DNA of 58,066 nt, filler included, from Sluysia triapertura (GCA_046118255.1; 4 parts of 4 records of this genome joined end to end with filler, not necessarily neighbours in it), one strand, 5' to 3'; counted from the whole stretch's first letter, positions 1-58,066 are shown. The notes: generated from the letters alone by a model not told the origin. Numbers and translations are program-made.

Positions 1-339
1 TGTAAGTTTATGATTGTGGTTCGATTTAAGAGAATAAACTATTAAATGAATGTTATCGATTGTTAGATATTAATTGCCAAAATGTGGTGTAAAATAGAGA
101 GTTTGGAAGTATTAGATGAATTATTTCGAATGAGTTTGTTGTTGGATTATTGTTATTGTCAGGTATTGTTTCTAGTGAATTAGTTAATGTTATTTAGTAA
201 TGTTAGGTTGAGGATATATTAATTTTTTTAGTAAAATTTTAATGAGTGTTGAGATTGCCCACTAAATTGCACATATTTGATTTGTAGTAAATTGTGTTAT
301 CATATCCTACATGAATAAAATTTCTGTATGTTTTGGACC

Positions 340-600
340 TCAGTATTTTTATCTATTATTTCACCAGAATTTTTTGAAGAAAGTATTTATTTTCCAACAT
401 TTTACATTATCTGTCACAATGTTTTTATACACTTTTGATTACTAGTTTTAATGTCCTTGAAAAATGTTCTTTAGTCTAATAATTTGGCCACTACTGTAGA
501 GCTCTCTACGATGCTGTAGTTCCATGTAAGAACTCATACTTCATATTTCGTTACACTAGATGGATCATGAAATGTGAGTACCCTGGTAGATGATACCATT
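340..600 (-). mobile_element. Degenerate Ty3/gypsy pol remnant (RT-RNase H connection and integrase fragments)
   Basis: Minus-strand translation gives SSTRVLTFHDPS (cf. gypsy SAPVLAHFDPS) near 596-560 and IVTDNVKCWKINTFFKKFW*NN (cf. integrase IVSDNGPQFTS..F..F....GI) near 420-355; stops and deletions present. Confidence 0.5.
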
Positions 601-948
601 ATTCAAAATATTTAAATTATTACTTTATTTGAAATATTATGATTATTCGAAGTGTATTTGTAGGTTGAAATATTTTATCGTTATATTATCAACGTTTTGT
701 ATACATCCTATACGTTTATGATTAAGTTTAAGCTTATATCTGATGGTACCGACACGGAAGTGCACATTAACTTATTTTGTCAGGATTTATCATTTTCAGT
801 TATTTGAATAACGATAAGTAAAAAAGAAAACATGATAATATATAGATTCAAAAATGAGCATGGAAGAATATATTAATTAAAGAAAATCTATACACATTAT
901 TATCTCTTCTCCAATTGGTTGAATATTACTATAAGTAGATATTAGTTT

Positions 949-1117
949 NNNNNNNNNNNNNNNNNNNNNNNNNNNNNNNNNNNNNNNNNNNNNNNNNNNN
1001 NNNNNNNNNNNNNNNNNNNNNNNNNNNNNNNNNNNNNNNNNNNNNNNNNNNNNNNNNNNNNNNNNNNNNNNNNNNNNNNNNNNNNNNNNNNNNNNNNNNN
1101 NNNNNNNNNNNNNNNNN
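949..1117. other. Assembly gap (169 N)
   Basis: Run of N; the ORF-track entry 929..1126 is an artefact of it. Confidence 0.99.
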
Positions 1118-1273
1118 AAATATCATTTTATAATTTATAATACTATTTAAATTGATTAAAATATTTATATTATTTAATCTTGGTTATGTTATTGATCATT
1201 ATTATTATTTATTGAACAAAATATTGAGATATAATTTTTGTATTTACGTACTAAATCATTTTTTATTTTGCAG

Positions 1274-1764
1274 AGGATATGCATTCGATACGGATAATGT
1301 TAATTTTCCACTCGATAACTTACGCTTTGTCGGTTTAATGTCCATGATTGATCCACCTCGAGCTGCGGTACCTGATGCGGTCAGCAAATGCCGATCAGCT
1401 GGTATCAAGGTGATTATGGTGACCGGTGATCATCCAATCACTGCCAAGGCCATCGCCAAAGGTGTTGGTATTATCAGTGAAGGCAGTAAAACGGTAGATG
1501 ATATTGCAGCGGATCGTGGTGTGTCACCTAGTGAAGTCAATCCACGCGAAGCTCGCGCTTGCGTAATTCATGGCTCAGATTTGAAAGAAATGACATCAGA
1601 ACAGTTAGATGAAATTCTGAGATTCCATTCTGAGATTGTGTTTGCTAGAACTAGTCCGCAACAAAAACTGATCATCGTGGAAGGTTGCCAGAGACAAGGT
1701 GCTATTGTGGCTGTAACTGGTGATGGTGTCAATGATTCACCTGCTCTGAAAAAAGCCGATATTG
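1274..1764 (+). CDS. ATP1A: Na+/K+-transporting ATPase alpha subunit (P-type IIC), internal coding exon (N/P domains)
   Basis: Motifs [61 protein letters not shown] and [18 protein letters not shown]. Acceptor ttttattttgcag ends at 1273; donor G|GTTAGA at 1765. Other exons not seen in the window. Confidence 0.96.
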
Positions 1765-1798
1765 GTTAGAATCTATATTTATTTGGATTCAAAAATGA

Positions 1799-2333
1799 AT
1801 ATTAATTGTATTGTTAAAAGTGTAAATATCAATTAAATAAAATAGCACATATTCGAAAATTTATTAATAAAGAAACAGTTTATTCATTGATAACTAGCAA
1901 CGTAGATTTTAACAATGGTTTATTGTACTCAATTTCATATAAAAAGTTGAAAAATTACAATTAATAATTAATCAAACAGCAAGACGAATTCTCCAAGTTG
2001 AAAGGAGATCTCATTCCTGCCAATAAAAACAAGAATAGAATTCAAAATCATGACAATAATTTACAAATGCTTACATTACGGAAGTGCTGAATATCTTTTA
2101 GAAATAATAAAAAATTGGAAAGCAAGATGAATATTTCATTGAGACATAACAATAATTTATACATAATCTACAATGAAAATAAGAGCTGGATGATGGGTTG
2201 TATACAATCAGTACTACCAGAAAATGTCAAATTACTGGAAGATTATGAAATATTTAAGAAAAAGGCAAAGTTCTTTCTATTTCAGAATTATTAGGTGAAT
2301 GATTTACCTTAAGCGCTTTTGAGTACTTACTTA

Positions 2334-2381
<48 letters not shown>

Positions 2382-2399
2382 CATTATTATTATTATTAT
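1799..2399 (+). mobile_element. 5'-truncated L2/CR1-group LINE (3' end of ORF2, 3' UTR and (TAT)n tail)
   Basis: Frameshifted translation KCKYQLNKIAHIRKFI..VYSLITSNVDFNNGLLYSI / EKLQLIINQTARRIL / FLPIKTRIEFKIMTIIYKCLH / LPENVK..FKKKAKFFLF* follows the L2 ORF2 C-terminus (SRLDYCNSLL, LQ.VQNAAAR, WLPV..RI.FK, FK..LKTHLF). It is followed by AAGCGCTTTTGAG and a TAT microsatellite. Confidence 0.85.
2334..2399 (+). repeat. (TAT)n microsatellite, probable LINE 3' tail
   Basis: About 21 TAT units with one CAT variant; explains the spurious poly-Tyr ORF 2319..2501. Confidence 0.95.
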
Positions 2400-2654
2400 G
2401 TCACATTATTATACTTGATTTTTGTTACTAAAGTGTTTATTTATTCATTTTTATGTAAAGTAACACACACGTTGTACACGAGTTGTAAATTAAAAAAATA
2501 AATTTTCAGGGATAAGTAAATAATTAATTAATTAATTAATTAATTAAATTAAATAAATAACTAATTGATAAATAACTCAGATTGCATTTATAAAAGAGCA
2601 TTTAATAGAGATCCTCATTAAGCAGTATTACTATTTAGATTAAGTATTAACTTA

Positions 2655-2760
2655 TACAGTTACATGAACGCCCTCTTTAAGACATAAGACGTTTACTGTA
2701 ACAGGGCCCTACTCGAAAAATATTTTGTTGTAGGTTAAGAGTTAGAAAAAACCACAGCAG
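2655..2760 (+). repeat. Dispersed repeat family A (3' end of candidate LTR)
   Basis: GACGTTTACTGTAAC...GTAGGTTAAG.GTTAGAAAAACCACAGCA recurs at 17683-17752 (+) and, inverted, at 20481-20580. Confidence 0.75.
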
Positions 2761-3210
2761 AAAAATAAAATCAACAATCATCATCAATAGATTCAATATG
2801 ATTGATTTAGATACAGAGGTAGCATCAGCAAACAGAAAAATATCTGTATGAAAACTGTTTAGGAAAAAATTTCATTGGAAATCGATTATGAAATGAAGTT
2901 GGAAAAAGATTAAAACAAATGATAAGTCTGATAATATAATATTATCACATTATATTGGCAATCATTCAGTGAGAAAAGTTATCATAAAATTGTAGAAAAA
3001 TGTGAATGTGCAAAGATTAGATTATTCAATTATTATTTTTAACCAATAAATTTCTTTTTTGTTTTGGAATGCATTTATTTCTTATATTAGACCTATGCTT
3101 ATGACAATTCAAAACAAAATTTAACTATTATTTTATTAATATTAACATGAAATATATACTGTAAAACAAAATGCACTATGACCCAGACATTTATAAATAT
3201 TGTTTTATTT

Positions 3211-4299
3211 TTAATAATTGTTTTGTTGTACCAGACAATCTTTATTTCTTTGAAATATTTCTCGAATGATTTGTAAAAAAATTGATCGAAATGTTTTATT
3301 CGATAGTACATAAATGAAAAAGTTGATAAAACTATCTATATAAATGCATGAATTTGCTACCAACAATAAAATTTGATCCACATCTTTCATTCGATGTTTT
3401 CGAAGGTAGTACTCAAGAATTTTTGAAAAGAACGATGGAGTTTCGAGTATAAAAAACGTACTACAAACCAAAAATATTAATCGATCACCTAGTAGGGGAT
3501 TACATTTTTTACGAGCAGTAGCATTCTTTTTACGAAATTGTTTCATTTTTCGAATAACTTGAACAACATAAAACGACAAAACGCAAACAATGATTATCGG
3601 TCCTCCGGATTGAAAAAGAAAACATATTATACCACGATGAACAATTCGATAAACCGAATTTTCGAGCAAAAGTGATGAATTTCGACTAATAATCCAAAAT
3701 TTTGAATTGTAACAAAGAAAATAATTCCATTCGAAAAGACGAGGAATTGTCATACATATTGATACAGTTAAAATTAAAAATTCCCATTTGTATATTGTGT
3801 GTTTTCGAATATGCTTCATGGCACCAACTGGCAAACAAACTGACTCATAACGATGTACAGCCAATAAAATTATATTCCAATTTCGACTAATTAAAAGTGC
3901 AGACATCATAGCACTTAATATAAGCTGTGATTCGATTAATAAAATGGCAGCTGCAAATGTGAATACTTGTCGGTGTGGAATTATCGATTCCATCGATAAA
4001 CGATCGTGAAGTGATTTTAAAAATACAGTTGCATTAAAAACAGCTTCACAAACAGTAAAACATTTAAAAATAATACTCATTGGTGAATTACGCCATGATC
4101 GATGACGATAAACGATTTGTGCGACAATATTTAAAATAATATTCGAAAATGATAAAATAATCGTTGTATAATTGTAAATATTGAATATTCTGTTCGCAAT
4201 TTCAGTTTGTTTCATTTGGGAATCCGAATAATTAGTTTGGTTTCGAATTACTGACGAATTGGTATGTGTAATTGAACAATTCCAATAATTAATCAACAT
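3211..4299 (-). CDS. Intronless rhodopsin-class (class A) GPCR, FMRFamide/sex-peptide-receptor-like or Srw-like, about 362 aa
   Basis: ATG at 4299 in GCCGCCATG context; N-terminal N-glycosylation sequons (NCS, NSS, NQT, NYS); seven hydrophobic segments; LLAVHRYESVCLP (DRY region), IPRLFE after TM4, FFILETP (TM6), INFFIY (NPxxY position), FR helix 8. Confidence 0.92.
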   Translation of the reverse strand: MLINYWNCSITHTNSSVIRNQTNYSDSQMKQTEIANRIFNIYNYTTIILSFSNIILNIVAQIVYRHRSWRNSPMSIIFKCFTVCEAVFNATVFLKSLHDRLSMESIIPHRQVFTFAAAILLIESQLILSAMMSALLISRNWNIILLAVHRYESVCLPVGAMKHIRKHTIYKWEFLILTVSICMTIPRLFEWNYFLCYNSKFWIISRNSSLLLENSVYRIVHRGIICFLFQSGGPIIIVCVLSFYVVQVIRKMKQFRKKNATARKKCNPLLGDRLIFLVCSTFFILETPSFFSKILEYYLRKHRMKDVDQILLLVANSCIYIDSFINFFIYVLSNKTFRSIFLQIIREIFQRNKDCLVQQNNY

Positions 4300-5959
4300 G
4301 GCGGCCAAATGGCTATAAGTAATATAGTTAGTAAATGATGTCTATTAAAATATAATTATAATAAAATTATGATTATAATTATTAAAAATTGTTATAATTA
4401 TCAAATTATAATTTTATTATAAAATTACTAATCTATCTTTAAAACATTTTTCTGCTTCTGATCTACGTTAAACACTAAAAAAATTAAATAATGAATTAAA
4501 ATTCAATTTTAATTATAAAACAATGAATTGAAAATATTACGAAGAATTAAAATAACAAAAAAATCTAATTATAAATTCTAATTTTAATTCTATTGTTGAA
4601 AACAATATTTTTTAATTTTGATTTATAATATTTAATGTAAGATCAATATTTGTAGATAAAGAAATTCAAAGACTGAGAGATGAAATCATTAAATAAATAT
4701 TAATTTAATTACATAAATTGGATTAATAATAATTAAATTATAAAATTAATGTAGAAATTTAATTAATAATAAAATATAATATAAAAGTTATGAAACTTGT
4801 GTTATATTAATTATAAATAATATTAATAGTGCTCAGTTTTTCTTACTTAGTCTTACGAATAAGGTAGAAGATTTTCTTATGGTGAGTTCACCAACGTATT
4901 AGACTTACCAATTAGGGTTAGCATTGGATTTTCAAGTCAAATAAAATTATAAAATTTAATATGGAGATTACTTATCAGGCTTTGTCTAAAAATTTATGAC
5001 ATTATTAAAGGTTAATCTTAATAGTTATTAAATGTGATTTTACGAAAATCCTATGAAAAGGATTCGTATTAAGTGTATCAGAATGAAATTCGGACAAAAC
5101 ATATATAATTTATTATTTTAAAACTATGTAATTTACTAAATGTATCTTTTTACAAAAATCAAAATTAAGCAAAAGATGATTATATATTGCAATAAGGACA
5201 ATTATTACAGAAAAAACGATTACAATATGCATATGAATGATTTTTCGTAATTAACTATTATAAGTTAATCTAATTTAATAATTTTTAAGATAATATTTTA
5301 CGATAGAACCGTGAAAGGGTTCTATATATAATTCAAAAGTAATTTAAGTCTACATTACGATAGATACGTAAAAGTATTTGTACCTTATAAAAATAAACTA
5401 ATGTTGGAAGCAAAGAAAATCTTGATTAGTTTTGGCTCTTTACTGTGATTAATAAATTTTGGTTAACGAATTTTGGTTGTTAACTTTTGCTAGTCAAATT
5501 TTGATTGTGAAGAACAAATTTTTCGTAAAACAACTTTAGTTTATCTAAAACAAATTTTTGCTTGTGTGATTTGTACAAAATTTTTTCCATATATATAGTG
5601 ATTTTGTTTGTCCTTGAACGATATTTAAACAATAGTATTTATTTTACAAATCAATTTAATTTACAAATTAGTCAATATTTTACAAATTAACAATTTACAA
5701 ATTAATAATTAATAAAATACTTACATTTTAATATTTAATTCAATATTTTTTTCAAATTAAATCCAAATTATAATATAAACAGAATAATATTTTTAATAAA
5801 CAGAATTAAAAATCAATAAAGTATTATAATAGTAACAAAATATGTGTGTATCAAATGTTGATGTCTATTATTATTATTAACAATAGAATTAATACTTGAA
5901 AATCAATAAAAATAATAATAAAAATGATAATAATAATAATAAATATTGTTGCATATGTA

Positions 5960-6472
5960 GGGTTTTGAACGTCCCGGGGAAAGTAAAATTTGGCGCCGTT
6001 TCATACAACACTACAAATTTACTGCGAATTAAAAAATCAAAATTACATAATAAAGAACTGTGTAAAAAATTATTAATTTAAAAAATAATACAATACAACA
6101 CATAAAATAACATAACAAGCACATTTGAAGTTTGAGTGACGAAAGAGCGAGAACTTTGAAAAGTAAGTTATGTTAGTCATGTTGCATAAGTATGACAGAA
6201 GATTTTTTGTAATGCTATTTGTCAAAAATTCAATAACATAGTTAATTAAATTAATTTTCTTTTGAAAATCAGTTTGTAAACAGATTACAATATTAAAATA
6301 ATTATTAAAGAAAAAAATTTATTGCTTGCTAAAAAAATCGATGTCTCATGATAAATGAACGATTTTAATTTATAAAATCTAAAAAAATAATGAGTGTAAA
6401 AATATTTTATTTTTATATCGGCGCCCCTAAAAATTTGGCGCCCCAGGCAGTGGCTCGGCTTGCCCGCCCGTA
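5960..6472. mobile_element. Degenerate hAT-type non-autonomous element ends
   Basis: Two GC-rich islands in AT-rich DNA share AAAATTTGGCGCC (about 5985 and 6429); GGCGCCCC..GGCAGTGGCTCGGCTTGCCC resembles hAT subterminal motifs. No clean TIR or TSD. Confidence 0.4.
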
Positions 6473-6829
6473 TTTAGGATAATTTTTAGGAAATCGAGAA
6501 TTAGATTTAATTTATTAATAATTACTTAATTAATAATTATTAATTTAATAATAATAATTATTATTAATTATTAACAATAATTAATTTAATAATTAATAAT
6601 TAATAATTATTCCTTCGAGTCGATTTTAAGCTGACCAATTTCAATAACTAAAATTTAATAATTTTCGTCGAATTTCTAACTTATTATCACCCAAAAATTG
6701 TGCAATGCGTTTTGTGACAAACAAACTCTGAACTAATTCAAAATAATAAAATCCAAATTTGACATAATGCATTGTTACAATAATATGTTGGGGTACAGAC
6801 TAATAATGATAATATAATTGACTATAATA

Positions 6830-7330
6830 AAACAAATGTGTTAGACGAGGCAGAGCATCGAAGTACATCAATTTTATGTCATATTTGTTGCCAAAACATA
6901 AGTTATTATAACTGTTCGGAGTCTGGAATAGTACCCATATAACAGGACCTTATGGTAGTGATTTATTCGATTAATAGATTATTATATAAAATGCCTCATT
7001 TGTCGACACTTTGTTTGAAATATGAATTATGAATGATGAAACGACTATTAGTACTCTTCTTTTTAAATGATCAGATCAATAATTCCAATTTTAAATTTGT
7101 TCCTCTAATTTCTAGTACTACTTTTAGTGCATCTTCATCTCCTTAGGCACTGATATTATCTTTAACAATACCATATCATTATCAATTCGCTGTTCAAGTT
7201 CTTCTCCTGTCATGTTCTACAACGGTTACGGAATCCTTCTGACGGAAATAACTTATTGTGAATTGTATATTTGTGTCCAATCCAATTTATGAACATGCTT
7301 AAACAAAACCATGTGGAAAATATCAATATT
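6830..7330 (-). mobile_element. Degenerate Ty3/gypsy pol remnant (RT start and RNase H fragments)
   Basis: Minus-strand fragments SVRRIP*PL*NMTGEELEQRIDNDM (cf. RRVPFAL..V..EL.R), YHKVLLYG (cf. FHKYLYG), KYDIKLMYFDALPRL (cf. YDF.I.Y..ADALSRL). Confidence 0.5.
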
Positions 7331-10300
7331 CACAGAAAAAGATTCTTGGGATCTTTTAATAATCATGCAGTGTCCCTTAAAGATCATAAGGTGCATTCGA
7401 GAAATTCAACGAGCTAGTAGACAAAGACAGGGAGAAAGATTAAAGTGATATTAATGGTGCTACGATACTACCTTCTTTTAGATTAATTTTAGATGAAATT
7501 TGATTTTTAAACAAATTAGATAATAACTTAGTCTTCCTAATTTTGCAAGTAATATATTACTATTACTATAATTATAATAATTATTATAAATATTAATTAA
7601 TCAATCATTTTATCATTTAAATTTTCATTTTTTACAGTTATGAAAAATGCATACTGATCAAGAATAAAAACCATGCAAAAAATTCCAGATAACAAAATCA
7701 TAACAAATTTATTATATCATGAGAAAAAAGAAATATCTTAGTCACTCAATCGTTGAAATATTCCCAGGTTTGAAGAAACTTGGTGATTTTTGGTCGAAAA
7801 ATTCTTCAAATCTAAGTTGTTTTTGTCTTTTCTCTTTAAACACAACAAATCATTCTGGTGGCGTTTAAATGTTGATTAAAATAGAAAAGGAGTAGATGCC
7901 GGAAATGTTCATTTTTATCTACCTGACATACTCCATTTTAATGAGGATAATGAAAGTGAAGGTTAGTCTAAAATGATTTAAATAGATAATTCAGCTGAAT
8001 GAATATAAATCAAATCAGTTAAAACAAGAAGTTGTGTTTTCTATGCAGCAAATAAAACCGCACGAATTTATGCACCAACCCAAAATGTAGTAATATATTT
8101 ATTTACTTTTATTATTAAAATTAAAACAAATAAAATTATCTGTTTATTTTTCAGCTTTGTTAAATTAATAATGATACTTTATGTCATTGTGTAAAAATAT
8201 AAAGAATATTCATAATTGACAATTTATACAATATTTTTCTTCAATTTTATTTCCAATGTATCATTAAAAATTATCCAATATTACAATTCATTAATTTTTA
8301 TCAAATTAAATTATATTTATTTATTTATTTATTTAATAATAATTTTTTGTGAAATAATTATTAAGAATAGTAATTCTAAAAGGCTAGGCTTATTATTTGA
8401 AGGTTCTGCCATTGTTTTAAAGGTTCTTCCTCTTTAAAGTAAGAGAATTTTTGTTAAGGTTTTATTTTATTAAGAAAAACATCAAAGATAATGATGTACA
8501 AAAGAATATATTGTGACTTATGGATGCTTTTTTAAAGACATCCAGAAGCATAAAGAAAATACAGTGCACATTGCACTATATGTTGATTTAGTAGAACTGG
8601 AAATGGACAGATGTGTGGAAATTATGAAACCATTTTCAAGTTTTGAGATCCTTGAGGACTTTTTGAATAATAAGATCTTTCAAATATTTAAGAATCTTTA
8701 AGAATTAAGTAATCTTATAAAGTATTAAGATCTTTCAAATACATTGAAATTTTTGTGGCACTAATAATCATTATAGTTATAATTATAATCAATATAAATT
8801 ATAATTAAGATCAGTCCGAAAAGTCAAAATTCGATTTAAAATATTATTATTATTATTACTATTATTATTATTGCTAAGTCGTAAGTAGCAATAAGAATGC
8901 TAATTCTAATATCTGATATTTTGTTCTGAAATTTGTTTATTAAGATATGATAAAAATTAATAATTAAAATTTAATAAGTGGTAATTTAAATATGATTTTT
9001 CTACTGTATACTGAAAACAGTATCCTAAATCACTTAGTCTAATTATAAATTTACTTATAGTATTCCTTATCTAAATTTTAGACAACATACAATAAGTTTA
9101 CAAATGTAATAATAATGGATAACAAATAATAATGGTCAGTACAATAAAATAATAATCGGTACAATAAATTAATAATACAATAAATTTACTAATTATAAAA
9201 ATAAAGTTTAGAAGATTAATATATAATCAAAGTATTATATTTTAACAATAATTTTAGTTTGCAAGACTATTTTAGAAAGTCTTTAAAAATTAATTAAATT
9301 TTAGCTATATTTTACTACCTAGTTATAATAGGTTGCCTTAAGAAATACAAACTAACGATAAATTGAAACGTAGCTGCAGAATGACATTAAAATTTCAAAG
9401 GCATTGACTGGAAAAGAATAATCTCTAGATAATTATTAAACTCGAAGAAAATTGTGAATTAAAATGTTGTGTGAGTTATTTGTAAAATCACGCATTTATA
9501 TACTAATCTAAGTATGACCTTAAGAAGCATATTTAAATACGAATAATAAGTTTGAACAATAAATTTAATATAATTCAGTGTACAAACAATAAATTTTAAT
9601 ATTAAATAAATTACTGTTTTATTCAAAATTTAATAAATTTCTAATTTCTAAATCTAAATATTATTAATTATATACATATTTGATACATATTTCTAAATTT
9701 GTAAATACATACTGGACATAAAATATTGGATATTATTGATTCTTTATTTCTTTATTTCTAAATTAAACATTAAATTTATCATTAAAATTTTGTACTTAAT
9801 TAATTAACATTAACATTCTAATTAACATTCAATTCATTAACAAATGTTATAAAAACATTTCCTAATTAAACCCAACGACTAAGTATGGTTCCTCAGAGAA
9901 TATGAATAGAAATTAACACCGAGTTTAGTGTGATCCTTAAATAGAAACTAAACTTTTGTTTAAATTAAGTGTACTTTTGCTAAGAGAACCTGTTTACGAT
10001 TAATATTTTACTTTGGTTATTTAATTAAAGAGAACCAGAATATTTAAAATTTAAAAGGAATTTTAACGATTCTTATATTCTAAATAGAACCAATAATATC
10101 TTATTAAAATTTTACTCAGATTCCTTATTAAATGGCATCGACAAAATGAATAATTTACTATGGTTCTTTAATTAAATAGAACCGTAAATCCTTTTTCTAA
10201 TATTTCGTTATCAAGTTTAAATTCTGAACAAAAATTATAACACAAATCATTAAATGAAACTTTATTAGGAAACTGTGAATATGTTATTACAATTAAATAA

Positions 10301-10740
10301 AAATTAATTATATATATAAATTATAAAATTTATTCGATCTTCTTTTAAATCAGAAAATCTTTTGTGATGTAAAGTTAGAAAATAAAATTTTTGTGGTGGC
10401 AAACCTTTTCATTTAAAATTTAAATCATTATTACAAATACTTTAACATTTAACATTTTACTTCTTCAGATTCATTAAAATCTTTTTACATTTCAAAACAT
10501 TGTAAATTCACAATCTCATAACATTAAAATCATACTTACATTCAAAACCATTAATGTATATTTCAAATTTTAGAACATTTTAAGTTCGCAATTGTTCATT
10601 CTCTCTAAGTTGTAAAGTACAACAATAGATGTAAAATAAATAATAAAACAAAACAGAATTTTAAAAAAGTTAAAATTAGTAACTCAAATAAAGAACGTAT
10701 AGAGTGTATGTAAAATTAAACAATTTTTTATTTAAATAAT

Positions 10741-11288
10741 ATGTTGGAATTTATCGTAAATCGTCGTAAATCGTCAAATTTATTACCATTACCGAAAGCG
10801 GAATTTTTTAGACTATCTCCTTCGCGTGCTAAACGATCTTTTTCAAATTTATTAAGTCGATGTAGTAAGAAATCGCAGGATGATTCACTGTTTATTACTG
10901 GTTTCACATCAGCTCTTCAAAAGTATTTGTTTTGTTCGATTAAAATTTTCAAAGTTGCTCAATCTAATCCAAGAAATTTATTATCGGAAATATGATTAAA
11001 ATTGACTACATTAAAAACTACCAATCGTATTAATATGTCTGATAATGAATACTATTACAAAGACACAGATGATGTTATTATGAAGTGCTTAATTTTAAAA
11101 GAAACGTTTTAACATTATTGGAGTTGAGTAATTCCGGAAAAACAATTCGTCAAACTGTTTGTTTCACTATTTGGGATTTGATTAATTATAAAACTTTAAT
11201 TTCATGTTCTTTCTCAAATCGAGTACGATCAATAACTTCGTTTGTTTCAGATATACAAAAGTTATTCTATTGTAATCATAAAGGGTAA
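10741..11288 (+). pseudogene. Coding-like segment with stop and frameshift, unknown product
   Basis: Two successive ORFs (84 and 67 aa) with CpG-richer, protein-like composition; possible donor G|GTAAGA at about 11285; no recognisable family. Confidence 0.3.
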
Positions 11289-11413
11289 GATCTTTCTTAA
11301 CCATAACAATCAAACATGATTAATTGAACCATGTTCTATGATGTAAATAATAGTTTAATGTCTTTATTATGCAGGATTGATATGTCATATCGAAATAAAA
11401 GCAGAACAAATAG

Positions 11414-11894
11414 ATTAAAAAATGTTTAGATGCTATAATGAATAAAGATGAAGAATTCCATATTTCACATAATGATAATCAATTAGTTAGTGTACCATTA
11501 GACGTGGCTTTGACAAGTCAACATAAAGGTGATGTTAATATAAGCTATAATTGGAAAGTAATGTATCCATCTCATACGGACAAATATGGGACATGCCTCA
11601 GATTCGGTGCATTGTGTTGCTACTATCACAGTATCTCAGAACTGTGTATAGATTTCTCCACATATGATGTCTTTTGTGATCATATTGAACGTGTCAGTCA
11701 TTTATTTGCCTCTATTCAAGCTAATCGATCACATCCTGATCCTACAGATAACAACGACCAGAAGAACATTCTTGATGTGGTTAAGTTGAATGTTATCACT
11801 AAAGATCCAGCACTCAGTGTAAATTTGATTTTTTACATTCATGAAACATATTATTATAATTTTTATTATTTAGAATGATCCACTTCAAAGATAG
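11414..11894 (+). CDS. Unknown protein (or pseudogene) exon(s); candidate paralogue of the ORF at 48962
   Basis: Open frame 11414-11818, candidate 55-nt GT-AG intron 11819-11873, then NDPLQR*. A 146-aa ORF is unlikely by chance at this AT content. Confidence 0.5.
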
Positions 11895-12331
11895 ACCAGT
11901 GGTTCAGAATATTAATGTATTCATATATTCACAAACTTAGCAAATTATAAACTTTTTAGTGTTACATGTTTATTCAATGTGACAATAAATAAAAGCTTGT
12001 GTTGTGTTTAATAAATATAATTTTTAAAGAATTTAATCGAAATTATAGTAAAATATATTTTTATAATATTAAACAAAAATTTTAATCCTGTGATGTTTAA
12101 TGAAATAGTTAATAATAATAAATTAACCAAAAACAATTATATTTCATTTAGTCCCAAAATTTTATCTTGCTATCAATCTAAACCAGAGCGAATATATTAA
12201 CGAAACATTTTAAGTCGATTTTAAATGTTTGCTTAAAAACTTATAAAAACTTAGTGTAAATATTATTTATGAACAATTATGTTATATGGTGTTGAAATAA
12301 CAATTTTATTTTATTAAATATTATGCATATT

Positions 12332-12431
12332 NNNNNNNNNNNNNNNNNNNNNNNNNNNNNNNNNNNNNNNNNNNNTTAATTAATTAANNNNNNNNNNNNN
12401 NNNNNNNNNNNNNNNNNNNNNNNNNNNNNNN
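12332..12431. other. Artificial 100-nt contig spacer (44N-TTAATTAATTAA-44N)
   Basis: Identical structure at 26544-26643 and 43222-43321; the 12-mer has stops in all six frames. Confidence 0.97.
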
Positions 12432-14574
12432 AATTTTCCAAAATTTAACAATTAAAAAATTTTCTAAAAAGTTTAAAATTATATACAAAAATTTGTACAT
12501 TCTTACAAACTATATATAATTGAGTATCAGGGAATGGATAATTATTTTGCATATCTTTCTAATATTTCATATGATCTTTAATTGGTAATGTTAACATTTT
12601 AACATTTTCATTTTAGAATTCATATAGCATTGTATAATCCATATTTTCAGATTCAATTGTGGTAATACATTTGATGCATATGTTTTAGTATTTTGGATAT
12701 TTTATTATTGAAAAGTATAAATTATAAATTTATAAAAATAAACAAACTAGTTTGGAAACGTTTTATTGTATCTTCACAAATAAATTCAAAATTAATGTCG
12801 AATATGGACCACAACATGATAATAGCAATGAATTAATAATAATGTTGAATTTATAAAGAATTCAAGCTTGATAATAAAAATTATTTAGATAAAATTATGA
12901 TTATTTGCAAATCTTCTCAAATAACTCACTAGATACTTTCTGTGTCAATAAATTAATATTTACTTGTATTAAATTAACAATTCAGCTTTCTATACAAATT
13001 CTATAACGTTAATATTCCTCAGTATCTTTAAGTTACCTTATAATAGATTCTCAACTGTAGTTCTCAATAATACTTTAAATATCTTCACTTATATATTGTT
13101 AGTCAGCAACAACTTAAACTCTTTATCGTTTTAATATTCAATTAATGCTTGCTTATTCTATATAGAAGTCTGAGTTCCCATACTCTTTCCGATGACCGGG
13201 AATGGAAACTCAAGTATTTGTTTTATTTGCGAAAATACTCGACCTTGACTTTGATTGTTATATGAATAAATATTATTTTGTATCACTTTATTTTGTTTTG
13301 TTCTATTCTGTTTTATCTTTCCTTTGGGGTTCTTTCTTATTATTTAACAATTAATTAATAAGTCAATAAATTCACAAGAAATTTTATTCAACAACAAAAT
13401 ATAAAATAGTTTAACAGTGGTAAATTTTAATGTTAATAAAATATAATATTTAATTTTTCAGAGAAAAAATCAATAATAATTACCTTTATGTTCAAAGTTC
13501 AGAATACTCCAACGCAATCAAATTATGTAACAGATTTGTTAAATACTCTGTAAACTTTATTATAACTGCATAAAAATTGTGAAAAGTGTGAACCACTTGT
13601 GAATAATTGTGTGGGTTGAAAAATCAGATTATCTATTTATACTATTTTTATATGACGATAATTTATTAAATTCTATATATAGGAATAATAAAATTAGTAA
13701 TAATAATCTACTATGTAACATTTAATAGTAACAAATATTAATACACATAGTAATTATTGTTTTTTGTCTGAAATAATAATACTAAATAATTTACAAGTAA
13801 TAAAATATGATAATTATTGTGTTGACTACATTTTTTCAATAATAATAAATAATTTATAAGTAATAACACATAATAATTATCGTTTTCTGTCTGCAATTTT
13901 TGTAAGTAAATGAGTAATTTTTTATAAATAGTAAATAGTAAGTATAAGTGACACATACTAATCATTGTTTTTATCTAAAATTGTTAATAAATTTTAATTT
14001 AAGTATTTATATTAAATCTCACTTTAATATGGTTTTTGTCGATTTGAATGTTTTTAAATTTGATTTAACATTATTCTCTCAATCTTTAAGTTAATATTGA
14101 TCGAGAATAATGTTATTAATTTTTAATTGTATACTAGTTTTATTCAATCTCAATTTAATATAATTTTAACTCTCATGTTAGATTAATCTTTATGTTCTTA
14201 AAATTTAATGTTATTTTATCTTTATAGAATCTCATTTTAAATGATAATTTATTTTATTTTACTCTAAAATTAAATGTTATTAAATTTTGAATTTATATCA
14301 ACTCTATTAAATCTCATTTTAAATTGATGACAAGCATTATAATCTTAATTAAAATGATTTTAATTTTTCTTTAAAAAATAATTTTATTACAAATTTAAAT
14401 TAAATAAATTTTAGATTTTAAAAATAAATGAATATTATATTACAATAAGAATAAGAATGAAAGTAAAATATAAGACTTAATGTATAAATATATAAAAAGT
14501 AAATAAGCAATATTAACAAATGGCCTATATGACCAACAAGTATAACTGAATACAAATATTGAACAAATGTAGTG

Positions 14575-15660
14575 TTGGTCGAACATGTTATAAAAATATA
14601 TATAAAAAGTACAACGTGATTCCATATAATAAATTTATCCGCCAAGTGTTATGTGATAGATTTGAATTACCTTATTATGGACTTGGTGAAATTAATATTA
14701 AACCATTATCAGAAAGTTTAATGAATAATTAAACAAGAAAAATTATGTTAACTGACAATTGTCTAGGGCACGGTTACTCAACCGTTTGGTTGCGTTAAAT
14801 GTTTTATGGGTCGCGGACTCGCAGATTAGTATAAATAATATATTATAATATAAATATAAACTAGATACTAAAAAAATTAATTTATACAATCAAAACGCTA
14901 ATTAGCGCAATAGTACATGTTCTTTTTATTTCTTAGCATTCTTTCATGTAATAAAAAATTGGGTCGCAGAACAATTTGAAATAATTTTATTGGGTCCCGG
15001 GTAAAAAGGTTGAGAAACGCTGGTATAGTGGATATGGGTATTATTCCATTTTTATTAATGATACAGCACAATTAGATGTGACCTATAATAGATTAATTCA
15101 TGTACGTTCACAAAATCTTAGTGAAACATTAATGAGTTGTACAAATATAATAACAATAAATTTAAGTCATAATCTATTCAATGATAACACTTCAACAGTA
15201 CTATGTGACTTAATGGCTACATCAATTAATTTAAAATATTTATATATGTCTTATAATAATTTAGGCGGTTATTTTTTTAATTTTAGTAAAGTTTTACCTT
15301 GACTTAGTAGCATTGAATCTTTAAATTGGAGCTTTAATGATCTTGGTACATTGGATCCAAAACTTATGAGTAAATTAATGACAGGTTTATGTAAAAATAC
15401 GTTAATAAATACATAGGTAAAGTATTAAAAACAATTGAAACTTTAGAGGAATTAATTTTGGTTAATAATCAAAAGTGAATGTCTAATTTCATTATCCAAG
15501 CAACTACATCAATGTAAAATAAAAAAAATTTTACGATTCGGTTTAAATCCAATTTTAACAGCTAGTGCTTATTCAGTGATTAATTTTTAATTGGAACATA
15601 AAAACCCACTATTTAAAATTTTGGATTTTGAAAGTGTAGAAGTAAATGATGATTTTAACA
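14575..15660 (+). pseudogene. LRRC74A/B-like leucine-rich-repeat pseudogene interrupted by a MITE
   Basis: YKNIYKKYNVIPYNKFIRQVLCDRFELPYYGLG...SLMNN*TRKIMLTDNCL[insert]GDMGIIPFLLMIQHN, INLSHNLFND, LYMSYNNLG, LNWSFNDLG, LRFGLNPI, ILDFESVEVNDDF. This parallels LRRC74A as I recall it (VVPVSYFIR, HHGLG, LEDNCI, LKLFLNPI, LDISNVLVSEQF). Several stops and frameshifts. Confidence 0.75.
14769..15022. mobile_element. hAT (Charlie-like) MITE, 254 bp
   Basis: Imperfect TIRs CACGGTTACTCAACC / GGTTGAGAAACGCTG; 8-bp TSD GTCTAGGG (14761-14768) vs GTATAGTG (15023-15030), 6/8 match; internal GGGTCGC repeats. Confidence 0.88.
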
Positions 15661-16029
15661 TTGGTGAAACTAATTCCAGATTTAATAATACTAACTTGTG
15701 TTAGATTAATCGAATAACTTCCGATATTAGTCCATTATATCGATCAAGATTACTAGCCAGAAAATTTGATATGAAAATAACAGATTTTTTTGCACAATAT
15801 ATTAATAATGATGATTAGAAAAATATAAATATATCTTCGTTAGATTTATGTGCTTTTTGTGTTATGATTTTTCGCTTGTTTATTATTTTTACATATGGTT
15901 AAGTGACTATTTAAATTTTAAGCCTGCTTCATATCTCTTAAAAGCAAAATGAATTAAAATTAAAAATAAATTAAAGTTTAGGAGCAATAAGAACAAACAT
16001 AAAACTTAGGAAACCGATAAAGCATCCCT

Positions 16030-16250
16030 CAATATCATTTAATCGATTTTGTATAGGTTGTAAATGCGCCAACATTTGGATTAAAACCTGAACTCATTGA
16101 TTTTAAACTGATGATTATTAATAGTGCAAAGAGATATTCATGTAGTTGTTTTAACAATAGTTTTAGGGGTTTCTTCAAATCTTTGTACTATTGCTTCTTT
16201 TTCATCCTCGGTAATTGATAATCTAGCAGATATTTTTTGATACTGTTTAC
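16030..16250 (-). mobile_element. Tc1/mariner-type transposase N-terminal remnant
   Basis: ARLSITEDEKEAIVQRFEETPKT..T*ISLCTI resembles the GRPR..SP..S.R...IS..TV HTH region; a frameshifted HLQP(Y)KI follows. Confidence 0.4.
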
Positions 16251-16864
16251 TTTACATTTAGAATGGTTTTGAAATGAATTCCAAAAATATTTATTTTCGT
16301 ATTAAATTTATAACTGTATTGCTTATTTAAAATACAAAATATTTCATGACTAAATATAAATATTATATTTAAATAATTTATAAAGAGTAATCATTTATTA
16401 ACATAAAATTATAATATTTCTGTTTTCAATTCAAAAACATTTATTTTTTGCTTCACTTCAAATTTATTAAGCATTATAATTTTTATGCAAATTTTAATTT
16501 TTACAATTTAATTAGTGTTTTATGTCGTATATTTTTCATATTAGTACAAATATTTTTTAAAAATATTGTATATTATTTCGGATTAGTAAAAAAATCAATT
16601 TTTAAAATCCAAATAGTGCAATTTAATGTTATAATTTAATCAACAATTGAAGGTTCTTTTATAAAAGAGAATAGATGTTCAAAATTAATTTATTATTGAA
16701 GCTACTGTTTCTTGTAATGTTATAATTTTATAATAAATTAATTTTATTATAATTTTATATCAATCCAGGCTTTGTACAATGAATGCATAAAAATGATCAT
16801 GATAAATAATACGATGATCATAATTTGGTAGTCCACACTTGTCATACTAATAGTTGTGTTAGAT

Positions 16865-17750
16865 TGTCATCACAACCCTATAAAGTAATTCAAAAATGTC
16901 ATAATGACACTTTAAAACTATTTTAAAATATTTAAAACCATCAAAACATTAATTAAAAGCGTATGAAACATCTTAAAAACATTTATTAATTTTTAAAATT
17001 ACTTAAAAAACAATTATTTTTCCAAAAAGAAATTATTTTTTACAAAAATTATTAAAACAGAAAATTATCTTCTAAAAATAGAATAGAAACTTCTAGAATG
17101 TTCTATCAATTTTCAGTGGATGATGACTAATATATAAACTAGCATCAATACAATAAAAATCGCTATTTTATCGTCGCCATTTTGGTAGTTGCAAATTTTT
17201 TAATTCTATGTGAAATTCAAGATAATTGTGAATTTAATAACCGTAACAATTTCGAGATATTCATCAATCAATTTTGGATACTATCATTTTTTGGTAAATT
17301 ATATATTTGTTAAGGGAGATTTTAACTTTTGAAGTTCAGATCATAAATTCCACTTAAATTTCGTATTAATTTATAAAGTTTTTTAAGTCCCGACATATTG
17401 AGGGCTAAACTCTACGCAAACTTTATTAGCATCAGATTAAACGCTCACGGAGCTTTAATCTTTAAAATTAATTATTTTGTATTGTCTTCATAAGTTATTG
17501 TTATAAGCTCTTTGGATTTTTGTATTTTTTAATCAAAGAATTGGTGTTTAATTATTAAATTAAATATCAAATTATTGAGTGATTAAAAAGCCCTCTAAAA
17601 TTCATCTGTTAGTTAGAGACGTTACTTTTTAAGTGATCTTTTAACTTAATAGTTACTTATTAGCGCCAACGATACGTTATAGGACGTTTACTGTAACCGG
17701 ACCCAGCTCAGAAATATTGTACCGTAGGTTAAGTGTTAGAAAAACCACAG
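16865..17750 (+). repeat. Candidate solo LTR (family A)
   Basis: Starts TGTCATCACAAC and ends AAAACCACA, with internal TATATAAA. The same two termini bound the inverted copy at 20482-21179. No TSD found. Confidence 0.5.
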
Positions 17751-20023
17751 CAATTGTATTACAATTTAAAATTATTATTGTGTGATCAAAGTACAAATTG
17801 ACTTCCAGATTAGAAGTTTAAATTATTTACAGAACAATGAAAAGGAATTAAGCTTAATTAATTTTCAATGCAAATTCTGTCAAATTCTTTCTAAAATTGA
17901 TTCACGGAAATTGAACCTTGAATTTCTTCCTGTACAGTCTGATGTACTAACTATTGGACTGTCTAGTCCGTCCAATTATTTATTTGTAGTTAATTAAGTA
18001 ATTTTAATTCATACTTTTTATACCTAAACCTCAACTAAAATTTTCCATGGAATATGGTTTTAAAACAAGTTATTTTGAACTTTTTGGTATTATGTTTTTA
18101 TTCTTTTATACAGTATGCTATCCTTAAAATTAAGACAATAGAATTAAATAATGAAAATATGAATTAACTAATTTAAGTATATGTTTAATGTTGTAATTAT
18201 TATTTTTACGATACGTATATTTATTTGACAAAGTTGTGCCTCAAAATAAAAATATTTCAGTTAAAATAATCTATATTATAATTTTAATTTTAAACATCAT
18301 AAGAACATCATTCATATCGAGTAATAATCACCTTTACCGCACATTATTTCTTGATGAAACCACTGATACAAATAATAAAATAATATAGTAATATAAAATT
18401 AAAATAGAAAAATGAGTTAGAATTGTTTAAACTATTTAAAATGTTTTCAAATATTTTCTCATTTTTTATATATATAATTTTTTTATGTTTTCTTATAAAA
18501 TAATTATTACTAATCAAACTTAAATAACAAAAGTAATAAATTTAAAGTAAATTATGAAAGTTAAAATAAAAGTGATATTTAATTTAAGTTATATTATCAA
18601 AAAGAAGCGTAATAAAATTTTATTATTTTGAATTTTACGTTTATGAATGCATTTATTATTATTGTGAGAATTACTTATTAAATTATAAATTTAAAAGATA
18701 CTGAAATTAAAAAATTAATGAAAGAAATCTTAAAAATACTACTCAAGAAACCTAAATGTATAATTATGTCATTAAATTAACTAGTCCAAAAAGTTTTCAA
18801 AAAAAATGGGAAAAGCAAGAATAGATAAGTATAAACCAAATAGTTAAATCTGCAAAATAGATTTGAATAAATATTATTTGGAAGTTTTTTAACGAAAATC
18901 TATTTAAAAATAGCCTCAATTTTAGAGTTTGTCTAAAGTATACTGTTTACCTATTTTTTCTCTATTGCAAGTGTTTTATCGAGAAAAACGTAAAACTTAC
19001 ACTTACAAAATGTCTGAAGGTCAATTCGCCTAATATACACGATTTATACCAACACTGGAGACGCGCTATTAGGATTTTTTGCAAGAAAATCTAAGGATAT
19101 TAAGCAGATCTACACCACATTTTGTGAAAAGTATTATGTACGAATTGTTAAGTTATTTATATTTCACTAGCTTTCTTAAGGTCTAGTTAAAAATTACAAA
19201 ATCACACTAGCCTTCTTAAGGTCTAATTTTACAACAAAGTTATTTTTGACAATAAACAAAAACTATCTTAACACTAACTTATATTCCACAAAGAAAAACT
19301 ATAAAATCAAAGTCTTTATACAAATCAGAATATGAAATTATAAATTTTAATTTTTTGTGTTCAAAATAATTGACGTTTAATTATATTTTAGAACTAAGTT
19401 ACACTGGCAGTAAAAAATCCGGTATTAAATTTTAAGGATTTTAAGTAGGATTTTGTATTTCCCTTATAAGGTAAAATAGTTCCTTAAACAAAAAAGTACT
19501 TGTTTGATATGAAATTGTTTATTTTAAAGTCTAACAACTACTTAGTTCCTGTCGGTGAGTGCCTTCTAATTTTTCGTCGTTATTTCTTGTAACTTTCTCT
19601 TAGTGCAGAATATATAGATTTGACTTTTAATATTCTTCATTTTATAATGTAGAAATTACCTAAGTAAGCTTTTATTTCTAGTTTACGAAACTATTTCGGT
19701 TACCAGTACTTATGTGGGATCTCTAATTTTTAATTTGATTAGCTTGTTATCATAAATTGAAAATAACAATAAAAACAATTTACTACAGTTAATTATTTTC
19801 ATTAAAATTTAATACAACACACTATCAAATGGCACATAAAATAATATAGATATTATAATTCATTATAATAAGAGCACACAATCTTCATTAAAACTGAACT
19901 CCGTCTAGTAGTGCAATCAGATCTTAAGTCAGCTCATGCTTATGTTATCTAAATTATATTTTTGGAAATTGCAACCAATTTGTTAATTGTTATTCATTAT
20001 TTATTATTATTTTTAATATCTGG

Positions 20024-20024
<1 letters not shown>

Positions 20025-20071
<47 letters not shown>
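20025..20071 (+). repeat. (TTA)n microsatellite
   Basis: About 15 near-perfect TTA units. Confidence 0.9.
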
Positions 20072-20074
<3 letters not shown>

Positions 20075-20481
20075 TTAACTTAAAATGTTATTATACGTAC
20101 CAGAGCATATGTCTTGCAGAATTACAATATGGCCAAACAAATATTACATAAGTTAGTTTTTGAATAATAAAGCTTGAAATTCAATTACCTATGGACCCCT
20201 TAAGTTGATTATTTTGTTGTGAACTATAAAATTTTATATTTTAAATTGGTTTCTAATCACTCTTTAATGTTATCTTTTATAAATAATGCTCATTTATAAT
20301 GCAATAATTAATTCTCATTATTATTTCCATTATTAAAATATTTATTAGTTGTATATTTTCATTGTTTAAATTGAAAACAAAACATTTTATTCTATCAATC
20401 AATTATAACACAGAATAAAATATAAAGCTTGAAATAAGCACAAATAAAATTATGTTATTTTAATATAAATGAAACTTTTTC

Positions 20482-21179
20482 TGTGGTTTACTTGATCCTT
20501 AATCTACGGCAAAATAATTTTGAGCAGGGTCGGTTACACTACACGACTTATGACGTAAAGTGAGTGTATCCGTAACTAGAAGTGACAATTCTTAATGTAG
20601 CGTTTAGTGAAACTGTCTGGAAATTCTGCTATTTGGTTTATATAGTAATAGATTGTAATTTTATGGATACCTTCTCAATGGAATAGATTGTATTTTACTT
20701 ATTGTATATATGTATCGATGAATTTAACCTTACCATTTTAAAATACTTTTATTTTTTAATTAATCTGTCACAAATTAATTCACCCAATTGAACATTACCT
20801 TTTGAAGGTAGAACATTTAAATAATTGTAGAAACAATAAAATATTAATATAATAAAGATTATACGATTAATTACCGATTTTACAAAGAAATTTTATTAAA
20901 AGATTTTACTTCTTCGAGTAAAACATATCTCAAAAAATTATAAACTTACTAATTTTATAATAACAATAAAATTGAATGTAATTGTCCAAATTTTCGAATA
21001 AGTAATAAAGTAACTGAATGGACAAATTTAAAAGCTGTGTTACTAAGTTCTGTTTGTTCTTCAATTGAAGCTAGTATTGACCAATCACAATCAAGTGGAA
21101 TTTCCGAATTTTTCAGAAAATTCTAGAAAATTACTGGTTTTTTTGTCGAAATTTTGTAATTTTAAGAGTTGTGATGACA
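20482..21179 (-). repeat. Candidate solo LTR (family A, inverted copy)
   Basis: Reverse complement starts TGTCATCACAACTC and ends GTAACCGACCCTGCTCAAAATTATTTTGCCGTAGATTAAG...AAACCACA, matching the 16865-17750 termini. Confidence 0.5.
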
Positions 21180-21779
21180 ATGTAGCATTTTAAAATTGTA
21201 TTTAAAATTTGATTAAAAATGCATATTATATATTTTATAATTTTTAAAGAAATCTGTATAAGAATACTTTATTTTTAGCATTTTGAATAATGCACACAAA
21301 TTTGTTTATAAAACTAACAAAACAAAAATCAAATAAAATAACCATTCCTTTACGTGAATGATACTTTTGACCGAAATGTATTTAAACAATGATTAAAAGA
21401 AAAATATAAAATTACAAATAGTATGTTTTATGTGGTAAGTAATATAAAAATTCGTAATTTGCTTTGTTCTTGTAATTAATATAAATAATCTTACATATTA
21501 GGTTGTAGAATATGAAATGTTTCATTTTATTCTTAGATTCCTTTTTAATTAAATTCATGGTAATTGAAGAAATTAAGGATTTATTATTTTAAAGCCGCAA
21601 AATCGTTTATCACATTAAATTAATGAATTGTCTTTAAGTTTATTTTAAACTATCATTTTCTACAAACTCCAGCTCATTCCTAACGTATTAGAATCAAACA
21701 TCAGTTAATATGGCATTTTTAGAAGGTCGTATTAGCAATAATAAGCAACCTAAAAAATACTCATGCTAATCATAATACA

Positions 21780-22270
21780 ATTTACAGACACATAGTAATA
21801 TTTGAAAATGCCACGAACCTTGATAAATTAAATAGAAAGCAAAAATGCAACCAATAGAAATAAAACTTATTCTTAAAAGAATAAACAAATCCGAGCCATA
21901 TCTATAACAAAAGGTAATTAATGATAATAGAAAATACTGAGAAACTTAAATAGATAACGAAACAGAATAGATTTGTTTGTAATAGTCTGGTGGAGTACTT
22001 TATTGTAGATATCTGAAACTCCTTAAACAATTGCATCTGAAAAATACAAAAATGAAATTAGAATTGTGCATAAGAAATAACCGTAAAACAGTTAAAATTC
22101 TATATCAATCGCTACATTTGCTTGATCTTTCTCCTATGAATGATCACATTTTAAAAGATTAAAGTTAATTACTAAAAATAAAAAAACATCTGAATCAAGA
22201 TAACCTTGAAAATACTGTATTTAGTCAATTGGTAAAATATATAGATATTTATGGTGATTATTTTAATAAA
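21780..22270 (+). mobile_element. Mariner transposase remnant (catalytic half)
   Basis: Fragments INKSEPYL, VIVWWST, TIASEKYKNEIRIVHKK, ILYQSLHLLDLSPMNDHILK (cf. LPHPPYSPDLSPTDYHFFK) and KYIDIYGDYFN, in mariner order and heavily frameshifted. Confidence 0.7.
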
Positions 22271-25200
22271 TATTTGTTGCTGGGATGTTTCTTCTTTGAA
22301 GTGTAAGATAAATTTCTCAAAGTTGAATTTTTGGCTTTTCAGTTAATTTAGATACTACATAAACTATTTAAACTAAAACACTAAAAACATACATTTTCAA
22401 TTTATTTATACCAAAGTTAATACTCCTTTAAACAACATTCAACCAATTAGATACTCCAAAATTGTGTTCGCACTAAACCACTACTAAATCCATAATAAAG
22501 GCGAGTAAACCATTCAATCTTATTACTGATGATCTTATTATTACTTTATGTTATTGTTTTCAGATTAACACTGAATATATTAGCAAGTTCTTTAAATTTA
22601 TGCAAATATTTTCTTCAACAATAACTCTACTTTGATTACTAAGAAAATGACCTTAAATTTTTATTAAAAAGAAACTTGTGATTTAACAACTTAATATATA
22701 TTTTATAGAAAAAATAATATTTCTATATTTTTTCAAATATAATCTTCATTAAATTAACTTTGATTTATTTAATGCATTTTTAGTCTGCTCAGTATGAGAC
22801 CTGAGTTATATCTATTTGTGAAATCACAATTATAAATACAAAAACAATGCGAACACTTAAGTAATGCCAAATGTATTTCTTTTAAATTTATATATAATCC
22901 AATAAAATATTGTTTTAATGAAAATATAGTTTCATTACAATCTCAAATGAAAGATACAAAAATTAACAACAAAGTTTTACTCACAAAACGCAGTCTCAAA
23001 TAACAAATTAATGTAAAATTAGGTGATACAATTGAAATTTTGTATTCTTAATCTCATATTATATTATTTAGATATAATTATATATATTTTGTTTGTATAT
23101 TTCGTTTTTGCCTGTTCTAACATTAAAAAAATTTATAACCAAAAATTTCATTTTATTCTTATTTTAATATAGATACTGCTTTAATGGAAAATAACATTAA
23201 TGAAAAATGAAACATATAAATGAAACCTTCAATATGTTTTAAATAATAATTTTAAATTACCTTCATAATAAAATTTTACTTAATATCGTGCAAAAATAAT
23301 TTATAAATAAAATAAATTTATAAGGTAATAAAATAAATCAAAATTTGAAAAAATAATTATTATTATAGATATTTTTTTACGAAATTAATGAATTTTTCTT
23401 ATCAATTTCGAAAATATGTTTTCAAACAATCCACAAACAAAAAATGTTCCACTATTTTATATGACATTATATAATTAGTGTTTAAAAATTAGCCTTTATT
23501 AAGCTTAACTTAATCTTCTCTGCTTTTAAGACTTGGCACCTACTGAGAGATCATTTTTTTCAAGATAGAACGTACAATGAATGTAGAATGAAAAATGTCT
23601 TTGTAAACATTTTGAACTTGATAACTCTTGAATTTTAAAAATTAAAATAAATAAGCATTTACGTAAATTAGAGCATATATAATCTAATAAATAAATAATT
23701 ATTTATTAGTAATTAAATACTAATACATAATATAACATAAAAAATCTGATTATTTAACTTGATGACAATAAATATTCTTAATATTTTATTTTAATAATTC
23801 ACTTATTATTAAAATAAATAATTTGCATAATTTAGATTGCAAATATGTAAAATTAATTATTAAAAGTTTTTTCCTTTTTTTATACAAAAAGAATGTAAAA
23901 TTAAAAAAACACAAAAAATAAAATATTAAATTTTATGATATATGTAGGTTCTTTTAATTGTACTTAAATACGCTCTCTTTATCTCTAAGAGTACTTCAAA
24001 ATCGAACCAATTTGTTTTGCGTTTTATTTATTTTTATCTATTCTATCATTTTACTTTTATTAAATTTAATTTCATCTTCATATCTCAAGTTAATATAGAC
24101 TATATTCTTAATTAGTTTTCCAAATTTACCACTTATCTATTCCACTATAATTTTCAATCAATTTTCTATCACCTATTTTCTTTATTTTCACTTATGTTTT
24201 GCCAAGTTTAAATAATAAACAAGTAAACAATTTCAAAAGAGAAAACAGATTATCATAAATAAAGCCAATTTAAATTTCTTGTCAATTTAAACAAGTTGAT
24301 ATTAAATTTTGATTAAATTTATTATTTAATATGCATTACCTGCGATTTAAATGAGATAAATGAATAAATTTTATCATAAAAGTATGAAATGAAGTTTTGT
24401 TTGACCTTTATTTGCGTCACTTACGTTTTCCATTAGCATGTTTTTGCAAGTCAAACAATATATGAATGTTTTTTAATATTGGTAGTAATTGTACTATCAC
24501 AAAGATGTTTAACAATTCGTATTTCCTTTTTAAACATTCGTAATACACTGATCATTATGTCATATTTTGATTAGCACAATAACAGTATAATAAATTGATC
24601 CATGTTATTAAATTAAGATAATTAATTTGTTTAAGTTGCAAAATGATATTAATATATTTAAGTGCCGGTTCGCCTAGAGTAAATGATTTATATATGAATT
24701 TTTTGTGAATATCTGATAAGCTCTTCTAAACTTTTATTGATATTGTGATGGAACAGCCATTTGAAGTAATTTCAATGTCACCCATACATAATTTTACATA
24801 AAATTTATTCACAAACATATTCTATACCTCATAATCTCATCACATTTAATAGAATCATTAACAAATTAGCAATCGTGGTTGTTAAATGATGACTTTACGG
24901 TTTATATTTTTTATTTATTGCAATATATTTTTAATAATGAAATTTTCTAGTACAATCATTGCATTGGTATGTGTTTCGTACACAAAAAATGTTTTTATAA
25001 GATTTGAGCTTGTATATAACTAAATGCGTGTCGTGATTTTTAAATAAAATCTCGTCCTTAATGGGTTAATATATAAATCGTACCAATTAATTATATTAAT
25101 ATCCAGATGTTCTCACAGACATCAGCACCATTCCAAAGAGCGCCTTTAAACTCTTCGTATCTCATTTTTTATAATTACACAAAGTTGGAGTTTCAGAATG

Positions 25201-26543
25201 AATTAATGTGATTTTTTAAAAATTATATAAGAATTTTTTAATTTTTATCCTTTTACATTTTTTGTTTAAATATTTGGTTTTTTGAAAATTGCTAATATTT
25301 AGTACTTAGTACAAAAACAATATATTTAGTTGATTTAAAAATAGACTTTTAATGGATATTCATAACAATCATATGAAATTTATTCTATCACAGTTTTATG
25401 AAGAATTTAAAAACCAAGAAATTTCTATCGCGTTATAACGTATGATGATTTTAAAGCGGGCAAAATTTATATTTTAATAATGAAAGCGGCAAGTCCTCTG
25501 TTAGAAAACATAATAAAGAAATTCAGATTAACTTCTATGATATTACGGAAACTCCAATAAGTTGTCTTTTGAACTTTTAAAAGAAATGAATTAAGATTTT
25601 ATTTTAAAACAAGTTGTAAGGTTTATTGATTCGAAGTTGTGATATATAAATTAATAAATATGATCGATTTTTATTTTTGTTTCTACTTTGTTAATAAGTC
25701 ATTTTCAAGCCTTAAACCGAGTTTCAATTTTAAATTTTTTCGATTTTATCTTATAAATTTGGATCTTAAGTCCACTTTTAGCTTTATAATAATTATCCTT
25801 AATAACAGAAGTAATAATTCAACCAAATTGGACCTTTAGTCCTTACTCGACAACAGTTTTTTGAAATTAAATTATTTACTAAAATTGAAATTTCCGTTTG
25901 TGAATTGACCATAACTCGGCCATAACACATGTTTAATTCCTTAAAATAAATTTCTTACAAATAAATCGCTTTCTGCTAAACTTTCCTATTTTTATTAATA
26001 AGCCCCACATGACCTCTTTAATTTTTTTATCGAGGTTTGAATAACTTCCCTTATCGATATAAAAAGTTATGAAATGTCTTTTACTCTTCTTACTGTTTCA
26101 CAAATAATATGATCAAACTATTCTTTAACAATTTAATATTTGCAAATTGAATTACCTTAAATTATCCAATAGACTAAAATCTTTATTCCCAAACATCGAA
26201 AATGCTTGACACTTTATAATAACTTATCTTCTAAATTACTTTCAATACCAGCAATTATTTAGGTAACGTAATACTAATAAATTTTTATTAAATTGTGCTA
26301 CAATTGATTATTATTATGTAACAAAGGAGTACACTAAATGGTTTCATTAAAGGTAACACCATTAAGAATTTCAGTAAGTATTTTATTATTATCCTTAAGC
26401 TAGCATTTTAAGTTAGATTTTTTTCCCTTAAATTAATTAACACTAGATTTACCAGGAATTTTCCATACCTATTTATACCTATTTTTTAATATTATTTAAT
26501 TAACAAAAAAATAAAAACACTTGCGAAATTAGTGCATTTAGTT

Positions 26544-26643
26544 NNNNNNNNNNNNNNNNNNNNNNNNNNNNNNNNNNNNNNNNNNNNTTAATTAATTAAN
26601 NNNNNNNNNNNNNNNNNNNNNNNNNNNNNNNNNNNNNNNNNNN
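26544..26643. other. Artificial 100-nt contig spacer
   Basis: 44N-TTAATTAATTAA-44N. Confidence 0.97.
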
Positions 26644-28929
26644 CTTTTTATGCAAGGAGATTCTATGTTGTGAAATAAAAACTACTGTGGATGTATACAA
26701 ATTCTATTCAAATAAAATTACATTTTGTTACTTTTATCGCCCTCAACAATTTAATGGAAATAATTTGAAGTGCCTTAAGCACAAGTTATGTAATAGTAAT
26801 AATCAAAAACTTTGTAAAGCATACAAATTCTCTAAGCTAAAAAAGGATATTTTTAATGTATATAAAAATATAAACACAATAAAATTATATCGGACCACAA
26901 TAACAACATTGAATAGGGAATTCTTTTCATAGCTAACTGACTAAAAAAACCTGTAACTGTGTACTCCATAGGGATATAAAACACAATACTACAGGCGAAC
27001 TCTTTTAAACATATCATAATTGTTTGAATCCAAGTAAAGGACTAGCAATAAACTGAATATTTTTATACTTTAAAGTGCTTGAAGTGGCTTCTAGTACATT
27101 GTTAAATTCTAACAAATATAAGTCAGTTTCGACATTATATATTTTACTTATTTCTAATTGGAATAAATGTTATTTTGGTTGAAATTTAATGTATTGGTTT
27201 TTATACTGTTTGCGGGTTTGATGCATCTGATGAACCATAAAAAATTATTCATCATAAGATTATCGTATGTTTCAAGCTTAGTCTTCTTTTCATATATCTG
27301 GCAAAAGCTATTAAAATTCAGAAAATACAAAGCATTAATACATCTGGTAAGATCTTTTATTTTAAATGAATTGTAATGCTTTCTGTTTAAAAATACATAT
27401 TTTGACAATAACCCTGCACCTTTATTAGACAAAATAAATGTTAGGTGTTTAGCACGCGTAGTATAAAAATGTAGTTGTTTATATTAACAAAACTTTATAA
27501 ATGATGGGATTATTGTAAAATTTTACGATACAACGATAATGTTTCCATGTTGCTGGTAAGTTAATTTATTCTTATTTTACTTTATTTTTAAAAACTATTT
27601 TATTTGGGAAAAGGTTCCACTTTATTTATTTATAAAAGTTGTTTTCGGAGAAGTTTATCCTTATTGCTATTTTTTGGGAAGTTTCCATTTTTATGTTTGC
27701 TGCATCACCCTGGTTTATCGAAAAATTTATTGACATTTTCTTAAAATTAGTTGTTCAATGTTTTAGTATTGTTTTGTATTAATAATAGTTTTTAGTTATT
27801 TTCGATAATTGTGAAATTGCTTATTATGATTGTTTAATTGTAGCATTTTCATTATATTAAATATAATTGAGTTTGAATTTTTATTTTGATTTATTGAGTC
27901 TTGAAATTAAAGTTGAGATACAATAAATTAACTTAAATTGAATACTTTAAAAGTTGCAACACTAGCTCTTTTTGTTAATTTAAATTCAAAAGGTCTTTTA
28001 CAATTGCTACAATGCTGAATAAATAAGTACGAATACTTAAATGCATTGTATTTACTGATAATGAGTAATCAAGGCGTTTGGCCTTATTTAAATCTGTAAG
28101 GTAATGACATTTGTGAGATATATAAGTGAAATAAATTTTGTAAATAGATATAAATGTTTTAAACACATAAAATTATTTTGTAAATAAAATTAAATTAAAA
28201 ATATGAATATTTTGTTAAAATCAAACCTTTATTTGTTAAAATAAAATAATTTTTAATTACACCAATTTTATTAGAAAAAAGTAATAATCTTATTTTTATG
28301 ACTACTTTCAGTGAAAATAAAACACTGAATTTTTATGAGTATGTTATGAACACCTCTGGATATATATAAGTGATAAGATTCTTTTAATAAAGCAATAAGG
28401 GATTTTAACAGATAAGTGAAGAACGCGTAGAAGCTAATTCATCGGAGAAATTATACCAACTGAATTTCTAAAAGCTAATATATCTAAGAAGTTTCACCAA
28501 TCCCCCTTAGGAAATAATTCATCGGAAAAAGTCTTAACAATTCAAATTTAAAGGACTATTACAATACAACTACGTTCCATGATTGTAAGTTTAATTTTGA
28601 TAAGGCTTGTCTTGCATATGTAATACTTAAAGTAGACTTAAAATCATTTTTACTTTTCAAGATTGTGATAAAACAACCTCAGTATCATTTATAAAATCTT
28701 AAAAAATATTAGAATTCAGATCTAATATTTTAACGATATTTCGGAACAGAAAATGTGTGGAAACGCATGAAATTACAAGAGTATAAAGAATTAATGTAAA
28801 CGATGAATAGAAACAAGAAAGTATTGTTGAAGTAAGATGATGAAGTTAGGTATGGAGTGATTGTTATGAAATAGGAGAATCCAAACATGAGGTTGAAATG
28901 TTTGTAAAATTGTTTGTTTGGAAATGAGA

Positions 28930-29330
28930 ACCTTAAACATTTTCCATTACAAAATTGAGTGTGAGGAATTGAAAATTAATTAAAATGTAAAAACTAAAGT
29001 TAAATTCATTATTTTTAAGTATGTCAATAATAATAATAATTGTTATTTTAATGTAAGAAATGATTCATGAAAAACTAGATCGAGTAGAGTAGAAGAAAAA
29101 TGAGAGTTGATTGTTAATCGAATTGTTTTGTTTTTCTTGACAGGTCGTACCATGTAAGTGTCAAGGTTTAATCTTTAAAAGAGGTTTTGATGATTTGTGT
29201 AAGAGTAATTCCTGATTGCGAATGTATAAATGATTGGATGACATAAAAGTATAAATGAGAACACTTAGGCATTTTTACTCACACACTTAAAAAGGATCCG
29301 AAAAGAAGATCCATGCTTTTGATAACATAT
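28930..29330 (+). repeat. Direct repeat family C, copy 1
   Basis: Shares GAAAATTAATTAAA, TAAATTCATTATTTTTA, TGTTATTTTAATGT, GAGTAGAGTA, AAAGAGGTTT.GATGATTTGTGT and ATCCATGCTTT in the same order with 31895-32200. Confidence 0.8.
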
Positions 29331-30039
29331 TATTTTAATATTTTTTTAATATTGATTTTAATTAAGAATATTTTATTGATCTATTTAAAATAAATTTTTA
29401 AATATTGATTTAATAAAGAATAGTTTGCTATAATAGTTAAATTTTGTAGTTACTGATCTAGTTAAAGTAAATTTCTTATTTTAAATAGATATTGTTAAGG
29501 AATATTTTGTCATATAGACTGAAAGTTTATTATTTGAGCTAATAAAGTAAAATTTTATTTTAAATAAATATTAAGGTATATTTTGTCCGAACATTTTCCA
29601 TTTTCTTCTATATTTAGTTAAAACTAAAGTATATTTGGGGAATTCACTCTCTCACATTTTGTAATCAATTTTGTTATTTAGGGTGATCTCCGATTGATTT
29701 TAATTTAAATAAGTGATACCCCTTTTTAAGTGGGTTTGTATCATGTTAAATTGACATTTTTAGAGTTTATCAGACAATTGTTATTTTGTAGATTGCTTAA
29801 AACATATTAAGGTTTTGTTTTTTTGACATTGTTATTGACTATTAATATTAATATTATTGAATATCGACTTTATTTGACTATTCGACAAAAATTTTATCGT
29901 TGTAATAAAATATTGCTGAAAATTTCTATTATTAATTTTATATTTGCTAATAATAATTTTTTCAGTATTTTAATATAATATCCCAAGAAATTAATGGAAT
30001 AATAAATTTATTTTTCTCTACGAATTTTTTATATAATAC

Positions 30040-30460
30040 GTTGTGTGTCAACCGTATTCAAACATAAACTTGAAATATACTTTACTTACATCGGAACGTA
30101 TTTAACTTTAATTTTAAATTATAAAAACTAATTAAAAAACTAATCTACGTCAATGTGCTCGTAACACTTTATCATTGAAAATACTAATAAAACTCATCAT
30201 TATGTAATAAATATAATATTACTTTATCAAAAGCAAACATTTTTATTAAGTTATTAAATTAAACAAATTAATTAACAAATATACTTTAATACTTTAATAA
30301 ATGAAAACCTTATAAAGAGTTATTTCTCCGAATTTTTCATTCTTTAATTCTTTTATATGCTTATTTTGGTATTGAAATTCATCATAATACCTTAATTCTT
30401 CAATAATATTTATTTTATTTGTTATCATGAGCCTAACTCTTATGTTTATTCTTGTCCTTA
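30040..30460 (+). repeat. Dispersed repeat family B, copy 1
   Basis: Colinear similarity (ACATCGGAAC.TATTTAA, CTAATTAAAA, GTGCT.CGTAAC, AATAAAACT, ACCTTATAAAG.GTT) with 35600-36050 and 46150-46620. Confidence 0.8.
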
Positions 30461-31042
30461 ACTAGTCGCAGCAATTTCTACAACTCTAATAATACTTATG
30501 ACAAATCCAAATACAATGATGTCTATAATAATGATTTCTACACCTCAAGCTATATTCATGACGATTCATGTCTGTAACGTGAATATAATGTTGATTTCTA
30601 CAAATTAGATAGAATCAAGCCAGAAACGAGCGTTTGAAACAATCCTAGTAGATATAAAGTAAGACGCATTCTTTACTATATTCTTTTTCATTATACTCTA
30701 GTTTATTTTCTTATTTATTATGTAAACAAAATATTTACGTTTTACTTTTTGTCTTTTTCTAAAATGGAAATTCATCTCCATAAACCACGGTGACAATAAT
30801 AGTTTGATAAATATTATTTTCATGTTTAAATTTAAAATTTTGAGCGTTTGCGGAATAACTAACAGTAATGAGTTATTAATTTTCAAAATAATTATAAACC
30901 AATCTAATGCATTTGCTAAACACGTAACTAATGATACATTCAGCAATTTAATAAACGTTCCACCAATCTGTGTTAAATCTCACATCCAATATTTACAGAA
31001 TAAACAAACCTTTCAGTTGTCCTTATTAAACACCTAAATAAA

Positions 31043-31060
31043 TGGTGTCAGGAGTGGGAT
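31043..31060 (+). mobile_element. LTR-retrotransposon primer-binding site complementary to tRNA-Leu 3' end
   Basis: TGGTGTCAGGAGTGGGAT is the reverse complement of ATCCCACTCCTGACACCA, the 3' 18 nt (with CCA) of eukaryotic tRNA-Leu(CAG); a common gypsy PBS. AATAAA lies just upstream. Confidence 0.8.
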
Positions 31061-31894
31061 CATTCTCTAAAAATACCTTGTTAAACTTTAAAATACCTGT
31101 TATACCTTTTTAATTCAGTTATCATAAAGTCTTTAAAATCTTTAAATACATATATATAACAATTATTATATAGTTATTTACTGATAATATTATAACGATT
31201 CCTAAATAACTTGTGTTGAATAACATTACTGTCAATTTCTTAGTATTCGTGTAGCACTTGTAATTTGATTTTTTTATAATATAATTTAACTCTTCACTAG
31301 ATTAAATAAAATATATTATATTTAAATATTATTTTTAATTGATCCTTTTAAAGTTTATCAACGATAAAATTTTTTAAATTATATAATTTTAATTCATTGT
31401 AAAATATTCATTAATGTTATTATATTCGATATTTAAATCTTTGTGTTAGGTTCTATTTAAACAGATCGTTAATAAAAGTAATTAAATCATTAATCTCGAG
31501 ATTAGGCAGAAATTGAATAAAAGCACATAATAAGATTTAAAATTTTGTTAACTGCGCCTAAGGGCGGGTTGAGAATTAAAAGTCGTTATGCGAAATCTAT
31601 TCTTATTAAACTATTTCGAATAAGAGCTTTTGTTAGGATTGCCCAACTGCGGATCTGGAGATTACTGAAAATATATAAAATCATAAAATAAGGGAAAAAC
31701 TGATACAAGCGATGGATTGAAAATTATAAACATTGTTGAAATAAGAATCATGAAAGAGGAATCACTTATAATAATCTTAACAGATAAAGAATATCTTAAG
31801 GTTTCAAAGACCTACATAAGGGTTTGAGACCTTATAAAAGCTTAAGATGGACTTGAAAAACCTTTGGAAGTATTAGGGTACCTTTTGAACCTTG

Positions 31895-32200
31895 GAACGT
31901 AAAACATTTTTCACTAGAAAATTGGGTGTGAAAATAGAAAATTAATTAAATAATAGAAAGTGAAATTAAATTCATTATTTTTATGCTGATTGTTATTTTA
32001 ATGTGAGAAGTAATTTAAATAAAAATAGATTGAGTAGAGTAAAAGGAAGTTGCTATTGTCGGTTTGATTCTCAAAGAGGTTTGGATGATTTGTGTGAGAG
32101 AGTGTTTGGTTGTAATGAAAGATTATAAAATAGAAGTTTCTAAATTTTTACGACACAATGATACTACAAGAAAATCCATGCTTTGGGTAAGGATAATACA
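31895..32200 (+). repeat. Direct repeat family C, copy 2
   Basis: Colinear match to 28930-29330. Confidence 0.8.
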
Positions 32201-32282
32201 TTTCATTTAATTATTTTAATTATTATTTTGATTATTATTATTATTTCATTTGATATTTTAGTGGGACTATTTTTATATTTTG

Positions 32283-32417
32283 TAATATCATTTGGTGGGA
32301 GATTCCCTTTGCTATTTTATTTTAAAATACTAAATTTATTTTTATTTTTAAGGGATTTTAATATCATTTGGTGGGAGACTCCCTTTGCTATTTTATTGTT
32401 AAAATATTAAGTTTATT
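32283..32417 (+). repeat. Local tandem duplication, 76-nt period
   Basis: ATATCATTTGGTGGGAGA(T/C)TCCCTTTGCTATTTTATT at 32285 and 32361. Confidence 0.85.
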
Positions 32418-35400
32418 CACCAATAATATTTTTAACTTTCTGGATATTGATATTTTTCAGTCTCTGTTACGTCATTTCTGGTCTTTTAGTTGGATTTTAG
32501 TGTCTTTATTATTATTATAATTCTGTCATTTTAGTTATTTTAGTATTTTTAGTGGAGATTCATAGTAACAGTAAATTATATATTTTTAATTTTTGTTTAA
32601 TAGTAAATTATTGTGTTATTTTGATTTGATTTCAAAGAGTTTAATTTTGGGGGTAAATAATTATTGATATTAAGTAAGAGAATTACTTAAAATTATACTT
32701 GATATAGTGACTACTTAAATCATTAAGATTCTTTTAAGCTGATCAAGTTAATATTGAGTTGTAATAATTAATAAAAATTTTAAAGACGTAACATTTGAAC
32801 ATCTTTGATTAAAGTTGGTGATTCGGATTTATGATACCTGAATTTTCCTTGAATTGCCTTTGGACTCAATTAATCCTTATTATCATAGATCTGGTTTTTT
32901 TAAAAAAATTCTTTAAAATTATAACTGTAAGTTCTGTTTTTCTAAGACACGAAATTTGACGAAAAATTTGTCCAACGTTTAAATAATCTCTAATTTTATT
33001 TAGAGAAAATCTCATTTTTAAAATTTCAAAATATGTCAGAAGTTTTCTGTCTAATAATAAATTATAATTTTATTTTATTTATATTTTGTTTATAATAACT
33101 TTATTTTACTGTCGTAATTATTATTTAAAGACTTTATTATAAGAAACCTTGGTGATTTTGAATTTTGTCGTTTACTATTTGAATCTACGAAGAAATTTAA
33201 AGTTAAAAGTTGATTCAATTTAGTACTAAGAAACTAAAGTTTGAATTGAAATAACACGTTTTAATCTTGAAAATTTTAACTAAAATCTAGTTAAATGAAG
33301 TATTATAAAAATGAAATTAAAGTTAAAAATTAATAATCAGTCGAAGTTATTATTAAAGAGAAATTGTTATGATTTTAAAAGTTAACCGACCAAAATTTAA
33401 ATTCGTTTTTAGTGAAGTTGTTGATAAATAATAATTAGTTGAATTAAATTATTTGCTCCAAGATAAAAATAAAATTTGAAGAATTCAAAGATAAGATTAT
33501 AAGTAACAAGCATTATAAGAGTTTGCTATACATCTAAGTAAACTATAGAAAAATTTCAAATTAATTCTTAAAATTGTTCTTTTAAGTTTATTGTCCGGGA
33601 TAGTAAATTTCATATTAAAGGGGTTCAGTTAAAATTGTAATATTTAACCATTGTGCATACATTTTGTTGTATTAAGTAATTGTCAGAGTGTATTAGGCAT
33701 ATTTTGTACTTTATAATTTATAATTTATATAATAATTCTTTTTATGTTTATCAATAATTATTTTTATTTTAATAAATTTCAAATAAAATAAATTTTAAGT
33801 TGAAATAAAATTTAAATTTTAAAAAATATAAATTCTAAAATTTCAAATATTTCAAAAAATTACATTATTAAAATTTTAAAATGAGGATTTTAATATTTTA
33901 GTATTTATTATTTATTTTAAATAAAATAAAATTTTGTTTAAATAAATCACAATTAAATTATTTCTTTATTTTTCTTTAAAAGAATAAATTTAATAAATAA
34001 TAGACATCTTCCAATATGGAGTTAATCAATTTTATATAAATAGGTAACTTTTTTAACATGGAAAACAAATTCTTTAGATCAAATTTTTGTACAGTTCTTT
34101 CGAATAAGATTTCAGAAGATAAATTTTCCATGCTTTCCAAGTAATTTTTTATTGTTAGGGTTTAGTAAAATATACGAAAAATCATTTTTATTTTGATACA
34201 ACACCTTAATACGGGTTGCGAAACTTATTTTAAAATCTTCTAAAACTGCTAACCGAGGTTGAGTAGTTAGCTAACTTATCGTTATTATAATTTTAATCTT
34301 TGTAAGAATTTTAATTAGTTTTTTCTTTATCGATAATATATTTTAAGAGTATTAGATTGCTTTTAATCAAGAGTGTAATAAATTTATAAAATTCATTTTT
34401 GTTAAGGAACACTATAATACGCGTTGCGTAATTATAAAATCTGTAATTTTAATTAAACAACACCTTTTAAAGGGTTTTATTATAAATTAATTGATTAGTT
34501 ACAAGTGATTAATCATTGTCATATTAGCCGTAAGTCATAAGTAAAAAGCTTTTCTAAAGTTGATTAAGTTAAGTTATAAAAAGTCCTAATAGTACGTCTC
34601 CAATAGTGGCATAAATTGTATATATTAGGCGAACCGACCCCTTAGATGTTTTGTAAGTAAGACTAAGATTTTTAAGTTTTCAGAAGAAACACTTGCATGA
34701 TTTATTAAAGGTAAGACCATTATTTAAATTATAAATCAAATATTTAAAATACGTTTATTTGTATAAATAAATATTAAAGCAAGATTTCTTAAGTAGATAA
34801 ATTTTAGTTAATTTCCTGACAAAGAATATGAGTATGATCTTAAATAATTAATCACCCTAATTCATTTAGTTGGCATTGAATAATTTATCGAGAATAAGAT
34901 TCAGTAAGTTAATGTATCAAAGTGTTTAATACGTTTTGTTTGTATAAAATAAGTGTTAAAGTCAAGACATTTTAAGTAGTTAGACCCTCGTTTAAAAAAA
35001 TTAAGATTTAATTTGTTAGTAGTTAAGATAAGAACAAACACTAACACAATAATAGTAATTATTTTTGCAGAAAGAAGACTGATTCAATATATTAGTGGAA
35101 AACGCTGATTGTATCTTATAGTTCTTTAGTAATCGAACTAAAATTTCTTTTTAACCGACTTATTCTAGGTTAGTTTGGCCTTAAGTTTTTTGTTAATTTA
35201 TTGTTATTTGGGTACTAACCTTTGTATATGTTGTGTAACCCATGAGATTGACTATTATAATTGTTTTCTATTTTATTGAATTATATTGAGATTGATTACT
35301 TATAAAATTATTCATTCATTTTAGTTGGTCATAAACCCATCAATTTTAATAATTTAATTTTACTATTAATTTCCAATTTCATTGTCTTCTGCAAGTACCC

Positions 35401-35599
35401 AAAGATAATGGAATTTGTGATAAACAATCTCCTTATCTTTTCATTATAACTCAGTCAAAATTTAATATAATTATTACACTAATATTTTGTTACTAACATA
35501 ATTTGTCAACTTAAAATTAACAAAAATAATCAAATATAAAATTTATTTTCTAGAGGAAGTTTTTTATACAATAGATCATGCGTAAACCGTACGTCGCAC

Positions 35600-36050
35600 G
35601 TCGATTTCAATAACATGTCTGAGTTTGTATCATCGTATCAAGTTAATATAATCTTTAATTATACTTAAACATGTATAAATTTAACTTTAGATTAAAAAAC
35701 TAATTAAAATAACTAATTTTTACGTTATTTGCATCGACGTGCTTCGTAACTTTTCAACATTAAGAATATTAATAAAATTCAGCATTACACACTAATTCTA
35801 ATCTTGTTTTATCAATATCAAAATATTTTCACTAAATTATCAAATTAAGCAATTTTTTACTTAATTAATTATAAGTACTTTAATTTTTTTAATAAGACCT
35901 TATAAAGGGTTCTTTCTTCGCATCTTTCATTCTTTTATTATGATATAAATATTTATACACGTATTTTATCGTAATGTTTTATCTTAATCAATCAATAATA
36001 TTTACTTTATTTTTATATTATGAGTTATAACTCTTGTGTTCCTCTTTATC
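35600..36050 (+). repeat. Dispersed repeat family B, copy 2
   Basis: Colinear match to 30040-30460 and 46150-46620. Confidence 0.8.
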
Positions 36051-36239
36051 ATAAAGTTCAAAGTTAATAATACTTACTATAAATTCAAACTTAATAATAA
36101 CAAAAATATTTTAAAAAAGTAATAAAAAAATATTTTTTATTACAACAAAAATATAAATATCCAGATATATTTGTATAATAATGCATAATCCGCACTTAAT
36201 TGAACTTAAAATAGTAATATATTTGCTTAAATCCTTAAA

Positions 36240-36909
36240 TTAAGAATGATTAATTTGGATAGTGGATCGCACAGGTTTATCATTATTTTGTTGGTTTACG
36301 GACTTAAACGGTGCTTCTAGAACCAAAGTACTATTTTCCGTGAATACAGCTTTTAATTGGGTGATATCAACATTTGTTGGTAAACAATGTTCTTCGGTAA
36401 ATTCTTTTAAATTTGAAAATCCTGACGTACCACGATCTTCATGCCTACCAGTAATTATCACCTGAAAAAGTTCAAATAATTTTATTTAATATGATTACTA
36501 CAAAAAAAGATTACGTATACAGTAAAGTAATCTATAACATACTTTATCATTTTCGGTACGAATTTTGATGTCTTCTGGTCGATATATTGAATCTAAAATC
36601 ATTTCTTCACTATATATATTTGATCCTGGTTTGGTAGTATTTCTTAAATATTTTAAGCAGAAGTTTTCCTTGCAATTATTGTAACTAGTCGATAATGACG
36701 GAATCATAAAAGTATCACTTTTGTGATTGTTTATAAAACAAGTATTGTTATTAGAATCATTAAAAGTTGAAGTTGTTTGCAAATTATCGTAACATTTAGA
36801 TCCATTTATTGGAATTGTTGCATATGAGTTTGTATTTAATTCAGAACTATTATTGCAAGTAGAACTTTGTGTTCTTGTAGTACTGTAAGTTTTAGTATTA
36901 CTTTGGGTT
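36240..36909 (-). CDS. Small heat-shock protein (alpha-crystallin/HSP20 domain), last two exons 36909-36543 and 36461-36240
   Basis: An 81-nt phase-0 GT-AG intron (36462-36542) joins LDSIYRPEDIKIRTENDK to VIITGRHEDRG...KEFTEEHCLPTNVDITQLKAVFTENSTLVLEAP, typical ACD motifs, with a C-terminal IQI (IXI) motif. The upstream exon and start were not identified. Confidence 0.85.
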
Positions 36910-37160
36910 CTAAATAATTAATAATTATTTACATAATCTGTATTTATGTATTATGTTTACTCAATAATTACTAATCAAATAACAAATTTTACATTACTTT
37001 ATATCAAGTTTAACATTCAATAAAATGTATTACTCAATTCTTAATTCTTAATAAGATAATTGACTAAGCTTTTGATTTGTTTTGCTTTGATATAATATTA
37101 TACTTTTAATGTTTTCAAACGTTTCGTTTATACAAATTATTTTCATGTATTTTACTCAAT

Positions 37161-37637
37161 TTGCAAAGATATTTAGTTTTATGTATTACCGATACAGTTC
37201 CTAATAATAGAATGGTTGGCGGATATGGTTTAACAAAAATTGTTTCTAATGCGCAGATAGTTCAGTTTGATAAAAACTTTGTGCTTAGTGTCAATGATGG
37301 AAACACTTATAGTCAATCAAGTGAACAACAAATAATTGGATCAGAAAATAATAATATTGACAATATTCATGAAACGATAATTTATACATGCACAAAATTA
37401 TGCCAAGATGTTGATCGTGATGTACGCGATTCAGTTCGTGATGTTTACTTTTTACGAGATTATTATAAACAGTCGTTACCATCCATTGTGTTTGTCAAGT
37501 CAAGTGAAGAAAATCTGGATAAATTGAATGATATCAGACAAACTAGAACTGTTCAATATAAGATCAATGAAAATGAATCGGATAGACAAAGTTTAGAAAT
37601 GGTTTTATTCAAAGATACTACAATTCCATCGTCGTAG
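37161..37637 (+). CDS. Hypothetical protein (158-codon ORF; first ATG about 37212)
   Basis: Long stop-free frame with protein-like composition in very AT-rich DNA; no motif recognised. Confidence 0.45.
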   Translation: MQRYLVLCITDTVPNNRMVGGYGLTKIVSNAQIVQFDKNFVLSVNDGNTYSQSSEQQIIGSENNNIDNIHETIIYTCTKLCQDVDRDVRDSVRDVYFLRDYYKQSLPSIVFVKSSEENLDKLNDIRQTRTVQYKINENESDRQSLEMVLFKDTTIPSS

Positions 37638-40600
37638 TATTGTTTCATATTAACTATTGTATACAATTATGTTGATAATTTGATCTCTTGATATGGGGAT
37701 TCATACAACATATGTTCAACATGGTAATTTACCAAATTTTCAGAAAGGATTGGCGCTTTCTATTTATATTACTAGGTATATTGTATTAAAAATAGTGCGC
37801 CAAAAATATATCATAAAATGCGGTTTTTAAAATAAAATAATATTTAAAGTTGAAAATCATTGTTTGCACATGAAAATGTAAATCGATATAATTTATTTAT
37901 TAATAATTTTAAAATATATAAGTAATTTTAATATTTATTGTTTACTCTATTTTCACCAAATCAATACTTTTTTTAAATTTATAATGTTGGATTGAGTTAA
38001 ATATATTTAGGTTATTGATTTTCATTATATTTATAATTCTAAGTTAAACTGTAATTATGCCCTTATTGATTCATCATTTTTCATATTTTCACTTTACTTT
38101 TAATATTATTTGGAATTAATTTTTGAAAATAACAATTTTTAACGATATTTACTTTCCATACAATAATGGAAAATTTTTTTAATAATTTCAGTAACATTTC
38201 GTGTTTATTTAAAAATATTTTTATTTGATTAAAAGATAAATAAATTAAAAAATAAATAAATTCTTAAATTTTTCAAGAGACAGAAGATTCAAATAATTTA
38301 AAATAAATTTCCGAGGCCTTTAATTTCAAATTTTATAATTTTATAAAAATATATTTTATATATGATGCTTGGTATCATTTTAAATTTAAAGTTTATGACA
38401 AAATGCAGAGTTATATTTTTATTGGCGCATTATGTACTATATGTAATGAGACAGGTATTACCAATTGCAATAACAAGTGAATGTTGCGATAAATTTTTTC
38501 TAAATACTTCAAACTATGGATTTTGTAAATTTCTGGCACTTTCGAAATATACGTTGACAGAGATTTATGTAGAAAATATATATTACGAGATTGTATATTA
38601 TGCAGTATGAAAATATTTCAGAGAAAACTGGCTCTAAACGAAGTTAATTTTGCATTGAACCGCCTCATTACTTATTTTGACAAATTCACTATATTTATTA
38701 ATATAATAAAAAAATATAAATTTGTATATTTTCATTGTTAATTATAATGTGATATAAATATTCTTTGTGATAATAATTTAATAAAATTATTAAGTATCTG
38801 TTTGGTAAATTATCTACATGAATTAATCATTGCATTACTTAGTGATTCGAATGGGTTTGGATAAAAACAAATAATAAAAAGTTTTTCTTTGTACAGTATA
38901 CTAACATTTTAATATGTAGAAAAGTTTAGAAACCAGTTTGTTCGAGTCTAGTTGTTCTAAGTACTTGTATTTTCATTTTATTACCCGTCGCGAAAAATAA
39001 TGAGATATAATAATTTTTTGTTTATTGATGCGTTTTCAATTATTTTACATAATTTTATTAGAAAGTGTCCAATAATTGAAAACAAATATATTGTTAACTA
39101 TACAATAAAGATATATTTTATATCAAAAGAATATTTTTTAATGAATTTATTTAATGTTATAAAAATTGTTTATTATTTATCTGTCATGAAATCTATTATC
39201 TTGATCAATCAACATTTAAATTTTCTCAATCTTGTAATCATTATATATAATAGGTTTGCCTCATATTTTCACTGATTATTTTACTATAATTTCTGCTTTT
39301 ATATAAAAATTTGTGATTTCAACTCAGGATAAAGACATGAGCCTAATTTATTATATATTTATATTACATTTATAATTGGCAAATTAATGACAAAAATCGC
39401 ATTATTATTATTATTATTTTATTTTTATTATTTTATTACTGAAATAAAGTATTTTTTAAAGTTTTCTAAATGACGTCATAAAGTAATATCTTTATAGAAA
39501 ACCATGTAATTTGAAAAATTAAAGTTTTCTAAGATTTGCATTACATAATTTCTGGGCAGCACAATGTTAATTATAGTTTTAATTTAAAAGATCTTTGCAA
39601 AAGTAGATAATTTTGTAGATGTAACTTACGTTGGCAACTTTGATTGTCGAAAACAATTAATTGAAGAAAAATTTCCAAAGATCTATGACTATAATGTATC
39701 AAACTGTCCATATATTAAATTTATATTGAATTATAAAAATTAAAGTCAGTTAGAGATTAAAAAATCAGAGAAATGTGATCCTTTTTTAATTAGTTTTTAT
39801 AATCTAAAATTAAATTTTAGTAAGTGACATTGACATTAAAAATAGCAAAACACCAAATTATCACAGTTCTGTAAAAATTATGTTAAAAGTTTAAAAGATA
39901 TTGAATACGAGGAAAGCACTAAAATGTTTAAGACTTATGCGGTTTTGTTATTTGTGTTGTGGATGAAAATTTTTTCCAGCTGAGTTAGTATACCACATCT
40001 TCGCGGAGAGCTTTTTAAAATAAAGACAGTTAAAACTTCGACAAGCCATTCTGCAATCAAACGTTATAAAAACGTACTTTTTACTAAATTAAGATTTTAA
40101 TTAATCATTAGACTTGGTTCTATTTTATGCTTAAATGTTTTATTAAAGTTTTAATGTTTAAGGTGAGTTTAATATACATAAGCAATAGCACTATATAATC
40201 ATCGTAATCTTTCGATTCAACAATTATTATTCAGTAATTAATAATAAACAGACACTTTGATATAAACCCTCGTATATATTAACTTGCCTAAAATAATCCA
40301 TTAACTTTCACATTAAATATAAATCTTTCTCAAAATTATTTTTAAAATAGAAATTTTTAAGAAAAACTTTAAAGGTCACCATATATATCATTGTCATTAT
40401 TATCATCATAGATATCGTCATTTTAAATAATATGTAATAAGTTATCTTGAATTTATGTATTCAAATTTAAATGTATTAAGCATCAAAAGAATTAAATTTA
40501 TCAATATTATTGATCATATGCATTTTTAATCTTTATTATTGTTATTGTGTTTGAATCATAATTATAAATTGTAAATTAAAAATTGAATTATTTTAACTAA

Positions 40601-41609
40601 ATAAAAAGACAATAAATTAAAAATTAAATAAATTTTAGAATTATTTTAGTTAAACAGCAAAAACTGTTAGTTGAAAAATCATTTGTTGCCTAAATTGAAG
40701 TATTAATATGGATTTTAATAGACTTTTAATGAATCTATTTAATGGATTTTTAAAAGGACTTTAACCGCCATATGGTGTCAATGGCGATTTTTTCTCTTAC
40801 ACAACTGCTATGCAAAATCCTACTAAAGTAATACGAAGAGCATAATTTTAGCTTCCTCGAGATATAAAGATTATCTTGAACGTAATTGCAATTTTTATAC
40901 ATTTTTCCTAAATCATCATCTATAAAGACAATAAATCACCATATGTCTTAAGGAAAAACAATTCGGGGCTGAAAGGGTTAAATACTAAAACATAATTTGT
41001 ATGAGCTATTTTTATTAACATTTCTTATTTTTATCAACATTTTCAATGTCATAAGTATTATTCTTGATTACACCGTTGTTACTATAAACTAAATGAATCA
41101 TAAATTGTATTAGTAATTTTATAACAATAAAATGAAATATTTTGAATCGATTTCAAGAAAGTGCGTTAAAATTTGTTTGTTAAATTTGCCAAAATTTGCT
41201 AAATTTTAACTCAAGCAACCCTATCAACTGGTATCTTTATTATTAATTTTAAAACAGAGTTATAACAAAAGTTTGTTGAATCAAATGTCTAATTCTTTGT
41301 TGTTACACATTTCCATATTTAGATTTTTTGTTAATTAACCGTAGGAATTAACTATGATTATTGCAGTTTTAGGCCAGCTGTTGATACGAAATGATTTTTG
41401 GTTTAATTTTCCAATCGCCTTAGTTCAAAATCCATAATCAAGGGTCAGTAATAGAAGCTAACCAAGTTTCAAAATAATTTTGTAAAAACAATGAGTTGAA
41501 TGATAAATATATTAATTAAATAATATATAATTATTTACATATAATATAAACAAAATATCAAAATATTGGGTTGTTTTTTTCAAATAAATCAAAATAATTG
41601 TAGCAAAAT

Positions 41610-41900
41610 CACAATTCATCTTTTCGCCCAATTCTTTGCGTGTTGGCGGCTATCTTTCTTCAAAAGATCCTCGAATTTGAGGAATGATGAGCGTCTTTAA
41701 GGTCGAAATTATCGCGTTTGAACTCGTACAGTATTCTCCTTACGTGGCACAAATATCTCTGGTAGCTTCACTCGTTTTCTGACCTCAATTAAAGGTGAAA
41801 AGTGCGATTTTTTGTCGACTTGATAATCCATTGGACGGTTCAAAAAGGCGAAAACGATTACTTTATTTTTGTAGAGCTTAGCACGGCCTTTCTAATGGTA
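41610..41900 (-). mobile_element. Mariner transposase 5' remnant
   Basis: ATG at 41831: MDYQVDKK.., LFTFN*GQKTSEATRDICAT*GE, EFKRDNFDLKDAHHS, LLKKDSRQ..ELGEKMNC match the mariner N-terminal HTH (F.FN.G.KA..AARDIC.VYG, FK.G.FDLKD.PRSGRP). Confidence 0.8.
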
Positions 41901-41904
41901 TATT

Positions 41905-42260
41905 CTAAGAGATATTGAGGACTTCCTTAATGTAAGCATTTGTAAATTATTGTCATGATTTTGAATGCAAATCTTACTTTTATTGGCAACCAATGTAATT
42001 TCATAAGATAAGGTGTTACATGAGTTCTTCATCCCACTTGGAGAATTAGTTTTGCTGCTTGATTAATTATTGTGAAATCAAGTACAATAAACCATTGTCA
42101 AAATCTATTTTATTAGTATCAATAAATGAACAATTACTTTAGCTATTTTTTTATTAATAAATTTTCGAATATGTGATATTTTATTTAATTGATATTTACA
42201 CTTTTTAATAGTACAATTAATAATTGTTCCAAGTTTATTTCTTTATCGTTTATTTCTTAT
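41905..42260 (-). mobile_element. Second L2-group LINE fragment
   Basis: AAKLILQVG*RTHVTPYLMKLHWLPIKVRFAFKIMTIIYKCLH*GSPQYLLE; shares TTCAAAATCATGACAATAATTTACAAATGCTTACATTA exactly with the copy at about 2041. Confidence 0.88.
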
Positions 42261-42465
42261 TTCGTACCTTTTTAAAACATGAATATATATGTTAATAAGA
42301 TTTCAAATCTGGGATATAAGTCATAAATCAGAAACCAATTATAAAAATTTTATTTAGAAAGAATTAAATAGTAAAAATTAAATGAAAATTTTCATCACTA
42401 AAATTGTAAACTTTTATAAATAAAAATATAAAACTTTGAAACTAAAACATTAAAACTAAAAAAAC

Positions 42466-42621
42466 CTTTGTTGAAACTTTGAGAACTTGTCGGAGACATT
42501 TCTTGATCTCCATCTGGAATATCAACAGAAAAACTTTTCATTTTCCAATTTCCTTTCGATGATCTTAAATTGACTTTAGTTACAGATGTTTGACTGTTTC
42601 TTTTCGATTCATCGGAATTTC
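42466..42621 (-). CDS. Isolated 156-nt phase 1-1 coding exon, Ser-rich, unknown gene
   Basis: Acceptor cttttctattttgttgtgtcag, donor AAG|GTTTTT; reads GNSDESKRNSQTSVTKVNLRSSKGNWKMKSFSVDIPDGDQEMSPTSSQSFNK. Confidence 0.55.
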
Positions 42622-42772
42622 CTGACACAACAAAATAGAAAAGTTATCAAATAATTTTTTACAAAATATAAAATGTTACTTATTTTAATTTTAATATTAC
42701 TCCATCAATTTCTTTTCAGAATAGAATGCATATTTTTTTATAAATATTTATGTTTAAGCTTTGATAGATCAT

Positions 42773-42960
42773 TTAACACTAAACGTACCAAGGTCATTTG
42801 CCCGGTACTTATATGTACAATTACTTATATAAAATTAAATATAAAATTAAAATTCATATTATAAAATGGGATAAAAAATACAATTTCATAATATTTTTTT
42901 AAAGTAAAAAACTGAAACCAATCATTCGATCGGTCGTGGTATTGTTTTATATAGTGTAGC
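42773..42960 (+). mobile_element. Small piggyBac-like MITE (degenerate); second copy about 51079-51222
   Basis: Starts TTAA-CACTAAACGTACC; GGTCATTTG.CCGGTAC.TATATGTA, AAAAATACAATTTCATAATATTTTTT and AAAAACTGAAA are shared with 51079-51222. A similar end TTAACACTAGATTTACC occurs at about 26437. Confidence 0.6.
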
Positions 42961-43221
42961 ATTTGAACTATCTAATTTTTTTACTTATAATCTGTCGCGT
43001 TGATAAGATCTTTAAAATAGAGTTCAGTTCTACCTGTATCACACTTCTCCAATGAAATTAAATCTTAGTGAAATAATAAATCTTAAAACTAATTGCTATA
43101 TTGCAAAAAAAGGTTAGCGATTTTTTAATTAAACAATGTATTAATATTTTTGATAATTTAACACTTAATTACAATAATTTAGTTAGTTTTAGTTTACTTC
43201 CAAATAATATCGATAAATTAA

Positions 43222-43321
43222 NNNNNNNNNNNNNNNNNNNNNNNNNNNNNNNNNNNNNNNNNNNNTTAATTAATTAANNNNNNNNNNNNNNNNNNNNNNN
43301 NNNNNNNNNNNNNNNNNNNNN
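43222..43321. other. Artificial 100-nt contig spacer
   Basis: 44N-TTAATTAATTAA-44N. Confidence 0.97.
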
Positions 43322-43398
43322 AGTGGTAGAGCATTCGAACTGCGCAGCGATGGTCCCGGGTTCGATCTCCGGTCAGTCCATTTTATGAAGTCTAACAT
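43322..43398 (+). ncRNA. tRNA-Ala-derived element / short SINE (5' end lost in the gap)
   Basis: AGTGGTAGAGC...GGTCCCGGGTTCGATCTCCGGTCAGTCCA plus the tail TTTTATGAAGTCTAACAT shared with the copy at 48444. Confidence 0.75.
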
Positions 43399-43539
43399 AA
43401 GCATTCATAAATTTCTTAGAATAAGAATGCTATAAAAGGTAGCTTGTTGAGCAAACATTATTAATCATGAGAAAATATAAAAGATTTATTTAATTAAACA
43501 TTTGAAATTTAATTTATTGCAAAAAATTAATTATCTAAC

Positions 43540-46500
43540 TTGTCTAATAGATGTACCAATACAATCAACTCCTGTATCTCCTCCACCAATAATAATAACA
43601 TCTTTATCTTTTGCATAAACTGACAAATAATCTTCATTTATTCCATCTGCTTGATGGCGTTGCCATTTTTCTAAGAAACTCATTGCAAAATGAATTCCTT
43701 CAGCATCTCGACCTAATTATATATTAATTTTATAATAAATTGTATAATACTCTTAAAATATAAGCAAAACAAATATCAAATAATGTAATTTTTAAAAAAT
43801 CCTAAAATATTTTGAAATCAACATGTAAATAAATGAAAATAAATGCAAAATGCAAGATTGCGCATTAGCACTTTTCCAACTTAATTAGCAAATAAGCAGG
43901 AGTACGGATCAAACAGAAACATCAAAAAGAAGCGAAAAAGGAGATTAATAAGAACAAACTAAAACATACTAACAAACTGCAAAATTGATGAATATGAATA
44001 TATAATATATAGAAATATAATGATTATATATGAAATTAAATTTGAACTTAATAAAATATATTGAAATTCGAATTGAATTTTACGCATTCGTTTCAAAAAA
44101 TGATCGATGTACTCAAATTAAATGCGATTTTAAATTCTATGGTATGTTGAAAAATGATGAAATTAAATGTTATTAATGGTTCTAGACATCGAAATTTAGC
44201 TTTTGTGATGATTATAGCTTTTTTATTGATACGGTGATAATAAAATTCCATATAATAATAAAATTTTATGTTTACAATAATAAAATAATAATATTTTAAT
44301 GTAAAAAGCAATAAATAATTTTGTACAATAATAAAATTAATAAAAATAATGTTTTAATATAAGAAGACGAAACAACATATGAAGCATTTAGTAAAATTAG
44401 AATTCGACTTTATCTTAATTCCTTGTCAGATAAAAACAGCATTAACAAATCGGTAAAATCCAGATCGAATTAGTTTCCAATCGAATTAGTTGGCTCAGTT
44501 ATTTCATAGATCCTTTTCAAAATACGATCGTTGTAACACAATCCAATTGGACTTTTATCAAAATTTTTCCACATCAATTAGTAAGTTTAATTTTTATAAG
44601 TTTCTCTTCCTTTAAGGGAAGGAATAAAATCCAGATAAAATATATTAAATTTTTCTACTAGTTTAAAGCTAGTGTTAAACTTATAATTAAATTAAATAGA
44701 TTAAATTGGATTAAAAACCTAATACTTTAATATTTCATTTTCGATATAATATTAATTTGTTCATATACATTGATATTTTCTGATTACGTGTAATTTCTCT
44801 TACGACTTCTTAATGTATTTCCCAGCTAATTTATTGTTAGCTTTAATATATTTATTTGTGTTCTTTATATCTTTTTATTAATTGCATTAAAGTATTGGAG
44901 TAATAGACTGGTGGATTTTAATTTGTTGATCATTTGTATAAATTATAAATTCTAAACCAGGTATATTCAAATCCCGTGGCCATGTAGACCCAACAGCTAG
45001 CAGGACGGCATCATATTCGCTTATCAATTTTTGAGTCGGCCATTCATCACTTCCAACATTAGCATTTGTCACAAATCGAATTCCTTCCTGTTCCATTAAA
45101 TTTACGCGCCTTTGTACGACGTCTTTGTCCATTTTCATAGTTGGAATTCCATAACGTAATAAACCACCAATACGATCTTTTCTTTCTAACACCGTTACAG
45201 TGTGACCAGCCTAAATTATAAATAAAACGTAAAATAAAATGTCTAATCCAAGTAAACAATTAAACAATCAATTTTAATCCAAGATCCATTAATCACCACA
45301 CAAATATCAAACTCAAAATTGAAAAAGTAGCTTTCTTAATTCCTCGTACAAAATGAACATATTCAATAATTACAAAATCACATTTATTAGTAATCATCAA
45401 ATAACATTCCACACATCTTGTAAAACTTTTGTGATTATTTTTATTGGTCTTAATATCTGCTTTAAAATAAATAGCTAAAAAGTTTTAAATAAATGTTGTA
45501 ACTTGATGTTCTGAATTAACGCTTATTGTCAAGAAATATTTTGAAGAAATACAGAAATACTTATTTTCTAAAGATATTGTTGTCTTTTAATACTATTATT
45601 TTCCAAATTATTAAATTAGAACTCCATAACTAAATAAATTCATAATCTCGATTATATTCTTTACAGGATCACAAAATTACAACTAAAAGATATAAATTAT
45701 TCTTTATAAAATTGTAAATTATTCTTTAAAGACAAATCACAACCTATTTAAACTTTAGCACTCGTGTATTAACACAAAAGATATTCAATAATGAATACGT
45801 TACTAACCTTTACTCCTATTTTATACTAAACTATTTTATGTTACCTGATTGCTAAAAAAATAACTTCAGTTTCACTGTTATCTACAGATGAACTGAACTA
45901 GCGTCCCTTTAACTCGAAAGTTTTCTTCTGTTTCCTTAACTCTTGTCTTTATCGTTTTTCACTTCTGTTTTTCTTGCAGAAATGTAACTGTTTATATAGC
46001 AGTTTTATGATAATTAGAGAAACAATCCCCTTATCCTTTGGATATTATCTAATTAAAATTTAAAATCATTATTACACTATTATTACATTAATAACGTAAT
46101 TTTACAACTTAATTTAACAAAAAAATTAATGAAATTTCTCACAGGAGTCTTTGATGCGTTTTGCGTTCAACAGCATATTTGAATTAGTCTCTTCATAACC
46201 ATCAATTTGATAAATACTTTATTAATACTTAGACATCGGAACATATTTAATTTTAATTTTAAAATATAAAAATTAATTAAAATAACTAATTTGTACGTTA
46301 TCTACGTTGACGTGCTTCGCAATACTTCATCATTAAAAACACTAATAAAACTAAATATTATACACTAAATCCAATATCATTTTATGAGCAAACATCTTTT
46401 TTGAGTTACAAAATTAAACAAATTTTAATTAAGTTAATTAACAAATGTACTTTAATATTTTAACAAATAAAATTTTGTAAAGGGTTATTTTTCATTATTT

Positions 46501-49500
46501 TGTTTTAATTTAAGTATTTTATATACTTATCTTACCATTACAGTTAATCGTAATACCTTAACTTAATTCTTTAATAATTTTCAATTTATTCTGTTATCCT
46601 GAATCCTGACCCCTTACATCTACCTTAATATTATAATCCGGTGGAACGAAATGCCTACAAGTGTTTTACTAAATATGTGGTAAGTTTTCTTTGAGTTTTT
46701 ATTAAATGAATTTATTTGTCAATGTTAACAATTAAGTATTCATTGAAACAATTATTGTACAATAATTTTAAAAAATAAATAAGTTTAAATTGTACCTTGT
46801 TAAGTTGGGCAGCTGAAGCAAGACCAGATGGTCCACTTCCTACTACAACTACCTTTTTACCAGTCCTGATTTCCGGAGGAGACGGTTGCATCCATCCTTG
46901 TTCAAAAGCATTGTCTATAATAGCACATTCGATATTTTTTATAGTAACTGCAGGAGTATTAATACCAAGTACGCAAGCACCTTCACAAGGAGCGGGACAA
47001 CAACGACCTGTAAATTCAGGAAAATTGTTTGTTTGTAGTAGCTGATATAAAGCCTTTTTCCATTCATTCTAATATTAGTATTAATAATTATTTAATTAAA
47101 TTACTTTGTATATAAAGTCATTCCAACGTGGGATAATATTACCTAAGGGACAACCATTACTCGATTGACAAAACGGAACTCCACATTCCATACATCGAGC
47201 TGCTTGTTTACGAAGACTTTTACGAACTCCTTTATGGTCATATATTTCATTCCAGTCATTAATTCGTTCTTCAACAGGTCTATAGGGTTTTGGATTACGA
47301 GAATATTTTTGAAAACCTCTAATCTTATCCAGATTTTCATCTTCAACCATATTTTCAATATCTTTCATCAGTTCAATTTTCTTAAATAACAAAAATTTGT
47401 AATTTTAATTAAATATAATTAAATTACAATTATTTACAAAAAATCATTTACTGACATACATAAGTAACTAAACTATTTTTAATTAATTTTCAAAAATTAT
47501 TAAATCTAGTAATTTATAAGCTGTTTTTATACTTTAAATGTTGACATCATTTTTACTAAAATGACAGCTTGAAGCGCTTGCCTCATAAATTTAAATTTTC
47601 GTAGTATAATTTTGTTAGCATCAATGAGATATTATCGGAAGATTTTAACACGTTGAATGCCATGGGGACCACTGGTGACCTCAGTGAATTATATGCGTCA
47701 CGAATGATTACAAAAATTAAATGTTAAAATTAAATTAATTAAATATTTCATCAAAATACGCAACACATACTGAGAAAAATTTCATCTTGACCAGAGGGGC
47801 ATGCGGTGGCCAACCTAATTACTTAAAATTTTAATTTAATTCATAATAAAAAATCACATTTTACTAATATTCCACCTTTATTTCTTCAAAAAGTATTAAA
47901 AAGTGTAAATATATTAAAATATTTTAAGTTCATAATTTGATAACATTAAAATCATTCCTAACATCGAAAATCATTAAATTTAGATTTCAAATTTACTTCA
48001 AAATAATAAATTAAATGGAATTTCTTTTTAACACCTTAACTACGATATTACTCTTTCTAGATATTCCTTCATGAATCTTCTACATTTTATTTTACACTTC
48101 AAGAAGAAGAAAAAGAACTATTTCAGATAATATATTAAGAATTTAAGGAATATCTAAAAAGATAATAAGACTTTATGCATTTTAGTTATGTCATTCATTA
48201 TTATTATTATTATTTATTCTGTTCATATTTTAAAAGAATTTTTATCAAAGAAAGAAGAGAAATTAAGTTTTAAAAGAAATTTATGCCTTTTTTTGTTTTT
48301 ATTCTTTTATTACTCATTATTATTTATATTTATATTATTATCATTATATTATTATTAGTATTATTATTTTTATTACTTTTGAGGTAAAAGGCTTAAAGTG
48401 CCATTTTTTAAAAATTGACTACATTAAATTAAATTGTTAGATGGGGCTGATAGCTCAGTGGTAGAGCAATCGAACTGCTCAGCGATGGTCCCGGGTTCGA
48501 TCCCCGATCAGTCCATTTTATGAAGTCTAACATTACTACTACTATTAGCGACACCAATAACTTTTCCAGACAGCGACAGTCTCTTATCAAATGACAGATT
48601 TCTAATTGTTTTGAGCTGGCAACTAAAATTTTATTCTTATTGGCCATCCAATGGCATTCATTTTTTAACATAAAACAATTACAATTATTTTTGGCAACAT
48701 AATTATTACATTAATTTATTCACGTAATTTGCATGGTAACAAACATTTGTAGTTTTTAGTCGATAGATTAGATATCAATTAATATTGTTAGATAAATAAA
48801 TAAACTCTGCATTAATAGTTCGATTTTAAAAGATTTTTGGAGTTTATCTTATAATAGTATTGGTGATAAAGATTGAAATGTTCTGCTTATAGTAATATCG
48901 ATAATAAAATATTGAGACTTCGACCTTATATTATCATACTTTATTAAATAACACATTTTAAATGAATAATCAAGATTTTAAAACAGAACCAGAACTATTA
49001 ATGAAATCATGCAAAAATTACGTTCCGGAAGAATGGATTAAATTAGTTATTAATGATTGTAATGTACACGATCGTAAAAAGGCTAAAGAGACATTTAAAC
49101 TTTCAGATTTAGGTAAAGACATTATGTTCAATTTAGTTGATACCGAAATATTATATAAAATGAAATTTTATCCGTACAACGAACATCTTTATTCTACTTA
49201 TTTAATGAATATTATTATGAACGGAAGATTTGATGATACAGGGAGGTATCTCAAACAAGTCAAGATTAGTGACATCAAAAATGTAGAATGTGTTAAAGTA
49301 AATTCTATTACTCGACCTATTGATGTTTCATCCAACATAATATCAAATAATCATCTGAAATGCGAATTTTATTAAAACCACAACGGAACCGCAATATGTT
49401 TGTTTGGTACAACCAATTTAGATATATGCCTCAGATATGACCGTTTACGTCAATATGCTCACAATGTACCAGAATTCCCTCAATGACGCCAACTTTAATA

Positions 49501-52500
49501 TCAACTTGGATCGAATTACAAATTAATTCAATCAATTCAAATTCTACAATCAATAACAACGTGATTGGTGTTAAGCATAACGGACATCCAGCTATACTGA
49601 ATGACAATTCTGAATTAAAATTAAATTATGCTTTTACGGAAATTAAAATGTATGATTATATTTTCTATTTTTTATTAAGATTAATCTGTCAAACAACTTG
49701 TGGTATTCCAAAATGTAAATCGTCAGCCAATTTTAGTTATCAAAATAACATTTTATAACTTTTCAATTAATTCAATTTATGTTATAATTAATAGATTTTT
49801 AGGATCTTATTTAGTAATTGTAATAAATAAACATTTTGGTCATTATTTTGCAAAATTTTATCTATTTGAATTAATTAATTTTGATAAAATTAATTATAAA
49901 ACAATTGCATTTAATTTAAAGACATTTCTTAATACCCCAAAGGGCAAGCCATGTAAAATTAGCGTGGCACTCAACGTGTTAATGTTGACTCAATTTTATG
50001 TTCTATCTCTATAAATTTTGTTAAATTCAGTAATGACTTAGAATTAAAATTGTTAACATGTTTTCAAAGTATCCCATTAAAGAGTCATTAATATTTAAAA
50101 TTATTTTCATATACTTAAAAGATGGACTTAAGTAAAATTCATATCGTTGAAATTTTTATTAATAATATTATTTTTTGTGTTTTTATATTAAATTAATAAA
50201 TTTAATTAACAAATTTTTAAAATTAATTATATTAATAAACTTTTTCATTTGTTAAATAACATTTATTTAAATATAACACATTAAATTAATTAGTTTTTAC
50301 AAAACGTCACCTTAAACTTAGACATTTTAGGTATGCACAATGAGCACTATGTGCACATTTATAATAATCCAAGTTGTATATATTTTAGTTAAGTGTGGGA
50401 AATAATTTATAATTTCGATTGGTTCATTTAGTAACTCGTTAAGAGTATAAGATTTTCTACTTCCAAACCATAATAATCAAAGGTTATTTATCATTAAACA
50501 TTAGTTAATTTTCGCTCAAACAATGTATTTGATAACCAATCGTTAGCGAACATAAATTTCGTTAATTAAATACCCGAGATCGTATACCAGTTAGTCCATT
50601 TTGGGATCGCTATTGTTATTAATGATTTTTGATTATTGTTTTAGTGATGTTAATGTAATTGACGATACTGAATTAATTAAAGTGTGCTATAATGATTGAC
50701 ATTGTTTATAATGGGCGAATGGAAATGTATCAAGGAAATGTTAATAGAAGCAGTCAAATCGAGTCAAAATTTATGATATTTTAAAAATATTTTCATTGTT
50801 AGGGCATTTATTATAATAAAATATTTGAATTTCGTTTATAGTTTGATTTGAGATGTTCAAAATTGTGTAAATTTATGTTTATTCTCAATCGTTTTATCTT
50901 GAAATTACATTTTAAATACATCGACTTCAAAACACGTAAAATTTTTGAGATATTTTAACATCGAACCGAGAACGCTATCTCTTTCCCAAATCTAATAAAA
51001 CAGTCACATAAATATTTTGTCTTCCATATTATTAAAACATTAATTTCAAAGTTTGATGCACACCAATTCATACAATCACCGGTCATTTGACCGGTACCTA
51101 TATGTAAAATTAAACATATAGTCATATATAAAATTCAAAGGCATACTATATAAAATGTTGAAAAATACAATTTCATAATATTTTTTAAATTAAAAACTGA
51201 AAACGATCATTTAACCGGTCGTTAAAGAAAAATTAAGTAAAAAATTAAGAAAAATAAAACGGCTTCAAAAATTAACGAGACGAAAAAATAAAGAAACTAA
51301 AAAGAGATAATTGTAAAAATTTCGGGAAAAGAGCACTAAAAATTATATCGAGATGAAAAAAACTTAATTCAGATACTATAAAGCAAACAAATACAAAGTT
51401 GATAAACAAGAATAATGACTACAAGTTTGATGATGCATACGCTATCCAGGAACAAGATACAGGTGACGATTGGAAATGAGGAAATACGAATTCTGTAAAA
51501 AAAACCGAAACGCGATTGAAGACGAAAACAACTTGCAATATTAATTGCGAGATGAATTATGTGAAGATTATACCAGTGTTCTTGTTAAGCTTTAATGAAC
51601 GTGAAAAAACACAATAATTCTGACTCAGTTATACATTAATTTGTTAAATCTTGTTTTTATGTCTATATTCTATATAATTTTTCAGAGTATTATCTGTCTT
51701 TTGGGGGGTAATTTATCATTCAATGGAATTTACATTATGACACCTTTCAATCCTAGATAAAATTGGAAATGATAATTACATTTGAATCAAAGTATGGATC
51801 TAATTTCATTAATGGTACAGTCAACAACCTTTTACAATAGAATAAAGACCCAACAAATGAAATAGTGCATTATATCAAACATGCATTGTGTTATAATCCT
51901 TAACTTTAATTTAATATCTTTTCACAATCATCTTCTGACGAAACAGACATGTGTGTTCTCAATAGTGTTCATACTTGCCTTTATACTATCGCTCGCACTT
52001 CTATAAACTCATTTTCTTTCGAATTACTTCCAGTTCTACATAAGTTCAGTAAAAATAAAACACTTAACATACAGAACTTAAACTTCAAAAATACACCAAA
52101 ACATAGATTTGACAAGTCTTTCCAAATTCCCAATCTTCTAAAAAAGATTAATTAATAATTTCCTTCATATTTTTCAATAAACACATCTCATTTTAAAATA
52201 ACATTTTTGTAACATTACATTCCCTTGTATTATCATCAACTTAATTCTTGGTATAATAACATATGAAAATAATTTTTAATGAGTAATATGTCAAAGCTAT
52301 GTTTTGTGATTAAATATGATATTCGGAATTATTTCATCGCAAGGATTCAATCTACATATATGTTTTTGTTTGTGTCTGTGATACGTAATTCCTTATTAAT
52401 TAAAATAATTTCTTGTATTAATTTAAATCACTCGACTTGAATGTTTCTATTAATATTTTATAAGTTATTTTACAAAATGGATTTTAATTAAGTTAATTAA

Positions 52501-55500
52501 CAAATTACTTTTACACATTTTATTAAGGTTTTCATAGCCTTTTCATATGCTATCAAAAAATACTACCATCATTGTTGTTCGCGATTTATCCGTTAATCAT
52601 ATTTATTACAATTATTATCATTATTATTTCCATTATTAATAATAATATCAATAATTACAATAACTGTAATACAAATTTTATTATTACTTTTACAGTAATT
52701 TCTTATAATTATTATTTAATTTTTAATTTAATTTTAGATTCAGACCTGATAGATTATTTCTTTTGATTTATTAACATAACGTGAATGTATTTGTAATCAA
52801 ATATTTTTACATACTCTAACATTAATAACTATGTTTGGATATAATCATTAGATCATCAATATCAATCCTCTGACCGAGGACCCGATGGCCTATCAGCTAA
52901 AGTATTTTTCCACTTGTAAATCGCGAATTTTTGCATTGTGAAGTTTGCATTAAGCGCATATAATTGGATATTTTTTTGTTGTAATAATCCTAACATCTGT
53001 TCTAATTTTCACAGGATTCCAATTTGTAAAGTAGCATAGATGGTTTACTTTAATTTTAATTCTTGAGGATCATTCTCAAAAGATTTGTTCCATTTAAATT
53101 TCTGATAGACTTTGCCCAATCGGAGCAGAATTTCTCTAATAGCGAATCCTACTACATCGAATTGTTTGTACTTTTTCTGGAAATGGTTCACTGCACCTCT
53201 TTAGATTGCGTGTCAAAACATTTTTGCTTGGACTCACATATGATAGCATCGCAGAACAGTTATTGATGATGATCCTACGAATCTAATACTAGAAGTTTTA
53301 TAAAAGGGCAAGCTACACCATAAAATGCTTAATTTTAAAATTGATGATAGTAATTGAGGATAAAGAGGCTCGTAACTTCTCTGAATTAGATGTATGCAGA
53401 ATACATATAATGATGGTAGTTTAAAAATACTAATTATGGACATGAAAATGGGAAAGCAGACAAAATATTGTTGAACAATGACACTCGTTGTTTGTTGTTC
53501 AGTGATATAAAGAATATTGTTTCTAAGATTCAGATAAATGAGTAATGTGTCAAAATGGTGTAATCAGCGACTCATAGTACCAGCTAATAAAGATGAAGCG
53601 AAACCGGAACTGGATAAATTATTAATTGATGATAGTGGAAATAAAATATTGTGTACGGTGTTGATTTCGGATAGGTGAAGATAGAAGTGTTTCGTTTATT
53701 ATCCCTTCAAAAAGTGACATCAAAGTATGGTGATGCTAAGTTATTTTCTTTGCTTGACATAAAGAAAGACATCTTAATAAACCTAATTAGTAGAAAAAGT
53801 TATTTGTTGTTCTGCCTTAACATTTAGTACAGAACTACATTTTTATTTTATTCTAATTTTGTCACAGTAATTTTAATGTAATATATAAATAACAAAAAAT
53901 TCAAAATTAACTTGTTGAACTGGTTCAGCTTTATTTTGATGAAGTTTTTCATTTTTTGCTTGACGCAAAATCTTTCTATATTCTTTAGGAAATACTTTAA
54001 CAAATTTAGACATCGAATCCCGCCAGTTATTCAATATATCTTCACCAATCTGTAATAAAACATAAATAAAATAATATCATCTACATAAACATACCGTTGA
54101 TTCAGTATAGTTAGTAAATTCTAATAAAGTTTCTTTGAGAAAATTTTCATCGATACTGTCGTTTTTGATAGGTTCTAAATCAACAAAATCCATGTTGCAT
54201 ACGCGAGAAAAGTTGTCAGCATTATTTCGGCTATAAACATAGGCAATTCCACCTGACATTCCTGCTGCAAAATTACGACCAGTTGGCCCCAAAATTATTA
54301 CACGTCCTCCTGTCATGTATTCGCAACCATGATCGCCAACACCTTGTTAATAATAAAAAAAATAAAATGAAAAATAGAAATAGAAATAGAGAACCGGAAA
54401 TTAAAAAATAGATTGACAAAATTTAATCCAAATTATATGACCAAACACGAATTTTATTTAAAATCCTAAAAAGAAACATAAGATCAATTCGGAAGAATTA
54501 CACACTGAAAAATGTGTAAAATTAATTGTTGTTTTTGTGCAAGATAAAAATTATCAAATTATAATTATTTAATAAAGAAACTAAGTCACAAACGGGCACA
54601 AGGCCTTAGCATTTGATAAAGTACTTTCTTATGTGTATCTAAGCCTTTTATATTAATTGACTGAACGGTTTTAAAGTGATTGTAAATAATTTAAAAGAAA
54701 TGTGAAAAATCTCTTAAAATATTAAAACGTATTATAGCAAGCTTAAAGCTTTTAAAATATCTAAAATTTAGAAGTCTTTCGCTATTCTGATTGGCTATCC
54801 AATACATTATGAAAAAAAAGAAAAATAAGTCATAAAATTTATCAACAAAAAGTGCAAAGATAGATTACTTGATTCATTAAATCTGTCTCCAATAAACTGA
54901 AATGCATAATTCTATTCGCAAACTTTCCATCGTTCTTTAGAAGCATTACTCTAATTTTTTGAAAATCTAAGAGCAAGCAGCATCAACCTTTCAATCAAAA
55001 TCGATCCAAGATCCAATGACATCTTCATTAAATCTATATTTCCTTTTTGTGTTATTTAAAATCTAAAATACAGATGTTTCTTGTCACTTTAAGATTTGAA
55101 ATATCTTTTATAACATTTATATCGATTGCACGATTGATATTTGTCCTTCAACAATTCACGGTTTTCGAATATTGGATTTTAAAATACGAAATTTAGTTAT
55201 TTCTAAATAAATTTGGCTAATTATTTGTGTCAATCCAAATAAATTTAAATTCAACTGCAATAAGAATAAATAAATGATTCGAATAATTTCAAAATTAAAA
55301 TTATCACTCTATAAATTTTGAACATAACCAATTTGATATTGATTGGAATGTTTCGGTAGAGAAATGATTTGATTTAACATTGAAAATGAATATTTTAACT
55401 TTGTAATGTATATTTTTATCATCAATTCATTAATAATTTTTTGATCCATTTGGATATGTTTTTTAGTACTTCATTTTCTTTCAAATATCACCATATCTCC

Positions 55501-57139
55501 ATTCTACTGTAACAAAGTCAATATTAAAACAACAAAAAAGATTAAAAGTGAAAATAAAAATTAACAATAAAATAAATTTTAATAATAAAATAGTAATAAT
55601 AGAAATATTTAATTGTTGCACTTAGTAAAATATTGGACATTAAATGTAAAGATGAAATGATAAATGATGGGATGAATTAATAATTTTTGTGTGCACATTG
55701 AAAAGACGTGTTTGATGTAATTAATTACGGTTTTAAATCACCATATGTACGTGAAAATAATTCCAACCTTCAACAACTGCAATAGCACCAGAATTTCTGA
55801 CACAAAATCTTTCTGCTGCCATGCCTCTCAAATAAACTTTACCACTTGTAGCACCATAGAGACAAACATTGCCAACTAAAATATTTTCTTCTGATTTAAA
55901 CGACGGATGTGACTTTTTAGGTGGTACAATTACCACTGTACCTCCAGATAAACCTTTTGCAACATAATCATTTGAATCTCCTTCAAGATGTACAGTTACA
56001 CCACCAACTAAGAAAGCACAGAAGCTCTGTCCGCCACTACCGGTTAGATTTATCTAAATGATTATATCATACATTCAGATATGATAAGCTTTTCAAAATA
56101 CGTTTGAAAAATATGATCAAACACTACTTATACTTAGGAAAAACAATTATCCCTAGGATCCTAATTATAACCAAATGTAACTACTCAGTTATAATGTACC
56201 AAAATTCTAATTGGCTATTTCTTCTTTTCCATTGAACATTATGCATTTTTTGGCTCCTTTCTACATCAGCTTTTATTACTAATAAGATGAATCAATGTCA
56301 TCCTCATCGGATATAAAATGCAGACATCATCATCATCATCATGTACTTCATCAATTACAATAACATATTGCAAGAAATTTTAACAACACTAACTGGAAAT
56401 GTCAAATATTAAATATCTCTATATTAAACTTGTTTTTAAATAAACTAAATTCTAATTGGCTATCTAATAATAATTCAGACAAACTTGATAATTCAAGTAA
56501 ATTTGAATTTATTGATAAATCCTGTAGCAGGTTTATTTAGCCTAAGCTATAACATATCACTTCACCTTTTGAAATATCAAACATTAAACTCATTAAGACT
56601 ATAATATAATATTACGACCAATAAAATCAAAAACAAATGTAATGTCAGTTGAATATTATTGACTTTGTACTTTAGCAGTAATTATGCAAATTTCACTGTT
56701 TTCGAGACACTATATAAAACATGAAAATAGGTAATTTATTCTACATAATATAAAAGCATTTTCACGTTCGAATATTCAAATATATTTGGGATTTATTTGA
56801 TATTCGTTATAATTATAATTATTAAATACTTACTTTAATGGATTTATGACTTGGCAACGAATTAGCTCCATAATGTTTTGAAATTGTGTAACTAAGTGTA
56901 GCTCCGAATGTACGATCACTATTTTTTATAACATCTTCAATTTCTATGCTAGAATTATCTTCAAATATTACTGATTTGGCTTTTTCAATTATACGATAAT
57001 CCATTCGTTTTTCGGTATTAAATTTTTGTGCCAATACTCCACCATGGCTAATTATATTTGGATGATCTTTAGATGGATTATATAGCATACGATCGAAATT
57101 AAGCAAAGCTGCTTTTGGATTAATGAAATCAGTTGATTG
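43540..57139 (-). CDS. GLT1: NADH-dependent glutamate synthase (fused GltB+GltD type), 8 exons: 57139-56834, 56053-55768, 54342-54095, 54049-53912, 47380-47105, 47068-46796, 45210-44958, 43712-43540
   Basis: Motifs [135 protein letters not shown]. All splice sites are GT-AG and phase-compatible. The 5' exons lie beyond the window and the 3' exons are missing at the spacer. Confidence 0.97.
46150..46620 (+). repeat. Dispersed repeat family B, copy 3 (intronic)
   Basis: Colinear match to 30040-30460 and 35600-36050. Confidence 0.8.
48444..48545 (+). ncRNA. tRNA-Ala-like element / tRNA-derived SINE
   Basis: 72-nt body 48444-48515: acceptor GGGCTGA/TCAGTCC with A73, D arm GCTC-AGTGGTA-GAGC, T arm with GTTCGATCC (Pol III A and B boxes). 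The anticodon arm is not canonical. Followed by TTTT, a shared 18-nt tail and (CTA)n. Confidence 0.78.
48962..49758 (+). pseudogene. Unknown-family cargo ORF inside the piggyBac-like element (one in-frame stop, one frameshift)
   Basis: A 137-aa ORF continues past TAA 49373-49375 as [35 protein letters not shown], then shifts into the 49483-49758 frame. No piggyBac DDD transposase motifs are visible. Confidence 0.55.
52890..53230 (-). mobile_element. Degenerate Ty3/gypsy RT-RNase H remnant (intronic)
   Basis: [53 protein letters not shown] (cf. FKW....AF..LK, LAYFD......TDAS, PIAYASRKL..AE.RYSQIEKE). Confidence 0.7.
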
Positions 57140-58066
57140 CTATAATTAGAAATTTACATAAAATTAAGCACTTAATTATCGTCAATAACTACCAAAAAAA
57201 TATTTATATTTAAAATCATAATTCGTAATATTTAATTCAAAAATAAAAACGATTAAAATTAACCTATTATCTTCAAAATTTTTTCTTTTAATAACTAAAT
57301 AACTTCTAAATATGAAATATTAAAATATTAAAAAAATAGTATATCATTATGCATTTAATTTAATTTTTTTGTATTTTTGGGTTAATCCATGCTTGCTGAT
57401 TAATAAACTTGAAAACAAATAAAATGCATTGCTTTTCCATTTACATTATCGATATATTACATGTGCATTCTGACGCACAGTATTGATTTATCAGTTATTC
57501 CAGAAGAAATTATTTCAATACTTCAATTTAAAATTTCAAACACCTTGGATAGAACAGAGTCGACATAGCAAAGGAGAAGAAAATGATTATTGTAGTGATG
57601 ATGATATATCATTATCATTTCCGTTGGATATGCTTGAAATATTTCCGTAAGAAGATTTTGAAATAACTTCTTAAATGAACACTCTTAATTTAACTTAAAA
57701 TAAATTATAATTATAATTATAATTATAATTATTGTTACATTGAATTAAAAATTTATATAAAAATTATATTGATGTATAATATGTATTATATTTATATGAA
57801 AAGTGCTTACTATACACAACAAAAATTCCGGAATAAATTAATGCCAATTCTAATTTCTTGGTGCATGGATTTGAAAGAATGAATTGAAAACACTCATTAT
57901 TGCTATTTTTGAATGATATGTGGGATTAAAATATTTCAAAATTAAGAAATAAAAATTATTTGATTATGAAATGCACTTTTATTAAGGCATAAAATTATTA
58001 AGGCATAAAACGATCAAGATAACAATAGTGAGTCTTAATAATTCATAAGCTTCAAAGACGCAACAA

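What the first reader, a model, noticed from the sequence alone, without database searches (positions are those of the whole stretch)
47645..49982. TTAA-flanked piggyBac-like element carrying a non-transposase cargo gene and a tRNA-like RNA, inside a glutamate synthase intron
Seen: a 2330-bp unit bounded by TTAA on both sides and 14-bp TIRs with one mismatch. It encloses a roughly 260-codon disrupted ORF (48962-49758) with no piggyBac transposase motifs, a candidate 30-nt GT-AG mini-intron (49650-49679) and a tRNA-Ala-like element. Known: TTAA TSDs with C-starting TIRs are piggyBac hallmarks; gene capture is well described for Pack-MULEs, Helitrons and the piggyBac-associated Teratorn, but less so for small piggyBac derivatives. 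Inference: a Pack-type piggyBac vehicle that moves a lineage-specific gene.
Basis: partly seen in the sequence, partly recalled or inferred. Interest (0 to 1): 0.75.

Follow-up and report, generated by a model that had tools for sequence, protein, structure and literature searches.

The report
Decayed non-autonomous piggyBac-type transposon in an intron
A 2.3-kb transposon of the piggyBac kind, with no transposase of its own, sits in an intron of a glutamate synthase gene; it holds a copy of a very abundant tRNA-derived repeat and a broken copy of a repeated orphan reading frame, which makes it an ordinary genomic parasite and not yet a shown gene-carrying vehicle.

Summary
TTAA+CACGTTGAATGCCA (47645-47662) and its inverted partner with one mismatch (49965-49982) bound a 2330-bp unit. 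It lies in a roughly 6.5-kb intron of a minus-strand glutamate synthase gene.

The piggyBac assignment is supported.
- The same 14-bp end plus TTAA occurs in many animal-associated metagenome contigs.
- In at least seven of those loci it sits beside or encloses piggyBac transposase (Pfam DDE_Tnp_1_7) sequence.
- In the source organism's contigs the element's ends are repeated on the order of 100-300 times, and short MITE forms join the left end directly to the right end.

The "cargo" reading is not established.
- The tRNA-like piece is a copy of an extremely abundant SINE-like repeat. A second copy lies 5 kb away, and its anticodon loop is aberrant.
- The ORF is more than chance and not a transposase. 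It has no relative among 1.84 billion proteins, is broken by a stop and a frameshift, and occurs in dozens of diverged copies.
- Whether the ORF travels between these ends elsewhere rests on two weak hints.
- The 30-nt mini-intron has no support.

Verdict: new member of a known kind, of modest interest.

The parts
47645..47648 (.). Left TTAA (target-site duplication)
   Evidence: Read directly; part of the 18-nt match.
47649..47662 (+). Left terminal inverted repeat CACGTTGAATGCCA
   Evidence: 2 matches against 0.03 expected; the repeat ends after 14 nt. The same end occurs in 73 metagenome loci.
47649..48136 (+). Left arm, repeated on the order of 200-300 times in the source organism's contigs. 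Short MITE forms use only about 47649-47797.
   Evidence: summed contig depth is 3961-5678 against about 17 for single-copy exons, with 45-91 distinct contigs at variant sites. Joints run 47777->49942 (5 contigs), 47765->49942, 47715->49944 and 47667->49950.
48137..48395 (.). AT-rich low-complexity stretch with (ATT)n/(TTA)n runs
   Evidence: 48197-48214, 48299-48375. The reads tool skipped 48189-48381 as repeats.
48396..48533 (+). Copy of a very abundant tRNA-derived SINE-like repeat. The tRNA-like core is 48444-48515, with A-box-like TAGCTCAGTGG, B-box-like GGTTCGATCCC and a TTTT run right after it.
   Evidence: Rfam tRNA scores 46.3 bits but with a 10-nt anticodon loop. ARAGORN gives an odd call. 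Depth is 3-4e5, with at least 126 contigs. A second copy at 43322-43398 is 95% identical, with the shared 3' end at ...TCTAACAT. The 5' limit is approximate, taken from the loose-end consensus.
48534..48961 (.). Spacer, single-copy or nearly so
   Evidence: depth is 112-142, within the range of the unique AT-rich intron flanks (17-216).
48962..49372 (+). ORF piece A, 137 codons, ending at TAA 49373-49375
   Evidence: No Pfam or NCBIfam match. No word-search relatives. Only a spurious hit among 1.84e9 proteins. Depth is 500-760, with 12-40 distinct contigs.
49376..49483 (+). ORF piece B, 36 codons in the same frame as A, after the stop
49441..49755 (+). ORF piece C, 105 codons in a different frame (frameshift within 49441-49483)
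   Evidence: No relatives found.
49650..49679 (+). Claimed 30-nt GT-AG mini-intron: unsupported
   Evidence: The frame is open through it and 30 is a multiple of 3. No RNA run was available.
49870..49964 (-). Right subterminal arm. Its inner limit is approximate; short MITE forms keep only 49942-49978.
   Evidence: bin 49807-49973 has depth 3403, and joints land at 49942-49950. It is about 85% identical to the end of a 242-bp MITE in L014.
49965..49978 (-). Right terminal inverted repeat (CACGTTGAGTGCCA on the minus strand)
49979..49982 (.). Right TTAA
   Evidence: The unique flanking contig of run X1 starts at 49979 (record 8).
47096..47386 (-). Host glutamate synthase exon downstream of the intron (Fer4_20 region)
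53911..54051 (-). Host glutamate synthase exon upstream of the intron
   Evidence: it translates as ...[32 protein letters not shown]..., followed by GT.

Best explanation
This is one non-autonomous element of the piggyBac superfamily, 2330 bp long, inserted at a TTAA in an intron of glutamate synthase. It can move only if a piggyBac-type transposase made elsewhere binds its 14-bp ends and subterminal sequence, cuts it out and pastes it into another TTAA.

Its family has on the order of a hundred or more copies in this genome. Most are shorter, and some are roughly 180-bp MITEs that join the left 130-150 bp to the right 37 bp.

This copy is a long, decayed member. Its interior holds AT-rich simple repeats, a copy of an unrelated and extremely abundant tRNA-derived SINE-like repeat, and a broken copy of a dozens-copy orphan reading frame that is not a transposase.

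Shown: the ends, the TTAA flanks, the superfamily link, the repeat status of each part, and the absence of a transposase and of any relatives for the ORF. Inferred: that the 2.3 kb is one unit, that the SINE-like piece arrived by nested insertion, and that the ORF belongs to the longer form of this family and is now non-functional.
For: - Ends: a TIR pair plus TTAA on both sides, with 0.03 expected by chance.
- Spread: the same 18-nt end occurs in 73 metagenome loci.
- Complete TIR pairs: 96 bp apart (L025), 242 bp (one locus seen four times: L014/L068/L069/L070), 510 bp (L024), 1686 bp (L026/L052) and 2212 bp (L042). The two partner ends that did not match the search pattern are still followed by TTAA.
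- Transposase link: DDE_Tnp_1_7 lies just inside such ends in L008 (E 5e-62) and L048 (E 3.5e-35). Transposase remnants lie between the TIR pairs of L042 and L026/L052, and also in L041, L010, L031 and L045.
- Source-organism contigs: the left arm has depth 4000-5700 and the right arm about 3400, against about 17 for exons. Several joints link about 47777 to 49942, which are short forms carrying both ends.
- SINE-like piece: depth 3-4e5, with a second copy at 43322-43398.
- ORF: longer than in 99.75% of shuffles. It gives no Pfam or NCBIfam match, one noise-level PDB match and nothing in viral contigs. It has no word-search relatives and only one spurious hit in the HMMER search. No transposase similarity exists in the whole piece.
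- Hints that the ORF sits in other family members: a joint 48023->49094, and a paralogous contig (record 7) running from the ORF's 3' end, 49687, to 49875, where the high-copy right arm begins.
- One unit, not two: with about 10^2-10^3 copies in several hundred Mb, two independent partial copies lying 2.3 kb apart in the correct mutual orientation would be rare (inference).
Against: - TTAA on both sides cannot prove one unit, because every piggyBac insertion has it.
- No empty site was seen (with only part of the joints listed).
- Depth summed over short contigs at 80% likeness is not a copy number, and the unique AT-rich flanks vary from 17 to 216.
- The spacer 48534-48961 looks single-copy, so this exact composite is not shown to exist elsewhere.
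- The right flank 49979-50307 has about the same depth as the ORF (about 650), so moderate repetition is common here.
- No autonomous partner with these ends was seen in this organism. The transposase link comes from other organisms' contigs.
- The tip is CAC, not the usual CC[C/T]T.
Confidence: 0.6

Rival explanations
1. Pack-type vehicle. The element captured a host or lineage-specific gene, or a fragment of one, and spread it, so the dozens of ORF copies all lie between these TIRs at different TTAA sites.
For: - The ORF is more than chance, and G is enriched at codon position 1.
- It is not a transposase.
- It is present in dozens of diverged contigs (12-40 contigs per variant site).
- Two hints place it next to family arms in other copies (joint 48023->49094; record 7 ending at 49875).
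- piggyBac elements are known to carry host DNA. Pokey carries rDNA spacer repeats (PMC3849761).
Against: - No parent gene or any relative exists among 1.84e9 representative proteins or in the word searches.
- This copy has a stop and a frameshift.
- The 14 best-supported differences from the other copies fall 3/7/4 on codon positions 1/2/3 (my count, table 3), so no sign of selection.
- The ORF is 6-10 times rarer than the arms.
- Co-occurrence was not directly shown.
Confidence: 0.2
2. Two separate elements. The left and right ends belong to two independent, truncated insertions of the same family, and the DNA between them (SINE, spacer, ORF repeat) is ordinary intron sequence or another transposon.
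For: - TTAA flanks are uninformative for piggyBac.
- After the left 150 bp there is a weak resemblance to the right-end sequence (GGGCATGCGGTGG at 47797-47809 against GGGCAAGCCATG at 49943-49954, followed by a TTAA at 47823).
- Pokey MITEs often insert next to each other (PMC3849761).
- The spacer looks single-copy.
Against: - Depth stays at the family level through 48136, so most copies continue past 47800 as this one does.
- Alignment finds no credible right end near the left end, and no left end near the right end.
- The two ends have the correct mutual orientation.
- Proximity by chance is improbable at this copy density.
Confidence: 0.08
3. The ORF is a remnant of a recognisable gene class that sequence searches miss. 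It could be a PrimPol-like (archaeo-eukaryotic primase) C-terminal part, or an internally deleted and very divergent piggyBac transposase (N-terminal region joined to a cysteine-rich tail).
For: - A PDB search aligns ORF residues 9-97 to human PrimPol 260-344. Matches fall at D..V[Y/H].R...K.S..GK and N.RF.DT.R.L.
- Further on there is C-x5-H (across the stop) and CSQC about 30 residues later, loosely like a CHCC zinc finger (read; inference).
- The ORF ends about 220 bp from the right TIR, where a transposase C-terminus would lie.
Against: - The PrimPol E-value is 0.57, no better than unrelated hits in the same list.
- Pfam finds nothing even at E<=10.
- The ESM Atlas gives no usable hit.
- The AlphaFold model has pLDDT 32, so no fold comparison is possible.
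- No DDE_Tnp_1_7 signal and no tblastn similarity to the clade's transposases.
Confidence: 0.1

Closest known systems
Non-autonomous piggyBac-superfamily elements and their MITEs (e.g. Daphnia mPok/Pokey, coral CMITEs, human MER85)
   Same: - TTAA duplication and short TIRs of 12-19 bp.
- No transposase, multi-copy, with short deletion derivatives.
- Frequent location in introns (PMC3849761; PMC2872659).
   Different: - The tip is CAC, not CC[C/T]T.
- This copy is 2.3 kb.
- It holds a non-transposase ORF and a nested SINE-like repeat.
piggyBat (Myotis lucifugus)
   Same: An active piggyBac-superfamily element whose tips read TTAA|CACT... (oligo table of PMC13405395; PMC11707139). A CAC start is therefore within the superfamily's range.
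   Different: - piggyBat is autonomous, and only the first three bases of the tip are shared.
- No relation between the transposases was tested.
Pack-MULEs / transduplicating DNA transposons; Teratorn (piggyBac fused to a herpesvirus)
   Different: - Pack-MULE cargo has identifiable parent genes, and here none is detectable.
- Teratorn is about 180 kb with a full viral gene set, whereas this element has one broken orphan ORF in 2.3 kb.
tRNA-derived SINEs
   Same: - A tRNA-like head with A and B boxes.
- Very high copy number and dispersed copies.
   Different: - Other copies also share about 30 nt upstream of the tRNA-like head (loose-end consensus).
- A TTTT run follows the head directly.
- Neither a 3' tail nor target duplications were determined.

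Membership tests
piggyBac superfamily (non-autonomous member) | TTAA target-site duplication | tested here: met
   TTAA lies on both sides. In related elements, the two partner ends that were not selected by the search pattern are also followed by TTAA (L014 group, L024). A TA duplication with an A...T tip cannot be formally excluded from this one copy.
piggyBac superfamily (non-autonomous member) | Short terminal inverted repeats (about 12-19 bp) | tested here: met
   14 bp with 1 mismatch.
piggyBac superfamily (non-autonomous member) | Terminal CC[C/T]T motif (PMC2872659) | tested here: not met
   The tip is CACG. piggyBat, an active member, also starts CACT, so the motif is usual but not universal.
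piggyBac superfamily (non-autonomous member) | The same ends are used by elements that encode a DDE_Tnp_1_7 transposase | tested here: met
   L008 and L048 carry the transposase. Remnants lie between the TIR pairs of L042 and L026/L052. All of these are in other organisms' contigs; an autonomous partner in this genome was not testable.
piggyBac superfamily (non-autonomous member) | Evidence of mobility: multiple copies at different sites, or an empty site | tested here: inconclusive
   Many contigs and high depth for both arms, plus short forms that join them. Related loci show different flanks. No empty site was seen for this insertion.
Pack-type (gene-capturing) DNA transposon | The cargo derives from an identifiable parent gene outside the element | tested here: not met
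   No relative in the word searches or in the HMMER search of 1.84e9 proteins, apart from one spurious hit. No Pfam or NCBIfam match and only a noise-level PDB match.
Pack-type (gene-capturing) DNA transposon | The same cargo lies between the same TIRs at several sites | tested here: inconclusive
   Only two hints from short contigs (joint 48023->49094; record 7 spanning 49687-49875). The full assembly was not available.
Pack-type (gene-capturing) DNA transposon | The cargo is intact or expressed | tested here: not met
   This copy has a stop at 49373 and a frameshift within 49441-49483. No RNA run holds it, which does not prove it is silent.
Functional tRNA gene | Cloverleaf with a 7-nt anticodon loop | tested here: not met
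   The Rfam alignment shows 10 nt in the loop. ARAGORN places the anticodon at an odd position. The second copy has the same loop.
tRNA-derived SINE | tRNA-like head with pol III boxes and very high dispersed copy number | tested here: met
   The boxes were read from the sequence.
tRNA-derived SINE | Defined 5' start at the tRNA head, a 3' tail and target-site duplications | tested here: inconclusive
   The 3' end is shared at 48533. Similarity continues about 30 nt upstream of 48426. No duplication was identified.

The most novel reading that the evidence does not exclude
A piggyBac-superfamily non-autonomous family has picked up a lineage-specific coding sequence, possibly a primase-polymerase-like fragment, and amplified it to dozens of copies. 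That would make it a 'Pack-piggyBac', a mode of gene or fragment amplification well known for MULEs and Helitrons but hardly documented for small piggyBac derivatives.
Probability: 0.15. Interest if true: 0.55.

Novelty: new member of a known kind. Interest (0 to 1): 0.3.

Why it matters
As it stands this is routine repeat annotation: a decayed non-autonomous piggyBac-type element in an intron, with a nested SINE-like repeat.

Two points have some value.
- The 14-bp end CACGTTGA(A/G)TGCCA plus TTAA is shared by transposase-bearing and MITE-sized elements in contigs from quite different animal-associated samples. That marks a widespread piggyBac lineage with a CAC tip and could serve as a handle for mining active members.
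- If a census of the assembly shows the orphan ORF always lying between these ends, it would be a clear case of sequence capture and amplification by a piggyBac derivative.

Tried and rejected
- **Generic inverted-repeat scan:** swamped by AT-rich matches and did not list the TIR. The pattern search did.
- **ORF identity:**
  - Pfam at E<=1 and E<=10 found nothing, nor did NCBIfam.
  - Word searches of pieces A and C found nothing.
  - HMMER over 1.84e9 proteins gave one hit, which is a 21-residue motif (GRFDDTG) repeated five times in a tandem-repeat protein. I rejected it as spurious.
  - The ESM Atlas gave no usable hit.
  - Viral contigs gave nothing.
  - The PDB gave only noise-level hits, among them PrimPol at E 0.57. 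I kept that as a lead only.
  - AlphaFold without an alignment gave pLDDT 32, so I did not run a fold search on it.
- **Joined read-through:** the ORF pieces were searched apart.
- **Transposase remnant in the element:** tblastn with two transposase pieces of this TIR clade found nothing.
- **Organism:** Run ids and organism names were coded.
- **Literature:** a full-text search for the TIR sequence found only unrelated primers.
- **Kolobok:** this is the other TTAA-duplicating superfamily I know of (from memory, not tested against its own transposase). I considered it as a rival and set it aside, because the ends co-occur with DDE_Tnp_1_7.
Full report
**What is there**

The piece (43322-58066) is very AT-rich, about 18-36% G+C per 500 bp. 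It carries a glutamate synthase gene on the minus strand. Exon ORFs match Pfam GXGXG (E 7e-17) and Fer4_20. A further exon at about 53911-54051 translates as ...[32 protein letters not shown]... and is followed by GT. The intron between it and the exon that starts at about 47386 is roughly 6.5 kb long and contains the finding.

TTAACACGTTGAATGCCA lies at 47645-47662, and its reverse complement with one mismatch lies at 49965-49982. These are the only two matches in the window even with three mismatches allowed, against 0.03 expected. Complementarity ends after 14 nt. The unit is 2330 bp.

**Superfamily**

A scan of public metagenome contigs for the 18-nt end gave 73 loci. Some are chance hits: high-GC, bacterial-looking contigs with no family-like continuation. 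Most, however, continue with related subterminal sequence, namely repeats of GTGCCA...CCCATGGG. They lie in contigs that carry animal genes such as Hairy/bHLH-Orange and arrestin.

Complete pairs of ends occur 96, 242, 510, 1686 and 2212 bp apart. In the two cases where the partner end differs from the search pattern, and so was not selected for it, it is still followed by TTAA.

The transposase link is direct:
- Just inside such ends, L008 and L048 encode piggyBac transposase (Pfam DDE_Tnp_1_7, E 5e-62 and 3.5e-35).
- Remnants of the same transposase lie between the TIR pairs of L042 and L026/L052.
- Further remnants occur in L041, L010, L031 and L045.

The usual piggyBac tip is CC[C/T]T (PMC2872659) and this one is CAC. 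The active bat element piggyBat also reads TTAA|CACT at its tips (PMC13405395; PMC11707139). I therefore accept the piggyBac assignment. The element itself has no transposase similarity, so it is non-autonomous.

A 242-bp MITE in contigs of a more GC-rich organism (L014 and three other samples of the same locus) has ends about 85% like ours.

**Repeat status in the source organism**

One run (X1) holds the stretch as short contigs; a second (X2) holds small parts of it. Contigs were laid at 80% likeness. Single-copy exons have depth of about 17, and unique AT-rich intron flanks range from 17 to 216.

| Region | Coordinates | Summed depth | Distinct contigs at variant sites |
|---|---|---|---|
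| Left arm | 47636-48136 | 3961-5678 | 45-91 |
| tRNA-like part | 48304-48637 | 3-4e5 | at least 126 |
| Spacer | 48638-48971 | 112-142 | not listed |
| ORF | 48972-49472 | 500-760 | 12-40 |
| Right end bin | 49807-49973 | 3403 | not listed |

Summed contig depth is not a copy number, so these figures give orders of magnitude only.

Several contigs join about 47777 to 49942, with 11-26 letters between the two sides. Those letters correspond to 47778-47797, which makes these contigs short MITE forms of about 180 bp that carry both ends. So the two ends here are the two ends of one family.

I read the short forms as deletion derivatives. The junction lies at a small shared motif: GGGCATGC at 47797 and GGGCAAGC at 49943. 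Depth stays at the family level up to 48136, so most copies continue past the junction as this copy does.

**One unit or two**

TTAA on both sides proves nothing for piggyBac, and I saw no empty site. I favour one unit for four reasons:
- The two ends have the correct mutual orientation.
- No nearer partner exists for either end.
- The left arm continues at the family's depth.
- Two independent partial copies 2.3 kb apart would be improbable at this copy density.

This remains an inference.

**The tRNA-like piece**

It scores 46 bits against Rfam tRNA, but with 10 nt in the anticodon loop. ARAGORN's call, Ser(cga) at position 28, is odd. It has A-box-like and B-box-like sequences and a TTTT run directly after the head.

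It is one copy of an extremely abundant dispersed repeat. A second copy, 95% identical, lies at 43322-43398 and shares the same 3' end. It is therefore a SINE-like repeat, most simply a nested insertion, and not specific cargo.

**The ORF**

The layout is 137 codons, a TAA stop, 36 more codons in the same frame, then 105 codons in another frame. This is more than chance: 137 codons is reached in 0.25% of block shuffles, and a second open stretch of 105 or more in 0.1%. G is enriched at codon position 1.

I found no relatives:
- Pfam and NCBIfam gave nothing.
- Both word searches gave nothing.
- Viral contigs gave nothing.
- The ESM Atlas gave no usable hit.
- The HMMER search of 1.84 billion representatives returned one hit, which is a short motif multiplied by a tandem repeat.

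The PDB search gave a noise-level alignment to human PrimPol residues 260-344 (E 0.57). Its pattern is suggestive to the eye, but it is statistically no better than unrelated hits in the same list, so I keep it as a lead only. AlphaFold without an alignment gave pLDDT 32, so no fold search was warranted.

The pieces were searched apart. The joined or read-through model was left out.

Among the best-supported differences between this copy and the majority of other copies, 3 fall on codon position 1, 7 on position 2 and 4 on position 3 (my count, table 3). This shows no sign of purifying selection on this copy. The claimed 30-nt intron is in frame and open, so nothing supports it.

**Does the ORF travel with the ends?**

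There are two hints:
- One contig joins 48023, in the left arm, to 49094, inside the ORF.
- One paralogous contig, 82% alike, runs from the ORF's 3' end at 49687 to 49875, about where the high-copy right arm begins.

These fit the ORF being part of a longer form of the family. They do not prove it, and the ORF could equally belong to another repeat nested here.

**Verdict**

The "Pack-type vehicle with gene and tRNA cargo" reading is not established. The tRNA part is a SINE-like repeat. The ORF is a broken copy of a repeated orphan with no parent gene, and its linkage to the ends needs an assembly-wide census. This is a new member of a known kind, of modest interest.

Noticed in passing
window 46300-46633: An even more abundant repeat than the SINE-like unit lies in the neighbouring intron: summed contig depth reaches 9e5, and 80-120 or more distinct contigs appear at variant sites. 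A short motif of it, TTTTAATTAAGTTAATTAACAAAT, recurs at about 52483-52506 (read).
   Followed up: no
window 43322-43398: A second copy of the tRNA-derived SINE-like repeat, 95% identical to 48457-48533 and cut by the edge of the piece.
   Followed up: partly
loci L001-L073 (e.g. L008:68-2058, L042:250-2461, L026:461-2146): The end TTAA+CACGTTGA(A/G)TGCCA is shared by transposase-bearing, mid-size and MITE-size piggyBac elements in contigs from several different animal-associated metagenomes. These elements have subterminal repeats of GTGCCA...CCCATGGG. This looks like a widespread piggyBac lineage with a CAC tip.
   Followed up: partly
window 49979-50307 and 50976-51300: The right flank of the element and a stretch 1 kb further on have moderately raised depth (about 650-980 against 17-40 nearby), so they may be further repeats. 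The second stretch contains palindromic ACCGGTCATTTGACCGGT-like motifs.
   Followed up: no
window 47621-47789: Run X2, coded as a different organism, holds a 172-bp contig identical to the left junction (flank plus element end). The insertion is therefore shared by a second sample or species (record 11).
   Followed up: no
window 49685-49981: A 99-codon open stretch, in the same frame as ORF pieces A and B, runs through the right arm into the TIR. A longest open stretch that long occurs in about 6% of shuffles, so it may be chance.
   Followed up: partly
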